Positions 1 to 64,000 of a stretch of 64,000 nt of DNA are shown piece after piece; the first letter of the stretch is position 1, and each line of letters opens with the position of its first letter. The stretch is from Candidatus Marinacidobacterales bacterium (GTDB taxonomy: Bacteria; Acidobacteriota; Vicinamibacteria; Marinacidobacterales; SMYC01): assembly GCA_965224085.1 (NCBI GenBank), contig CBDCYI010000011.1, forward strand, positions 1,344,001 through 1,408,000. The letters run 5' to 3'. A model generated the notes under the pieces. That model worked only from the letters and a program-made list of their open reading frames with translations. It had not been told where the DNA came from and made no database searches. The translations under genes and the position numbers were made by a program.

Positions 1-38
1 GCAGAAAACAAAAGAGTCAGAAGGCGCGAAAGCGTCAT
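1..38 (-). CDS. 5' end of a CDS running off the window (MTLSRLLTLLFS..., possible signal peptide)
   Basis: ATG at 38-36 overlaps the rimI TGA (ATGA coupling); only 12 codons visible. Confidence 0.45.
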   Translation of the reverse strand, partial: MTLSRLLTLLFS

Positions 39-511
39 CGCAGTATTTTTTGCAGGAGGACAGCGTCCTCACGCGGTCGTGAGTAATATTTTTTGCGCTC
101 CCCGACCGCACTAAATCCAAGGGTCTTATAGAGGCTTTGCGCGACGACGTTGCTCGCGCGAACCTCGAGCTGGACCGCCACAACGCCATTGAACCTACAG
201 TCCTCGATGGCGCGCAGAAGCAAATACCGCGCAAGGCCGCGGCGGCGGTGCCGCGGATGGACCGCCACGTTTTGGATGTGCAGCGTTTCGAAGACGATCC
301 AGGAGATGCAATAGCCTGCGACGTCACGCGCGTCGTCTGTCGTGACGGCGACTCTTGGACGTGAGAACGCGTTCACCTCGATCTCGTGCACGAAGGAGTC
401 GCGCGGCCACGGGTTCGAGTAGCTCAACCGCTCAATCACCTCGACCTCATCGAGGTGATCGGTAATCATCGGGATGAGGGCGTAGCACGACAAGAGGTCG
501 ATAGCGCTCAC
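35..511 (-). CDS. rimI: Ribosomal-protein-alanine N-acetyltransferase (GNAT)
   Basis: Motifs IERLSYSNPW, LHIQNVAVHP..RRRGLA, LEVRASN..AQSLY..LGF, RKKYY..PREDA; GTG at 511 overlaps the tsaB stop. Confidence 0.92.
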   Translation of the reverse strand: MSAIDLLSCYALIPMITDHLDEVEVIERLSYSNPWPRDSFVHEIEVNAFSRPRVAVTTDDARDVAGYCISWIVFETLHIQNVAVHPRHRRRGLARYLLLRAIEDCRFNGVVAVQLEVRASNVVAQSLYKTLGFSAVGERKKYYSRPREDAVLLQKILR

Positions 512-1206
512 GACGTGGGGTCTTTCTGATTCAGCTGAGCATCGGACGGACGGATGTAGAGCGCGTGGAGTCCGCCGAGAGGCGCTCGCTCGCCACGCGC
601 GAGCTTCTCCGCCCCGAGCCGGGCAACCTCTTCTGCGATAAAAAGAGACGGCTCTTCCAGCGCGACGCCAGCGGGATAGCGGGCCTCGAGCAAGGCGCGG
701 TATTTCAGGATCGCGCTCCCCGCGATGAGCTGGGGTCGTTTCGGAAGCTCGTCGAGAAAGCGCTCGGGAGCCACGCACAGCGGCTCTCCCAGCGGATGCG
801 TCCGCTCGCCGTCAGACGTGTAAGACCGGCCATAGACGTCGCCGCGATAAGCCCCCGCCAGCGCAACAATGAGGCCGCGGCGGCGGCGGAAACGATGCGC
901 TGTTGCATCGAGCGTCGACACCCCAACGGCTGGCCGATCGAGCGCATAAGCGAGTCCTTCCACCGCCGCGATCCCAACCCTGAGGCCGCTGAAAGAGCCC
1001 GGGCCGATGGCAACGGCGAACGCTTCGACATCCTGGAGCCTTTTTTCGACGCCCGCGAGCAGGGCTTCGATGGACGGCAGGAGATTTTCGGCATGTCTCG
1101 GGCGTGCCGTCCAGAAGCCGAGGACCCCTATCAGCTCTTCGTCCTCCAAAAGAGCCAAGCTTCCATGGGCACTGGTCGTGTCCACGGCCAATACACGCGT
1201 CAACAT
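508..1206 (-). CDS. tsaB: tRNA t6A biosynthesis protein TsaB
   Basis: VLAVDTT, HAENLLP, GPGSFSGLRVG, C-terminal ALYIR; adjacent to rimI. Confidence 0.93.
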   Translation of the reverse strand: MLTRVLAVDTTSAHGSLALLEDEELIGVLGFWTARPRHAENLLPSIEALLAGVEKRLQDVEAFAVAIGPGSFSGLRVGIAAVEGLAYALDRPAVGVSTLDATAHRFRRRRGLIVALAGAYRGDVYGRSYTSDGERTHPLGEPLCVAPERFLDELPKRPQLIAGSAILKYRALLEARYPAGVALEEPSLFIAEEVARLGAEKLARGERAPLGGLHALYIRPSDAQLNQKDPTS

Positions 1207-1261
1207 CAATGGTGCACGAATCTTACCTCCGTTTACGGCCCGCGGTACAATGCGCGCGACC

Positions 1262-3925
1262 ATGGCGACTTCGACGGGCCGAGCCCAGCATAAAACCACA
1301 AAAACGGCCACGCCTGCGATGCGGCAGTTCCACGAGATCAAAGCGCAAGCCGAGGACGCTATCCTTTTTTTCCGCATGGGCGATTTCTACGAGATGTTCT
1401 ACGACGACGCCCTCAAAGCCGCGCGCGCCCTCGAGCTCACGCTCACCTCCAGGCAAAAAGACCCCGCTGGCGCCGCGATCCCGATGTGCGGTATCCCCTA
1501 CCACGCCGCCGATACCTACGTGGGCCGGCTCATCCGCGGCGGCTTCAAAGTCGCCATTTGCGACCAGGTCGAGGATGCCAAGGAGGCCAAGGGCATCGTT
1601 CGCCGCGAGATCGTCCGCGTCGTCACCCCCTCGACCTATCTGCACCAAGGCTATCTCGAAGCCAAAGAGCCGAGCTATCTCATGGCGGTCTCCTCGACCA
1701 AGAGTGCTGTGGGCGCAGCGCTCGCGGATCTTTCCACTGGAGACTTCGTCGCCTTCGAGTTCGAAGGCGAGGAGCGGTGGCAAAAAATCGCGGAGACGCT
1801 CTCGACCTACCGCCCGCGCGAGATCCTCTATCCCGAAGGCAAACCCCTTTCCGACGACGTCTTCGCCCAATGGGGGCCTGAAGGCGACCCCCCCATCACG
1901 ACGGAGCGCGACAACTGGCGTTTCGAGCACGAAGCGAGCCGTAGCCTCTTGTTGCGTCAATTCGCGACACTGTCGCTCGAAGGCTTCGGCCTGGAGACGA
2001 AACCGCTCGCGGTCGGCGCGGCCGGCGCCGCCCTCCAATATTTGGAAGAAACGCAGCGCGGCGAGCTCACCCATATCTCTGGAATCCGCTGCCTGGAAGA
2101 AGCGGACTACCTGATCCTCGACCCGGTTACGCAAAGAAATCTCGAGCTCACGCACTCGCTCAGCGAGGGTGGCCGACGCGGCAGCCTCATCGACGTGCTC
2201 GACCGTACGACGACGTCGATGGGCGCGCGCACCCTAAAAAGTTGGCTAACGCGCCCGCTCGTCGATATCGAAGCCATCGGAAGGCGGCTCGACGCCGTCG
2301 AAGAACTCGCCTTCGACGTCATCCAAAGAGCCAAGATTCGAGAGACACTCAAAGACGTGCTCGATCTCGAGCGGCTTCTCAGCCGCGTCACGCTCAGCTC
2401 GGCGGGGCCTCGTGACTTCGTCGGCCTTCAAACCTCGCTCTCGAAGATGCCGGCCCTCCGCGGGCTCACCGCCGAAGCGAATGCCGTCCTCTTGCGCGAG
2501 CTTCACGAAGCACTCGATCCGGTCGAAGAGGTGCGAGACGACATCGAGCGGACACTCGTCTCCGAGCCCCCGGCTTTGCTCAAAGACGGTGGAACCATCC
2601 GCGAAAACGTCTCCGAAGCGCTCGACGAACTTCGCCGCCTACGTAGCGAAGGCAAGTCGACGCTCACCGAGATCGAGAAGCGCGAGCGCGCCCGCACCGG
2701 CATCACATCGCTCAAGATCCGCTTCAACAAAGTCTTCGGCTACTACCTCGAAGTCACCAAGTCGAAGCTCGACGCGGTGCCTGACGACTACATCCGCAAA
2801 CAGACGCTCGTAGGCGCGGAGCGTTACATCACGCCCGAGCTCAAGGAATACGAAGAAAAGATTCTCGGCGCCGAAGACCGTATCCAGGCGATCGAGCGGG
2901 AGCTTTTCGAGGCGCTGAATCAGCGGGTCAAATCTCACGCACCCCGGATCCGCGCTACGGCGCAAGCCGTAGCGGTGCTCGACGTCTTGACAGGACTCGC
3001 CGATGTCGCGACCGCTGGCAATCTCACCAAGCCGCGCCTTCACGACGGCTTCGAGATCGACGTCAAGGACGGACGCCACCCGGTCATCGAAGCCACGAGC
3101 CAAGAGCCTTTCGTTCCCAATGACATAGCACTGGACGAGAACCGCTACGTCGTCATCCTCACGGGCCCGAACATGGGCGGCAAGTCGACTTTTCTCCGGC
3201 AAACGGCGCTCATCTTGCTCATGGCGCAGATGGGCTCTTTCGTTCCGGCCGCAGAAGCGAAGCTCCCCATCGTCGACCGCATCTTCACCCGCGTCGGTGC
3301 TTCGGACAATTTGTTCCGCGGACGTTCGACCTTCATGGTCGAGATGCAAGAGACGGCGCACATCCTGCACCACGCAACCCCGAAGAGCTTGATCCTGCTC
3401 GACGAGATCGGGCGCGGCACGGCGACCTATGACGGGTTGTCGCTCGCATGGTCCGTCGCCGAGCACATCGCGACCGAGGCGAAGCTTAGGTCGAAGACCA
3501 TCTTCGCCACCCACTATCACGAGCTCACCGACCTCGCCGCCGAGCTTCCCGGCGTCGTGAACTACCACGTGTCGGCCCGCGAGTGGCAGGACGAGATCGT
3601 CTTCCTGCGCAAAGTACTCGAAGGCGGCTCCGACAGAAGCTACGGGATTCAAGTCGCGCGGCTAGCGGGTCTTCCGCCTTCGCTCATCCGCCGCGCACAG
3701 CAGATTCTCCTGAATCTCGAAAAGACGGAGTTCGATCTCGAAGGCCGGCCGCGGGTGACCGGAGAGAGCTCGCTTGGAAGCGGGGCGCGACAGATGTCGC
3801 TCTTCGCGGACGCCGAAGACCGCGTCGTCTCCGAGCTGCGGCGGGTGGAGCCTGAAACGATGACACCGCTCGAGGCGCTTCAGCTCGTAGCGCAGCTCAA
3901 AGAGCGGCTCGATGCGATGGAGTAG
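1262..3925 (+). CDS. mutS: DNA mismatch repair protein MutS
   Basis: TPAMRQF..IK, FRMGDFYEMF, Walker A GPNMGGKST, DEIGRGT, FATHYHEL, SYGIQVARLAG; start could also be 1250 or 1319. Confidence 0.97.
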   Translation: MATSTGRAQHKTTKTATPAMRQFHEIKAQAEDAILFFRMGDFYEMFYDDALKAARALELTLTSRQKDPAGAAIPMCGIPYHAADTYVGRLIRGGFKVAICDQVEDAKEAKGIVRREIVRVVTPSTYLHQGYLEAKEPSYLMAVSSTKSAVGAALADLSTGDFVAFEFEGEERWQKIAETLSTYRPREILYPEGKPLSDDVFAQWGPEGDPPITTERDNWRFEHEASRSLLLRQFATLSLEGFGLETKPLAVGAAGAALQYLEETQRGELTHISGIRCLEEADYLILDPVTQRNLELTHSLSEGGRRGSLIDVLDRTTTSMGARTLKSWLTRPLVDIEAIGRRLDAVEELAFDVIQRAKIRETLKDVLDLERLLSRVTLSSAGPRDFVGLQTSLSKMPALRGLTAEANAVLLRELHEALDPVEEVRDDIERTLVSEPPALLKDGGTIRENVSEALDELRRLRSEGKSTLTEIEKRERARTGITSLKIRFNKVFGYYLEVTKSKLDAVPDDYIRKQTLVGAERYITPELKEYEEKILGAEDRIQAIERELFEALNQRVKSHAPRIRATAQAVAVLDVLTGLADVATAGNLTKPRLHDGFEIDVKDGRHPVIEATSQEPFVPNDIALDENRYVVILTGPNMGGKSTFLRQTALILLMAQMGSFVPAAEAKLPIVDRIFTRVGASDNLFRGRSTFMVEMQETAHILHHATPKSLILLDEIGRGTATYDGLSLAWSVAEHIATEAKLRSKTIFATHYHELTDLAAELPGVVNYHVSAREWQDEIVFLRKVLEGGSDRSYGIQVARLAGLPPSLIRRAQQILLNLEKTEFDLEGRPRVTGESSLGSGARQMSLFADAEDRVVSELRRVEPETMTPLEALQLVAQLKERLDAME

Positions 3926-4116
3926 GGTCGACTGAATAATTCGCCGTTCGTTGGCTAGCCTAAATCCGAATTCGTGTTCACATCCCGACCGGAACGCCAA
4001 TGGCGCGGAGGACGGCGATCTCCACCTGCGCGAGGAGCTTCCCGTCCAACCCGGCCTGTTCAGATCAACTGAGGGCTAATAGAGAAAGCTCGTCAGCGCG
4101 CGCTTCAATCCATGCG

Positions 4117-4210
4117 CTAGAACCGCAACTCAGACTCCCACAGCCGCAGCTTGTTTCCTAGAACCGCAGCTCATGCTACAAGAACCAGGCAGGAGCTCTA
4201 TCCGCAGGGC
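4117..4210. repeat. Degenerate ~20-bp-period repeats (core aaccgcagct)
   Basis: ctagaaccgcaactca at 4117-4132 and ctagaaccgcagctca at 4158-4173, with weaker copies near 4142, 4183 and 4200. Confidence 0.5.
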
Positions 4211-4494
4211 GCTCATCAACATCTCCGAGCTCCGCCGCGGGCCTGTCGATCCGAAAGACGTCTATTTCTTGGAACACTCTGGTCGTGCGGTAAAGACGCC
4301 CTCTGCGTGACACCGGATGGCAAGCGCTTTCGTGATGCTCTGGAGAGGGGATCCGAAAACGCCATCGCGGGCGGGAAAATCAACATCGACACCAACGCGC
4401 TCGAGGGAATGGACCGTCTCGATCCCAGCGACTAATCGTTCACGCCGAAAACGAACCTTACCACGGCCTCATGGGCGATTCGCCTGCGTATGTT

Positions 4495-4703
4495 CTTTTA
4501 GTTCAGCGTGAGCGGATCATCGCCAGTGGCTGGCCGCTCGCGAGAGCTCTAAGAAGCGGCCGAGTGGCTCACCTGAGGAAGAAGTTTTGGGGCCGGCACT
4601 TCTGGGCCCGAGGATATCTGGCGGTGACTCCTTTTAGTTCAGCGTGAGCTCGTACGGCATCATCGCCAGTGGCTGGCCGCTCGCGAGAGCTCTAAGAAGC
4701 GGC
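4495..4703. repeat. Direct repeat of the sppA 3' end (4495-4560 and 4631-4703) flanking an IS-derived insert
   Basis: cttttagttcagcgtgagc...atcatcgccagtggctggccgctcgcgagagctctaagaagcggc occurs twice; the left copy is 7 nt shorter internally. Confidence 0.93.
4567..4627 (+). mobile_element. 61-bp internal fragment of the IS200-type tnpA
   Basis: Identical to 45209-45269 and to the equivalent part of the second IS copy; encodes AHLRKKFWGRHFWARGYLAV. Confidence 0.93.
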
Positions 4704-6430
4704 GATCGACGGAGGAACTCCGTTGGCGAGAGCGCTCGTGCCGGGAGCTGCAACACGTCACGCGTCTGAATAAAGCTAGATAAAAGAGCCTCGAAGATAT
4801 TTTTCTTCTCCGGATAAATAACCAAAGCAACGCGATCCGTCGGATCGAGGTCGATTTTTTCCTTGGCAATGGCGATCGCGCGCTCGAGACCGCCGAGCTC
4901 GTCGACGAGCCCGTGCTCGAGGGCGGAGCGGCCCATCCACACGCGGCCTTGCGCCACGGCGTGGACTTCTTCCGTCGTTTTGCCTCGCGCCTCGGCGACT
5001 CTCTCGAGAAAAGCTTGATAGCCGGATTCGATCATCGTACGGAACTGCGCGCGCTCTTCAGGGGTGAAGCTCCGGTTGTCGCTAAAGAAGTCCGCATTGG
5101 CCGTGCTCGAGACGCCGTCGCGGGAGACGCCTACCTTCTCGTAGAGGCCGGACAAGTTGAACTTTCCGGCGTAGATCCCAATGGACCCGGTGATCGTTGT
5201 CGGTTCCGCCAAGATCGTGTCGGACGCCATCGCAATCCAATAGCCGCCCGAAGCCGCTACGTTGGCCATCGAAACGATGACGGGCTTTTTCTCGCGGGTG
5301 AGTTGGGCTTCGCGCCAAATTACATCGGAAGCCACGTCACTTCCGCCGGGGCTATCGATGCGGAAGATGACCGCGTCGATAGAGTCGTCTTCACGCACGG
5401 TCTTGAATGCGTCACCAATCGTGTCCGAGCCCATCACCCGGCCGAAGACAGAATCTTCGCGGTTGGTGCCGCCGACGATCGCTCCGACGCCGTAGATCAA
5501 CGCGACGCGTCCATCGACACTGAATGACGACCGGCGGCTGGCTTGGTAATAGTTTGCCACCGTCATCGTCTTCGGTTCTTCGCCCTCTTCGGCGAGCTTC
5601 GCGCGCACTTCGTCCATGTAGTGCAACCCGTTTACGAGACGATGCTCTATCGATTGCTCGGCTGTGAACGGTCCCGCAGCGATGAGGGCGTTCACTGCCG
5701 GCGGGTCGATGCCGCGGCCTTGCGCGATCGCGGTGATCATGGTTTCGTGGAGCGTGTCGACGACCTCGCCTATCGCTTCTCGGCTCGCCTCGCTCATGTT
5801 CTCGCGCAAGAACATGTCGGGCGCGTCCTTGTAATCACCGAACCGCTCGAACTCGGCTTCGACGCCGAGTTTGTCGAGCGCCGACTTCACGAACATCAGC
5901 TCTGCGCGCACGCCCCGCAGATCGATCATCCCGCGTGGATGGAGATAGATTTGATCCGCCGCTGAAGCGAGAAAGTAGTCGCGGTTTCCCGCATATTCGA
6001 TGAACGCAACGATCGCTTTGCCCGAGTTCTTGAAGTCGAGAAGCTGTCGGTGAAGCTCGAACATGTTCGCCCAACCGAGCCCAGTGCCGCGGACGTGCAA
6101 AAGGAGCTTCTCGATACGGGCGTCCTCTTTGGCGGTGCGCACCGCGAATAGAAGCTCGCGAAACGTGATGTCCTTGACTTCGACGAAGGGCCCGCTCATG
6201 TCGTAGAGCGGGTCTTCGGGGTAGGGGCGCGCGAGATCGATGCTCAAAGCCGTGCCGCTAGTGAGCGACGGCGCCCGAGGCCCCATGCTCCTGAAAAGCG
6301 CGTAGAAAGTCGCGGTAAGCAGGAACAACGTGCCCCCGGAAAAGATGACGAGCCACAACAGCCAGCTCGGCCGGCGCGCCCGCGGCTGCTCGGGCTCGGT
6401 ATACGGCCCCGGAGCTTCGGTTTCAATCAC
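4634..6430 (-). CDS. sppA: Signal peptide peptidase SppA, 67K type (protease IV)
   Basis: N-terminal TM; two S49 domains; RIDSPGG, AASGGYWIA, TITGSIG, QGRVWMG, GLVDELGG. Confidence 0.94.
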   Translation of the reverse strand: MIETEAPGPYTEPEQPRARRPSWLLWLVIFSGGTLFLLTATFYALFRSMGPRAPSLTSGTALSIDLARPYPEDPLYDMSGPFVEVKDITFRELLFAVRTAKEDARIEKLLLHVRGTGLGWANMFELHRQLLDFKNSGKAIVAFIEYAGNRDYFLASAADQIYLHPRGMIDLRGVRAELMFVKSALDKLGVEAEFERFGDYKDAPDMFLRENMSEASREAIGEVVDTLHETMITAIAQGRGIDPPAVNALIAAGPFTAEQSIEHRLVNGLHYMDEVRAKLAEEGEEPKTMTVANYYQASRRSSFSVDGRVALIYGVGAIVGGTNREDSVFGRVMGSDTIGDAFKTVREDDSIDAVIFRIDSPGGSDVASDVIWREAQLTREKKPVIVSMANVAASGGYWIAMASDTILAEPTTITGSIGIYAGKFNLSGLYEKVGVSRDGVSSTANADFFSDNRSFTPEERAQFRTMIESGYQAFLERVAEARGKTTEEVHAVAQGRVWMGRSALEHGLVDELGGLERAIAIAKEKIDLDPTDRVALVIYPEKKNIFEALLSSFIQTRDVLQLPARALSPTEFLRRSPLLRALASGQPLAMMPYELTLN

Positions 6431-7172
6431 TGACGTTCGCGTCGCCTTCGAGCGAGAGCGAGAGGATCTCGCGTCGGGTCGTCGCCTCGCTGCTGAGTTG
6501 AGACGCCGGGTGCTCGGAAAGCATCCGGTCGTAATATTGCCGTGCCTGCTCCAAGTTTCCCGAGCGCTCTTCGAGCTTGGCGAGCGCGTAGAGCAACTCG
6601 TCTTTGGGAAGCGGATTGTCGGCGTCCTCGACTAGACTCCGGTAGATCTCTCCGGCAGCCGCGGGATCCCCGCGATCCGAGCGCACCGAAGCCAAAGTGC
6701 GCGACGCAAGGTACCAAATCAAATCACGATTACTCGAACGCACCGTCTCGAGCGAGCCGTCAGCGGCCACGAGGTCGGAGAGACCCACCTGGCAAAGCGC
6801 GACATAGTATCGAGCATGCCGGCCTTCGGCGTAGCGGCGATATTCGTTGGCCACCGCGTCGAAGAATTCGAGTGCGGTTCGATACTTCTCTTCCGTGGTG
6901 GCAAAGTTGACGACGTTCGGGTTCGGGAGCGCACCATCACCCGAGCGCACAACACCGTGATACTGCCTGAGGGCCTCGGTCAAGAGTACTTGTGCCGTCG
7001 TGGACTGCCGGCTACGGTGGATGGAGAGCCCGCCAAGAAGGAGCGCCGCCCCCACGACCACGAGGACGCCATTGATGAGGTTCTTCTGGTGGGTCATCCC
7101 CCAGGCCAGGACATGGTCGAGCCAGTGAACGAACTCGTCCTGCTTCAAATGATGTCGTTCCGCTCGCTTCAC
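6423..7172 (-). CDS. Membrane-anchored tetratricopeptide-repeat protein (YfgM-like)
   Basis: N-terminal RHHLKQDEF, single TM, TPR-like helices (ELLYALAKLEERSGNLEQARQYY); overlaps the sppA start. Confidence 0.75.
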   Translation of the reverse strand: MKRAERHHLKQDEFVHWLDHVLAWGMTHQKNLINGVLVVVGAALLLGGLSIHRSRQSTTAQVLLTEALRQYHGVVRSGDGALPNPNVVNFATTEEKYRTALEFFDAVANEYRRYAEGRHARYYVALCQVGLSDLVAADGSLETVRSSNRDLIWYLASRTLASVRSDRGDPAAAGEIYRSLVEDADNPLPKDELLYALAKLEERSGNLEQARQYYDRMLSEHPASQLSSEATTRREILSLSLEGDANVSD

Positions 7173-7318
7173 GCACTTACCTCCGAAACTTCAACCCAAA
7201 ACTTTAACATTGAGTCTCCCTCGCGGCCGTTCGGCTGTCAACTCGCGAAGCCGCTCCCCTCTATGGTAAGACTGCGCGACCTTTCTTACTAGCAGCACTC
7301 TGGAGACACTTAGTCAAC

Positions 7319-9244
7319 ATGACGTTGTTCGGCGAGCAGGACGCCTATTTGTTCCGGGAGGGAACGCATACCCGGCTTCACGACCGCCTCGGCGCCCATC
7401 TCGGTGAGCACGATAATACCGCGGGGTGTTTCTTTTCGGTTTGGGCTCCGGGCGCCGCCGAGGTTTTTGTGACCGGCGATTTCAATGCATGGGAGGCGGA
7501 CGCTGCACCGATGGGGATCGACGAATCCACCGGCATCTGGACGCGGTTCGAGCCGGGAGTCCGCGATGGGAACTCGTACAAATACCACGTCCGGTCGCGC
7601 CTCAAAGGGTATCGCGTCGACAAATCGGATCCGTTCGCTTTCTTTCGCGAGGTGCCTCCGGAGACCGCATCGATCGTGTGGCCGCTCGATTACGACTGGA
7701 ACGACGCGGCATGGATGGACTCCCGAGAGACACCGAACGCGCTCGACGCGCCCTGGTCGATTTACGAGGTTCATCTTGGTTCATGGCGCCGGAGCGCCGA
7801 CGGGACAGAGCCACACTATCGTGAGCTCGCGAAAGCACTTGCGGACTACGTGCTCGATCTCGGCTTTACCCACGTCGAGCTCCTACCGGTCATGGAGCAT
7901 CCTTACTATCCGTCCTGGGGTTATCAAACAACGGGCTATTTCGCGCCGACGAGCCGGTATGGCACGCCTCAGGACTTCATGTACTTCGTGGACGTTCTGC
8001 ATCAAGCCGGGATCGGCGTGATCCTGGATTGGGTGCCCTCGCATTATCCCTCCGATGCCCACGGGCTCGGTTTTTTCGACGGCACCTATCTCTACGAGCA
8101 CGCGGATCCGAGAAGACGCATCCACCCCGACTGGGACAGCTTGGAGTTCAACTACGCGCGCGGCGAGGTCCGCAGCTTTCTTTTGAGTAGTGCCGCCTTC
8201 TGGCTCGACTATTACCACGCCGACGGTCTGCGTGTGGACGCCGTCGCCTCGATGCTCTATCTCGACTATTCGCGGGGCGAAGGCGAGTGGACGCCGAATC
8301 GCTTCGGCGGCCACGAGCATCTCGAAGCGATGGATTTTCTTCGCCGCTTCAACGTTTCGAGCTATCGCGATCGTGGCGGCACCCAGACGATTGCGGAAGA
8401 ATCCACCGCGTGGCCGCTCGTCTCGCACCCGACTTATGTCGGCGGGCTCGGCTTTGGCATGAAGTGGGACATGGGCTTCATGCACGACACGCTCGACTAT
8501 CTAAAGGAAGCTCCGCGCTTTCGCAAGTTCCATCAGGAAAAGCTCACGTTTAGACCCATGTACGCCTTCTCGGAGAACTTCACGCTCCCTCTCTCGCACG
8601 ACGAAGTCGTGCACGGCAAAGGCTCGCTTTTGACCAAGATGCCTGGAGATGAGGACTGGGAGCAGTTCGCCAACCTCCGTCTCCTCTATGCCTACATGTG
8701 GGGTCAGCCCGGGAAGAAGCTCCTATTCATGGGCGGCGAACTGGGCCAGCGCCCCGAATGGGATCACGACCGAGCGCTCGAGTGGTTTGTGCTCGACGAG
8801 CCTCTTCATAAAGGTATCCAAAACTGGGTGCGCGATCTGAATAGGTTGTACAAAAGCGAAGCCGCGAGCCACGAGAAAGACTTCGCCGCGGATGGGTTCG
8901 AATGGGTCAACTGCCAGAACACGGGGACGAACGTGCTATCGTTTCTACGCAAAGGAGAAAAAAGCGCGAGGCCCCTTCTTCTCGTCTACAATTTCAGCAC
9001 CGAAGTCTACCGCGACTTTCGGGTCGGGGTTCCCATCGAAGGACGTTGGGACGAGCTTCTGAACAGCGACAGCGAACATTATGGAGGGCGTGGCGAAGGC
9101 AATCTGGGCGGTGTGGACACCGAGGACGTGCCATGTGACCAGCACCCGTATTCTCTATCACTTACCCTGCCCGCCCTGTCTGGGCTCTTTTTCGGGGCCG
9201 CGAGCGAGCGCAAGAAGCGAACCATTACTGTGCGCCGCAAATGA
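7319..9244 (+). CDS. glgB: 1,4-alpha-glucan branching enzyme (short form lacking the N1 extension)
   Basis: FSVWAP, IYEVHLGSW, SWGYQTTGYFAP, DGLRVDAVASMLY, AEESTAWP, LSHDEVVHGKGS. Confidence 0.96.
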   Translation: MTLFGEQDAYLFREGTHTRLHDRLGAHLGEHDNTAGCFFSVWAPGAAEVFVTGDFNAWEADAAPMGIDESTGIWTRFEPGVRDGNSYKYHVRSRLKGYRVDKSDPFAFFREVPPETASIVWPLDYDWNDAAWMDSRETPNALDAPWSIYEVHLGSWRRSADGTEPHYRELAKALADYVLDLGFTHVELLPVMEHPYYPSWGYQTTGYFAPTSRYGTPQDFMYFVDVLHQAGIGVILDWVPSHYPSDAHGLGFFDGTYLYEHADPRRRIHPDWDSLEFNYARGEVRSFLLSSAAFWLDYYHADGLRVDAVASMLYLDYSRGEGEWTPNRFGGHEHLEAMDFLRRFNVSSYRDRGGTQTIAEESTAWPLVSHPTYVGGLGFGMKWDMGFMHDTLDYLKEAPRFRKFHQEKLTFRPMYAFSENFTLPLSHDEVVHGKGSLLTKMPGDEDWEQFANLRLLYAYMWGQPGKKLLFMGGELGQRPEWDHDRALEWFVLDEPLHKGIQNWVRDLNRLYKSEAASHEKDFAADGFEWVNCQNTGTNVLSFLRKGEKSARPLLLVYNFSTEVYRDFRVGVPIEGRWDELLNSDSEHYGGRGEGNLGGVDTEDVPCDQHPYSLSLTLPALSGLFFGAASERKKRTITVRRK

Positions 9245-9254
9245 TTTCTGAGCC

Positions 9255-11603
9255 GTGAACAAATACGTCTGCGTTCACGGGCATTTTTACCAGCCGCCGC
9301 GGGAAAACCCATGGCTCGAGGCGATCGAGCCGCAGGACTCGGCCGCGCCTTACCACGACTGGAACGCGCGCATCAGCGCCGAGTGCTACGAGCCGAACAC
9401 CGCTTCGCGCATCCTCGACGACGAAGATTGGATCGTCTCGATCGTAAACAACTACAGCCGGATCAGCTTCAACTTCGGTCCGACGCTTCTTTCGTGGATG
9501 GAGCACAAAAACCCTTCCGTCTACCGCGCCATCTTGTCGGCCGATCGCGAGAGCCGCGCGCGGTTCGGAGGCCACGGCTCGGCCCTCGCGCAAGCGTATA
9601 ACCACGTCATCCTGCCGCTCGCGAACGACGAGGACAAAGCGCTCCAAGTCCTCTGGGGCTTGCGAGATTTCGAGCATCGTTTCGGCCGGAAGCCGGAGGG
9701 GATGTGGCTACCTGAGACCGCCGTGGACCTCGGCACGCTCGAAGCGCTAGCGGCACACGATATCCGGTTCACCGTGCTTGCTCCGTCTCAAGCCGCGCGC
9801 ATCCGCCCCATGGGCGCCGCCGGGTGGACAGACGTTTCCGACGCACGTATCGATCCTTCACAGGCTTACGTTCAGCGGCTGCCGTCCGGAAAAAGCATAG
9901 CGCTGTTCTTCTATGACGGTGTTTTGTCACGCGGCGTGGCTTTCGAAGGACTGTTGCATCGCGGCGGGCTCTTCGCGGCACGCCTGGCCGGCGCCGTGCC
10001 GGACGATCGCCCGCGTCTGTCGCACATCGCGACCGACGGCGAGAGTTACGGCCATCACCATCCGCATGGCGACATGGCACTCGCCTATGCGCTCCACGCG
10101 ATCGAATCGCGCGGGATGGCCGAGCTCACCAACTACGGCGCGTTTCTCGAGCGCTTCCCTCCCGAACACGAGGTTGAAGTATTCGACAACACCGCTTGGA
10201 GCTGCGCCCACGGCATCGAGCGTTGGCGGAGCGATTGCGGCTGTCACACCGGCGGGCCAGGCGGCTTCAACCAGAGCTGGCGCGGCCCGCTGCGCGCGGC
10301 GCTCGACCAGCTTCGCGTGCGCGCGCTAGCGGTTTGGGAGGCCGAAGCGTCAGGGCTATTCCGCGAGCCGTCCGAAGCCCTCGACCACTACATCGACGTC
10401 ATCCTGGACCGCTCCCGGCGAACGGTTGACGACTTCGTCGCGACGCATGTCAGCCAAGAGAATCGCGTACCCGCGCTCAAGCTTCTCGAGATGCGTCGCC
10501 AGTTGCAGCTGATGTATACGAGCTGCGGCTGGTTCTTCAGCGATCTCGCCGGCATCGAGACGGTGCAAATCCTGCAATATGCGGGACGCGCCGTCCAGCT
10601 CGCCGAGGATCTCTCGCAAAACGCCACGATCGAGGACGACTTTCTCGGAGCCCTCGAAAAAGCGCGCAGCAACCGCGCGGACGCCGGCAGCGGCCGCGAC
10701 ATCTACGAGAAAAGCGTCAAGCCTTCCAAAGTCACTTGGGAGATGCTCGGCGCACACTACGCGATCAGCTCCGTGTTCGAAGGGTACCCAGACACGACCC
10801 GTCTTTACTGCTACGACATCGAGCGCGAGCAGTTCGAGACCTTCGAGATCGGTCAGCGCAAGCTCGGCATCGGCTGCGCCCGGCTCACTTCCACGATCAC
10901 AGGTTCTTCGGAGCGATTGAGCTTTGCTGTCTTGCACGAGGGCAATCACGAGATCACGGCGGAAGTGCGACGCGGCCGTCACGGCTTTGAAGCGCTCAAG
11001 AAAGCGTTTCATGACAATGGTACGCTCGACCGTTATTTCGGCGACCAAACGTTCGGATTGAGCTCGTTGTTCGGCGACGAGCAGCGCCGCATTGTCGACG
11101 TTCTCACCCGATCGGGGCTGAAGGACGCGGAGGCGACGCATCGAAGTTTTTTCGCGCACCACCAAAAGACGATGAGATTTCTCGCCGAGCTCGGTGTCCC
11201 CCCGCCGAAAGCACTGTCCGTCGCCGCCGAGGTCGTCTTGAACGGGAACCTCCGCCGCGCGCTCGTGCACGAGCCCATCGACGCGGAGACCGTCTCTGAC
11301 CTGTTGAGAAACGCTATCGCGGAAGGTGTACCCCTGGATGAAGCTTCACTCGTCTACGCGGCACGAGAGAGTCTCCATGCCAAAGCGGAGAGCTTTTTTG
11401 AGTCGCCCGAAAACCTCGACCGCCTCGAAGAGCTCCGGCGAAGCGTGGCGGTGATGCTGTCGCTTCCGTTCGAAGTCGATCTGCGGAAGGTGCAGAACCT
11501 CTATTTCCGCTTCTTGTCGGAGAGCGCAGCGGGGTCGAGCGCGTTTCAAGAGTCCTTTCGCACGCTCGGCGAGCAGCTCTCGATCCGGCACCCACGTCCG
11601 TAA
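9255..11603 (+). CDS. Glycoside hydrolase family 57 / DUF3536 protein
   Basis: HGHFYQPPRENPW, GMWLPETAVD, ATDGESYGHH, WSCAHGIERW, MYTSCGWFF; located in the glycogen cluster. Confidence 0.9.
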   Translation: MNKYVCVHGHFYQPPRENPWLEAIEPQDSAAPYHDWNARISAECYEPNTASRILDDEDWIVSIVNNYSRISFNFGPTLLSWMEHKNPSVYRAILSADRESRARFGGHGSALAQAYNHVILPLANDEDKALQVLWGLRDFEHRFGRKPEGMWLPETAVDLGTLEALAAHDIRFTVLAPSQAARIRPMGAAGWTDVSDARIDPSQAYVQRLPSGKSIALFFYDGVLSRGVAFEGLLHRGGLFAARLAGAVPDDRPRLSHIATDGESYGHHHPHGDMALAYALHAIESRGMAELTNYGAFLERFPPEHEVEVFDNTAWSCAHGIERWRSDCGCHTGGPGGFNQSWRGPLRAALDQLRVRALAVWEAEASGLFREPSEALDHYIDVILDRSRRTVDDFVATHVSQENRVPALKLLEMRRQLQLMYTSCGWFFSDLAGIETVQILQYAGRAVQLAEDLSQNATIEDDFLGALEKARSNRADAGSGRDIYEKSVKPSKVTWEMLGAHYAISSVFEGYPDTTRLYCYDIEREQFETFEIGQRKLGIGCARLTSTITGSSERLSFAVLHEGNHEITAEVRRGRHGFEALKKAFHDNGTLDRYFGDQTFGLSSLFGDEQRRIVDVLTRSGLKDAEATHRSFFAHHQKTMRFLAELGVPPPKALSVAAEVVLNGNLRRALVHEPIDAETVSDLLRNAIAEGVPLDEASLVYAARESLHAKAESFFESPENLDRLEELRRSVAVMLSLPFEVDLRKVQNLYFRFLSESAAGSSAFQESFRTLGEQLSIRHPRP

Positions 11604-11608
11604 CGCTC

Positions 11609-13414
11609 ATGGTGACGCATGCTCTCCGAAAGCTTGCCCGGAGCTACGGCGTCCAGACGAACTATCGCGACGTCGATGCGCGCCGCATCGAAGTCGAGCC
11701 CGACGTCCTCACCGCCGTGCTGCGAACGCTCGGCGCTTCGATCGAGCACGCCCAACATACTCAAGATGCAGACGACGCATTGCGGCGCAAACGGCGCACG
11801 TCATGCCAACGCATACTCGAGCCGGTCACCACAATATGGGATGGCGACGTCGGCGGCGTGCGCATGGTCCTGCCCGCCGAGCTGTCGTCAAAGACCTTCA
11901 AAGCGACGCTCTATCTCGAGGACGGCCAGGAGCGCGACTGGTCTCCGAGCGCCCGCACGCTCGTGCGCGCCCGCGAGGTCGATGGGACCCGCTATTTGTG
12001 GACACGGCTTCCTCTTCCCTCGCTTCCCTACGGCTACCATCGACTACATGTCTCGATGGGGTCCATCGACACAGAAACTTTTCTCCTTCGCGCGCCGACG
12101 CGTGCCTATCTAGATCCCGCGCGCGGAAAACGGTGGGGGCTCTTTGCGCCGCTCTACGCGCTCCACAGCAACCACTCCGCGGGCATTGGTAACTTCGGTG
12201 ACCTCCGGCGCTTCGCGGAGCTGACGCTCGCGCATGGCGGCGCGTTCGTCGCCACGCTGCCGTTGCTCGCGTCCCATCCCGACGAGCCGAGCCCCTACGC
12301 GCCGGTGAGCCGCCTCTTCTGGAACGAGCTCTACGTCGATGCCGGTACGGCGGCTCCCAAGACGCCGAGCAAGCTCCTCGACTACCCCGAGCTCCATGCC
12401 GCGACGCGTCGCACGATGGGAGACGATGGGAGGCGCGCGAGTGACGTCGCGGCTTTCCAAGCACGATTTCCGCTAGCGCTCGACTATGCTCGGTTCCGCG
12501 CGGCCGCGGAAGCGCACGGCACCAACTGGACGCACTGGCCGGACAAGCTCCGCGACGGGCTCATTGAGGAAGCCGAAGCCGGCGTCGACGACGACGCCGT
12601 TCGCTATCATCTTTATAGCCAAATGCTCGCCGAAGAGCAGCTCGCCCAGATCGCGGCCGGAAACGCCCAGCTCTGCTTCGACTTACCGCTTGGCGTCCAC
12701 CGCTTCGGCTACGACACGTGGCGTGAGCAAACGCTCTTTGCCCACGATATCGACGTCGGAGCGCCCCCCGACGCCGCCTTTCCGGACGGCCAGAATTGGA
12801 ACTTCCCTCCCGTTCTGCCCGAAAAAAGCCGTGCGCAAAACCACCGGCACGTCCGCCTCGTTTATCGGCACGCGATGCGTCACGCCGACATCCTCCGCAT
12901 CGACCACGTCATGGGACTTCACCGCCAGTTCTGGATCCCGCGCGGTGCAGGCGTCGCCGACGGCGTCTATGTCCGTTATCCGGCTGAGGAGCTCTACGCA
13001 ATACTCAGCATCGAATCCCATCGCGCGCGCTCGGAGCTCGTCGGCGAGAATCTAGGTCTCGTCCCGAACGTGGTCACCGAGTGTCTCGCCCGTCACGGCT
13101 TCCGCGGGCTCTACGTGGCGCAGCTAACACCCGACGCGCCGATCCCGCCGGGCTCGGTGGCGAGCTTGAACACGCACGATACCGCTCTTTTCGCAACGAC
13201 TGGAGACGATCTCGAGACTGCGCTCGAAAAGCTCCTGAAGAGCGAAGCGGATCTCGTCAGCGTGACGGTCGAAGATCTTTGGCACGAAACCCGTCGGCAA
13301 AACGTCCCGGGCACCAAGGACGAACACCCGAACTGGCGGCGCCCGCTAAGCCACACACTCGAGGAGATCGAAGCCCAGCTCGGAGCAACCCTCGATCGTC
13401 TGACTCGCGACTGA
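11609..13414 (+). CDS. malQ: 4-alpha-glucanotransferase (amylomaltase, GH77)
   Basis: GIGNFGDL, PSPYAPVSR, DLPLGV, GAPPD..F..GQNW, LRIDHVMG, GENLG, NVPGT....NW. Confidence 0.92.
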   Translation: MVTHALRKLARSYGVQTNYRDVDARRIEVEPDVLTAVLRTLGASIEHAQHTQDADDALRRKRRTSCQRILEPVTTIWDGDVGGVRMVLPAELSSKTFKATLYLEDGQERDWSPSARTLVRAREVDGTRYLWTRLPLPSLPYGYHRLHVSMGSIDTETFLLRAPTRAYLDPARGKRWGLFAPLYALHSNHSAGIGNFGDLRRFAELTLAHGGAFVATLPLLASHPDEPSPYAPVSRLFWNELYVDAGTAAPKTPSKLLDYPELHAATRRTMGDDGRRASDVAAFQARFPLALDYARFRAAAEAHGTNWTHWPDKLRDGLIEEAEAGVDDDAVRYHLYSQMLAEEQLAQIAAGNAQLCFDLPLGVHRFGYDTWREQTLFAHDIDVGAPPDAAFPDGQNWNFPPVLPEKSRAQNHRHVRLVYRHAMRHADILRIDHVMGLHRQFWIPRGAGVADGVYVRYPAEELYAILSIESHRARSELVGENLGLVPNVVTECLARHGFRGLYVAQLTPDAPIPPGSVASLNTHDTALFATTGDDLETALEKLLKSEADLVSVTVEDLWHETRRQNVPGTKDEHPNWRRPLSHTLEEIEAQLGATLDRLTRD

Positions 13415-13418
13415 GACG

Positions 13419-13796
13419 CTAGTCGATCGTCGCGATCGCTTCGATCTCGATTTGAAAGCCGTGGTGAAGTTCCTTTACTGGCACGGCCGCGCGCGCAGGT
13501 CGAAACAAGCTGAAGAACCCCGCGTAAACGTCGTTCACGCTGTCCCACAAATCGATGTCCGAGACATAGACGGTTGTCTTCAAGATCCTCGACTTGTCTG
13601 AGCCGGCCGCCTCGACCACGGCCAATACGTTCTCGAGCACTTGTTGGGTTTGCTCTTCGATCGAGCCCTTAATCTTTTCTCCCGTCTCGGGTACGATTGG
13701 AAGCTGGCCGGACACGAAGAGGAAGCCGCCTTGCGACACGCCTTGGGCGTAGTGTCCCCCCGGCTTCGGAGCTTTGTTGGTCTCGATGCGTCTCAC
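13419..13796 (-). CDS. RidA / YjgF family enamine-imine deaminase
   Basis: APKPGGHYAQG, FVSGQLP, PARAAVPV..L, IEIEAIA. Confidence 0.9.
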   Translation of the reverse strand: MRRIETNKAPKPGGHYAQGVSQGGFLFVSGQLPIVPETGEKIKGSIEEQTQQVLENVLAVVEAAGSDKSRILKTTVYVSDIDLWDSVNDVYAGFFSLFRPARAAVPVKELHHGFQIEIEAIATID

Positions 13797-15496
13797 TCCG
13801 CTCCTCTCGTCGGCGCCGACTTCGGGGAATAGTCGAGCTTTTTACCGTCCACCGTGAGCTCGGGGCCATGGGGCCGTGCGAGACGTCCGCCGGGGCCGAA
13901 GGCCACGACCGAGGAAGCGAGCTTGTCGTTCGAGCGCTTCTTCCCAACGGCGCGTGGCTCGTCGCCATAGAAGCTGTCCACGTGGATCGTTTGCGTGGGG
14001 AAAGCGAACTCGACGCCAACCTCGTCCGCAAGCCGAAGAATTTCGAGAAAAAAGTTGTGTTTTTCGCGAAGTTCTTCGGTCCAGTTTTGAACGTCGAGAA
14101 AGCAATAGACCATCACGTTCAGCGAAGAATCACCGAAGCCGTTGAAGTGGATCTCGTGGAAGTCCTGGCGCATGTACCCATTCGCTTGAATGGCCGCGCG
14201 AATACCTTCGACGAAAGCCTGCATCTGCTCCGCCGTCGTACTGTAAGTGAGGCCGATCACTTCCTTGATGCGACGGTAGCGCCGCATGCCCATGTTGTCG
14301 ACATCGGTGTTGGCGAGCTTCGAGTTGGGGATGCTCACGACGGAGTTATAGAACGTCCGGACGCGTGTCGAGCGGAAGCCGACTTCTTCGACGGTGCCTT
14401 CGACGTTTCCCATCACGATCCAATCTCCGATTCGAAACGGCTTGTCGGCGAAGATCGTGACCGAGCCGAAGAGGTTCGCGAGCGTATCTTGAGCGGCGAG
14501 CGCAACAGCGACGCCGCCAATCCCGAGCCCCGCGAGGATAGAGCTCACCGAATAGCCGAAGCTCTGTACGAGGACGAGGGCGCCGATGGTGAACGCGAAA
14601 ACTTTGAGCGACTTTCGCAACATCGGAACGAGCTGATCGTCGAGCTTGGTCTCGGTCCGGGCAGTGATACGGAGCAAGTGATCGCAGAGAAAGTCGACGA
14701 TTTTGAACGAAAGCCAGAGAAGGCTAGTCGCCACCATCAAGTCGAGGACGAACTTGATGGCCGCGTTCATGCGTACGGGAAGCTGCAAATCCGCGTAGAA
14801 AGCCAGGAGAATAAGAGTGAAGACGAGAAAAGCGAGCGGCCGGACCGATTGCAAGACGATGTTCTCGTCCCAGGTCGGCGGTGTGTGCTTCTCGAGCCAT
14901 TTTGCGATCTTGCGAAGAAAGAACTCGGAAATTTTGCGGATGACGAACGCGAAGAGCAGAAGAAGAAAAACGCCCACCAATTGCCAAAGCGCCATGCCGA
15001 GAATTCGCGTCTGGAAGATTGCGGGCAGGTTGCCGATCAGATATTGCGCGGACGCACTGAACGATCGTGCATAGAGAGCGGGCGTGGCCGACAAGGTCTC
15101 GCGCGAGAAGAGCCAGCGCTCATCGACCTTGATGAGATAGACCCCAGGCAGACGTACGGGGAACAACCCGTACCGGCTCCGGCCGCTCGACTCGTCGACA
15201 TAGTCCGGATCGGACGGGATGTCTTCCACCCGAACGATGAGTCCACGAGCATCGAGCACGGCCTTCAGCTGGCGCGCGAGCTCTCGACGGCGCTCGGCAG
15301 AGTGGTTCGGGTTGATGGCCATGCCCTCGGCAGCGATATCCATTTCGATGGTGGGCGGGTTCTGCCAGGCCAGGAAGTTTTGGATGACCGATTGCGGGTT
15401 AGCGAGCCGTTCGGCAGCACCGTCACTTTGGCCGGAAGCGACAGCCGCTAGACACAAAGCCGCGGCAAAAGTCAGGAACAATACGCGTGGTCGCAT
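13793..15496 (-). CDS. MscS family mechanosensitive channel with periplasmic N-terminal extension
   Basis: Signal peptide; GLGIGGVAVALAAQDTLANLFG, PFRIGDWI, GTVEEVGFRSTRVRT, EFAFPTQT. Confidence 0.93.
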   Translation of the reverse strand: MRPRVLFLTFAAALCLAAVASGQSDGAAERLANPQSVIQNFLAWQNPPTIEMDIAAEGMAINPNHSAERRRELARQLKAVLDARGLIVRVEDIPSDPDYVDESSGRSRYGLFPVRLPGVYLIKVDERWLFSRETLSATPALYARSFSASAQYLIGNLPAIFQTRILGMALWQLVGVFLLLLFAFVIRKISEFFLRKIAKWLEKHTPPTWDENIVLQSVRPLAFLVFTLILLAFYADLQLPVRMNAAIKFVLDLMVATSLLWLSFKIVDFLCDHLLRITARTETKLDDQLVPMLRKSLKVFAFTIGALVLVQSFGYSVSSILAGLGIGGVAVALAAQDTLANLFGSVTIFADKPFRIGDWIVMGNVEGTVEEVGFRSTRVRTFYNSVVSIPNSKLANTDVDNMGMRRYRRIKEVIGLTYSTTAEQMQAFVEGIRAAIQANGYMRQDFHEIHFNGFGDSSLNVMVYCFLDVQNWTEELREKHNFFLEILRLADEVGVEFAFPTQTIHVDSFYGDEPRAVGKKRSNDKLASSVVAFGPGGRLARPHGPELTVDGKKLDYSPKSAPTRGAE

Positions 15497-15521
15497 GTTT
15501 CTCCTCTCCTAGAGGCCTGTA

Positions 15522-16967
15522 TTATGTGCGATCCGACCGGCGCCACAACGAAGCGAAGAGACAGAGCGCCGCGACGACCCAAATCGCGACCGAAAGACGA
15601 CTCGAAAACAGGATCTCCCAGCCGCCACCACTGATGGCCATGGCTCTGCGAAGACTCTTCTCCATCAATCCTCCGAGCACGAAACCGAGCACGACCGGCG
15701 CGAGCGGAAAACCGCCTTTGCGAAGCGCGTAGCCCACGATGCCGAAAAGCCCCATGAGCCCGATGTCGAAACTGCTTCGATTTACGGCGTAGACCGCGAC
15801 GACGCTCAGCACGACGATCATCGGTTGGAGAAACCAGCGCGGGACGGACAAAATGCGGATGAAGACGCCGACGAGTGGCAAGTTGAGCGCGAGTAGAACG
15901 ACGTTACCGATGATCATCGAGCCGACGAGCGCCCAGAACACGTCGGGATGGTGGGTCAAGAATAGTGGGCCGGGACGCACCCCAATCGCGAGGAGCGCGC
16001 CGAGGAGCACCGCTGTCGTCCCGCTCCCGGGAACGCCGAGCGTCAGAAGCGGGATCATCGCCCCTGTGCTCGCGGCGTTGTTCGCCGCTTCGGGCGCCGC
16101 AACGCCTTTGAGCCCGAGGGGCCGATTGTTATTGAGGCGCTTCTCCGCCGCATAAGCAGCAAAGCTCGCTATCGTGCCGCCGGCTCCGGGTAAAACGCCA
16201 ACCAAGAAACCGAGGATCGTGCCGCGCAACATCGTGCCCTTGGCCGTGAACCATTCTGTCAGCTTGGCCCGGTGCACATTTACCGGCCTCTGTTTCTCGT
16301 CCGGGCTCTCGAGAGCGAGCAGCACTTCGCTCATCGCGAACAGGCCAATCGTGAGCACAACGAAGTCGATCCCGTCGAGAAGACGCAGCTCCCCGAAAGT
16401 GTAGCGCGCGACGGCGCTGTTCGGGTCGAAGCCCACCGTCGCGAGTGCCAGACCGAGCAAAGTCGCCACCGCACCTTTCAAAACGCTCGCGCCCGAAAGC
16501 GAGGAAAGGACCGAGAGTGCTAAAACCATCAGAGAAAAATATTCCGCGGGGCCGAAGCGGAGCGCCCATGAACAGAGCAGTGGCGCGAACAAAGCCAGGC
16601 CGAGAATCGATAGCGTCCCGCCGAAGAAAGACGCGACCGCCGACATCGCGAGCGCGCTCCCTCCTTCACCTCTTTGCGTCAGAGCATAGCCGTCGATCGC
16701 CGTCACCGTCGCCGATGCCGTGCCCGGCACATTGAGCAGGATTGTGCTGATCGAGTTTCCGTATTGCGAGCCGTAATAAATCGCGGTGAGCACGATGAGA
16801 ATCGATTCGGGCGGCAAGTCGAGTGCGAGTGCTAAGGGTATGAGAATGGCGATGGCATTGATGGGGCCGATACCGGGAAGCATTCCGACGCTCGTGCCGA
16901 CGAACGCGCCGAACGTCGCGAGAGCAACGTTCAGCGGCTTCAGCGCAAGCGCAAGACCCTCCCCCAT
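15522..16967 (-). CDS. tctA: Tripartite tricarboxylate transporter permease TctA
   Basis: GMLPGIGP, IYYGSQYG, NVPGT, APEAANNA, IPLLTLGVPGS; TGATG overlap with tctB. Confidence 0.93.
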   Translation of the reverse strand: MGEGLALALKPLNVALATFGAFVGTSVGMLPGIGPINAIAILIPLALALDLPPESILIVLTAIYYGSQYGNSISTILLNVPGTASATVTAIDGYALTQRGEGGSALAMSAVASFFGGTLSILGLALFAPLLCSWALRFGPAEYFSLMVLALSVLSSLSGASVLKGAVATLLGLALATVGFDPNSAVARYTFGELRLLDGIDFVVLTIGLFAMSEVLLALESPDEKQRPVNVHRAKLTEWFTAKGTMLRGTILGFLVGVLPGAGGTIASFAAYAAEKRLNNNRPLGLKGVAAPEAANNAASTGAMIPLLTLGVPGSGTTAVLLGALLAIGVRPGPLFLTHHPDVFWALVGSMIIGNVVLLALNLPLVGVFIRILSVPRWFLQPMIVVLSVVAVYAVNRSSFDIGLMGLFGIVGYALRKGGFPLAPVVLGFVLGGLMEKSLRRAMAISGGGWEILFSSRLSVAIWVVAALCLFASLWRRSDRT

Positions 16968-17377
16968 CAAAAGCCCCGCGGGAGTGGAATCGAGAGGACG
17001 TACACGAACAGCACGAAGATGGAAAGGCTCAGCAGAAAGCTCAGGACGACGCCGCGGCGAATCGGTCCAAAGAAGAGAGCGACCACAGCGCTCGAGAGCA
17101 TCGTCGTCGCAACTACAAAACCCAAACGATCCACCACGACGACATAAACGAAAAGCCCGGCGACAAGAGCGACGTGGCGCCATGACACAGGCGGCAGCCC
17201 ACCCGAAGGCTGCTTTGCCGAGAGCGCCACGCTCGTCGCCAACAACAGCGTGCCGATCGCGTACGGAAAAGCGCTCGGTCCGATAGGGTCCGCGATGAAG
17301 CCGGCCTCGAATCCGCGCGCAAGCCACACATAGCCGAGCGCCCCAACGAAGACAAGCCCCGCGACGAGCCTGTCCAT
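16967..17377 (-). CDS. tctB: Tripartite tricarboxylate transporter small subunit TctB
   Basis: MDRLVAGLVF, IGPSAFP, four TM segments, C-terminal LSIPLPRG. Confidence 0.85.
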   Translation of the reverse strand: MDRLVAGLVFVGALGYVWLARGFEAGFIADPIGPSAFPYAIGTLLLATSVALSAKQPSGGLPPVSWRHVALVAGLFVYVVVVDRLGFVVATTMLSSAVVALFFGPIRRGVVLSFLLSLSIFVLFVYVLSIPLPRGF

Positions 17378-18315
17378 CACGGCACGAGCCCGAGCGCGGC
17401 CGTGAGCACTTCGAAGCTCGCGACTTGCTCGTCGACGAACGCTTCGAACGCCTCGCCCGCAAGGAAGAACTCCGAGAGTCCGGTGCGTGCGCGCAGCGCT
17501 TCCCACTCCGGTGAAGCTGCTACGCTTTCGAGCACCTCTACCCAGTGATCGTAGCGCGCCTCGTCGATCCCGGTGGGCGCGTAAAAACCGCGCCACACGA
17601 TCCAACTGACGTCGTAGCCGAGCTCGCGTGCCGTGGGAATGCCGTCCAAAGCGTCGAGCCGGTCGGGAGAAAGCGCCGCAAGCACACGCACCTCGGAAGC
17701 TTCGAAAAGACTCAGGATTTCCGAGACATCGAGGGGCACAACCGACACGAAGCCGCCGAGAAGTGCCGTGACCGCTTCGCCCCCTCCATCGAACGGTACG
17801 TAGCGGATCGCCCTTGGATCGATGCCGGCCTCGCGCGCGAGCACGAGAAGCTTCATGTGATCTTGTCCGCCAACCGGGCTCCCGCCCGCGGCAACGATCT
17901 CGGACGGCGCCCGACGCCACGCATCGAGGAGTTCCTCGAAACTCCTCCACGGCGCGTCGCGACCGACGGCGATGACACCGTAGTCCGCCGCGACCGCGGC
18001 AAGCCAACGCACGTCTTCAGCTTGGAAGGCGCCGAACTGTCCTTGCGCAAGGCGAAGCGTCGTCGCGGGGCTCGCTGCGACGATGAGGTTCGGATCGCCC
18101 TCACGCTCCGCCACGACGTGGGCAAAGGCGATGCCACCGCCGGCACCCGGGACATTCCGCACACGCATCGATGTGCCGTCGAGAACTTGTGCTACGGCGC
18201 GACAGGTGAGATCCCATCCGCCACCCGGGTTCGCGGGCGCGAGACATTCGGGACCCGGCTCGACACAGCTACCTGAGATCAGTGCGAGACACGCGATAGC
18301 CATGAGCCTCGCCAC
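17377..18315 (-). CDS. tctC: Tripartite tricarboxylate transporter substrate-binding protein TctC (Bug family)
   Basis: ECLAPANPGGGWDLTCR, NVPGAGGG, YVPFDGGGEA, WRGFYAP; start could also be 18303. Confidence 0.9.
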   Translation of the reverse strand: MARLMAIACLALISGSCVEPGPECLAPANPGGGWDLTCRAVAQVLDGTSMRVRNVPGAGGGIAFAHVVAEREGDPNLIVAASPATTLRLAQGQFGAFQAEDVRWLAAVAADYGVIAVGRDAPWRSFEELLDAWRRAPSEIVAAGGSPVGGQDHMKLLVLAREAGIDPRAIRYVPFDGGGEAVTALLGGFVSVVPLDVSEILSLFEASEVRVLAALSPDRLDALDGIPTARELGYDVSWIVWRGFYAPTGIDEARYDHWVEVLESVAASPEWEALRARTGLSEFFLAGEAFEAFVDEQVASFEVLTAALGLVP

Positions 18316-18320
18316 GAAAC

Positions 18321-18716
18321 TCACTTTTTCGCGGGCAACGGTCGTCTGTCTTCGGCGAGCGCCGCGACCAGCTTCTTGGGCGCCACTGCCCGATAACTCT
18401 CCTCGACCCATTCGCAAAGCATGTCCTTGGGAGGTTTCTCTTGCGGATCGAACCGGGCCGTGACCCAGCCGCTCTTGCCGAGACCGTAGCCCGTCGACTC
18501 GGTAAACGGCAGCATCAGCGCGATGATCTGGGATTCTGGGAGCTTGACGGATAGCGACAGCCCACCGTCACCGAGTCCCATGAAAACGAATACTTTTTTG
18601 CGGACCTTGATGACACGCTCGCCCCACGGGAAGTCTTCATGCGTCTCGGGAAAGCCGAGCGCGAAGCCGCGAAGCGCCGCTTCAACTCTTTGTGCCGGGC
18701 TCGTTCGTTTTGCCAC
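18321..18716 (-). CDS. MmcQ/YjbR family DNA-binding protein
   Basis: PETHEDFPWG, KVRKKVF, GYGLGKSGWV, EESYRAVAPKK. Confidence 0.88.
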   Translation of the reverse strand: MAKRTSPAQRVEAALRGFALGFPETHEDFPWGERVIKVRKKVFVFMGLGDGGLSLSVKLPESQIIALMLPFTESTGYGLGKSGWVTARFDPQEKPPKDMLCEWVEESYRAVAPKKLVAALAEDRRPLPAKK

Positions 18717-18846
18717 GCGTCATAGTACAAGACGAGGCGAAACCGGCGCAGCACGCTCCCGCGGACAGGCTTTCTCATGGCTCGCCGTCGTGCGAAAATA
18801 GGCGAGGTTCGAGAGCACGATCTTCGCCGTCACTTGCGACACCGAT

Positions 18847-18923
18847 GCGCCTGTAGCTCAGTAGGATAGAGCGACGGATTCCTAATCCGTAGGTCGCAGG
18901 TTCAAGTCCTGCCAGGCGTACCA
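18847..18923 (+). tRNA. tRNA-Arg (anticodon CCT)
   Basis: Cloverleaf gcgcctg..caggcgt, D-loop tagctcagtaggataga, anticodon loop ttcctaa, T-loop gttcaag, encoded CCA. Confidence 0.96.
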
Positions 18924-18983
18924 TTTACAGGCCTTGAAGAAGCGTGATGTGACGAATGGAATCCTCTCGTCCAATAGCGCCCC

Positions 18984-19043
18984 CTAGGCACGGTCGTCGC
19001 TGAGAATCCACTTGGCGTAGTGGTCGAGCGTCGTCGTTAAGCT
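18984..19043 (-). pseudogene. Probable tyrosine integrase C-terminal remnant
   Basis: Minus-strand translation SLTTTLDHYAKWILSDDRA* resembles the box II/catalytic Tyr region; lies 60 bp beyond a tRNA 3' end. Confidence 0.5.
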
Positions 19044-19198
19044 CGAACAAGACGCCGTGATACTATCAGCCCGCAGCGGTAAGGAAGCGCTCTCGACGTT
19101 CGCTTCCATTGGGCGAATCTTTTCTTGGCTCGCTCTTCGACAGATTCGTCCGTCGCACTAGGGCGCAGAGCTTCGACGCGCCCGAAAACAAACTTCGC

Positions 19199-19978
19199 CT
19201 AATCGTCCGAGCTGTCGTCGTCCGAGCTGTTGTCATCGTTCCGCACGCGCTCGATCACGATCTTGGCTACGGGATCACTCCAGCCATGAACATTAGGAAG
19301 CAGATCGACGCCTCCAATAATTCCAACGTGGGGTATGATGACCCCGTCCTCAACAAGCATAGGGTCACTCATGAACGTTCCCATGTCAGGCGACGAAACG
19401 CCAATGAGTCCCTGGCAGGGTGGCACCATATCTTTGAAGTCTTCTGTGTTCGGCTCCTTTCTAGCGTCATAGGCGACCGAAAAAACAGTCAGCTTTTTCC
19501 TAGGTAGCCTAATGCTGTCGAGACCCGTAAACCCATCATTGGTGCAGATGAGCATGCTTGCAAAGGACAAATACCTAGCGCTTCCGCGAGCTCTAATCAT
19601 GAAAGTCGCTGAGCTATCAAACCCTGTTCCACCCGGGTTATTGGCTGGAACAATGGGGACCGCGCCGTCTACGACATCATGCACAGCAGGATCCCCACCG
19701 AGAGTGGCCAAGAGGGGCATATTGTTTCCGTTTTCTGCGATGGCTTGTATGTCTGTGCTAGCGGCTTCTCCAATAGTGAAAATCCCAGTCGTTGCGCGAT
19801 GAGTTAGTACGACGGGCGGCGTAAACGGCTGCCCCGGCGTGAGATTGGTTATTGTTATTCTGTATTTATCGCCCCCGTCCGTCTTTGCGCGGCCAGGCAC
19901 AAGTAGGATTGAGGCGATACCGACGATGATTAGAGTGGTGACAGTTCTTTGTTTTGGATGCACGAGAAATCTCCCCAT
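19199..19978 (-). CDS. Secreted Spondin_N domain protein
   Basis: YRITITNLT.GQPFTPP...H, AENGN, LSFASMLICTNDGFTG, YDA..E.N; acidic repeated tail DDNSSDDDSSDD; lower GC. Confidence 0.82.
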   Translation of the reverse strand: MGRFLVHPKQRTVTTLIIVGIASILLVPGRAKTDGGDKYRITITNLTPGQPFTPPVVLTHRATTGIFTIGEAASTDIQAIAENGNNMPLLATLGGDPAVHDVVDGAVPIVPANNPGGTGFDSSATFMIRARGSARYLSFASMLICTNDGFTGLDSIRLPRKKLTVFSVAYDARKEPNTEDFKDMVPPCQGLIGVSSPDMGTFMSDPMLVEDGVIIPHVGIIGGVDLLPNVHGWSDPVAKIVIERVRNDDNSSDDDSSDD

Positions 19979-20151
19979 GAAGTAGTCTCAAAAGTTGTCG
20001 AAGTATTACTCAGAATTATCACGAAACAATCACGCTTAGGCCAAAAGATGCCGGGCTCGAGATATGGGATGAGGACGGGCTCGTGCACCGATCCTCCCGA
20101 GGCGACGCCATCGCCCGTCGCCGAACACACTTCGCGTTAATGTGACCTTTC

Positions 20152-21354
20152 GTGCGACAAAGCCCCGTGCAAACAAACCTCGAGTCTGGATTGAGAAAAT
20201 TCCGTTTCACGGTCCTCGTCCGGATGACGGAGATCTACTGGTGCATCAGGAATCTCTTCGCGCGCCAGAGCGGCGCCAAGAGACGAATCCTCCTCATCGG
20301 CTCGTCAAATATGACGGGCAGGTATTTGAAAACGGTTGTCGATATCTATCGGGATGATCCCGATATCACCCTGGCCGCCACGCTGAATCGCAGTTCGATA
20401 AAAAAGGGATATGAAACTGGACCCTTCGCTGAGATCTGTGAAGCTGCTCCGATTAATTGGCTAAAGGCCGTTTTCTGCCATTGGGACTTGATGGTTTTTG
20501 GATCTTTTTCCCCAGCTTTTTACGGAAACCGCGCGTGTCCCAAGGTCTTTCATGGGCATGGCGTCGTCAGTATGAAACCTGCTGTTGGCAGCGAAAACAC
20601 CTTCCCGAATGACATGGTCTTTTTCCGCGGCGAGCCGGTTTTTGACTCCATTCTCGCCGGGGGACCGCTGGCAAAGCTCGAGCTCTCCAAACAGATGCCC
20701 AGAATTGCTCCCACATGCGATATAGCCGGCGACCCGATTGTAGATCGCTTGCTGGAGATGCAGGCCCGCCGGGACGAAATTCGCAAAGAACTTGGTTTCT
20801 CAGAACATGAGAAAGTTATTCTGTCCATGTCAACCTGGGGCCCGAATTCTCTCTTCGGCCATCATGGCAAGGGTCTGATCGATACCTACAGAAGCTTTCC
20901 TGACGAATATAGCTTCATCGTATGTATTCACCCGAACAATTTTTCAAACTATGTAGCGAGGGACATTCAGGAAGCTGCCGATATTGTCTTCAGAGAATCG
21001 GACGAAAGAATTATGGTCATGCATCCGGACCTGCCATGGGAGAAGCAAATGGTTGCCTCCGATGCCGGAATTACCGACCACTCCTCAATCGGCCTGTATT
21101 ATATTCAGCTTTACCGGCCGACTATTCCTGCAATCGTACCGGATTCGGGTATGCCGAAGGAATCGCCCTTTGGAAGGATGCTGGATATCTGCCGGACTTT
21201 TTCCGAGCTCGATCAGGTTGAATCTGCTGTCAATACCGCCCTCGAGGATTTTGATCATGAAAAACTGAAGGAACTGGCCAATCAGGTCATACAACCTCGG
21301 GGAGAGTCCTCCCAGGTGAGAAAAAAGCTTTATGACCGACTCATGAAGCGCTGA
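20152..21354 (+). CDS. CDP-glycerol glycerophosphotransferase-like (TagF-like) protein
   Basis: HGHG, GDP..D.L, STWGPNSLF, HPN, ASDAGITDHSSIGLYY..L.RP; lower GC; start could be 20224. Confidence 0.6.
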   Translation: MRQSPVQTNLESGLRKFRFTVLVRMTEIYWCIRNLFARQSGAKRRILLIGSSNMTGRYLKTVVDIYRDDPDITLAATLNRSSIKKGYETGPFAEICEAAPINWLKAVFCHWDLMVFGSFSPAFYGNRACPKVFHGHGVVSMKPAVGSENTFPNDMVFFRGEPVFDSILAGGPLAKLELSKQMPRIAPTCDIAGDPIVDRLLEMQARRDEIRKELGFSEHEKVILSMSTWGPNSLFGHHGKGLIDTYRSFPDEYSFIVCIHPNNFSNYVARDIQEAADIVFRESDERIMVMHPDLPWEKQMVASDAGITDHSSIGLYYIQLYRPTIPAIVPDSGMPKESPFGRMLDICRTFSELDQVESAVNTALEDFDHEKLKELANQVIQPRGESSQVRKKLYDRLMKR

Positions 21355-21516
21355 TGGTCTTTGACTCCCTTTATCCAGGAGGTGGACGGGCAGCGGATGG
21401 CGGACGGTCGGATACCCGATACGCCATCTAGCGTTGCCGGCGAAACGAACAACTCTGGAAAGCGGTCGATTTCATCTTTACGATAGAGTAGCGCTTCAGA
21501 ACGTTTGGAGGGTCAT

Positions 21517-22515
21517 ATGGGCATTTCAGTAATTAAAAAACGGGTTCCGATCGGGCTCTTCGTGATACTGGTTTCCGCTGCCAGCAGCCTTGCGGGAGGT
21601 GTTCAGAAGGATTCCACTATAGCCGCGTCCGTGGCTGTAACGATCCTCTCTTCCAATTTGGCGAACGGTTCGACCGTTGGAGAGTGGGGATTTTCGGCGT
21701 TGGTGGAAGTTGATGGGCGCTGCGTCCTATTTGACGCTGGGCGGCATCCGGATACCGTACTGAGAAATGCCGAGGCGCTCAACGTTGATCTTTCCTGTGT
21801 GACGGATGTCGTGCTCAGCCACTTCCACTCTGACCACAACACGGGCCTCATACCGATACTCGACGACGTTCGTCCGAACAACCCCGACGCCATGCGTCGC
21901 ATACACGTCGCGCAAGGGTTTTTTCTTCTGCGACGCAGGCCAACAGTGACCGGATACGAGGAACGCAACGTAATGATTGCGACGCGAGTTCCGCTCGAAG
22001 CGGCAGGCGTCGAGTTCATAGAGCACTCGGAGGCTGCGCAGATCTTGCCCGGTGTTTGGGTCACGGGCCCGGTAGAAAGGCCTCATCCCGAAAAGAACTA
22101 CCCTCAGAGGATGCAAGTCAACATGGACGGCGAGTGGATTGAAGACTACGTTCCTGACAGTCAAGGATTGACCGTCGTTACGGCCGAGGGACCCATCGTC
22201 TTGCTCGGTTGCGGCCACTCAGGCGCTGTTAATCTGCTGGAACAGGTGCAATCGTCGATTCAAGACCAGCCGATTCATGCACTCATGGGAGGGATGCATC
22301 TGTTTGGCGCTGATGATCAAACCCTTGGCTGGACCGCAGATCGGTTGCGCGCGATCGGTGTGCAGCATTTGATGGCAGGACATTGCACCGGCGTCGAACC
22401 ACTCTTTCGACTGCGGACCGGTCTCAATCTTAGTCTACGCACAGCCGTCGTCGGAGCCGTGGGATCGCGTTTCGTCTACGGTGAGGGAATCCATCCGACC
22501 GCGATCGCGCAGTAG
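21517..22515 (+). CDS. Exported metallo-beta-lactamase-fold hydrolase
   Basis: Signal peptide; EWGFSALVE, LFDAG, LSHFHSDHNTG (HxHxDH), GCGHSG, GGMHL, HCTG. Confidence 0.88.
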   Translation: MGISVIKKRVPIGLFVILVSAASSLAGGVQKDSTIAASVAVTILSSNLANGSTVGEWGFSALVEVDGRCVLFDAGRHPDTVLRNAEALNVDLSCVTDVVLSHFHSDHNTGLIPILDDVRPNNPDAMRRIHVAQGFFLLRRRPTVTGYEERNVMIATRVPLEAAGVEFIEHSEAAQILPGVWVTGPVERPHPEKNYPQRMQVNMDGEWIEDYVPDSQGLTVVTAEGPIVLLGCGHSGAVNLLEQVQSSIQDQPIHALMGGMHLFGADDQTLGWTADRLRAIGVQHLMAGHCTGVEPLFRLRTGLNLSLRTAVVGAVGSRFVYGEGIHPTAIAQ

Positions 22516-22533
22516 TTTGGCGAAGACGAACTA

Positions 22534-23484
22534 TCAGAACGGAACGAGCTGCTTCGATTCTTCGTCCCACATGACGTTTCTGATCGAAGCAAGACTGCGC
22601 CAGAGGTTTGGCGTCGTGACGTCGCGCCACATTTCCGGACGTGCTTCGCGGTGGCAACGTGCAAGCGCATAACTCGGGACCTTCGTGTTCATGTGATGGA
22701 TGTGATGAAACTGGATCCCGAAGGTGAACCAGGTGAAGGGCCGCGGGATGGGAAGGTAGGTCGAGCCCAATAACGACGCTTCAGTGGGATTCCATTCCGC
22801 TCTTGGCTCGCGATAGCCCCGGTTCACTGCGTGCTGCAGGTGAAACAATATGAGCCCCGCTATGGCACCCAAGTAAACCGCGAACAGGTGCCACCAGGAC
22901 AGTTGCCAGGCGATCAGCAAGTGCACGGCGTGCCCTAGCCAGAGGATCGGGTTGGCGTACTGGATGGGGTATTGGACCCACCACTGAGCCACTGGAGCGA
23001 ACAAGAAAAATACGATCGGATCGCGCAGGATTCGAGCGAGCACGCGTTTGTGCAGCGGGTAGGATTCGTATTTCTGCCGGGTGAAGAAGACGGTGTCCGC
23101 TTCGTCGAAAACGGCGAGGTTGCCGAACCATTTGTGATGGTAAGAATGGTTTCGGCGCCAGAAGTCGACGGGCGTGATGATCCACGCCTGAAGCAAGGTG
23201 GCCAAACGCTCGTTCGCTTCGGTGCGGCGATAGAAGGAATAGTGGATCCCGTCGTGATAGATGATGAAAACGCGCACGATGATACCGGCGTCCAAAATCA
23301 CAGCGAGCACGACTTGATCTACGGCATACAGGGCCAAGGCCACGAGTAAGACGAGAGTCGTCTGCACCAGGACCCACGTTGCCCGCCGGTCGTCTGCCAC
23401 CGCGTACTGCTTGATGTGTGCGCCGATATCGGCGAGAGCGACAGGAGCCGAAGCGTCGCCGCTGGACGAAGCTGGCGTTGTCAT
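22534..23484 (-). CDS. Membrane fatty acid desaturase
   Basis: Three His boxes HDGIH, HSYHH and HHIHH; FHLQH; VPSY.L. Confidence 0.9.
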   Translation of the reverse strand: MTTPASSSGDASAPVALADIGAHIKQYAVADDRRATWVLVQTTLVLLVALALYAVDQVVLAVILDAGIIVRVFIIYHDGIHYSFYRRTEANERLATLLQAWIITPVDFWRRNHSYHHKWFGNLAVFDEADTVFFTRQKYESYPLHKRVLARILRDPIVFFLFAPVAQWWVQYPIQYANPILWLGHAVHLLIAWQLSWWHLFAVYLGAIAGLILFHLQHAVNRGYREPRAEWNPTEASLLGSTYLPIPRPFTWFTFGIQFHHIHHMNTKVPSYALARCHREARPEMWRDVTTPNLWRSLASIRNVMWDEESKQLVPF

Positions 23485-23778
23485 TTACACGCTATCTCGA
23501 ACAGGCCGCGGTCAATTGGGATCGATTCGACGTAGGAAAACAGGCAACGGGGTGCCGGCACACATCCAGAGATGATATCCCTTTGAGCCGCCTGGGGTCT
23601 ACTATTTCATTCGCGCCGAATTCCGAATCCGCGGGCGCGGCGCGCCATCTAGGTTACTCGGTGTGCCGTCTACGCTTGACGGCGGCTACGGTCGCCGGCC
23701 TCTTGGACTTGCTCCCAGCCTCGTCGGATCTTGAGCCTGAGTTTTTGCCGGGCGTCGCGCTCGGCCATGGTCAGGAAG

Positions 23779-24021
23779 CTATAGGACGGCCTTCGTGAGC
23801 TTTTGGAGAAAAGAAATCTCGAGCTGCGTGAGGAACAGGTCGACGCCTCCGTCGGCGCTTCCGGGAAGCGTGATGTCTGACAGCTTTCTGCCAAAGGCCT
23901 GGCGTGCGTGTCGCTCTTCTTCCACGATGAAGTGGTATTCCGACCGCAGGAGCTTTTGTAAGAACGTCAGCTCCGAGTGCGTGAGTCGGATAGTGGCCCG
24001 TCGATTGTTCCCTATCGCCAT
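23779..24021 (-). CDS. Small hypothetical protein with an internally duplicated motif
   Basis: ATG with agagg RBS; LTHSELTFLQKLLR / LTQLEISFLQKLTK; follows the transglutaminase-like gene on the same strand. Confidence 0.55.
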   Translation of the reverse strand: MAIGNNRRATIRLTHSELTFLQKLLRSEYHFIVEEERHARQAFGRKLSDITLPGSADGGVDLFLTQLEISFLQKLTKAVL

Positions 24022-24051
24022 GTTTGCCTCTGTCTTGTCCATTCCCGTTCA

Positions 24052-25074
24052 CTACGCAAGCGGGGCTGACGCAGCTCCGATTTTGTAATAGTTCTGATCG
24101 TCCGGCGTGGGCTCGTACTCGCGGCCGTGCTTTCTCGCCCGCTCGTAGACCTCTTCCTCCGTCGTCCCGAACACCATGAACGGGTGTTTCACGTTGGGAT
24201 GGGTCACATCGACGAGGATCACTCGCTCGCCGACCTTTACCAGGTTCCACGCGTGCCGGCCCTTGAAGATGTAGAAACGAAGATCGCCTTTCACAACCCG
24301 GCACTCGATCCCAGCCTCTTGAAGATAGAGCTGATAAAAGATTGATAGGTGCCTGCAGACGCCCATGCCTTTTTCTAGATATTTCGTGAGCACGATGCTC
24401 TCGTTGCCGAACTCGCGCGAGAGCCTTTCTACGCCCGATTCGTCGAACTCGATGTCGCGCCGCACGCGCGCGTAGTACCAGCCAAGCAACCGCTCGAGAT
24501 TTTCGTTGTCGACGACCCCGCGCCGTTTGCACTCGGAAAGCCGGTCCACGAGGCTCACTTTGTCGACTTTGATCTTCTCCCGGCCCGCGCGCTCCGTCGG
24601 CGATGCGTGGCTTCCCATATCGGTGTAGCCATGCATCAAGTAGTCGGGTAGGCCGCGATACACAACGCCGTCATCGAACCACGATTGACGGTCCATCACG
24701 ATCTCGAGCTCGACCGCCGCTGTGACATAGCGCTCGAGTCGCCCGCGCTCCGTGATCTGGCTCACGGCCTTGTTCATGGCGCGGATACACTGCATCGGCT
24801 CCGTACCCCAGCCAGTGGCGAAACTCATGAGCTCGTCGGCCGCGAGCTCGTGAGCGATGCGTTTGCCCGAGCTCGAATCGAGATAGTATGACTGGCTGAG
24901 ATATTCGGGCGCGTTGAGCGCGACCGAACGCACGAGCGAAGTTTGTTGCGCGCTAAGACGATCCATCAAATCGCGCTTTTCCTTCGAGCCGAGAACTCGC
25001 CGTGTCGGCGAGATGCGCGTGATCGTGGAGCTCGCCGAGGCGTCCGAATTTTTTTCTTTTTCTTCGGCGTCCAT
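24052..25074 (-). CDS. Transglutaminase-like (EDR1/CTR1-type) Cys-His-Asp domain protein
   Basis: GVCRH...GIECRVVKG...HAWNLV...LVDVT. Confidence 0.75.
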   Translation of the reverse strand: MDAEEKEKNSDASASSTITRISPTRRVLGSKEKRDLMDRLSAQQTSLVRSVALNAPEYLSQSYYLDSSSGKRIAHELAADELMSFATGWGTEPMQCIRAMNKAVSQITERGRLERYVTAAVELEIVMDRQSWFDDGVVYRGLPDYLMHGYTDMGSHASPTERAGREKIKVDKVSLVDRLSECKRRGVVDNENLERLLGWYYARVRRDIEFDESGVERLSREFGNESIVLTKYLEKGMGVCRHLSIFYQLYLQEAGIECRVVKGDLRFYIFKGRHAWNLVKVGERVILVDVTHPNVKHPFMVFGTTEEEVYERARKHGREYEPTPDDQNYYKIGAASAPLA

Positions 25075-25103
25075 TGGAATTCGGCGGCTCGAGATGTAAC
25101 CTT

Positions 25104-25619
25104 TCAGAAGTTCAGCACCGACCGGATCTTGTAATCGGCGATGCGCTCACGGCCTTTCAGAAAATCGAGCTCGATGAGGAAGCTGAACGCTTCCACTTTG
25201 CCTCCTACTTTCTCGACTAGGTCCGCCACCCCGCGCGCGGTGCCGCCCGTCGCGAGCACGTCGTCAACGATGACGATGCGCTGTCCCGGCTCGATGGCGT
25301 CCGCGTGCATCTCGAGGGTGTCGCTCCCATATTCGAGATCGTACGACACTTGCACGGTGTAGGCGGGAAGCTTGCCGGGCTTGCGCACCGGAATGTGGCC
25401 TTTGTGTAGCTCGTAGGCGAGCGCAGCAGCGAAGATGAAGCCTCGACTCTCGATCCCGATGAGGGCGTCAAACTCGAGCTCGGCTAAGGGCTCCGCCATG
25501 AAGCTGATGGCTTTGCGGAACGAGGCAGGATCGCGTAGAAGCGGCGTGACGTCCTTGAAGACAATACCCTTTTGCGGGAAGTCGGGCACGTCTCGAATGA
25601 TTCGGCGCAATTGTTCCAC
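25104..25619 (-). CDS. apt: Adenine phosphoribosyltransferase
   Basis: PDFPQKGIVFKDVT, ESRGFIF, RKPGKLP, LEYG, VDDVLATGGT. Confidence 0.96.
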   Translation of the reverse strand: MEQLRRIIRDVPDFPQKGIVFKDVTPLLRDPASFRKAISFMAEPLAELEFDALIGIESRGFIFAAALAYELHKGHIPVRKPGKLPAYTVQVSYDLEYGSDTLEMHADAIEPGQRIVIVDDVLATGGTARGVADLVEKVGGKVEAFSFLIELDFLKGRERIADYKIRSVLNF

Positions 25620-25637
25620 GAAACCCCCTATGAATAA

Positions 25638-25910
25638 TCAGAATCGAACATGAAACCTGGGCATCGCCTCATCCACTTCGACGGCCATCTTCTGAATTTC
25701 CTCGACGCGGGAAGCGCGCGGCCCACGATAGAGCGTTTTGAAAAAAGCCTGAAGCGTCTCGGTATCGGCCTGCGCCAGCACTTCTACGCGCCCATCCTCG
25801 AGATTGCGCGCGTAGCCGCACACGTCCCGAGCATGCGCTTCTCTCTCGATAAACCAGCGGAATCCAACGCCTTGAACGCGACCAGAGATGAGCAGCACGT
25901 AAGCCTCCAC
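25638..25910 (-). CDS. acyP: Acylphosphatase
   Basis: GRVQGVGFRW, GYARNLEDGRVEV, GPRASRV. Confidence 0.92.
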   Translation of the reverse strand: MEAYVLLISGRVQGVGFRWFIEREAHARDVCGYARNLEDGRVEVLAQADTETLQAFFKTLYRGPRASRVEEIQKMAVEVDEAMPRFHVRF

Positions 25911-26034
25911 GCGTCCACTCGGTCTCGCTACTCGATTGTTGTCTTCGGCGCCGGAGGGTCGCTCTCGCCCCAAAAGGCTCGAGCGGCTCTCCCCAACTTT
26001 CTGTATACCCAGTAATTATACCAAGAAACGGAGG

Positions 26035-27255
26035 TCACGCCGCGTCCCAACGCGAGAGCGCGAGCACGGCGTTGAGGCCTCCGAAGGCGAAAGAGTCCGA
26101 GACGGCGTGCCGGATCGCCTTTTCGCGGGCAGTATTCGGGACAACGTCGAGAGGGCATTCGGGATCGGGCCCAAGATAGCCAGCGGTCGGCGGTACGACC
26201 CCGTTCTCGAGCGCGAGCGTGGTCACAACCGCTTCAATCGCCCCGGTCGCCCCCAACGTGTGCCCATGCATGGACTTGGTCGAGCTCACGAGAAGCGCGG
26301 CCGCGTGGTCACCGAAAACAGTTGCGAGGGCCTCCGACTCGGTGGAGTCGTTCAGGAGCGTACCCGTACCGTGCGCGTTCACGTATTCGACCTCGTGAGG
26401 ATTCAGCCCGCCATCTGCCAGTGAAGCCGCGATAGCACGCGCGGCGCCTTTCGCCGAAGGCCGCGTGATGTGGCCAGCATCGGAGGACATGCCGAAGCCG
26501 CGCACTTCCGCGTGGATATGCGCGCCGCGCGCGCGCGCATGCTCGAGCTCTTCGAGGACGAGAGCCGCGCCCCCTTCGCCGAGCAAGAGTCCTTTGCGAT
26601 CCCGCGAGAACGGCCGGCAGAGGTCCGGCGCCATGACGCGCATGGCATCCCACGCTTTCAGGTGGCCGAGGCTGAAAGGCGCTTCGCTTCCCCCTGTGAG
26701 TGCTACGGCCGCCGCGCCGTGAGCAACCATCCAATAGGCCATCCCAATCGCGTGGTTCGACGACGAGCACGCGGTCGAGATCGTCATGCCCGGGCCTTCG
26801 ATGCCGAGCTCCATCGACGCTTGGCTCGCTCCCGAGCTCGACATGATGCGCGGGACCGCGAAAGGGGTAAAACGGCGCTTGTTCTCGCGATAGAGCGCAA
26901 CGAAGAGCTCGTCCTGGGTCGTCTGCCCCGCGAGCGCCGTTCCGGTGATGACCGCGGCATCCTCGAGGTCTTTCGACGCGATCCCGCTCGCCTCCACCGC
27001 TTGTCGCGAGGCAAGAAGCCACAGCCGGGCAAAGCGATCCAGGAGCGACTTCACGGAGTCGTCGAACGGGGTCTCCAAGTCCAAATCGCGCACCTCGGCG
27101 CCGATGTGGAACTGGAGGGTTGATGTATCCGCAAGCTCGATCTCGCGAAAGCCGTGCTGTCCAGCGCACAAAGATTCCCAAAACGTTTTCAAGTCGTTCC
27201 CGATCGCGGAAACGACACCGAGACCGGTGACAACGACGCGGTGGGGTGCTCGCAT
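26035..27255 (-). CDS. Beta-ketoacyl-ACP synthase (FabF/NodE-like)
   Basis: VVVTGLG, TACSSS, NAHGTGT, KSMHGHTLGA, SFAFGGLNA; KAWDAMRVMAPDLCRPFS segment is NodE-like. Confidence 0.9.
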   Translation of the reverse strand: MRAPHRVVVTGLGVVSAIGNDLKTFWESLCAGQHGFREIELADTSTLQFHIGAEVRDLDLETPFDDSVKSLLDRFARLWLLASRQAVEASGIASKDLEDAAVITGTALAGQTTQDELFVALYRENKRRFTPFAVPRIMSSSGASQASMELGIEGPGMTISTACSSSNHAIGMAYWMVAHGAAAVALTGGSEAPFSLGHLKAWDAMRVMAPDLCRPFSRDRKGLLLGEGGAALVLEELEHARARGAHIHAEVRGFGMSSDAGHITRPSAKGAARAIAASLADGGLNPHEVEYVNAHGTGTLLNDSTESEALATVFGDHAAALLVSSTKSMHGHTLGATGAIEAVVTTLALENGVVPPTAGYLGPDPECPLDVVPNTAREKAIRHAVSDSFAFGGLNAVLALSRWDAA

Positions 27256-27274
27256 TCTTTTTTCAGACGATTTT

Positions 27275-27523
27275 TCAGGATTTCTTCGCGAGGAGAGGCT
27301 CGACGACAGCGATCACGTCGCTCACCTTCGTGATCTCTCGGGCATCATCATCGGGAATGACGATCTCGAGCTCTTCTTCGAGCTCCCAGAGAAGCTCCAA
27401 TCCGTTCAGAGAGTCGACCCCGAGCTCCTCGAACGTGCTGTCCACGTTGACTTTGTCGGGCGTTGTCTTTTGCATCTTCGCAATGCGCGCAATAACCTGC
27501 GTGGCGAGCTGTGCTCGATCCAT
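27275..27523 (-). CDS. Acyl carrier protein
   Basis: LGVDSL phosphopantetheine site, acidic, 82 aa, directly upstream of the KAS gene. Confidence 0.88.
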   Translation of the reverse strand: MDRAQLATQVIARIAKMQKTTPDKVNVDSTFEELGVDSLNGLELLWELEEELEIVIPDDDAREITKVSDVIAVVEPLLAKKS

Positions 27524-27577
27524 AGGGCCAAAAGTCTACCACAGCGTCGATCTCGGATCGGTTAAACTCGCGCCCCC

Positions 27578-28486
27578 ATGCACGCTTTGTGGGTTTTTCT
27601 CGCCTTCGGGGCCGGGCTTTTCCAAAGCGCCCGGAACGGTCTCGCGAGAAGCCTTTCCAGCGTGATCTCCCCGGCGCTGAACAGCTGGTGCCGCTTTGCC
27701 TTCAATCTGCCCTTCTCGACGGCGCTTGTCGCTGTACTCCTCGCCACGCACGGCATGCTCCAGGTCTCACCGCTCTATTTCATGCTCTGCCTCGGAACAG
27801 CCGTTACGCAGCTCCTCGGAAACGTCGCTCTCATCGCCGCTTTCCGGCACACGAGCTTCGCTCAGGCCATCGTGCTTCACAAGCTCGAGATCGTCTTCAC
27901 CGCGATCATCGGCGCGCTGATTTTCTCCGAGCTCCCGACACCGTTCGGATGGATCGGCGTCCTTCTGAGCGCCGCAGGCGTCGTCTTCATCCAGCTCGCG
28001 CGGGTGCCAGAAAAACGCCGTGTCTTCCACCGGGACCTGGGCTCTTTGTTGGCCATCCTCGCCGGGATTCTCATCGTCTTCGCGAGCTTTCTTCTCAAAG
28101 AAGCCAACCACGTGCTCGTCGAGCTCAACTCCCGGGTCGGCGAGAGCCGTTTCGAAGTCGCGGGCCACACCCTCTTTCACGTCACCTGGATGGAAGTCGT
28201 GTTGCTCACGCTTTGGCTGCGTCTTCGGCGCCCGGGTGAGCTGTCTCGCGTCCCGACACATTTTCGTCGCATGCTGCTCATCGGCTTTTTCGGCTTCGTG
28301 GGAAGCCTCGGCTGGTTCTGGGTCTACTCGCTCACGCTCGTCGCCTACGTGAAAGCCGTCGGCCAAGTCGAAGCTATCGCGGCCGTCTTCTTGTCGCTGC
28401 TCATTTGGAAGGAGCGTGAAGTGCTGCCCCAGCTTCCAGGGATGGCGCTCGTAGTGCTCGGTATCGTGCTCGTCCTCCTTGGATAG
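27578..28486 (+). CDS. DMT/EamA family transporter
   Basis: About 10 TM segments, C-terminal YVKAVGQVE. Confidence 0.8.
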   Translation: MHALWVFLAFGAGLFQSARNGLARSLSSVISPALNSWCRFAFNLPFSTALVAVLLATHGMLQVSPLYFMLCLGTAVTQLLGNVALIAAFRHTSFAQAIVLHKLEIVFTAIIGALIFSELPTPFGWIGVLLSAAGVVFIQLARVPEKRRVFHRDLGSLLAILAGILIVFASFLLKEANHVLVELNSRVGESRFEVAGHTLFHVTWMEVVLLTLWLRLRRPGELSRVPTHFRRMLLIGFFGFVGSLGWFWVYSLTLVAYVKAVGQVEAIAAVFLSLLIWKEREVLPQLPGMALVVLGIVLVLLG

Positions 28487-28489
28487 ACG

Positions 28490-29331
28490 ATGGACGCGAC
28501 GGTCACCACCATCGTGCTTCTGGCCGCGCTCATGCACGCGGTTTGGAACGCGCTCTTGAAGTCGAGCGCAGATCGTCTCGTGGAGCTACTGCCCTGAACC
28601 TCTCAGCTGGGGTCGTGGCGCTCGCGGCGCTCCCGTTCGTCGGCTTCCCCGCGAAAGAGAGCTTGCCCTTTCTCTTGGCCACGCTCTTGTTTCACGGCGG
28701 CTACTACGCTTTCCTACTTCTCTCTTATGCTCGTGGCGGCCTCAGTCTCGTTTACCCGATTGCGCGCGGCGGCTCCCCTGTGCTCGTCGCTCTCGCCTCG
28801 GCGCTTTTCTTCGGCGAGGTTCTGAACGGCGCCCAAGCTCTCGGCGTTGTCGTCATTACGGCGAGCATTGCAGGTCTCGCCTTCGCGGGCGGTGTCACGG
28901 ATTTGAGCTCGAAAGCTGTTCTCTTCTCTCTCGGAACGAGTGTCATGATTGCGGGCTACACGATCGCGGACGGCTCAGGCGCGCGCGTTTCCGGAGCGCC
29001 CATCGCCTATATAGCAAGTCTCTTCGTGATCAACGCCTTGCCTCTCTTACTCGTGCTGCCATTCCTTCGGCCGGGTCTCGGGGTGCGCGGGCTCGCGCGA
29101 CAGTGGAAGAGGGGAATGCTCGGCGGCGTTTTGTCCGTCGGCGCCTATGGGCTCGCGATTTGGGCGATGACGCGAGCGCCCATAGCCGTCGTCTCAGCGC
29201 TACGAGAGACGAGTGTCGTGCTCGCGGCGATCGTTGGCGCCACATTTCTTCGCTAGCCTTTCGGGCCGCGCCGAGTGCTGGCGTCTATCGGCGTCGCGCT
29301 CGGCATCATCGTCTTGCGGCTCGCGGGCTGA
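28490..29331 (+). pseudogene. EamA family transporter with a frameshift and a premature stop
   Basis: MDATVTTIVLLAALMHAVWNALLK frame ends near 28598; the protein continues in another frame (LSLVYPIARG, VSALRETSV); TAG at 29254-29256 is followed by in-frame PFGPRRVLASIGVALGIIVLRLAG*. Confidence 0.8.
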
Positions 29332-29350
29332 ACCGGTACTCTTCGACAGC

Positions 29351-29651
29351 ATGAGAGATGTATCCAGACGCGACGCGCTGAAACGACTCGCCGCGAGCCC
29401 GCTTCTGCTAGCGTCGCTCCCTCAGAGCGACGCTCTCCTGGAGGCGGTCGACGACGCACGTGGGCGCCGTCGCCCCCTATCGCTACTACGGAAGCGACGC
29501 GAGCCATTTGCAACATCTCGCTGGCGCCAAAGGCATCGTTTGCGGCGCCGGCGGGAAGTACAACACGATGCCCGATGAGCGCGTCGAGCGTTCTCAGTTC
29601 TACGCGTGCACGCGCGTTTACGCGCTGGCGGCACAGGCGATTTGTGGATAG
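29351..29651 (+). pseudogene. Tat-exported M20 (ArgE/DapE-like) peptidase with a large internal deletion
   Basis: Tat signal MRDVSRRDALK joined out of frame near 29461 to a C-terminal GSDASHL...GIVCGAGG...PDERV. Confidence 0.65.
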
Positions 29652-29886
29652 CGAAAAAGATAGATTCCTCGACATCGATTACAAGCTGCTGAGCACCGAA
29701 GCGCTTCGCGGCGTCGTCGAAGAGTTCATCACCCGCGAAGGCACGGAATACGGGCAGCGCGAGTTCTCACTCGACGACAAAGTGCGCCACGTCGAACTCC
29801 AGCTCGAAGCGGGCGAAGCGAAGATCGTGTTCGACACGATCGAGGAATGCGCCAACCTCGTTTCCACCAAAGAACGTTCCACTTAG
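29644..29886 (+). CDS. yheU: YheU (UPF0270) family protein
   Basis: LSTEALRGVVEEFITREGTEYG, GEAKIVFD. Confidence 0.88.
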   Translation: MDSEKDRFLDIDYKLLSTEALRGVVEEFITREGTEYGQREFSLDDKVRHVELQLEAGEAKIVFDTIEECANLVSTKERST

Positions 29887-29934
29887 GGTCCGCGAAGAAT
29901 AAGTTTGCGTTTTCCGGCGCCGAGGCGCCCGCGT

Positions 29935-30069
29935 GGCGAGGCGCCACCTTCGAAGGCGCACAACCAGGCACTCATCGCATCAGCGCTCGAAAAAGCTTGA
30001 ACACCGCTGGCGCTCGTGCTTCAGCACGCGCTTCATCACGAGAACCGAGCTACTGCTTTTTTGGGCCAC
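29935..30069 (-). pseudogene. SRPBCC (AHSA1-like) domain N-terminal remnant
   Basis: GTG overlaps the ArsR 3' end; VLVMKRVLKHERQR then frameshifted QAFSSADAMSAWL; ArsR-SRPBCC pairing is common. Confidence 0.5.
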
Positions 30070-30397
30070 CTTTGCCTCCGGATCGTCGATCCAGGTAGCG
30101 CTCCAGCGCGTCGAGCTTCTCCCGCCAGAAGTCGCGATATTCGTCGATGGTCCTCGACGCGCGGTCGAGCGGGCGGACGTCGAGCCGGCAACGTTGCGTA
30201 CGTCCGTCGCGCGTCTTTGTCACCACGCCGGCATCTTCGAGGACTTTTACGTGCTTCGAGACCGCCGCGAAGCTCAAGTCATACGGCTTCGCGAACTCCG
30301 TAACCGTGTAGGATGAAACTTTCGCGAGACGCTTCACCATCGAGCGGCGGGTCTCGTCTGCGAGGGCATGAAAGACGCGATCCAAGCTCACCGACAT
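30050..30397 (-). CDS. ArsR/SmtB family transcriptional regulator
   Basis: LDRVFHALADETRR, AVSKHVKVLEDAG, FW...LDALE. Confidence 0.92.
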   Translation of the reverse strand: MSVSLDRVFHALADETRRSMVKRLAKVSSYTVTEFAKPYDLSFAAVSKHVKVLEDAGVVTKTRDGRTQRCRLDVRPLDRASRTIDEYRDFWREKLDALERYLDRRSGGKGGPKKQ

Positions 30398-30399
30398 AA

Positions 30400-30462
30400 T
30401 AAACCAGTCGGTTGAATATTAGCGGTACGGATTAAGAAACTGTCAACCCAACGGTTGAATAT
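30400..30462. promoter_or_regulatory. Two palindromic operator-like sites upstream of the ArsR gene
   Basis: taaacc-agtc-ggttga at 30400-30415 and tcaacc-caac-ggttga at 30443-30458, both followed by atat. Confidence 0.65.
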
Positions 30463-30470
30463 CGTTCGGG

Positions 30471-30857
30471 CTACTGGAACAACGGGAAAGCCACGTTGTC
30501 CGGCTCTGGGGTGTAGACTTTGATCGAAGGCGTCGTGAGCGGCATGAAGATCACGGCACCCACGTCGAGCTGACGGGCAGCATAGGCGACCACTCGCGCG
30601 TGATTGCCTGCGCTCGCCGCAACCACGCCCTTTTTGAGCTCGTCCTCCGATAGATGCGCCGTCTTGTTGTAAGCGCCACGGACTTTGAAGCTGAAAACGG
30701 GTTGCAAGTCTTCGCGCTTGAGAAGAATTTCATTGCTTGGCCGGCGCGAAAGCTTCGCGGCCGGCTCGAGCGGCGTCTCTCGCGCGACATCGTAAACGCG
30801 ACTCGTCAGGATCGCTCGGAAGAGATCATCGATGGTTTTTTTTCGCTTTTCGGTCAT
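30471..30857 (-). pseudogene. ilvA: 3'-truncated biosynthetic threonine dehydratase
   Basis: [37 protein letters not shown]; ends after about 128 codons. Confidence 0.88.
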
Positions 30858-31021
30858 GAATGGAACCATTGTAAGTGTCTTCCGATCAATTTTCCGGCCC
30901 CGAGCTGGCACGCGCTACAGCACATCCAGAAGGAGACGCCGATGGGAAGCACACGCCACAGGTACGCACTCGCTTTCTCGCCATGGATCGAACATGGTAG
31001 GTCTGTAACGGAGGAGAGATC

Positions 31022-31402
31022 ATGGCTGGTGAGATCGAGCTTGCAACGGGTGTCGTGCTTTTGAGCTTCGGGCTGTCCTTCGTTTTGAACCCCGGCTACT
31101 GGGCCACGGCATTCCGGAAGATGTTCACCACGCCCGAGAACACGTTCACTATGTTCCTCGTGCTACTCGTGCTCGGCATCGTTGTCGTACGGAGCCACAA
31201 CCTCTGGGTGGGCGACTGGCGCGTCATCGTCACCATTACCGGCTGGGGTCTGCTCTTGAAAAGCATCGTGGTACTGCTCGTGCCGAGCACCATTGACCGC
31301 TACGCGAAGTGGACCGACGGGATGATGGGCGCGTGGGTTCGCTTTGGCGGAGCGGTGTGGCTCGTCGCGGGAGCCACGGTGACCGTTCTCAGCTGGCCGT
31401 GA
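31022..31402 (+). CDS. Four-TM hypothetical membrane protein
   Basis: ggaga RBS; HNLW..DWRVIVTITGW..LLK. Confidence 0.72.
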   Translation: MAGEIELATGVVLLSFGLSFVLNPGYWATAFRKMFTTPENTFTMFLVLLVLGIVVVRSHNLWVGDWRVIVTITGWGLLLKSIVVLLVPSTIDRYAKWTDGMMGAWVRFGGAVWLVAGATVTVLSWP

Positions 31403-31460
31403 CGCGTTGCCGCCCGGCCCGGACGCTTCGAGCGTCCGGGCCAACGTTCAAAAAGGGTTT

Positions 31461-32699
31461 CTAGTCTTCCGTGGTAGGCCAGACTACGCCCTGATTTTTC
31501 TCGTCCACCGGTCCGAGGCCTTTGTACACGAACTTCTGCACGCGCTTGCCTTCGTAGGTCTCCACTGTATAGATGTTGCCCTTCGAATCCGTGGCGACGT
31601 TGTGCACGGCGAAGAACTGCCCAGGCTGACGTCCGCCATCACCGAAGCTCGTGAGGATCTCGAGCGATTCGCGCTCCATGATATAGACCTTCATGTTCTT
31701 GCCATCGGCGACAAAGATGTACTTCTGCTCGGGGTCTTTGGAAAAGGCGACATCCCACACGGCGCCGTCGCCGAGGGTGTTCTTCGCGATGCGTTTTTCT
31801 TTCACAAAGGTTCCGTCGAGGTTGAAGACCTGAATCCGGTCGTTCGGTCGGTCGCAGACGTAGACGAGACCATCATGCGACGGCTCCGCGCAGTGCACGG
31901 GATTCCGGAACTGCTTCGCGAGCGGCGCGTCGGGGTTGTAGCGGCCCAGGTCCTCGTCGCTCGGCTCCTTGCCATAGGCGCCCCAGTAGCGTTTGAACTC
32001 GCCCGTGGTCGCATCGAGCACCGCAACGCGTTTGTTCAGATAGCCATCGGCCACGAAGGCTTCGTTGGTCTCGGCATGAAACGAGACCTCGGCGACCCGG
32101 CCGAAGCTCTCTTTGTCGTGGCTATTGCCCATCCATTTCTTGTCGTCGTCGGTGTAGTCTTTCGCGCGTCGCGCGCCAGGCATTCCGAATTGATGGAGGA
32201 ACTTGCCGTCGCGGGTGAAAACGAGCATGTGCGCGTCATCTCGACCATTGCCGCCAATCCAGAGATTGTCTCTGGGATCGGCCGTGATGCCGTGATTCGA
32301 CTGCGGCCAATCATAGCCGTCGGCTGGACCACCAAAATGGCCTACGAGATTGCCGTCGGGGTCGAACTCGAGAACTTGAGGCGCTGGTACGCAGCACTCG
32401 CCGGTCGGCGGGTCCTGAACGGCTCCGACTTCCGTTCGCGCGTTCAAGCTCCCCTGGCGGTGAACGATGTATACGTGATCGCGCGAGTCGACGGTGACAC
32501 CAATCGCGGAGCCGATGATCCAGTGGTTCGGAAGCGGCTTCGGCCACATCGGGTCGACTTCGAACATCGGCGCTTCTACGTCCGACTCTTCCGCGGCCGA
32601 CGTTCCACCGAGGCTCGCTTGCCCAAAAACGAGCGCGACGAGAACGGCAAGAAAGGCCGTGCCAATAACAACGTTTCGTTTTCCTTTCAAGCTCTCCAT
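31461..32699 (-). CDS. Secreted NHL-repeat beta-propeller (PAL-like) protein
   Basis: Signal/TM; FEVDPMWPKPLP, HGITAD, FVADGY.NKRV, YVCDR.NDRIQVF, HNVATDSKGNIY. Confidence 0.88.
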   Translation of the reverse strand: MESLKGKRNVVIGTAFLAVLVALVFGQASLGGTSAAEESDVEAPMFEVDPMWPKPLPNHWIIGSAIGVTVDSRDHVYIVHRQGSLNARTEVGAVQDPPTGECCVPAPQVLEFDPDGNLVGHFGGPADGYDWPQSNHGITADPRDNLWIGGNGRDDAHMLVFTRDGKFLHQFGMPGARRAKDYTDDDKKWMGNSHDKESFGRVAEVSFHAETNEAFVADGYLNKRVAVLDATTGEFKRYWGAYGKEPSDEDLGRYNPDAPLAKQFRNPVHCAEPSHDGLVYVCDRPNDRIQVFNLDGTFVKEKRIAKNTLGDGAVWDVAFSKDPEQKYIFVADGKNMKVYIMERESLEILTSFGDGGRQPGQFFAVHNVATDSKGNIYTVETYEGKRVQKFVYKGLGPVDEKNQGVVWPTTED

Positions 32700-32790
32700 C
32701 CTTTCACCCTCCACGACAGGAACCGGTAAGCACCCCTGAGAATGGGCGCAAGTATATGTCAGCGGGACTGAGCTTGTCATGTTGTATGAT

Positions 32791-32834
32791 CAGCATCCAG
32801 CATCCAGCATCCAGCATTCCGGGTTCAGGGTTCA
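32791..32834. repeat. Heptamer tandem repeats: (cagcatc)x3 + cagcatt, then (gggttca)x2
   Basis: Read directly in the divergent intergenic region. Confidence 0.85.
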
Positions 32835-32857
32835 GGCTGGTGGCGTCACCGTTTTTC

Positions 32858-34168
32858 ATGAAGAACGTTCTTGCGATTTTGCTTCTTTTTGTGCCGGTTA
32901 GTGCGGCGGGGCACGAGATTCCTGCCGATGTTACGGTCCGGGTGTTTATCCGGCCCGCGGGGAATCGCCTGGAGTTAATCGTGCGGGTTCCGCTCGAGGC
33001 GATGCGGGATATGCAGGTGCCCACGCGCGAGCAGGGCTATCTCGATCTCAGCCGCGTTGACGACGTCTTGCGTGACGCGGCGATTTTGTGGATCTCCGAC
33101 TATGTAGAGATTTATGAAGGTGAGACCCCGCTCGGCAGTCCGGAGATTGTCGCTGTTCGCGCATCCCTACCCTCGAACTTGGCCTTTGCACGATACGAGA
33201 CCGCGCGGGAGCATGTAACGAGCGCGCCGCTTTCCGAGGATACAGAGATTTATTGGGACCAAGGCGTCCTTGACGTCTTGTTCGAGTACGCGATCGGCTC
33301 CGAAGCGTCCGAGTTCTCGATCAACCCCGGCCTCGAGCGGCTCGGGATCCGGGTGATCAACATCATCCGCTTTCTTCCACCGGACGGTATCGTACGCGAG
33401 CTCGATTTTCCCGGCAATCCCGGTCGCATCCCTCTCGACCCCAACTGGGGTCACGTGGCGTTTCGCTTCAGCAAGCTCGGCTTCTTCCACATCCTCGACG
33501 GGCTCGACCATCTGCTATTCCTGTTCTGCCTCGTGATTCCCTTCCGGCGCTTTCGCTCGCTGGTCGTGATCATCACGTCGTTCACGGTGGCGCATTCCAT
33601 CACGCTCATCGCGTCGGCGCTCGGCTACGCACCGGACGCCTTGTGGTTTCCGCCGCTCATCGAAACTCTCATCGCTCTGTCTATCCTCTATATGGCCTTT
33701 GAGAACATCGCGGGCGCGCGTTTGAAACGGCGGTGGCTCATCACGTTCGGCTTCGGGCTCATCCACGGTTTCGGCTTCTCGTTCGTTCTCCGCGAGACGT
33801 TCCAGTTCGCGGGATCGCATCTCGTCACTTCCCTGCTCGCGTTCAACGTCGGCGTCGAGCTCGGACAGCTTCTCGTGCTCGTGCTCATCGTCCCCGCGCT
33901 CGTGCTCTTCTTCCGCTATGGCATCGCTGAGCGGATGGGGACGATCTTCCTTTCTGCGCTCGTCGCGCACTCGGCGTGGCACTGGATGGTGGAGCGCGGC
34001 GGTGCGCTGAGCCAGTTCGGCTGGCCGGTCATGGACGCGGCGTTCTTCGCAGGCGTCTTGCAGCTGTTGATGTTCGCGGTGCTTTTCGCTGCGTTCGTTT
34101 GGCTCTGGGGCGTGCTCCGAACTCGAAGTCCAGAAGACGAAGCGGCGCCTCTCGAGGCAGAGAAATAG
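32858..34168 (+). CDS. HupE/UreJ family membrane protein with periplasmic N-terminal domain
   Basis: Signal peptide + HEIP; HILDGLDHLLF, FTVAHSITL, FGLIHGFGF, FNVGVELGQ. Confidence 0.88.
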   Translation: MKNVLAILLLFVPVSAAGHEIPADVTVRVFIRPAGNRLELIVRVPLEAMRDMQVPTREQGYLDLSRVDDVLRDAAILWISDYVEIYEGETPLGSPEIVAVRASLPSNLAFARYETAREHVTSAPLSEDTEIYWDQGVLDVLFEYAIGSEASEFSINPGLERLGIRVINIIRFLPPDGIVRELDFPGNPGRIPLDPNWGHVAFRFSKLGFFHILDGLDHLLFLFCLVIPFRRFRSLVVIITSFTVAHSITLIASALGYAPDALWFPPLIETLIALSILYMAFENIAGARLKRRWLITFGFGLIHGFGFSFVLRETFQFAGSHLVTSLLAFNVGVELGQLLVLVLIVPALVLFFRYGIAERMGTIFLSALVAHSAWHWMVERGGALSQFGWPVMDAAFFAGVLQLLMFAVLFAAFVWLWGVLRTRSPEDEAAPLEAEK

Positions 34169-34206
34169 CGCGTGGCGCATTACGCCGCTGGTTCCTCGCG
34201 CGAAGC

Positions 34207-34842
34207 ATGACGCGACTTGCTCTCGCCCTCCTGCCAGCAATCCTGCTGGGGTGCTCCGAGCCCGAGGCGCCGGCACCCACGCCGGAGGAAGATGCGCCCA
34301 CGTTGCAAGAAACGGGCATCGCTGTGACCGGCCGAGCGCCTCGAGCGAGCGGTGGCTTCCCTTCCGTAGTTCTTTTCGAACCCGTCGACGCCGAGCCATT
34401 CCCGGTGCCGGAGACGAAGCCGCTCATGGACCAATACGGAATGGAGTTTCATCCGAACATTCTTCTCGCGCGCGCCGGGCAAACGCTCGAGTTCCGCAAC
34501 AGCGAAGACGAGCTTCACAGTGTCCGCGTCGTGAATACCAGAAGCCGCGTAACGCTCTTCAACGTCGCGACGCCTATCGTGGGCTCGTACTCGCACAAGT
34601 TCGAAGAGCCCAGCGAGTACGACGTCGCTTGCGATACCCATCCTGCGATGGCGGCCTTCATCATCGTTAGCGAGACACCCTATGTGGTCATCGCCGACAA
34701 GAACGGACCGTTTACGCTCGACGCGCTCCCCGAAGGCTCGTACAACGTCCGGGTTTGGAACGTGAGCGAGAAGCGCCGCATCGAAACGACGATCTACATT
34801 GATGAGGAGCACGCCGCGCTCAACCTGAGAGTCGGAGAATAG
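34207..34842 (+). CDS. Lipoprotein with cupredoxin-like domain
   Basis: Lipobox LLGC; FRNSEDELHSV and CDTHPAM (CxxHxxM). Confidence 0.72.
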   Translation: MTRLALALLPAILLGCSEPEAPAPTPEEDAPTLQETGIAVTGRAPRASGGFPSVVLFEPVDAEPFPVPETKPLMDQYGMEFHPNILLARAGQTLEFRNSEDELHSVRVVNTRSRVTLFNVATPIVGSYSHKFEEPSEYDVACDTHPAMAAFIIVSETPYVVIADKNGPFTLDALPEGSYNVRVWNVSEKRRIETTIYIDEEHAALNLRVGE

Positions 34843-34875
34843 AGAGGCGCCCCTGCTACAAAACCAGCTTCGAAC

Positions 34876-35428
34876 CTACTGAAGCCGAGCTCGCCCGGGC
34901 GGGATCCGAAGACGGCGGGCGTGATCGTGGCAGGCGGTCTGGATATCGCGCGTGGATTGCTTCGCCTGCGCGACTTCCTCCGGCATCGAAGCGCAATCGA
35001 CGGTCCAGTACCACCCAACGAAGCCGGGCCTTTCAGGGGGGGGCGGTACCGTCGTCGCAATAACTTTTGAAAGCTTCGGCGTCGCTCAACATCTCCTTCG
35101 CGTCTCGATAGGCCGTTTGGTAGTCTTCGTAAAGCTCGGCCCAAGGGTCCGCGTCGACGCTCTCCGCCAAATTGTCGAGCGCAAAGCTCACGACTGAAGC
35201 TTCGGGGACGGAGAATGCGTCCTCGGACACGGACGGCTCGTCGGCGGCATCGATCTCGTCCCCTCGACCCGAGCCCAACTGCGCTTCCGTAATGACCTTG
35301 CTCGGGTGCTTCTTGCCGAGGTTCGCACGGCGAACTATTTCTTTTTCAGCAACTTGGCCGAGCGTCTGCCCATTTGCCGAAAAAGCGCAAAAGAACAGGC
35401 CGATTGTAATCGTGCAAATATGGCGCAT
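34876..35428 (-). pseudogene. Secreted hypothetical protein frameshifted at a G8 tract
   Basis: Signal peptide + QTLGQVAEKE; removing one base from G8 (35036-35043) extends the ORF to ...ARRLRIPPGRARLQ* at 34876. Confidence 0.6.
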
Positions 35429-35698
35429 GGACCAGTCCCCCCCGAACGGTCGGCCCACATTCTATAACGTTTGACCCCCTGAACGCGAGGGGTACCCCTA
35501 GAACAGCAAGTCAGCAATGGCGGCTTCTGTTACTGACAAGCTATCGGACATTTCTGATATGGTCGCTTTGCTGGATTAGCAAAGAAAACTAAGGAAAAAA
35601 GTTCGCCTAATATTGCCGGATACGGTTTTCAGATCAACGGCACATGTGTTCGCACTTTCGTCGCTACACCATAGTCGTAACCTCGGGCTAGGAAACCA

Positions 35699-36448
35699 TT
35701 GCAGACCGCGGTCAAGAGCCTTTTGAAGACCCTCGGGCTGAAGGTGAGCCGACTGCGTGCCGTGGGGCGTTTCCAGGCCATGGATGCATGTTTGGAGCGC
35801 ATGCGTGCCCTCGATTACGAGCCCGCCGTCATCATCGACGGGGGCGCGAACTTTGGTCAATTCTACGGACTGGCGAGCGCCGTCTACCCGCGAGCGGAGT
35901 TCCACCTCATCGAGCCGCAGGCCGCCTGCGCTCACGAGTTCACGAAGATCGCGGGTCGGAGCTCAGCACGGATTCACGTGCACAACGTTGCCCTCAGCGA
36001 GCCGGGCGTGAACGTGGTCCGCCTGCTCGGGACGGGACCCAATGGAGGAAGCTCGGGGGCCCCATGTCGCCGAGCCGGGGGAGTCCGAGCCAAACGAGTT
36101 GGTCGTGCCGGCAACGACGCTCGATAAACTTTTGAGCGGGGTTGTCGTGGACGAGCAGCGGAGCCTCTTGAAGCTGGACGTGGAAGGGCACGAGCTTGCA
36201 TTCTTCGAGGCGCTCCGAAGCTGCTTGAGAAAATCGAGGCCGTCCTTCTGGAGGTACAGTTCTATGACATCCACGGCTCGGGGCGGCCCGTCTTCGAGCA
36301 AGTAGCCAGCTTCGTTCACCGGCAGGGCTTCCATCTGTACGATATCGCCTCCTTGACACCGCGACCCCGCGACATGAGGCTTCGCATGGGCGATGTGATG
36401 TTCGTTCGAACGGGAAGCCGCCTTCTCCTTGATGACGGCTGGGCTTAA
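35699..36448 (+). pseudogene. FkbM family methyltransferase with two frameshifts
   Basis: IIDGGANFGQ in the first frame, LLKLDVEGHEL in the second, LLEV..YD..GF.LYDI..GDVMF back in the first; breaks near 36060 and 36200. Confidence 0.82.
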
Positions 36449-36571
36449 AAGATGCTTCCGTCGTGAATTTGAAACTGCTCCCGACGAGGCCGAAGGCCGG
36501 CTGCCGATGTACTTTCCCCCGCCATCACAACGCCACGGATTCGCCACATTGGAGCTCTACGATGGCCCTAG

Positions 36572-37555
36572 ATGAAAGACCTACGGGTTTACGACCGCAT
36601 CTCCGAGGCGGTCGGCTGGACCCCGATGGTACGCCTCGCACGCGCCCTTCCCGATACCGCGTGTGAGGTCTACACGAAGCTCGAGTTCCTCAATCCAATG
36701 GGGAGCACAAAGGACCGCATCGCGCGCCATTTCATCGAGCAGGCGATGACGTGCGGCAAGCTAGAGACAGGAGGCACCGTGGTCGAAGCCTCCTCGGGAA
36801 ACACTGCGATGGGGCTAGCCATGATGGCGACGCTCGAAGGATTGCACCTGAAGATTATCGTACGAAAAGAAACGAGCCCGGAGAAACTCTCCAATTTACA
36901 AGCGCTCGGCGCGGAGCTCATTCTCGTTGATGGCGATCGCCCACCGGAGGATCCGGAGAGCTTCAACCGAAAGGCGCCGCTCGTGGCGGATGCCATCCCG
37001 GGAGCGTGGTTTCCCGACCAGCACAACAACCGCGCGAATAACGACGCGCATTACCGAACGACAGGGCCGGAGATCTGGGAGCAGATGGAAGGACGCGTCG
37101 ATGTGCTCGTCGCCGGCATCGGCACCGGTGGCACGCTCTCCGGGACGGCGCGTTATCTGAAAGAGCAGAACCCGGAGCTGCGGGTGATCGCAGTCGACGG
37201 CGAGGGCTCGGTCTTTACGGAATACTTTCGCACGGGCCGCCACGGCGCCTCGACGCCGTACATGCTCGAAGGCCTCGGCGACGAGGAGATCATCGGGTGT
37301 CCCGAGTTCGAGCTCTTCGACGACATGATTCAGGTCAAGGACCGCGACGCGTTCTTGAGCGCGCGAGAACTTGCGCGCACCGAGGCGATGTTCGCGGGCG
37401 GCTCGAGCGGCGCAGCTTTGTGGGCCACGCTTCAAGTGGCACGCACGGAGCCTGCGACGTCGCGCATCGTGACGATTTTTTCCGACGCTGGCACCCGCTA
37501 CCTGAGCACGATCTACAACGACGTTTGGATGCGCGAGAAAGGCTTTCTCAGCTAG
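36572..37555 (+). CDS. PLP-dependent cysteine synthase / cystathionine beta-synthase family protein
   Basis: KLEFLNPMGSTKDR, EASSGNT, GIGTGGT, GGSSG, RYLS. Confidence 0.92.
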   Translation: MKDLRVYDRISEAVGWTPMVRLARALPDTACEVYTKLEFLNPMGSTKDRIARHFIEQAMTCGKLETGGTVVEASSGNTAMGLAMMATLEGLHLKIIVRKETSPEKLSNLQALGAELILVDGDRPPEDPESFNRKAPLVADAIPGAWFPDQHNNRANNDAHYRTTGPEIWEQMEGRVDVLVAGIGTGGTLSGTARYLKEQNPELRVIAVDGEGSVFTEYFRTGRHGASTPYMLEGLGDEEIIGCPEFELFDDMIQVKDRDAFLSARELARTEAMFAGGSSGAALWATLQVARTEPATSRIVTIFSDAGTRYLSTIYNDVWMREKGFLS

Positions 37556-38210
37556 AAGGGTCCGAGCTCGTTGCTTGCGCGGCCTTCTTCACCAGCTCGC
37601 CGTGCTGCTTCGCCTGAGCCACGCCGCCCTCACGCGCTTGCCAGCTCACCCGGCCGTCGCCATTGGCGTCGACGCCTTCGAGGACGTGCTGCGTCAGCTC
37701 CGCGATCTTCTGAGTCGCGTCCGCAGCGTCCTTGGCGGACTCGGCGTTCACGACTTTTTGGGACTCGGTGAGGATCGTCGTGCACCAGGCGACGACGTTT
37801 CGGGCACTCGTCGCGACGTGGTTGGCGTGCATCTCGATACCTTCCGACGAGCCAACCGACTTGGTCGCAAGCATGATATGGGTCTCGACTCCTTTCGCAG
37901 CTTTCGAGACGCCGTAGCCTTTGCCCGGCCCCTTGGGCTCGGTGGACGGATCCACAGCGTGGCGGACGTGACGGATGTGACGTTGCATCGATTCGAGGCT
38001 CTCGGTGTCCGCGGCTGCAAGCTTGGCGTGGTGCGCCGCAATCTGGGCCTCCTCCTCCAAAATGCTAAGAAGCCCCACCCGGTCCGGCGTGCCATTAATG
38101 GCGTCGACGACGTGACGAATGTGGACCTGCGCGGGCGTCGGCTCTTGCTGAGAGGCCGCCGCCACTGGGAACGAGAGAGTAACCAAGGCAAGGAATCGAA
38201 AGAATCTCAT
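37548..38210 (-). CDS. Secreted His-rich helical protein with EF-hand-like loop
   Basis: Signal peptide; HIRHV occurs twice; DANGDGRVS. Confidence 0.7.
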   Translation of the reverse strand: MRFFRFLALVTLSFPVAAASQQEPTPAQVHIRHVVDAINGTPDRVGLLSILEEEAQIAAHHAKLAAADTESLESMQRHIRHVRHAVDPSTEPKGPGKGYGVSKAAKGVETHIMLATKSVGSSEGIEMHANHVATSARNVVAWCTTILTESQKVVNAESAKDAADATQKIAELTQHVLEGVDANGDGRVSWQAREGGVAQAKQHGELVKKAAQATSSDPSS

Positions 38211-38275
38211 AATGATGCTCCGTCTTTTCGAGAATGCTCTAGCGAAGATTACCAAAAACGGAGCGTCGAGAAAAC

Positions 38276-39898
38276 TCACGAGCTACACGAGAGCATCGAG
38301 CAGCCGGGGCGATCACGAGCCCAGTCGGGACGCTTTTGGGCGTGCTCTTCTCTTCCGGGCTGCTCGGCGTAAGGGTGTCGCAGCACGTCGAGCAGCTCTT
38401 GGACAAGCGCGTAATCTCCCGCCTCGGCTTTGTCGGTGGCGAGCTGGGCCATGTAATTCCTGAGCACATATTTGGGGTTCACGGCGTCCATGCGCTCACG
38501 ACGAACGGCACCGGGAACGGCGTCCTCTCTTAGACGGGCGCGATAGGTTCGAAGCCAGCGCGCCCAACGTTGCCGATGCTCTACCGTCAACGCGTCGGGT
38601 GTGTAGAAAGCATCCATCAGCGGCGCCAGAAAAACATCGTCACGGACTTCGTCGTCCGGCCCCGACGCATCCGCGGCGACGAGGGCCAAGCGGCGATAGA
38701 AGATAGTCATGTCCGTTTCGGCAAGACGCAAAAGCTTCTGAAGCTCCGCGAAGCACTCGCTGTCGGGCTCCTTTTTGTAGGACTCGAACCCTAGCTTACT
38801 CGCCATCATCGCCGTCCACGCCTTCTCGAACGTCTTCGGATAGACCTCGAGGGCAGCCTGAATCGCCGGGACGTCCTCGATGAGAGGATGGATGGCGTTA
38901 GCAAGCTGGACGAGGTTCCACATCGCGATGTGCGATTGATGGCCGAAACGGTAGCGGCGGCCCGTGGCATCAGTGGTGTTCGGCGTCCAATCGGGATCGA
39001 AATCGTCGAGCCAACCATACGGGCCGTAGTCGATCGTGAGACCGACGATGGACATATTATCGGAGTTCATCACGCCGTGAACGAAGCCCACGCGGAGCCA
39101 ATGCACGATGAGTTCCGCCGTCTTGCGGCAAACCTCCTCGAAGCAAGCCACATAGGTGGCCTTCGACGGCTCACCCAAGTGCGGGAAATCATTCCGAATC
39201 GTGTAATCGGCGAGCTTGCGCAAGACGTCGATCTCGCCACGGGACGTGAAGATCTCGAAACTCCCGAAGCGAGTAAACGAGGGCGCGACCCTGCAAACGA
39301 TGGCGCCAGGCTCGAGCGCCGAATGGCCGTCGTAGAACATGTCCCGCATGACCTCTTCGCCCGTGAGCACGAGGCTCAAGGCCCGCGTCGTGGGAACGCC
39401 AAGATGGAACATCGCCTCACTACACAAGAACTCGCGTAGCGAAGAGCGCAGAACCGCGAGCCCGTCCGCCGAGCGCGCGTAGGGCGTCGGCCCAGCTCCT
39501 TTGAGCTGGAGTGTCGACCGCAGCGCCCCCTCGCCGGCGACCTCCCCAAGATTGATGGCCCGTCCATCACCGAGCTGCCCCGCCCAATGACCGAATTGAT
39601 GGCCGCCATAGCAGGTCGCGTAGGGGTCCATACCTTTCAGCACCCGATTCCCGGAAAAAACCTGGACGAAATCCTCCGACCGGGCCGTATCGGGCCAGAG
39701 CCCAAGCCCTTCCGCGACCTCCGCGGAATAAGCGACCAGCGCCGGCGCGCGAACTCTGGCAGGGTGGACACGAGAAAAGCACGCGCCGAAGACTTGGCGT
39801 GGTCGATTCGTTTCATCGGGATCTGCGGGGAGCTCCCGAGTGAAACGGTTGTCGAAAACTAGCTCGTCCAGAGTCTTCGATGCTAACACGGAGGGCAT
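38276..39898 (-). CDS. selO: Protein adenylyltransferase SelO (YdiU)
   Basis: YGGHQFG, QLGDGRA, KGAGPTPY.R.ADG.AVLRSS.RE, GFVHGVMNSDN, C-terminal CSMLSCSS. Confidence 0.95.
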   Translation of the reverse strand: MPSVLASKTLDELVFDNRFTRELPADPDETNRPRQVFGACFSRVHPARVRAPALVAYSAEVAEGLGLWPDTARSEDFVQVFSGNRVLKGMDPYATCYGGHQFGHWAGQLGDGRAINLGEVAGEGALRSTLQLKGAGPTPYARSADGLAVLRSSLREFLCSEAMFHLGVPTTRALSLVLTGEEVMRDMFYDGHSALEPGAIVCRVAPSFTRFGSFEIFTSRGEIDVLRKLADYTIRNDFPHLGEPSKATYVACFEEVCRKTAELIVHWLRVGFVHGVMNSDNMSIVGLTIDYGPYGWLDDFDPDWTPNTTDATGRRYRFGHQSHIAMWNLVQLANAIHPLIEDVPAIQAALEVYPKTFEKAWTAMMASKLGFESYKKEPDSECFAELQKLLRLAETDMTIFYRRLALVAADASGPDDEVRDDVFLAPLMDAFYTPDALTVEHRQRWARWLRTYRARLREDAVPGAVRRERMDAVNPKYVLRNYMAQLATDKAEAGDYALVQELLDVLRHPYAEQPGREEHAQKRPDWARDRPGCSMLSCSS

Positions 39899-39960
39899 GC
39901 CGAAATGCTAGCACACGCCGTAGCACTCACGGGCGTTTCGTCTCGCTTTGAACTTTGGCT

Positions 39961-39989
39961 TTGACAAACGCGCCGGTTGGACCTACATT
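39961..39989 (+). promoter_or_regulatory. Putative sigma70 promoter of the aldo/keto reductase gene
   Basis: TTGACA-17bp-TACATT, 22 bp before the ATG. Confidence 0.55.
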
Positions 39990-40011
39990 CGTGTCCGAGA
40001 GGTCAAAGGCC

Positions 40012-40986
40012 ATGGCATCTTCCGACAAGAGGATCGATCGACGAGATTTTCTCAAGACGACCGTTGGCGCTGGACTCGTCGCATCGGCGTCCAATCCGGC
40101 GGGCGCACAGCCGTCCGGCCTTCCACGCCGTGAGCTCGGCAAAACGGGTGTCAAGGTCTCCGTTCTCGCTTTCGGAGGAGGAAGCCATTTCCTTGGCCGT
40201 GTCGACGGCAGCGAAGACAAAGTCAGAGCACTGATCGAAAGAGCGCTCGAGCTCGGGATCAACTATTTCGACACCGCAGCCGGCTACACTTTTCGTCCCC
40301 AGGTCCGATTATCCGAGACCTACTTTGGACGAATTTTGGCTCCGCACCGAGAACGAATCTTCCTCGCCTCCAAGGCCCAGGATCGCGACCGGGAAGGGAT
40401 GCTCCGCTCGGTCGAAAAAAGCCTGGAGCTCCTTCAAACCGACCATCTCGATCTCATCCAGATGCACAGCCTCTCTCAGCTGGATGAGCTCGACCGACTC
40501 GAGGCGCCGGACGGCGCGCTGACGGCACTTCGGGAGTTGAAAGACCAAGGAGTGGTGCGATTCTATGGAGCCACGGGACACTACAATCCGGCCGTCTTGC
40601 TGGAGGCCGTGCGCCGTTTCGATATCGATACGCTTCTCGTCTCAATGAACGCCGCGCAAGCGAGACATCCGCTATCGATGAGCCCGGACAAGCCGCTAGC
40701 CGCGTTCGAAGAAGAGGTGCTTCCGGCGGCGGTGGAAAAGGGCATCGGTGTCATTGCGATGAAGGTCATGGGCCAGTCGAGCATCGTCGGCCACGGAGAA
40801 GGTAAGGCAACGCCGGAGGAGCTCATTCGCTACGATCTGTCACTCCCCATCGCAGCTTGCGACATCGGCCACACGAGCATCCCGATCCTCGAGCAGAACG
40901 TAGCCGCGGCCCGCCGCTTCGCCCCGATGAGTAGCGGCGAGATGGCGGCTCTGAACGCTCGGCTGGCACCAAGCGCGCGCGCTTGA
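40012..40986 (+). CDS. Tat-exported aldo/keto reductase
   Basis: Tat signal RRDFLK; RELGKTG, GINYFDTA..Y, SLELLQTDHLDLIQMH, IAMKV. Confidence 0.88.
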   Translation: MASSDKRIDRRDFLKTTVGAGLVASASNPAGAQPSGLPRRELGKTGVKVSVLAFGGGSHFLGRVDGSEDKVRALIERALELGINYFDTAAGYTFRPQVRLSETYFGRILAPHRERIFLASKAQDRDREGMLRSVEKSLELLQTDHLDLIQMHSLSQLDELDRLEAPDGALTALRELKDQGVVRFYGATGHYNPAVLLEAVRRFDIDTLLVSMNAAQARHPLSMSPDKPLAAFEEEVLPAAVEKGIGVIAMKVMGQSSIVGHGEGKATPEELIRYDLSLPIAACDIGHTSIPILEQNVAAARRFAPMSSGEMAALNARLAPSARA

Positions 40987-41311
40987 AGAGCGCGCGGCCC
41001 ACGTCGCGATTCGTCCCGGCCGTCTACACGAGCACGGACTGGAAAAACAGGATCGTCATGTGAAAATGGACTGCGATGAGAATCCCCAAGATCGCCTGTC
41101 TCTCGTCAAACCAATCCGAGCGGTGGGTCGCGTTCTCGCGCAACCAAAAGGACGACCTCGCCACGATAGATTTGTTCACGGTGCCGACCGCGTCGCTTCG
41201 GCTGTTAGCTCCCAGCTCCCGCTCCAATTAATGATGACGAACGACGGGTCGCCACCCGCATCGAATGGACACCGAGACCTCGTTCGCGACGGCCGCTCTA
41301 AGCGGTAAGCC

Positions 41312-44050
41312 TCACACGGTGGGGACGCCCCTCGGCGGTGACACCGGCACGCCTTTGCCGAGGCCAGGCTTCCCTTCGCCGGAGGCTTTGGGGCGACTCG
41401 TCTTGTTAATGCGCTCAGCGAGACCTCGCTCCTCTTGGAGGACTTTCGTGGCGACCTCCGCCTCCTTGATGGTGTATTCCATCTGACTCAGCTTTTCGGC
41501 GATGTGATCGATGAAAGCTTTCTGCTTATGGAAGTTCTCGATGTTGACATCAATGTCCTGGAAGAGATGGCTCAGGCCAGCGAGCTTGCTCTCCGCCTCT
41601 TGAATCGCGCCATACTTTTGTTCGACGGCGCTCACCTTCTTCTCGATTTGGCCCGTCTGTCCCAGTAATTTCGCCACCAATTCCTTGGTGTCGAGGATGT
41701 CCTTGCGGGATGCCGCAATCGCCGTCGCCTCTTTGTTGACGCGCTCCGATACATCGAACACGCCATTCACGTCGCGGGCCACCCGTTCCACGGTGCTCTG
41801 GCGCAAGTCCAGCTGCCCTATGCTGCGGTCGAGCACAGCCACCATTTCCCGGTGTGATAGGAATTTGGCTTCGAGCTCAGCCATTTTCGAGCCTTGAGCT
41901 GCGAGCTCACGCTCCTTCTGGTCCAGCGCTTTTGTGAGGTCGCCAATCTTTTCGAGCTGAGCCGCTCCGGATTCGGCCTGAACCGCTGTCTGTTTCTGAC
42001 GCAACTCGAGCTCGAGCAGCTCCTTTTCCCATCGCTTCCGAAGCTCTCCCGCTTCTTTGAAGTGCTCGTCGAGAGCTGCGAGCTCCTCGACGCGCACCGC
42101 AGCACGTGAGAGAACGCCTTCGACCTGCTCCATGACATCAGCGGTTGTCTTCTGTGCGTCGACGAGCCCTCGCTTTTCGCTCTCGATCTCTTCGAGTCGT
42201 CTCTCCGCCGATTCCAGCCCCACGCTCAGTCCGTCCGCTTTCTTGTCCAGATCCGTGAACTTCCTCGAACGATGCACCGAGGACATCTGTTGATGAAGAT
42301 CCTTGAGCTGGGCTCCGAGACTCTCCTGCGTCGAATGCATGGATTCGAGGCTCGCTTGCCGTGCCGCTTGCTCGCCAAGCCGGGTCTCCACGTTCTGGCT
42401 CAGCTCGTTGAGAGCATCGACCCGACTCTCGACCGTCTCGACCATCTCCAGTCTGTGCTCGAGGTCCTCCGACTTTGCAGCGAGTGCGTCGGACAGCTTC
42501 AGCGCGGCGTCGAGACGGTCGCTGAGACCGTCCAGGCTTTGGAACTGCTCCGTCAATTGCTTCGCTCGCGCCTCCGCGTCGACGCTCTCGCGCCGGAACG
42601 TAGCGAGTACGAAGTTCGCGCGGTCGATCTCGGCACTCTGCTCAGATAGCGTTGAGAGCTTGCCGACGAGCTCGTCTTGGCGCTTCGTGAGCTCGCTCAC
42701 CTTGCCGTCGATCTGCTCCACCGCCGAGCCGCGTGCCCGGAGCATTTCCATGTCGTGTGACACTTCCGTTGAAATCTTAGTCACCGAGTCGAGACGTTGT
42801 TCGATCGCAGCCAGGCCCGCTGCTTTTTCGTGTACGCCTGCGAGGCCCGATTGTATGGTTTGAAGGCTAGCCTCCAGGCGATCCGCCTTCCTGATTGTGT
42901 TGTCGAGCTCCTCGTCCTTGGCCGCGAGATCCTTTACCTGACGCTCGAATCCGCTCACGGTTGTGTTGAGTTCCTGGACCCTCTGTCCGGAAAGCTCCAC
43001 TTGTTGCCGCATGGAGTCGGTCCGGGCAAGCTCCTCGCGCAAGCCGCCGAGGGCGGATTCTATGCCTTTCGTCAGCTCTAAGCTTTCGCTGCCGAATTTC
43101 TTCTCTTCCTGCTTGGCGGCATCGATGCGGGCGTCGAGTCCGTCGTACAGCTTGGTCAGTTTGTCCAGCCGGTCGGTCGACTTGTCCATGAGACGTTTGT
43201 TGTCACTGAGCTTCTTTATCTGACGATCCACGCTCCAGAGCAACTCGTTGACCCGCGCCGACTCCGCGTTGGCCCGCTCCACCGTGCCCTGGAAAGCGTC
43301 GAGAGCGCTCGCCTTCTGAGTGACGTGCTCGCACATACCGTTGAGCGCGTGGACCTGCTTCTCGAGCGACTTGGAAAGCTCCTCGCCAGAGGCGAGTTCG
43401 GAGAGCGTGCCTTCCAACTTGCCCGCTTTCTCCATCGCTTGATCAAGCTCTTTCTTGAGCTCTCCGCCGCCCTTCCGGAGCGTCGAGGAGCTCTTTTCGA
43501 GAGAGTCGGCGGCCGCGTGAAGCTTTTCATGGTCCTTCTGCATCGTTGCCAGGCGATCCTGGAATTCGTCCAGTTGAGCCGTCACGCCGGCAATCTGCTT
43601 TTCTGAGCTCGTCAGCTCGCCAGCCGATTTTTCGAAAGATTTGAGCCGAGCATCCGCTTCGAGACTGAGATCGAGAATCTTCTGAAGCGACTTGGAGCTT
43701 TCTTTCGCCTCGGTGGCCAAATTGTCCGCCTCGCCGATCGCTTTCCGCGTCTCCTCCACCCGTGTCTGGAAGCTTGTCAACGTCTCCTCTGCTCGTTCGA
43801 GCCACGCGGATAGTTTCGAGGAGGCCTCCCAACGCGTGTCTACCGTATCCAGGTTTTCCTCCGCACGCGTTATACGCTCTGCGATCGAGTCCACCGAGCT
43901 CGACACCCCAGACAATCCGTCGACTTTCCCTTGAACTTGATCGATAAGTTTCTTGAGCTGGGCCTTCTGATGCTTCGCCTTCTCCGTTGCGTCTTGCAGC
44001 TCTTTTGAGGCTTTCCCCGAGACCGACTTCGAACTGCTAAAAATACTCAT
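41312..44050 (-). CDS. Very long coiled-coil protein (about 912 aa)
   Basis: ggag RBS; heptad-rich E/K/L/S/Q sequence throughout; no Walker motif, TM or signal peptide seen. Confidence 0.85.
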   Translation of the reverse strand: MSIFSSSKSVSGKASKELQDATEKAKHQKAQLKKLIDQVQGKVDGLSGVSSSVDSIAERITRAEENLDTVDTRWEASSKLSAWLERAEETLTSFQTRVEETRKAIGEADNLATEAKESSKSLQKILDLSLEADARLKSFEKSAGELTSSEKQIAGVTAQLDEFQDRLATMQKDHEKLHAAADSLEKSSSTLRKGGGELKKELDQAMEKAGKLEGTLSELASGEELSKSLEKQVHALNGMCEHVTQKASALDAFQGTVERANAESARVNELLWSVDRQIKKLSDNKRLMDKSTDRLDKLTKLYDGLDARIDAAKQEEKKFGSESLELTKGIESALGGLREELARTDSMRQQVELSGQRVQELNTTVSGFERQVKDLAAKDEELDNTIRKADRLEASLQTIQSGLAGVHEKAAGLAAIEQRLDSVTKISTEVSHDMEMLRARGSAVEQIDGKVSELTKRQDELVGKLSTLSEQSAEIDRANFVLATFRRESVDAEARAKQLTEQFQSLDGLSDRLDAALKLSDALAAKSEDLEHRLEMVETVESRVDALNELSQNVETRLGEQAARQASLESMHSTQESLGAQLKDLHQQMSSVHRSRKFTDLDKKADGLSVGLESAERRLEEIESEKRGLVDAQKTTADVMEQVEGVLSRAAVRVEELAALDEHFKEAGELRKRWEKELLELELRQKQTAVQAESGAAQLEKIGDLTKALDQKERELAAQGSKMAELEAKFLSHREMVAVLDRSIGQLDLRQSTVERVARDVNGVFDVSERVNKEATAIAASRKDILDTKELVAKLLGQTGQIEKKVSAVEQKYGAIQEAESKLAGLSHLFQDIDVNIENFHKQKAFIDHIAEKLSQMEYTIKEAEVATKVLQEERGLAERINKTSRPKASGEGKPGLGKGVPVSPPRGVPTV

Positions 44051-44219
44051 CCGCGAACTCCTTTTACGTGAGGGCCACCACTGTCGGGGGAATGGCAGTC
44101 GATTTTTACCACAGCTGGAGGGCAAACTCAACAGTTTTCGCCGCACGGACGTGGCACTCCTCGTCCGGGCTCTGATCGAGGGAGACGCGAATCCTCTATT
44201 GGCTCACGAACTAGCGCCT

Positions 44220-44872
44220 CTAGAGCGACCCGTTGTCCCACGGGCCGGTGATGGCGAACGTGATCCCAGGAAACTGGATGTTCACAAACAGCCACCGTCC
44301 TTCTGGGCTGAAACACGCCCCCGCCCATTCCTTGTTCCGGAAGTTTCCGGAGAACCCGTTGACCTCGCCCGCGAGTACGACGTTATTTTTCGCGAAATCG
44401 AAGATGTTGCCGTTCCCGTCGAGACCTTTCATTCTTTGCACCGACTGCGCGCTGTCCTCACACAGGATGATGCCGCCTCGCGGGCTCACCGTCACGTTGT
44501 CGGGTGAATTGAGCACGTCGAATGAGCTCGAGGCGTAGACGAGTCGCAGCGTCTCGCGCCGCGGGTCGTACTCCCACAGCTGGCCTCGTCCGATCGGCCC
44601 GCCGTTGGTCGCCGTGAAGTAGACCGCGCCGCTGTCGTACCAAGCGCCCTCGAGCCTCCTGAACTGCGCCGCTCCCTGGTCGAAACCGTGCCGGTACACC
44701 CCGCGCTCGTCGGAAGTCCCGGGAGAGTGGAGTCTTTCCGGGTCGTCGATGGTGACCCACTCGACGTCGAGCACAGCGCCGATGTCGCCGCGGTCGCGCA
44801 GGTCGAAGCTCAACTTGCCTTCACCGCCGTACTGCACACCTGGACCCGGAAGCTCCTGTTCCATCCACACCT
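44220..44872 (-). pseudogene. phoX: PhoX (DUF839) alkaline phosphatase C-terminal fragment, truncated at the IS
   Basis: VEWVTIDDP, FRRLEG.W, VYFTAT.GG, SPDNVTVSP.GG..LCED, EWAGACFSP.G..LFVNIQ.PG.TFAITGPW; 5' part missing. Confidence 0.8.
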
Positions 44873-45403
44873 GGGATGGTCGAAACCCCTCGCCTTTAGG
44901 CGAAGAGAAGATCGTGGTATTGTGGTCGCGTGCGTCACTACAGGCACGGAGCGCGCACGAAAACGGACCTAAAAGCGCACATCGTTTGGATACCGAAATA
45001 TCGTAAAAAGGTTTTGATCGGTCCAGTAGCGGTTCGTGTGCGCGATCTGATTCGTCAGATCGCGATGGAACATGAGCTGCACATAATCTCGGGTAAGGTT
45101 GCACGCGACCACGTCCACGTGTTCGTATCCTACCGACCACACCAGGACCTGAGTACGATCGTGCAGTGGCTAAAAGGAATAAGCTCCCGAGTACTCCTTC
45201 AGGAGTTTGCTCACCTGAGGAAGAAGTTTTGGGGCCGGCACTTCTGGGCCCGAGGATATCTGGCGGTGAGTTCAGGAAGCATAACGGACGAGATGGTAAA
45301 GGAGTACATAGACTCCCAGGATGGCGAGCCTCTTCACGACGACAGTCAATTTCCAATTGACAGCCCTTGAAGCCACCGCCTTCTAGGCGGTGGTTGTTCA
45401 CTT
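44873..45403 (+). mobile_element. IS200/IS605 family element, tnpA only (copy 1)
   Basis: 531 bp shared with copy 2; left hairpin tcgcct-tt-aggcga; right hairpin ccaccgcct-tct-aggcggtgg followed by ttgttcac; true ends lie within a few bp of the shared limits. Confidence 0.93.
44930..45370 (+). CDS. tnpA: IS200-family Y1 (HUH) transposase
   Basis: HIVWIPKYR, DHVH (HUH), KG.SSR, FWARGY, catalytic Tyr in KEYI..Q. Confidence 0.96.
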   Translation: MRHYRHGARTKTDLKAHIVWIPKYRKKVLIGPVAVRVRDLIRQIAMEHELHIISGKVARDHVHVFVSYRPHQDLSTIVQWLKGISSRVLLQEFAHLRKKFWGRHFWARGYLAVSSGSITDEMVKEYIDSQDGEPLHDDSQFPIDSP

Positions 45404-45648
45404 CAATTACGGTTTGCACGAATGCTCGCTCTACAAGCATCGTGCCTCGCGTAACGCCGTGCTTCGCTCGATTCCTGCAAACCGCTATTAATTAGGTCGT
45501 TGAGAAAGTCGAAATGGTCACCTTCGCGAGGGCGGTGACCGTGATGAAATCCTCCACGGGATCCTCGATTTCTACAGCACGGCGGGCTCAGGTTCTGCAG
45601 CGGCTAATTCGTACGCCTCGATGACCACCAACGGACCCCGCCGTTTTT

Positions 45649-45864
45649 TCAGCGGAACCACCGCCTTTCTTGTCGCCCCGCCGCTTTTGCGGGCGCATTC
45701 CGGAGGATCCCGGAATGGCCAAGGTCAACAAAGAGCGTAAACGCCATCAAGAGAACAGTCACAAGAAAGATCCATCCTGAACCGACCTGGTACAGCTCTT
45801 GCACCGACACCCTGGAGACCAAAACTCGTGCAGGGACAGAACCAGAAGTTCTCTCGCTCGGCAT
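45649..45864 (-). CDS. Possible small single-TM protein
   Basis: Hydrophobic stretch WIFLVTVLLMAFTLFV with a basic tail; start uncertain. Confidence 0.3.
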   Translation of the reverse strand: MPSERTSGSVPARVLVSRVSVQELYQVGSGWIFLVTVLLMAFTLFVDLGHSGILRNAPAKAAGRQERRWFR

Positions 45865-45902
45865 TGGACTTTCAACGGCCTACCCCCTTTGGAGGATCAG
45901 CT

Positions 45903-46397
45903 ATGCCAAAGCGTTTCGAAATCGCGCAAACGATTCGACGGATGGCACCCAGACACCCCGCGACCGCGGCAGTGTTCAAGGATTTCCAACAGATTGCCTG
46001 CGGTGTGCTGACCAACGTCTCGGTGACCGGTGCGTGCATCGTGACCGACAGCTGTTTGGCTCCCGCGAGCGAGGTCGACCTCAAGCTCTCCTTCTACCTT
46101 CAGCTCTCCTCCTACCAGCAGCCCCGCCTGTACGAGGTCGCGGCTCGCGTCGTTTGGAGCCGACGCGCCGGGGCCCTCGAGAAGGACTTCGAGGGCCTGA
46201 CACTACACGGCGTGCGGTTCTCGTTTTATAGCGCACTCCAGAAATCGCGCCTACACGCGCTTCTCGCCAGCAAGGATTTCGTCGACGTCTTTCGTCTCTC
46301 CGAGACTGAGTTCAACTTTTTCGTGAAAGCGCCTGTCGTTGATCTCGACGAGCTCGTTCAGCAAGAAAGCACAAGACCACGGGCGAGATTGTTGTAG
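45903..46397 (+). CDS. PilZ domain protein
   Basis: ggagga RBS; RxxxR (RMAPR), NxSxxG (NVSVTG), ARVVW, GVRF. Confidence 0.8.
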   Translation: MPKRFEIAQTIRRMAPRHPATAAVFKDFQQIACGVLTNVSVTGACIVTDSCLAPASEVDLKLSFYLQLSSYQQPRLYEVAARVVWSRRAGALEKDFEGLTLHGVRFSFYSALQKSRLHALLASKDFVDVFRLSETEFNFFVKAPVVDLDELVQQESTRPRARLL

Positions 46398-46530
46398 CTA
46401 GACCACCTGTCCATCATCTTTATTGATCCGCCCAGGCAGGAAGGCCCATGCGGCTCGGTGATGGCGACGGCGGCGGGCCGATCGCACGCGAGACGGCGCC
46501 GAGATCACACGGCCAGCGGTTTAGGTTTAA

Positions 46531-46607
46531 TGGTCGGGGCGGCAGGATTTGAACCTGCGACCCCCTGATCCCGAACCAGGTGCTCTACCAAACTGAGCCA
46601 CGCCCCG
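46531..46607 (-). tRNA. tRNA-Pro (anticodon CGG)
   Basis: cggggcg..cgccccg acceptor stem, loop ttcggga, ggttcaaatcc, encoded CCA. Confidence 0.96.
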
Positions 46608-46679
46608 ACCGAGGCAAGACGATTAGTTTACACCGGAACGGACGCCCTCAGAAGCGGTTCTCCGGATGACGGGCGCTAT

Positions 46680-47054
46680 TTATTTATCTGCCTGTTGCTC
46701 CGCGAAATCTCCGAGGATTGGGAGCTTGAACATCTGGTGCTGAAACGCCTTTACGAAGCAGATGATCCAGACCACGAACATCACGAGCGGGAAAAACATG
46801 AGCACGATCCAGCCCAGGATCGGGATCGTCCCGAGCACCATGCTGATCCCCGTCGAGACGACAGCGAGCGCAATCGCCTGGATCGAGTGGAATCGCACGA
46901 AGCGATTCTTGTTGTACGGCTCGAGGACCAGCCAAACGATCGCGACGATCACGAGATAGGCGAGCGCTCCGGCAACGTTTTCGTCCAGACTGCCCACTTG
47001 CGCGGTTCCGGAGCTCGCGGCTTGCGGTGGTGGTGGTTCGGATGCCTTGCTCAT
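46680..47054 (-). CDS. DUF4870-like membrane protein
   Basis: NVAGALAY, FVRFHSIQA, IPILGW, FKLPILG. Confidence 0.85.
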   Translation of the reverse strand: MSKASEPPPPQAASSGTAQVGSLDENVAGALAYLVIVAIVWLVLEPYNKNRFVRFHSIQAIALAVVSTGISMVLGTIPILGWIVLMFFPLVMFVVWIICFVKAFQHQMFKLPILGDFAEQQADK

Positions 47055-47068
47055 TAGTGTCTCTTCCG

Positions 47069-47599
47069 GGGATGGTCGAAACCCCTCGCCTTTAGGCGAA
47101 GAGAAGATCGTGGTATTGTGGTCGCGTGCGTCACTACAGGCACGGAGCGCACACGAAAACGGACCTAAAAGCGCACATCGTTTGGATACCGAAATATCGT
47201 AAAAAGGTTTTGATCGGTCCAGTAGCGGTTCGTGTGCGCGATCTGATTCGTCAGATCGCGATGGAACATGAGCTGCACATAATCTCGGGTAAGGTTGCAC
47301 GCGACCACGTCCACGTGTTCGTATCCTACCGACCACACCAGGACCTGAGTACGATCGTGCAGTGGCTAAAAGGAATAAGCTCCCGAGTACTCCTTCAGGA
47401 GTTTGCTCACCTGAGGAAGAAGTTTTGGGGCCGGCACTTCTGGGCCCGAGGATATCTGGCGGTGAGTTCAGGAAGCATAACGGACGAGATGGTAAAGGAG
47501 TACATAGACTCCCAGGATGGCGAGCCTCTTCACGACGACAGTCAATTTCCAATTGACAGCCCTTGAAGCCACCGCCTTCTAGGCGGTGGTTGTTCACTT
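47069..47599 (+). mobile_element. IS200/IS605 family element, tnpA only (copy 2)
   Basis: Direct repeat of 44873-45403; one difference noticed (44955 g vs 47151 a). Confidence 0.93.
47126..47566 (+). CDS. tnpA: IS200-family Y1 (HUH) transposase
   Basis: As copy 1 except His instead of Arg at residue 9. Confidence 0.96.
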   Translation: MRHYRHGAHTKTDLKAHIVWIPKYRKKVLIGPVAVRVRDLIRQIAMEHELHIISGKVARDHVHVFVSYRPHQDLSTIVQWLKGISSRVLLQEFAHLRKKFWGRHFWARGYLAVSSGSITDEMVKEYIDSQDGEPLHDDSQFPIDSP

Positions 47600-47696
47600 T
47601 TCTCCCGTCGTTGGGTTTTGCGACGGGTTATTCTAATCGAACGTACGAACTGGGCTCAAGCGTCGCGTGCAAAAACTTGCATCGCCGCGGGTGGAG

Positions 47697-48452
47697 CTAT
47701 TTCGTGCCGTTGAAGCGCAGGTCCCACGACTCGAGCTCGTCGAGCGCTTTGTAATTCGTGAAGTCGAATTGGAGCGGCGTGACAGAGATGTAGTGGTTAC
47801 GGAGTGCATGAATGTCCGACATCCCGTTTTTTTCCCAGCGGCTGAAGCCTTGCTTGATCCAGTAGTAGACGCGTGACCGCGGGTCGACGCGCTCTTCGAC
47901 TTTGGCCCAGTAGTCGCGCCGTCCTTGGCTCGTGACGCGGACACCGTGAACCTTTCCTCTGGGGACGTTGACGTTCAAGAAGGTCCTCCGGTTCCATTCC
48001 TTTTTCTCGACCATGGTGCGAACGATCTCGGAGGCGAAGCCTGCCGCGGCACTGTAGTCGGCGTCTTCGTCCTTGCTGGCGAGCGAGACCGCGATCGACG
48101 GAACGCCTAGCATCGCGGCTTCACGCGCACCCGCCACCGTTCCCGAGTAAGCGATGTCATCACCTACGTTCGCGCCGTGATTGATGCCCGAGACAACGAT
48201 GTCGGGGGGGTGGGGCAGAAGCTTCCCAACGGCCAAGTTCACACAGTCCGCGGGTGTGCCTTCAACGAAGAACGTCCGGGCTTCGAGGTGCTCGAATCGC
48301 AGCGGCGCCGAAATCGTGAGCGCGTGGCTCACGGCGCTCATCTCGCGCAAAGGCGCCACGATGGTGACTTCGCCCAATTCTCGAAGTCTCTCGGCAAGCG
48401 CCTTGATCCCGGGCGCGTGCACGCCGTCATCGTTCGTGACCAGGATATTCAG
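47697..48452 (-). CDS. surE: 5'/3'-nucleotidase SurE (probable non-canonical start)
   Basis: ILVTNDDG, GTPADCV, SGINHGAN.G...YSGT, NVNVP, SVTPL; the NDDG motif lies upstream of the first GTG. Confidence 0.93.
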   Translation of the reverse strand: MNILVTNDDGVHAPGIKALAERLRELGEVTIVAPLREMSAVSHALTISAPLRFEHLEARTFFVEGTPADCVNLAVGKLLPHPPDIVVSGINHGANVGDDIAYSGTVAGAREAAMLGVPSIAVSLASKDEDADYSAAAGFASEIVRTMVEKKEWNRRTFLNVNVPRGKVHGVRVTSQGRRDYWAKVEERVDPRSRVYYWIKQGFSRWEKNGMSDIHALRNHYISVTPLQFDFTNYKALDELESWDLRFNGTK

Positions 48453-48541
48453 AATGGCGACACTCCTTCCGTGTTGGCCGTTTGGAGCTCGAAGCTCGGT
48501 AGCGTCCCTTCAACTACCCATCAGAAACGTTGGGTTCAGAA

Positions 48542-48618
48542 TGGTCGGGACGGCCGGATTTGAACCGACGACCACTTGCACCCCAAGCAAGTGCGCTACC
48601 AGGCTGCGCTACGTCCCG
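48542..48618 (-). tRNA. tRNA-Pro (anticodon GGG)
   Basis: cgggacg..cgtcccg acceptor stem, loop ttggggt, ggttcaaatcc, encoded CCA. Confidence 0.96.
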
Positions 48619-48692
48619 ATCCCATTCCGCATACTGCGCCGTCCTCGTGGAAGGTTCCGCGACGATAGCACGTCGTCAGATCACGGTCAACG

Positions 48693-49088
48693 CTACTTCT
48701 CGCTCGCTTTCAAATCGCGGTCGAGCATATCGAGTATTCCGTGCAGCTCTGCCTTGATCTCTTTGACTTCGTGTTCGAACGTCGCCTCACCGTTCGATTT
48801 ATTCGCTGCCGGTGTTGCCACCGCGCCTTTTAACTGTTCTTTCATTTCCTGCTCCAGCTTTTTCTTAGCCCCCGCGATCGTGAATCCCTCTTCGTATAAG
48901 AGCGTTTTGATCCGCTGGATCGTCTCGATGTCGCGACGGCGATAAATCCGCTGGCCGGAATTGTTCTTGGCGGGTGCGAGTGCCGGAAACTCCGACTCCC
49001 AGTATCGAAGCACATAAGGTTGGGTGTCGGTGAGCTCGCACACCTCTCCGATTTTGAAAAAGAGCTTGCTTGGGATCTGGGAGTCCAC
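48693..49088 (-). CDS. MerR family regulator (ihfA-linked type)
   Basis: IPSKLFFKIGEV, YVLRYWESEF, LLYEEGFTIAGA. Confidence 0.92.
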   Translation of the reverse strand: MDSQIPSKLFFKIGEVCELTDTQPYVLRYWESEFPALAPAKNNSGQRIYRRRDIETIQRIKTLLYEEGFTIAGAKKKLEQEMKEQLKGAVATPAANKSNGEATFEHEVKEIKAELHGILDMLDRDLKASEK

Positions 49089-49104
49089 TAATGGCTCCCT
49101 GCTT

Positions 49105-49380
49105 TCACGAGAAGCCGTTCTGGAAATTCTTGGAGGGCCGGAAAACGACCGACTTGCGCGAGCGGATGGTCATCTCCTCCCCCGTTTGAGGGTTGCGCCC
49201 TTTGCGCTCCTTCTTCTCTCGCACGAGAAAAGTACCAAATCCACTGATTTGAACTTTGTCGCCGTCCCCAAGCCCTTCTTTGATGAGCGCGAGAATGAGG
49301 TCCACGAGCCTGGCAGCCTCCTTGTTCGAGATGCCACCATGCCGCTCGTAAACGACTCTTGCCAGGTCTGCCTTCGTCAT
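49105..49380 (-). CDS. ihfA: Integration host factor alpha-like protein
   Basis: MTKADL, ISGFGTF, GRNPQTGE, VVFRPS; ihfA-merR-tRNA-Pro synteny. Confidence 0.85.
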   Translation of the reverse strand: MTKADLARVVYERHGGISNKEAARLVDLILALIKEGLGDGDKVQISGFGTFLVREKKERKGRNPQTGEEMTIRSRKSVVFRPSKNFQNGFS

Positions 49381-49485
49381 GGAGCGTCAAGGATCCAGCT
49401 TTCAGACCACAAGAGTTAGGGCGACGTTGCTAATTCTTGACTTTAAGGATTAATAGGATAGAAGTTAAAACCACGTACCTAAAGT

Positions 49486-49513
49486 ATTATATGAGACCCT
49501 GAAATGAAGTCAA
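49486..49513 (-). promoter_or_regulatory. Putative sigma70 promoter for ihfA-merR
   Basis: TTGACT-16bp-TATAAT on the minus strand. Confidence 0.6.
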
Positions 49514-49519
49514 GCGTAA

Positions 49520-50869
49520 TCATTGGTCCTTTGACTGCTGGCGTTTTCGGATTGCCACGCGTATCGGGGTCCCTTCGAACCCGAAGGCCTCCCGCAGCCG
49601 GCGGGCGAGGTAGCGCGGGTAGGTCGCGTCGAGCTCGAAGCGGGCGCGATTCGAGAACACGACGAACCGTGGCGGAGCGACCCCGGTCTGGGCGGCGTAG
49701 TAAAAACGTACCTCTTTGCCATCCCGGGCCCGGGGCGGCAAACGCTCGGCAGCCGTCTCCAAGAAACAATTCAGCTGCGGGGTTGGAACACGCAGGAGTT
49801 GCTGTTCGCGGACCGCGCGGATCCTCGGAAAGAGCCCCGTCATGCCACGCCCCGTCAGCGCGGAGAGAAAAACGATGGGAGCAAAGGAGAGATGCGGAAG
49901 CTTTTCGCGGGCGTCGAGCTCGAGCTCTTTGGCTTCGGCTTCGCGGCCGTCCACGAGGTCCCACTTGTTGAAAACGATCACGACGCCGCACCCCGCTTTC
50001 TCGATCTTGGCGCCGATGGATGCGTCTTCCGTGGTCACGCCTGCCGTCGCATCGAATACGAGCAGGCAGATTTGCGCGCGCTCGATGGCGCGCTCGGCAT
50101 AGATGACGCCCATCCGGTCCGCTTGGCTCGGCGTCTTCCCTTTCCGCCTTATGCCAGCCGTGTCGACGAAGCGGTAGGTATCGCCTTTCACGGTGAGGAC
50201 GGTATCTACGGCATCCCGCGTGGTTCCCGCCATTGCGCTCACGACCGCGCGCTCCGCACCGACGAGCCGGTTGAGTAGCGACGACTTCCCTACGTTCGGC
50301 CGCCCGGTGATGGCGACGCGCCGCTCGTCGATGTCCTCCGCCTCTTCGATGTCCGGGATTTCTGGAACTTTGGAGAGGAGCTCGATCATCGCGTCCATGA
50401 GCTCCGCGACGCCAAGTCCATGCTCCGCCGAGGTTTCAAAGAGGTCAGAAAACCCGAGTCGGTGAAACTCAGCCGCCTCCGGGATGTGCTTCGCTTCGTC
50501 GATCTTGTTCACGACGAGCATCACGCGGTCGGAAATCTTGCGCAACCTCTTCGCGATGTATTGTTCTTCGGCTAGAAGCCCTGCGCGTCCATCGACGACC
50601 CAGCATACGAGCGCGGCGCGCTCGATCGCGGTGTCGACTTGCGCGCCGACCTGCTCGTCGAGCGGCGTCTCTGCGTCTTGCATGATCCCGCCCGTGTCCA
50701 CGAGCTCGAAGCTTCGTCCTCCCCACGCAACGATCACGGTGTTGCGGTCACGCGTTGAGCCGGCGACGCGATCCACGATCGCTTTGCGCGATCCGTTCAT
50801 ACGGTTGAAAAGGGTCGATTTACCGACATTGGGGCGACCCACGATCGCGACTCTCGGTAGCGTTTTCAC
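49520..50869 (-). CDS. der: Ribosome biogenesis GTPase Der (EngA)
   Basis: Two GRPNVGKS G-domains, DTGG/DTAG, FGFEGTPI. Confidence 0.96.
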   Translation of the reverse strand: MKTLPRVAIVGRPNVGKSTLFNRMNGSRKAIVDRVAGSTRDRNTVIVAWGGRSFELVDTGGIMQDAETPLDEQVGAQVDTAIERAALVCWVVDGRAGLLAEEQYIAKRLRKISDRVMLVVNKIDEAKHIPEAAEFHRLGFSDLFETSAEHGLGVAELMDAMIELLSKVPEIPDIEEAEDIDERRVAITGRPNVGKSSLLNRLVGAERAVVSAMAGTTRDAVDTVLTVKGDTYRFVDTAGIRRKGKTPSQADRMGVIYAERAIERAQICLLVFDATAGVTTEDASIGAKIEKAGCGVVIVFNKWDLVDGREAEAKELELDAREKLPHLSFAPIVFLSALTGRGMTGLFPRIRAVREQQLLRVPTPQLNCFLETAAERLPPRARDGKEVRFYYAAQTGVAPPRFVVFSNRARFELDATYPRYLARRLREAFGFEGTPIRVAIRKRQQSKDQ

Positions 50870-50984
50870 CCCATATCTCCTTGATCTAAAAAGACTTCCG
50901 AAAGAAGCGATTATATCACTGCGGGGCCAGACGTAAGGAGCAGCCTAACTCGAACGTTTAGAGCATGATAAGAGGAGATGAGGC

Positions 50985-51013
50985 TTGACACGTCCCGGCC
51001 CGGTTCCTATAAT
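50985..51013 (+). promoter_or_regulatory. Consensus sigma70 promoter of the HU gene
   Basis: TTGACA-17bp-TATAAT, with ggagg RBS before ATG 51040. Confidence 0.85.
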
Positions 51014-51039
51014 GATTCCGTATCCCTTGGGAGGTCAAT

Positions 51040-51309
51040 ATGATAAAGGTGGACATCATCAACGAGGTGTCCGCTACCGCAAGCATCACGAAAGTGAAAG
51101 CGGAACAAGCTGTGGAGGCGGTGCTGGACGCGATGAAGAACTCGATGAAGCGCGGCGAGCGCATCGAGCTTCGCGGCTTTGGGGTATTTCAGGTGAAACC
51201 CAGAAAGCGCGGAATCGGTCGCAACCCGCGCACGGGCAAAGAAGTTCGCATCCCGCCCGGCCGAACGATCCGGTTCAAACCTGGCAAAGACCTCCAGAAC
51301 ATACCCTAG
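51040..51309 (+). CDS. hup: HU/IHF family DNA-binding protein
   Basis: IELRGFGVF, GRNPRTG, RFKPGK. Confidence 0.9.
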   Translation: MIKVDIINEVSATASITKVKAEQAVEAVLDAMKNSMKRGERIELRGFGVFQVKPRKRGIGRNPRTGKEVRIPPGRTIRFKPGKDLQNIP

Positions 51310-51499
51310 GGCACCTAGCGTAGACGACTGGAGCCGCGCGCGCTTACCGCGGCGGACGGCATAGAATCGGGCACGAACTCTGTCCCTCCGGCATCTTATC
51401 GTTCTCGTCCTGTTTCGGTTCGCAACGAGCCGTGCGCTCCCCCTTTTTTTCTTCTTCCTCACGGTTGCCTCGACGCTCTATGTCGGCGGCTATCACGGT

Positions 51500-52318
51500 T
51501 TGGGGTTCTGGGCTCCCGAACGCTTGGCGAAAGACTCAGTCTCTCTTCGAGACTGGTTGGTGTACAGTTTTCCTTTCAGCTTCACTATCCTCGCGATCAT
51601 CGGGACGCACGAGATGGGGCACTACCTCACAGCGAAGCGCTACCGAGTAGAGACATCTCTTCCAGTCTTCGTGCCGTTTCCTATCTCTCTCATCGGTACG
51701 CTCGGCGCCTTCATATTGATCAAATCGCCGTTTCCGAACCGGCGTTCACTGATCGATATTGGGCTCGCGGGTCCCTTTGCGGGATTCGTCGTGTGCGTGC
51801 CCGCACTCCTCATCGGGGTCGCAACCTCACGTCCTAGCGTCGAGACAGCTTCCGGAGGCATCGGGCTGGGCCTGCCCCTGCTTTTCCAAGGGGCGGTCAA
51901 GCTGCTGTGGCCGGATCTCCCGGACGATCAGAATTTTCTTGTCAGCCCGATAGGGCTCGCAGCGTGGTTCGGGCTACTCCTGACGGCAATCAACCTACTC
52001 CCCATCGGCCAGCTCGACGGCGGGCACGCGAGCTATGTGCTCTTCCGCGAGAAAGCGCATCGGCTGTCGTCTATTTTCTTCTCCATTCTTTTGCTGCTTG
52101 CTATCCTCACGCCGTCATGGCTCTTCTTCGCTCTGCTCGCCTATGCGATCGGCATCCGCCGCCCGCACCCAAAAACCCTGTTCGACAACGAGCCTCTGCC
52201 GCGAAGTCGCTTCGTGATGGGCATCCTCGCCCTTGTCACGTTCGCGCTTTGCTTCACGCCCGAGCCAATCCAGATCTCGTGGAGTGACTTCCCCGACGCG
52301 TTCCGCGAGCTCTCTTAG
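51500..52318 (+). CDS. Site-2 protease (M50) family metalloprotease
   Basis: HEMGH, GTLGAFI, IGLAGP, NLLPIGQLDGGH; the true start is probably further upstream (in-frame TM FFFFLTVAST at about 51446). Confidence 0.88.
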   Translation: MGFWAPERLAKDSVSLRDWLVYSFPFSFTILAIIGTHEMGHYLTAKRYRVETSLPVFVPFPISLIGTLGAFILIKSPFPNRRSLIDIGLAGPFAGFVVCVPALLIGVATSRPSVETASGGIGLGLPLLFQGAVKLLWPDLPDDQNFLVSPIGLAAWFGLLLTAINLLPIGQLDGGHASYVLFREKAHRLSSIFFSILLLLAILTPSWLFFALLAYAIGIRRPHPKTLFDNEPLPRSRFVMGILALVTFALCFTPEPIQISWSDFPDAFRELS

Positions 52319-52324
52319 TCTCCT

Positions 52325-54775
52325 TCATGAAAGCGTCATCGGGTCCACGTCGACGAGCATCACGCGCGCGAGTGTCTCGTCTTTCAAAAGCCCGCGCAGC
52401 CAATGCCGGAGCCGCGCGTGCTCGCGGCGCGGAAGCTTGATCAGAATCTGACACCGATAGCGACCCGCGACTTTCGAGCGGACGGCAAAAGCCGGGCCGA
52501 GAATGCGTACGCCCGCGACCGGCTCTCGCTCGAGAAAGCTCGCCGCGCGTCGCGCCTCTGCTGTCGCTTCTCGCATCGAGCGGCCTTCAACAATGATGTT
52601 GATGACGCTCACCGCGGGCGGGTACAAAAGCGCGCGCCGAAACTTGCGCTCGGACTCGTAGAAGCCCTGATAGTCCTGCGCTTGGGCGAACTGTAAGCTG
52701 TAGTGATCGGGCTGGTAGGTCTGGATGAGCACTTCCCCCGTACGGTCACCTCGACCAGCGCGGCCCGCCACCTGCGTCAAAAGCTGGAAAGTTCGCTCCG
52801 CGGCCCGAAAATCGGGAGCGCCAAGACCGTTATCCGCGCCCAGGACACCCACGAGTGTGACCGCGGGAAAATCGTGCCCCTTCGCCAACATCTGAGTCCC
52901 GACGAGCACGTCGATCTCACGCGACGCGAACTTCGCAAGGAGCGACTCGTAGCCCCCTTTGCGCCGCATCGTGTCGCGGTCCATGCGAGCGACGCGGCTT
53001 TCGGGAAACATCTCTTTCACGAGGGTTTCGAGCCGCTCCGTCCCGTAGCCCACCGAACGCAAGTACTCCCCTTCGCAGACATCGCACTTCGTCGGCTTCG
53101 GCCGCCCGAGTCCGCAATAGTGACAGACCGCGAGCGTCCCACCCTTGTGAAGCGTCATCGCTACGCTGCACTCACTGCACATCAGGGCGACGCCGCACTG
53201 TCGGCAAAGAAGCTGGCCGGCGAAGCCTCTTCGGTTCAGGAGCAAGAGTGCCTGCTCGTCTGCGTTGAGACGTTGTTCGAGCGCGCCTCGGAGTGGCGCC
53301 GAGATCACTGTGTTGGGGCCCTCTTCCCGCACCACCTCCTTCATGTCTATGAGCTCCACCGCCGCCAGGGGCCGGCTCGCAATACGCTCGGGTAAGCTGA
53401 CCAACCGATAACGTCCTTCCAGAGCACGGGTGAACGTTTCTAGGGACGGTGTCGCGGAGCCGAGCACCACCACAGCGCCGTCGTCCCGCGCGCGCACGAT
53501 CGCGACGTCGCGTGCGTTATAGCGCGGGCTTTCTTCCTGCTTGTACGAGCCCTCGTGCTCTTCGTCCACGACGACGAGGCCGAGATTTTCGAGCGGCGCC
53601 AAGATAGCAGCCCGCGCACCCACGACGACGCGGGCCTCGCCATGACGTATACGCCACCACTCGTCCCGCCTCTCTCCGGACCCGAGCGCGCTGTGCAAGA
53701 TCGCAACGCGCTCGCCGAACCGGGAATAAAGAAGTGCCGCGAGCCGTGGCGTGAGCGCGATCTCGGGGACGAGGATAAGCACACTCCGGCCGCGTGCGAG
53801 CGCGTCCTCGGCCGCATGTAGATAGACTTCGGTCTTCCCGCTTCCGGTAACGCCGTGCAGCAGGAGAGGCTCGAAGCTCCCCTTTGCGAGCGCTTCCCGG
53901 ATCGCGATGACGGCAGCGCGTTGGCTCTCGGCAAGATCGAGCTTCACAGACGGTTCCGCGCCGAGGCGCCGCCAAGGTGTTTGAGGTACGGTTTGAGCGA
54001 CGAGCTCGATGTACCCTTTTTGAGAAAGCCGCGGAAACGGGCCTCGCTCGATGGAGAGCTCGTTGCGTATCGTATGTAGTGGAACGGGATCGGTGGCGAC
54101 CGACAGGAGCGTGAGGATTCGGGACGTCGTCGGGTGCAACTTTTCCGTTTCGAGCGCTCGGCGTCCACCTTCAGTGATGGCGGCCACGCGCATCGTGCGG
54201 CCGCCTTTCGTTCCGCTCGGCGCGCGGCATCGGACGAAGCCTTTTCTCAAAAGCGCTGCGATCGTCCCCGCGACATTCTTCTTCCCCACGGCCTTCGCGA
54301 TAGCGCGCGCCGTCATCGGGCGATCGAGCAGTTCGAGAACGCGTTTCGACAACCCCCTGACGTCCCCTATTTTGACGTCGCCCATTTTGACGTCGCCCAT
54401 TTCGCGGCGCTCATAGAGCGCTCTCTCCTCACGAGGTGTCTCGGGCGGCAACATACCGCGGCAAACGAGCCCGGGTGAAGCAAGGTAGTAATCCGCAATA
54501 AAGCGACTGAGCTCAAGCTGCGAAGGTGTCAACACCGGCTCTTCATCAAGAAGCGTCAAAAGCGGTTGCAACGTGATGTCGGATGGAAGCTCAGGCACCG
54601 TGTCCCCGACCTCGGTGATGCAGCCAATGAGCACGCGGTGCCCAAAGCGGACACGGACCCGCATCCCTGGCTGCGCACTCAAAAGAGGATCGGGAACCCC
54701 GTAGGAGAACGTCCGAAGGAGCGGAAGCGGAAGCCCGACCTCCGCGAAGGCGGAGAAGTTAGGAAGACTGCCCAT
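52325..54775 (-). CDS. priA: Primosomal protein N'
   Basis: GVTGSGKTEVY, DEEHE, LGSATPS, CxxC zinc motifs, GTQMLAKGHDF, QVAGRAGR. Confidence 0.96.
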   Translation of the reverse strand: MGSLPNFSAFAEVGLPLPLLRTFSYGVPDPLLSAQPGMRVRVRFGHRVLIGCITEVGDTVPELPSDITLQPLLTLLDEEPVLTPSQLELSRFIADYYLASPGLVCRGMLPPETPREERALYERREMGDVKMGDVKIGDVRGLSKRVLELLDRPMTARAIAKAVGKKNVAGTIAALLRKGFVRCRAPSGTKGGRTMRVAAITEGGRRALETEKLHPTTSRILTLLSVATDPVPLHTIRNELSIERGPFPRLSQKGYIELVAQTVPQTPWRRLGAEPSVKLDLAESQRAAVIAIREALAKGSFEPLLLHGVTGSGKTEVYLHAAEDALARGRSVLILVPEIALTPRLAALLYSRFGERVAILHSALGSGERRDEWWRIRHGEARVVVGARAAILAPLENLGLVVVDEEHEGSYKQEESPRYNARDVAIVRARDDGAVVVLGSATPSLETFTRALEGRYRLVSLPERIASRPLAAVELIDMKEVVREEGPNTVISAPLRGALEQRLNADEQALLLLNRRGFAGQLLCRQCGVALMCSECSVAMTLHKGGTLAVCHYCGLGRPKPTKCDVCEGEYLRSVGYGTERLETLVKEMFPESRVARMDRDTMRRKGGYESLLAKFASREIDVLVGTQMLAKGHDFPAVTLVGVLGADNGLGAPDFRAAERTFQLLTQVAGRAGRGDRTGEVLIQTYQPDHYSLQFAQAQDYQGFYESERKFRRALLYPPAVSVINIIVEGRSMREATAEARRAASFLEREPVAGVRILGPAFAVRSKVAGRYRCQILIKLPRREHARLRHWLRGLLKDETLARVMLVDVDPMTLS
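54358..54402. repeat. In-frame 15-bp tandem repeat x3 within priA
   Basis: tgacgtcccctattt tgacgtcgcccattt tgacgtcgcccattt, encoding MGDVK-MGDVK-IGDVR. Confidence 0.85.
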
Positions 54776-55466
54776 CGAGCAGTCGTCGAATGAGCTTCAT
54801 GTCCTGCCAGCACTCGCGCTTTTTTTCCGGATTACGAAGCAGATAGGCTGGATGAAGAGTCGGTACGAGCTTAGCACCGCGATACGGATAGATGCGGCCT
54901 CGAATGCGCGTGATCCCTTCATCCGTCCGAAGCAAATTCAACGCCGCGACCCGCCCAAGCGCACAGATGACTCTAGGACGAATAGCATCGACCTGCCGAT
55001 CAAGAAACGACCGACACTCCTCCACCTCCTCTGGCTCCGGGTCCCGATTCCGTGGCGGCCGACACTTCACAATATTCGCGATATAAACATCGTCTCGACT
55101 CAAATCAATAGCACTGATAATCTTCGTAAGAAGCTGCCCCGCAGGCCCAACAAAAGGAATTCCCTGCCGATCTTCTTCAAACCCCGGTCCTTCCCCAACA
55201 AACATCAAATCAGCGCTGGGATCACCAGCACCAAAAACAAGATTCGTCCGCTTCTTATGAAGCACACACCGAGTACATTCCCCAAGATCCGCCCGAACCT
55301 CGGAAAGCGTCTCCCGACCCCGAGGCGCCCTCTCCTGAACACCCGCGGAAAGCTCTTCCACCGGCGCCACCGCAACCGCTCGCCGCTCAAACCCAAGCTC
55401 CGTCATCGACCGATAGAACAAAATCCTCTCCCGAATTTGCCCCACGATCCAACTCCGTTCACTCAT
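54759..55466 (-). CDS. udg: Uracil-DNA glycosylase family 4
   Basis: CTRCVL Fe-S cysteines, VGEGPG.EED.QG.PFVGPAG, NIVKCRPP.NR.P, HPAYLLR. Confidence 0.95.
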   Translation of the reverse strand: MSERSWIVGQIRERILFYRSMTELGFERRAVAVAPVEELSAGVQERAPRGRETLSEVRADLGECTRCVLHKKRTNLVFGAGDPSADLMFVGEGPGFEEDRQGIPFVGPAGQLLTKIISAIDLSRDDVYIANIVKCRPPRNRDPEPEEVEECRSFLDRQVDAIRPRVICALGRVAALNLLRTDEGITRIRGRIYPYRGAKLVPTLHPAYLLRNPEKKRECWQDMKLIRRLLDGQSS

Positions 55467-55505
55467 GCTCTTCCACGCAAAGAAAAGAAACCAGTCACTC
55501 TTTTT

Positions 55506-55608
55506 TAACGCAACGAAGCAAAGGAAAGACTCTCAAAGTATCAAATCCACTCTCGTTTTTTGTGTCTTTCTTCTCTTCGCGCCTTCGCACCTCTGCGTCT
55601 TTGCGTTA
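55506..55608. repeat. REP/MITE-like element: 19-bp imperfect inverted repeat plus octamer tandem
   Basis: taacgcaacgaagcaaagg (55506-55524) vs cctctgcgtctttgcgtta (55590-55608), 3 mismatches; cttcgcgc-cttcgcac-ctctgcgt-ctttgcgt at 55575-55606. Confidence 0.7.
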
Positions 55609-55618
55609 CGCTTTTCTC

Positions 55619-56242
55619 TTATTCTCTAAATGACTCCACAATCGGCCGAATTCGCTCTTCGAGTAGCCGCGGCCGTGTCCTCTCCGCGAGCACGATCGCC
55701 TTCAGTAGCTCCGAAGTTCGTTCCACGCTGTCATTGACGAGCACGTAGTCGTAGTCCTTATAATGATAAATTTCGTGGCGAGCTTCTTCTAGCCGCCCCA
55801 AGATTACCTCGTCCGAATCTTGGCGCCGTCCGCGGAGCCGCTCTTCCAGAACCTCGAACGACGGGGGCAGGACAAACAGCGTAATGGCGTCCGGCTGCGC
55901 CTTGCGCACTTGCGCGGCCCCTTGGACGTCCACGTCCAAAAGGATATCCTCCCCAGACGCCCGCACTTGCTCGGTCACGATCTTCGACGTCCCGTAGAAG
56001 TTGCCGTGGACTTCGGCCCATTCCAGGAACTCGCCATCTTCGATTTTCGCGCGGAACACGTCCTTGGTCACGAAGTGATAGTCGATGCTGTCGCGCTCAG
56101 TCCCGCGGACGGGACGCGTCGTGAACGACACCGAAAAGCACACGTCATCGAGTGTGTCGAGAAGGCGCCGAACGAGCGTCGTCTTGCCGGAGCCCGAGGG
56201 CGCCGAGATGACGAAGAGGTTGCCTCGCCGTGCGGTCGTCAT
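55619..56242 (-). CDS. gmk: Guanylate kinase
   Basis: SAPSGSGKTT, TTRP.R, FLEWAEVHGNFYGT, DVDVQGA, LPPS. Confidence 0.96.
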   Translation of the reverse strand: MTTARRGNLFVISAPSGSGKTTLVRRLLDTLDDVCFSVSFTTRPVRGTERDSIDYHFVTKDVFRAKIEDGEFLEWAEVHGNFYGTSKIVTEQVRASGEDILLDVDVQGAAQVRKAQPDAITLFVLPPSFEVLEERLRGRRQDSDEVILGRLEEARHEIYHYKDYDYVLVNDSVERTSELLKAIVLAERTRPRLLEERIRPIVESFRE

Positions 56243-57117
56243 TCGATATTCTGAACCTGTTCCCGGACTCTCTCGATTTCGGATTTCATCGCAATCACTT
56301 GCTCCGCAATCTCAGCGTCTTGACTCTTCGAGCCTAACGTATTTACTTCTCGGTTCATCTCTTGGACGATGAAGTCGAGCTTCTTGCCACAAGGCCCGGC
56401 CGACGACATCGTCCCTTTCCAGAGCTCGAGGTGGCTCCGGAAGCGCGTGATCTCTTCGGCGATATCGGCCCTCTCCACGAGACGGGCGACTTCCATTGCG
56501 ATGGCGGAAGGCTCGAGAGCGGAGCCGACGAGCTCCGCGACTTTGGCCGCTAGCTCCCCGCGCCGCTCCTCACGCCTTGCGTTGCTGCGCGCCTCGATGC
56601 GATCGACTAAAGACGCGAGCTCCGTCGTGCGGCGCTCGAGATCCGCCGCCATCTCGGCGCCTTCGGCCGCGCGCATACGCTCGAGCTCCTCGAGCGCCTG
56701 GCCGAGAGCCGGCTCGAGCGCGTCCCACAGGCTGGTGCCTTCGGATAGATCACGCTCTTTCACTTGAAAAGCCGGCGAAAAACCAACCAAGTCCCGAAGC
56801 TCGAGCGACGCCGCGACACCGATTTCTTTCCCTATCTCGGTAGTCACCCGTACGAACTCCGAAAGCAAAGGCCGGTCGACCTCAATTTGGTGCGTGCTCT
56901 CGCCTTTCGGCTTGAGGTGCAGGCTGACGTCGACTTTTCCGCGGCCGAGCGACTGCGCGATGCGATCGCGCACTTTCTTGTCGATCGTCGTGAGCCCGGC
57001 CGAGCCGCGTGTCCGCACGTCGAGATATCGGTGGTTAACCGTACGAATCTCGACGACAACTTCATGGGCGTCGTTCTCGATTCGGGCTCGTGAGAAACCC
57101 GTCATGCTTTTCAGCAT
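56239..57117 (-). CDS. yicC: YicC/YloC family endoribonuclease
   Basis: SMTGF, VNHRYLD, RGKV, GKKLDF..QEMNRE.NT.GSK, REQVQNIE. Confidence 0.95.
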   Translation of the reverse strand: MLKSMTGFSRARIENDAHEVVVEIRTVNHRYLDVRTRGSAGLTTIDKKVRDRIAQSLGRGKVDVSLHLKPKGESTHQIEVDRPLLSEFVRVTTEIGKEIGVAASLELRDLVGFSPAFQVKERDLSEGTSLWDALEPALGQALEELERMRAAEGAEMAADLERRTTELASLVDRIEARSNARREERRGELAAKVAELVGSALEPSAIAMEVARLVERADIAEEITRFRSHLELWKGTMSSAGPCGKKLDFIVQEMNREVNTLGSKSQDAEIAEQVIAMKSEIERVREQVQNIE

Positions 57118-57124
57118 CGTTCGC

Positions 57125-58879
57125 TCATGTGTCGCTCGTCACGGGTTCGGCCGCAGCACCCTGAGAGAACTGAAGCTCGTAGAGCCGTCGATAGACCCCT
57201 CCCGAGCGGACGAGGAGCTCCTCTTGGGTTCCTGTCTCCTGCACTTGGCCGCCCTCTATGACGACAATGAGATCCGCTTTTCGGATCGTCGATAGCCGAT
57301 GAGCGATGACGAGCGTCGTGCGGTTCGCCATCAAGTTCTCTAGAGCTCGCTGGAGGAGCGCTTCCGACTCCGCGTCGAGCGAGCTCGTGGCCTCGTCGAG
57401 CACGAGAATCGGAGGGTTTTTCAATATGGCGCGGGCGATAGCGATCCTCTGCCGCTGGCCGCCGGAGAGCCGTTGTCCGCGCTCGCCGATGACGGTGTCG
57501 AAGCCGTGTTCTAGCTCCCGAATGAACTCGAGAGCGCAAGCAGCCTCCGCCGCCGCCACGAGCGCGTCTTCCGAGACCGAGCTCAGGCCGTAGCCGATGT
57601 TGTTGCGCACGGTGTCGTTGAAAAGGATCGTCTCTTGCGTCACGAGCCCGATTTGCCCGCGAAGCGACGATAGCGTCGCCTCGCGAATATCGACGCCATC
57701 GAAAAAGATGACGCCGCCGGTCGGGTCGTAGAAGCGCGGCACGAGGCTCGCGAGCGTGCTCTTCCCTGCCCCGCTCGTGCCAACGAGGGCGACGACTTGC
57801 CCTGCTTCGATGACGAGGTTCACATCGTGAAGAGTCGCGCCTTTGCCGTCGTCATACACGAAGTCGAGGTTCGAAAACTCGATGCTCCGCGAGAGCGGCT
57901 GGAGCTCGACAGCGTTCTCGACTTCCTGGATGGAATGCTCGACGTCGAGCACAGCAAAAATCCGACTCGCGGCCGAGAGCGCTTGCTGGAGGGTGGCATT
58001 CACGCGGGAGAGCTTCTTCACCGGCATGTACATCATGAAGAGCGCCGCGATAAAGGATGAAAACTCGCCTGTCGTCATCGTCGATGCCGCGATGCGACCG
58101 CTCCCGTACCATAAGGCCGCCGCCATCCCGACCCCGCCAACGAGCTCCATGATGGGAGGCATCGTCGAGATGACGCGGGTGATGCGCATATTGGTCCGGA
58201 AGAGGCTGTCGGTGGCAGCGACGAAGCGTTTCGTCTCGGACGCCTCCATGCGGAAAGCCTTGACGATGCGGCTTCCCGAGATCGTTTCGTGTAGGACGTT
58301 TGTGATGTCGCGCCAACGCTCGAGCCCGGTATCCGTCCGACGCCGGAGCTTACGGCCAAGGGTCACGAGCGGGTAGATAGCGAGGGGAGCGATCACGAAA
58401 CAGAAAATGGCGAGCCGCCAATCGTAATAGAACACGAGCGTACCGTAGCCGAGGAGCGCAAAGCTCTGCATGAGCAGATCGCCCATAGCACCGGAGACCG
58501 CTTGCTGGATCTTCTCGACGTCGTTCGTGATGTGACTGATGAGCGTTCCCGTCGGCTGGCTCTTGAAGAAGCTCACCGATTGGCGGATCACGTGCTGGTA
58601 GAGGACGTTCCGAAGGTCCATGACCGTCCGCTGCCCCACCCAGCTCATCAGATAGGTCGAGAAGTAAGAAAAGAGCCCTTTCGCGAGATAGAGCAGGATG
58701 ATGAGCACCGCGACCTGAGCCAAGTTCTCGTTCTGGATCAGAACGTCGTCAAAGACGGGCTTGATGAGATAGGCGAGCCCGCCCGAGGTCGCGCCAAAAC
58801 CCACCATCGCAAAAGAGGCCAAGAGGAATCGCCCCCTATATGGCCAAGCGTAAGAAAGTAGGCGCCGGAACTCTTTCAC
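57125..58879 (-). CDS. msbA: MsbA-like ABC exporter (TMD + NBD)
   Basis: Multi-TM domain; GTSGAGKST, LSGGQRQR, LDEATSSLD, IAHRLST. Confidence 0.8.
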   Translation of the reverse strand: MKEFRRLLSYAWPYRGRFLLASFAMVGFGATSGGLAYLIKPVFDDVLIQNENLAQVAVLIILLYLAKGLFSYFSTYLMSWVGQRTVMDLRNVLYQHVIRQSVSFFKSQPTGTLISHITNDVEKIQQAVSGAMGDLLMQSFALLGYGTLVFYYDWRLAIFCFVIAPLAIYPLVTLGRKLRRRTDTGLERWRDITNVLHETISGSRIVKAFRMEASETKRFVAATDSLFRTNMRITRVISTMPPIMELVGGVGMAAALWYGSGRIAASTMTTGEFSSFIAALFMMYMPVKKLSRVNATLQQALSAASRIFAVLDVEHSIQEVENAVELQPLSRSIEFSNLDFVYDDGKGATLHDVNLVIEAGQVVALVGTSGAGKSTLASLVPRFYDPTGGVIFFDGVDIREATLSSLRGQIGLVTQETILFNDTVRNNIGYGLSSVSEDALVAAAEAACALEFIRELEHGFDTVIGERGQRLSGGQRQRIAIARAILKNPPILVLDEATSSLDAESEALLQRALENLMANRTTLVIAHRLSTIRKADLIVVIEGGQVQETGTQEELLVRSGGVYRRLYELQFSQGAAAEPVTSDT

Positions 58880-58953
58880 GTCGGATTCATGCTATCAAGA
58901 TTTATGGATCTGGGGTGACGCGTTTCCGCAATACGAGTTGCTATCGGCTCCAA

Positions 58954-60156
58954 CTAATCGCTTATGGTGCGGGTCAGGCGCCGGATCGCTTCTTCGATTT
59001 GGTCCTCGCGGACGAAGCTGTAGGAAAGACGCAGATAGTTGGCGCCACTACCATCGGGGAAAAAAGGCGGGCCGGCGACGAAAGCCGTCTTTTCCTCTTC
59101 GATCGCACGGCGCAAGAGCGCCTCGCTATCCGTATCTTCGGCCAGGCGCACCCAGATAAAGAACCCGCCACCGGGGTGGACCCAGCTGGCATCCGATGGA
59201 AAATGTGCGGTCATCGCACGCTCCATGACGTCGCGCTTGCTGCGGTAGAGCTCGATCGACCGCCGCACTTGCGCGTCGATGAGACCCCGGGTGCCGTAGT
59301 CGTGGACGAGTCGTTGGGTGAGCGTATTGGCGCACTGGTCCGTGCCGAGCTTGCAAAGTCCGAGCCGCTCGATGAGCGCGGGCTCAGCCGCAACCCAGCC
59401 GAGCCGCGCGCCTGGACCGAAGATCTTCGAGAACGTGTGGATGAAGAGAACGTTCTCCGGATCGAGTGCTTTGAGCGGCGCAAGCGCCTCGCCATCATAG
59501 ACGAGCTCACCATAGGCGTGATCTTCCGCGATGGGCACCTCGTAACGCCGGCAAAGCTCGACGATCCTCTCCCGGCGCGGTAGGTCCATGGTGCGCCCGG
59601 AGGGGTTTTGGAACGATGGATTCGTGTAGAAAAGGCGCGGCCGGACGCCTTTTTTGTCGAGCTCCCGAAGACGTTGTTCGAGAGCTTCCGGGTCGACACC
59701 GTGCTCATCGAGAGGGACCGGGACGATGCGGGCTTCGTAGGTGCGGAAAACATGAAGCGCCATCATGTATGTCGGCGCACCGACGAGTACAGTGTCCCCT
59801 TTGTCGAGAAGCGCCATCGCACACAAGTTCAATCCATCGACGCCGCCAGAGACGACGAGAATGTTCTCGGGCGACAACGAGACGTCGCAGCGCTCGGCCA
59901 TCCGTCTGGCAATCCATTCCCGCAGCTGGCCATAGCCAGCATTCGGCCCGTAGTTGAGCGCCGCCGCGCCCTCGTCGCGCAAGACGCGGTCCATCGACTC
60001 GCGAACCGCATCGAGATCGAAGACCGCCGGATCGGGAAGCCCACCGGCAAGCGAGATGACGTCCGGCCGCTCGGCAAGGTCGAGAATCTCCGTGACAGAG
60101 CGCGAGGGCTCGAACAGCGCCATGCGCCGCGATAGTTCAGTCGTTTGGGTATCCAT
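58954..60156 (-). CDS. PLP-dependent class I aminotransferase (LysN-like)
   Basis: ISLAGGLPD, FQNPSG, EDHAY, TFSKIFGPG.RLGW, LRLSYS. Confidence 0.9.
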   Translation of the reverse strand: MDTQTTELSRRMALFEPSRSVTEILDLAERPDVISLAGGLPDPAVFDLDAVRESMDRVLRDEGAAALNYGPNAGYGQLREWIARRMAERCDVSLSPENILVVSGGVDGLNLCAMALLDKGDTVLVGAPTYMMALHVFRTYEARIVPVPLDEHGVDPEALEQRLRELDKKGVRPRLFYTNPSFQNPSGRTMDLPRRERIVELCRRYEVPIAEDHAYGELVYDGEALAPLKALDPENVLFIHTFSKIFGPGARLGWVAAEPALIERLGLCKLGTDQCANTLTQRLVHDYGTRGLIDAQVRRSIELYRSKRDVMERAMTAHFPSDASWVHPGGGFFIWVRLAEDTDSEALLRRAIEEEKTAFVAGPPFFPDGSGANYLRLSYSFVREDQIEEAIRRLTRTISD

Positions 60157-61138
60157 CTGGAAAACGCTCCTTGAACGACCACGCGGACTCGACGATCCGC
60201 TCGAGCGATGGGAATCGAGGCTCCCAGCCAAAAACTTGACGAATTTTCCTGGACGTCGCCACGAGCCTGGGTGGATCGCCCAAGCGCCTCGGCGCGATCT
60301 CGCGAGGCACTTTCTTGCCGCTCACACGCTCAACGGCGTCGACCACTTCGAGAACGGAGTGGCCGGTCCCCGTGCCAAGGTTGAAGCTCGCGGAAGCACC
60401 GCCGGCCCGCAGGTGCTCGAGCGCTCGCACGTGGGAGATGGCGAGATCTTGAACGTGAATGTAATCGCGAATGCAGGTGCCGTCGGGCGTGTCGTAGTCG
60501 TCGCCGAAAATAGAGAGATGGGCGCGCTGTCCCATCGCCGCTTCGCAGACAAGCGGGATCAAATGGGTCTCGGGGCGGTGGTCTTCCCCGAGGTCGCCCT
60601 TTTCGTGCGCGCCCGCAGCGTTGAAGTAGCGCAGGTTGACGTGGCGAATGCCGCGCGCGGCTTCGAAATCTTGGAGAGCCCATTCGAAGACGAGCTTCGT
60701 CCGTCCGTAAGGATTGATCGGCCGCTGCGGATGGTCCTCGGCGATGGGGACGCGTTCCGGGTTCCCGTAGGTCGAGCAAGTCGACGAGAAGATCAACGCC
60801 GGCACCCCATGGCGCGCCATTGCGGAGATGAGCTCGAGGCCCCCGCTAACGTTGTTTCGGTAATACTTCTCTGGCTCTTCGACCGATTCCCCGACATAGG
60901 CCTTCGCTCCGAAATGAACAACGGCGTCGAAAGGCTCGCGGCCGAGCAACTCGTCGAGTGACTCTGCGATGTTCGGGCCCGATAAATCCGCGCGCACGAT
61001 CTCGGCGCCGCTCGCTGCGACAACGTGGCCAGCGCTTAGGTCATCGAGAATGACGACGCGCTCGTCGCGCTCGAGAAGCTCCCGGACCGTGTGGGAGCCG
61101 ACATAGCCACAACCGCCGGTGACGAGGAGCGCGGCCAC
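60137..61138 (-). CDS. galE: UDP-glucose 4-epimerase
   Basis: TGGCGYVGSH, YGRTK, LRYFNAAG, DGTCIRDYIHV. Confidence 0.95.
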   Translation of the reverse strand: MAALLVTGGCGYVGSHTVRELLERDERVVILDDLSAGHVVAASGAEIVRADLSGPNIAESLDELLGREPFDAVVHFGAKAYVGESVEEPEKYYRNNVSGGLELISAMARHGVPALIFSSTCSTYGNPERVPIAEDHPQRPINPYGRTKLVFEWALQDFEAARGIRHVNLRYFNAAGAHEKGDLGEDHRPETHLIPLVCEAAMGQRAHLSIFGDDYDTPDGTCIRDYIHVQDLAISHVRALEHLRAGGASASFNLGTGTGHSVLEVVDAVERVSGKKVPREIAPRRLGDPPRLVATSRKIRQVFGWEPRFPSLERIVESAWSFKERFPDGYPND

Positions 61139-61139
61139 G

Positions 61140-62450
61140 CTAGCGACGCCCCACGCCGAAATAGGAGAACCCGAGATCTCTCAGCTTGTCCGGATTGTAG
61201 ATGTTGCGTCCGTCGAAAATCACTGGCTCTCTGAGCAAGTCGCGGACGCGGCCGAAGTCTGGCTCGCGGAACTCGTTCCACTCGGTGACGAGCACGAGAC
61301 CGTCGGCACCATCGCAAGCCTCGTAACTCTTGCGGCAATATGTCACGCTCCCGTCGACGCCCGCGAGGTGCCGGCGCGCCTCGTCGATGGCTTCGGGATC
61401 ATAGACACGGACTGAGACGCCTTCATCGATGAGTGCATGGATCAGCGCGAGCGCCGGTGCCTCGCGCATGTCATCGGTGCGGGGCTTGAACGCGAGCCCC
61501 CAGACCGCGAGACGTTTTCCTTTCAGACCATCGCCAAAATGATCGCGGATCTTCGAGACCAGATAAATCTTCTGGGCTTCGTTCACCCGCTCTGTGGCTT
61601 CGATGAGCTCGAGCCTGACGCCGGCATCACGCGCCGTCTTCAAAAGCGCGCGGATATCTTTCGGAAAGCAGGATCCGCCATAGCCGACGCCGGGAAAAAG
61701 GAACGGGTGTCCGATGCGGCTATCGGTGCCGAGAGCACGGCGCACGTTCGCCACATCCGCCCCGACGTTCTCGCACAGGCGTGCGATCTCATTCATGAAG
61801 CTGATGCGGCTCGCGAGCATCGCGTTGGCGGCATATTTTGTGACTTCGGCGCTCTCGGGGTCCATCACGAGGACGGGATTGCCGGTACGCATGAAGGGCC
61901 GGTAGAGCTCTTTCATGAGCTCCGCTACCGCAGGGTCGTCCGTGCCCACAACAACGCGGTCGGGGCGCAGAAAGTCGTCGATCGCCGCACCCTCTTTCAA
62001 GAACTCGGGGTTCGAGACAACGGCAACCGGGTGACGCGTGATTCTTGAGAGGGTCTTCTTGACGGAGCGGTTCGTGCCGACGGGGACGGTGCTCTTGAGG
62101 ACGACGATCTTGTACTCGTCCATGGCATGACCGATGCCTTCGGCGACGGAGACAACGTGCGACATGTCCGCCGAGCCGTCTTCACGCGTCGGCGTGCCGA
62201 CGGCGATGAAGAGAATCTTCGACTGCCGCACCGCGTTGTCGAAATCCTTCGTGAAGCTCAAACGTTCTTCGTCGACATTCCGCTTCACGAGCTCCGCGAG
62301 CCCAGGCTCGTAGATAGGGATTTCGCCACGCTGCAAACGAGTAATTTTGTCTTCATCGATATCGACAGCGATAACATGGTTGCCGTTCTCGGCGAGACAA
62401 GCCGATACGACGAGGCCGACATAACCGGTTCCTACAACTGAAATATTCAT
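61140..62450 (-). CDS. ugd: UDP-glucose 6-dehydrogenase
   Basis: GTGYVGL, KSTVPVGT, NPEFLKEG, GYGGSCFPKD, FKPRTDD.RE, DGRN. Confidence 0.95.
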   Translation of the reverse strand: MNISVVGTGYVGLVVSACLAENGNHVIAVDIDEDKITRLQRGEIPIYEPGLAELVKRNVDEERLSFTKDFDNAVRQSKILFIAVGTPTREDGSADMSHVVSVAEGIGHAMDEYKIVVLKSTVPVGTNRSVKKTLSRITRHPVAVVSNPEFLKEGAAIDDFLRPDRVVVGTDDPAVAELMKELYRPFMRTGNPVLVMDPESAEVTKYAANAMLASRISFMNEIARLCENVGADVANVRRALGTDSRIGHPFLFPGVGYGGSCFPKDIRALLKTARDAGVRLELIEATERVNEAQKIYLVSKIRDHFGDGLKGKRLAVWGLAFKPRTDDMREAPALALIHALIDEGVSVRVYDPEAIDEARRHLAGVDGSVTYCRKSYEACDGADGLVLVTEWNEFREPDFGRVRDLLREPVIFDGRNIYNPDKLRDLGFSYFGVGRR

Positions 62451-62590
62451 CTACCCTCTTGCTAACGTAGCGGCCCAAGCCGGTTATTTTATCGCGTGAA
62501 CCAGTGTCCTGCCAGGAAGGGGTAACGGGGACCCGCCAGGTGTCGCGAACGGGGCGGTAAAGCGGCGCGAGATGCTAACATCGCGGAAAC

Positions 62591-63712
62591 ATGGCGAAGC
62601 TCACCATTGGTGTCGATTTCCGTCCGGCGCTGTCACACGCGACGGGCGTCGGCCGCTACTTCGAGGGACTTGTCGGAGGTCTTGGCCGCGTCGACAGCGA
62701 GAATAACTACGTGCTGTTCTCGAGCTCCTGGAAAGAGCGCCCCGAGCTGCGGCCGCGGCCGGATAATTTCCGGCTCATCGACCGCCGCGTCCCGGTCCGT
62801 GTTCTGAACGCGCTCTGGCACCGGTTCGAGACCCCCTCGCTCGACTGGCTCGCCGGCGAGCGTCTGGACGTGGCGCATTCTCCGACTCCCCTCATTCTGC
62901 CTACCCGTCGCGGCCGTACCATCATTACTATATGCGACCTATTCTTCCTCGAGCGGCCTGAGGCCACGAGCCGCGAGATCCGACGGGATTACGTGAACTT
63001 GGTCCGCTCGCATGCCAGAAAAGCCGACGCCGTCATCGCCATCTCCGAGACCACGGCACGTGACGTCCAAGAAAAACTCGACGTACCTCCCGAGCGGATC
63101 ACCGTGATTCACGCCGGGCTCGACAGCCGATTCTCGGGGCCCACCGAGAAGGTCACCCCCGCCGTGCACGAGGACTACATCCTCACGGTCGCCTCGCTCG
63201 AACCGCGCAAGAACCTCACGAGACTCCTGGAAGCGCTCGCGCTTTTGCGGGAGAGGGGCTTCGAAGGTCGTTTGCGCATCGCGGGTGGCGACGGACTCGA
63301 TGCGCCGCGCGTCGACGACACGATCCACCGGCTGATGCTCGAAGACAGCGTCGACAAGCTGGGCTATGTGGACGCGGCGGCTCTGGTATCGCTCTATCGG
63401 TCCGCGCGCATCGTGGTAATGCCATCCCTCTGGGAAGGATTCGGCCTCCCGCTTTTAGAAGCGATGGCGTCGGAAACGCCTCTCGTTGCCTCCGACATTC
63501 CGGTCCATCGCGAAGTGGCGGGAGACGCGGCGCTCTTCGCCCCGCCCGGGAACGTTCGAGCGCTCGCGGACACCATCGACCGCACGTGGTGCGACCAAGA
63601 GCTCCGCGCACAGCTCGTCGCACGCGGCTTGGAGCGAAAAGAGCTTTTCTCTTGGGACGCGTCCGCAAACAAAGCGCGCTCTCTCTATGAGCGCGTTGCA
63701 GGTAAAGTGTGA
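62591..63712 (+). CDS. Glycosyltransferase family 4
   Basis: TGVGRY, EPRKN, PSLWEGFGLP.LEAMA, FSW. Confidence 0.92.
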   Translation: MAKLTIGVDFRPALSHATGVGRYFEGLVGGLGRVDSENNYVLFSSSWKERPELRPRPDNFRLIDRRVPVRVLNALWHRFETPSLDWLAGERLDVAHSPTPLILPTRRGRTIITICDLFFLERPEATSREIRRDYVNLVRSHARKADAVIAISETTARDVQEKLDVPPERITVIHAGLDSRFSGPTEKVTPAVHEDYILTVASLEPRKNLTRLLEALALLRERGFEGRLRIAGGDGLDAPRVDDTIHRLMLEDSVDKLGYVDAAALVSLYRSARIVVMPSLWEGFGLPLLEAMASETPLVASDIPVHREVAGDAALFAPPGNVRALADTIDRTWCDQELRAQLVARGLERKELFSWDASANKARSLYERVAGKV

Positions 63713-64000
63713 CGGAGCTCTCCATCGCGATCGTGAGCTACAACGCTCGGGGCGAACTCGAGAACTGTCTCCGTTCCATCCTCGAGAACTCGGATGGGTG
63801 CGAGCTCGAAATCGTGGTCACCGACAACGCGTCCACCGATGGCAGCGTTGCGCTCGTCGAGAGCAACTTTCCGAGCGTCGCGATCGAGCGCTCTGGCGAG
63901 AATGCCGGTTTTTCCAGGGCATCGAACCGTTCTTGGAGGCGGGCTCGAGGGGAGCTCGTATTGTTCTTGAACAGCGACACCGTTGTCCCGAAGGGCGCCA
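63709..64000 (+). CDS. Glycosyltransferase family 2 (partial, runs off the window)
   Basis: GTG overlaps the GT4 stop; LSIAIVSYN, VTDNASTDGS, N.GFS.A.N, LFLNSD. Confidence 0.88.
   Translation, partial: MTELSIAIVSYNARGELENCLRSILENSDGCELEIVVTDNASTDGSVALVESNFPSVAIERSGENAGFSRASNRSWRRARGELVLFLNSDTVVPKGA

Follow-up and report, generated by a model that had tools for sequence, protein, structure and literature searches.

The window analysed here is a stretch of 64,000 nucleotides (C11:1344001-1408000) from a 6.87-Mb genome assembly (G000) that consists of 12 contigs and has a GC content of 60%. Within it, the gene for signal peptide peptidase, sppA, occupies 4634..6430 on the minus strand and encodes an intact protein of 598 amino acids with a Peptidase_S49 domain (E 1e-77). 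A convergent open reading frame lies upstream in the window at 4151..4435 on the plus strand; its 94-amino-acid product matches no Pfam family, two genomes of the same genus (G001 and G004) conserve the end of the frame, and it is followed at 4472-4486 by a weak hairpin with a T-rich tail. Immediately 3' of sppA is an added block of 136 bases that combines a copy of the sppA end, a 61-base piece of an insertion sequence (IS), and short fillers. Both sppA and the reading frame at 4151..4435 are left unchanged by this patch.

Read along the plus strand, the patch begins with A1 (4495..4560), an extra, error-bearing 66-nt copy of the 3' end of sppA including its stop region, delimited by sequence comparison. 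The 6-nt filler CGAGTG (4561..4566) separates A1 from an exact 61-nt internal IS piece (4567..4627, plus strand), likewise delimited by sequence comparison, and the 3-nt filler CTC (4628..4630) separates the IS piece from A2 (4631..4703, minus strand), the native 73-nt sppA 3' end with the last codons ...MMPYELTLN. A1 is 89% identical to A2 over 73 positions, with one mismatch and one gap of 7 nt: 4495-4513 matches 4631-4649 exactly (19 nt), 4516-4560 matches 4659-4703 exactly (45 nt), and the 7 nt absent from A1 correspond to window positions 4650-4656, which are present in A2. The sppA stop codon is at 4634-4636, and the 3 nt past the stop were duplicated along with the gene end in A2. The first-pass annotation had described a repeat-insert-repeat structure with 7 nt missing from the upstream copy, and the assembly bears this out, with the single mismatch in addition.

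The IS piece is 100% identical to 45209-45269 and spells the tnpA codons for AHLRKKFWGRHFWARGYLAV, residues 85-104 of the 137-amino-acid translation. It corresponds to positions 352-412 of a 546-bp element and is oriented in the same direction as the TTAGTT motif discussed below. It includes neither the IS ends nor the end hairpins, in agreement with the earlier reading that no such hairpins occur in the insert and that ordinary whole-element IS200/IS605 transposition fails to explain it. The fillers at the two sppA junctions (6 nt and 3 nt) belong to neither adjoining block, and there is no direct microhomology. The AGTTCAG microhomology proposed earlier does exist, but it lies 8-9 nt from the junction rather than at it. 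The sequence GAGT also occurs in the IS, 3 nt ahead of the copied piece, and from this match the filler CGAGTG may be an error-laden extension of IS copying. Treating the fillers as IS micro-patches of 4-6 nt (CCGAGT/GAGT, GACTCC) was dropped, as matches this short cannot be told from chance. A plus-strand open reading frame at 4471-4647 (58 amino acids) reads through the IS piece in frame, has no family match, and was judged accidental.

The source element encodes only tnpA and is found in 34 full, near-identical copies of 546 bp, with partial matches at 13 further loci. Its product is a Y1 HUH transposase that matches Pfam Y1_Tnp with an E value of 2.5e-40 across profile positions 2-121 of 121. 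Besides the sppA patch, the 61-mer occurs exactly at 37 other places in the genome (38 exact copies in the assembly). Therefore, the earlier equation of the insert with tnpA at 45209-45269 holds for the identity of the sequence but not for that copy as a privileged donor. The copy in question (44870..45403, plus strand, with tnpA at ~44957-45370) is left-truncated, and lacks the first 12 nt; nearly all other copies start with TTAGTGTCTCTT. A full 546-bp copy at 47054..47599 (plus strand) served as the reference and has the configuration TTAG/TGTCTCTT...GTTCAC/TT, where slashes mark the element's boundaries.

TTAG(T) directly precedes 32-33 of the 34 full copies, the base that follows ...GTTCACT is T in 31 of them, and their flanks show no direct repeats, and thus no target-site duplication. 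In a head-to-tail pair at C5:1919324-1920397, the second copy starts directly after the TTAG(T) retained by the first, which pins the IS boundary to within 1 nt and is expected if the TTAG target retained at the left end is re-used. From the flanks of the copies and this tandem pair we conclude that the IS inserts at TTAG/TT or, equivalently, TTAGT/T. IS200/IS605 elements are described as always inserting with their left end 3' of a tetra- or pentanucleotide (PMC5027513), and the source IS, which has a Y1 transposase, matches what is set out there for the family in its insertion at a fixed motif and its lack of target duplication. The right end of the IS forms a strong hairpin (-13 kcal/mol, z -4.47), while the small hairpins at the left end are no better than those of shuffled sequences (z -0.21). 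Orientation fits the local GC skew, taken as marking the lagging-strand template, in 22 of the 34 copies; the skew is weak, and the sppA patch falls on the non-fitting side of this comparison.

Several further features of the element and its surroundings were noted. Seven of the 34 copies share a tnpA frameshift variant with an extra T at IS position 292 (GGACC[T]TGAGTA), one copy has an internal deletion of 7 nt, and another of 5 nt. The element is 100% identical in the congener G002, where it has a single copy at that identity (G002:C1:606361-606907), and at 93-94% identity it also occurs in a different genus and in a different family of the order (G023:C8:49456-50000 and G010:C1:8009950-8010364). 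These identities suggest recent horizontal spread of the IS, with a burst only in G000. The copy at 44870-45403 lies between segments (44803-44873 and 45402-45494) that are ~1 kb apart in ~10 copies of another repeat, and therefore this locus has itself been rearranged. A ~135-bp repeat with tandem copies at C4:29310-29520 and C4:496138-496370 ends in ...GAGTTTCTTATTAGTT, which is also the left flank of several IS copies; the repeat therefore carries the IS target motif and attracts insertions. Elsewhere in the assembly, C10:1329-5178 is 99.8% identical to C9:741176-745025, one example of the small-contig counterparts of chromosomal regions that point to population heterogeneity in the source sample.

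The insertion preference of the element connects it to the patch. The hexamer TTAGTT is rare, with 240 occurrences on the two strands of the 6.87-Mb genome, and is present twice in the patch, at 4498..4503 and 4634..4639 (both on the plus strand), with A1 and A2 each starting 3 nt ahead of one copy. The second copy holds the sppA stop codon: the gene ends with AAC TAA on the minus strand, which, read on the plus strand, lies within cTTTTAGTTcag. The patch therefore sits on a perfect target site of the same IS from which its 61 bases derive, a coincidence that the first-pass annotation had missed. Its location at a gene end follows from the presence of the stop codon within the target motif. 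In A2, 7 nt of left flank are kept in the configuration of an empty site.

Comparison with related genomes established the direction of change. All four same-genus genomes (G001-G004, 89-93% identical in this region) have a single sppA end without an insert, and all four contain the 7 nt that are missing from A1. The reading frame at 4151..4435 is retained in G001 and G004, and by eye an intergenic stretch of G004 is homologous to window positions 4473-4494. Because the congeners have one sppA end and G004 has this intergenic match, the junction between 4494 and A1 is ancestral and the 136-nt block was added. From the single end in all four congeners and the exactness of the copied blocks, we infer that the patch is derived and recent. 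None of these comparisons draws on G027, a genome flagged as unpublished. The earlier suggestion of a templated insertion was borne out: the block is copied from elsewhere, its donor is intact, and it is absent in the ancestral state. Of the other features expected of a templated insertion, microhomology at the switch points is lacking, with AGTTCAG 8-9 nt away, and the public contigs provide no read-level proof of the junctions.

The patch has counterparts elsewhere in the genome. The whole genome was scanned by k-mers for direct repeats separated by 40-700 nt, and the spacers of the resulting 57 candidates were compared with the genome; eight candidates were inspected, and two proved to be mosaics with IS pieces, the sppA patch and a locus at C5:2269609. 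A third mosaic was found from the listing of all partial IS matches. The candidates at C4:29310 and C4:496138 were rejected as tandem copies of the ~135-bp repeat, and those at C5:1631065, C5:251676, and C11:1612277 lie inside other multi-copy elements. The candidate at C5:947508-947655 involves a different multi-copy IS (~29 matches), of which 43 nt from the interior recur 21 nt past the end of the element, and this may be a mosaic of the same kind made with another element.

The second mosaic (C5:2269609-2269698) consists, in order, of ...CTTTTTAG, a 41-nt copy of the right flank, IS positions ~456-470, IS positions 509-544, and the same 41 nt again. There is a 2-nt loss in the ~456-470 piece, TTAG precedes the flank copy, and the junction at the right end is canonical. 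This mosaic is at the end of a minus-strand gene with an ancestral stop codon that lay within the motif; the gene now ends in ...GRGQKEK before its stop, in place of an inferred ...QKEN. The third mosaic (C11:~1006880-1007100, minus orientation) contains five collinear IS pieces interleaved with flank copies. The pieces are, in order, IS positions 58-72, 207-218, 226-259, ~291-333 (with errors), and 360-438, and the flank material comprises 26 nt copied from the upstream flank, along with the target region for a second time (12+9 nt with an AC insertion). Its target, GGAATTAGTTGAACC, is 9 nt ahead of the stop codon of the host gene, which has a C-terminal zinc-ribbon-like motif with two Cys-x2-Cys pairs. 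Relative to G002, the gene also carries a 2-nt frameshift ~70 nt ahead of the target TTAGTT, and its zinc ribbon is no longer read in frame. The second and third mosaics are absent from G002, the closest congener, where the duplicated flank is single.

All three mosaics are at TTAGTT, contain IS pieces in the orientation of insertion, and duplicate flanking DNA. All three also have small errors in or beside the extra material: the 7-nt loss and mismatch of A1, the AC insertion, the 2-nt loss, and the 2-nt frameshift. Their position at gene ends follows from the motif, which contains TAG/TAA in a GC-rich genome. The first-pass annotation had allowed for a one-off repair scar if no similar structures existed elsewhere, and the two further mosaics remove that premise. 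Among seven truncated IS copies examined in G002, G003, G010, and G021, none had a flank duplication, and hence the mosaics are seen only in this assembly.

The first-pass annotation had also proposed that the patch has a function, with the IS piece in the sppA 3' untranslated region (UTR) acting as a trans antisense RNA, or as a spacer-like memory, that silences tnpA. An sppA read-through transcript would indeed be antisense to tnpA, no minus-strand site resembling a terminator is predicted from the sppA stop codon to the IS piece, antisense control of IS200 tnpA is described for art200 in Salmonella (PMC4513863), and the two further mosaics add IS-piece structures at gene ends. We nonetheless consider a functional capture highly improbable. 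The insert is absent from all four congeners and from the contigs of the four public sequencing runs described below, so it is neither conserved nor fixed, and the stop codon inside the target motif already accounts for the position at gene ends. The piece would pair with codons 85-104 in the middle of the coding sequence, and not with a 5' UTR or ribosome-binding site as art200 does, and a single-copy 3' UTR would have to act on ~35 tnpA loci. The three mosaics hold different IS segments, with those of the third inside a frameshifted gene end. No Rfam family matches the piece; a search of 4200-5000 gave only a sub-threshold c-di-GMP-I match at 4924-4994 in sppA (17.9 bits against a gathering threshold of 35), which we put down to chance. 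Folded as RNA, the 3' region of sppA forms a stable structure (z -2.57), owing mostly to an imperfect palindrome present in both A copies. With regard to spacer-like memory, the three mosaics share no common repeat unit and form no CRISPR-like array, and each "repeat" is the mosaic's own local flank. Judged from the sequence comparisons, the proposed silencer and the spacer-like capture are unsupported.

We also searched public sequencing runs with 39 sampled words and aligned the Logan contigs of four runs (X1, X2, X4, and X8, from three studies). Eight runs from three studies contain 0.64-0.69 of the words, and none exceeds 0.69. Because ~26% of the 31-mer start positions in the query cross joints specific to the patch, a share of 0.64-0.69 is about that of the empty-site form. 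In each of the four runs, a contig joins 4494 to 4631, skipping 136 positions (19 letters fit either side), and in three runs and on the main X2 contig no other letters differ over 4300-4494 and 4631-4886. No contig covers 4510-4551 in any of the four runs whose contigs join across the insert (zero depth), and the patch junctions are absent from the contigs of all four. Judged from contigs, in which rare variants are lost, and from runs that may or may not include the source of the assembly, every public sample with this locus has the empty site. The first-pass annotation had named a lack of reads across both junctions as the mark of an assembly chimera, and this lack applies as far as the public contigs go. 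Two RNA runs contain only 0.05 of the sampled words. JGI metagenome contigs gave no match to the A1/IS junction and equally none to the left flank and repeat start, and are uninformative.

Run X8 provides a direct view of the site as an IS target. There, a contig ends at 4502 and the assembly graph branches: one branch, with a depth of 5, enters the IS left end (GTCTCTTCCGGGGATGGTCGA), and the other, with a depth of 12.2, proceeds into sppA as an empty site. The sppA site is therefore a real landing site of the IS and is polymorphic for it in X8. Run X2 includes a diverged relative that differs at 8 of 86 letters and in which 1507 bases of other sequence separate the upstream reading frame from the sppA stop codon, from which it follows that the intergenic spot at 4436-4635 takes insertions in other strains too.

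These data bear on the possibility that the mosaic is a mis-consensus of the assembly at an IS-polymorphic site, where read classes from a mixed sample were merged into a chimera of flank overhangs from IS-less reads and left-over IS segments. The empty site is the only bridged form in the four public runs, the junction words are found in no run, and the site is polymorphic in X8. Such an artefact would also predict the locations of the mosaics, their orientation, and the collinearity of their IS pieces, along with their restriction to this assembly. Small contigs of the assembly (C1, C2, C7, C8, C10, and C12) are IS-rich, near-identical alternative versions of chromosomal regions. Moreover, the ratio of IS word depth to flank depth in the runs is ~68-118, compared with 38 exact assembled copies of the 61-mer, although word depths are not copy numbers and the ratio can suggest no more than weakly that some insertions are unassembled or polymorphic. 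Against an artefact, the assembly resolves all 34 full IS copies cleanly and with few indels, which indicates that it is generally accurate, and the junctions share no k-mers able to mislead a graph assembler. An internal IS piece followed by 7 nt of left flank is impossible to obtain by splicing IS-containing and IS-less reads, and in our judgement polishing with accurate reads anchored in the flanks would tend to put the 7 nt of A1 back. On balance we regard an assembly artefact as a serious possibility, somewhat short of probable.

The observations establish the anatomy of the patch, its derived state, its coincidence with the target site, the polymorphism of that site, and the existence of two sister mosaics. 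The reading that we prefer, to which we assign a probability of roughly one half, is that the patch is a recent, neutral mosaic scar of template switching linked to the activity of the IS, the most active IS200/IS605-family element of the genome, at its target. On this reading the patch is without function and leaves both sppA and the neighbouring frame as they were. While the target site was being replicated or repaired, with single-stranded DNA of the IS at hand, a nascent strand would copy the sppA end, jump onto the IS DNA for 61 nt, re-anneal a few bases upstream of the target, and copy the sppA end a second time. The product would be a 66-nt error-bearing copy, 6 nt, a 61-nt IS piece, and 3 nt ahead of the intact gene end. 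Such a process would resemble microhomology-mediated break-induced replication or fork stalling and template switching (MMBIR/FoSTeS), with several template changes and low-fidelity synthesis. The template would probably be either an excised single-stranded IS circle or an IS just excised under the nascent strand, and the latter would fit the second mosaic well. Both templates are compatible with descriptions in PMC5027513 of TnpA binding to replication forks and bringing the excised single-stranded circle to the target motif, and of insertion being drawn to stalled forks on the lagging-strand template.

Template switching is consistent with the strand polarity of the mosaics, which fits TnpA with the IS circle as template and contributes one bit of information per mosaic, and clustered small errors in the extra copies are what repair synthesis of low fidelity should leave. 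The mosaics cannot be products of whole-element transposition. An internal deletion of an inserted IS is likewise excluded as the origin: both target-region copies are in the empty-site configuration in the sppA patch and in the third mosaic. Against template switching, no public data show the patch, its junctions lack direct microhomology, the mosaics occur in this assembly only, and the weak GC-skew comparison places the patch on the non-fitting side.

The three mosaics might, in addition, be the footprints of abortive single-strand ("peel and paste") transposition. TnpA would hold the single-stranded IS circle at TTAG/TT on exposed template DNA, and a polymerase would occasionally switch between the target strand and the circle. 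The output would be internal IS pieces and duplicated flanks, in the orientation of insertion and without IS ends. We offer this account tentatively and consider it rather unlikely.

A different origin would be a random double-strand break behind sppA into which Ku/LigD-type non-homologous end joining (NHEJ) or microhomology-mediated end joining ligated a stray 61-bp IS piece. The genome encodes Ku (PF02735, 165 bits, C4:72726-73268), so that end joining could alternatively have completed the template-switch product, and the short fillers and lack of microhomology at the junctions suit such ligation. In Sinorhizobium, a chromosomal break has been shown to capture heterologous DNA in a manner that depends on NHEJ (PMC6379672). 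However, simple ligation leaves the 66-nt flank duplication unexplained, as well as the occurrence of all three mosaics at the rare TTAGTT in the orientation of insertion and the collinear, multi-piece pattern of the third. Capture by end joining as the sole origin therefore seems very unlikely to us.

Scars of template switching and templated insertion are already known as such. A full-text literature search, in which most matches were judged by abstract or listing, returned no case of an IS200/IS605 target motif at which the same element served as template for scars. If the patch and its two sisters are real, a highly active IS200-type element would leave more than clean insertions and would also cause small, error-prone templated rearrangements at its target motif. 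Since most occurrences of the motif in a genome of 60% GC are at stop codons, the regions reshaped would be gene ends and 3' UTRs. It would also provide a sequence signature of failed single-strand transposition that could be sought in other IS200/IS605-rich genomes. Were the abortive-transposition account true, the mosaics would represent a class of IS200/IS605-generated mutation that has not been described before, and the stop codon in the motif would lead to preferential remodelling of gene 3' ends. If the patch is an artefact, sites polymorphic for a short IS can be assembled as plausible "repeat-insert-repeat" modules that invite functional stories. In either case, reads and RNA data would be needed before the antisense silencer is taken any further.

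Models of MMBIR and FoSTeS come from the eukaryotic and E. coli literature. The sppA patch resembles the scars attributed to these processes in that a short segment was copied with its donor left intact, a local duplication was created in one lineage only, several joints fall within ~140 nt, and small errors accompany the joints. It differs from them in having fillers in place of microhomology, in lying at the target site of a transposon, and in having that same transposon as template. The "peel and paste" transposition of IS608 and ISDra2 is similar insofar as the patch sits on such a target, at which a public contig joins the IS left end. However, the patch has 61 internal bases and a flanking 66-nt duplication and no IS ends, a structure that canonical excision and integration, as far as they are described in PMC5027513, never yield. 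The NHEJ capture described by Dupuy et al. 2019 (PMC6379672) is comparable in that foreign or ectopic DNA fills a break in a homology-independent way, and Ku is present here; the ligated cassettes described there differ in having neither long flank duplications nor specificity for a transposon target. Finally, like art200 (PMC4513863), an RNA antisense to IS200 tnpA could in principle repress tnpA. In the account given there, art200 is conserved and lies within the IS, opposite the tnpA 5' UTR, whereas the piece at sppA matches the middle of the coding sequence, lies outside the IS, and is found in one assembly.
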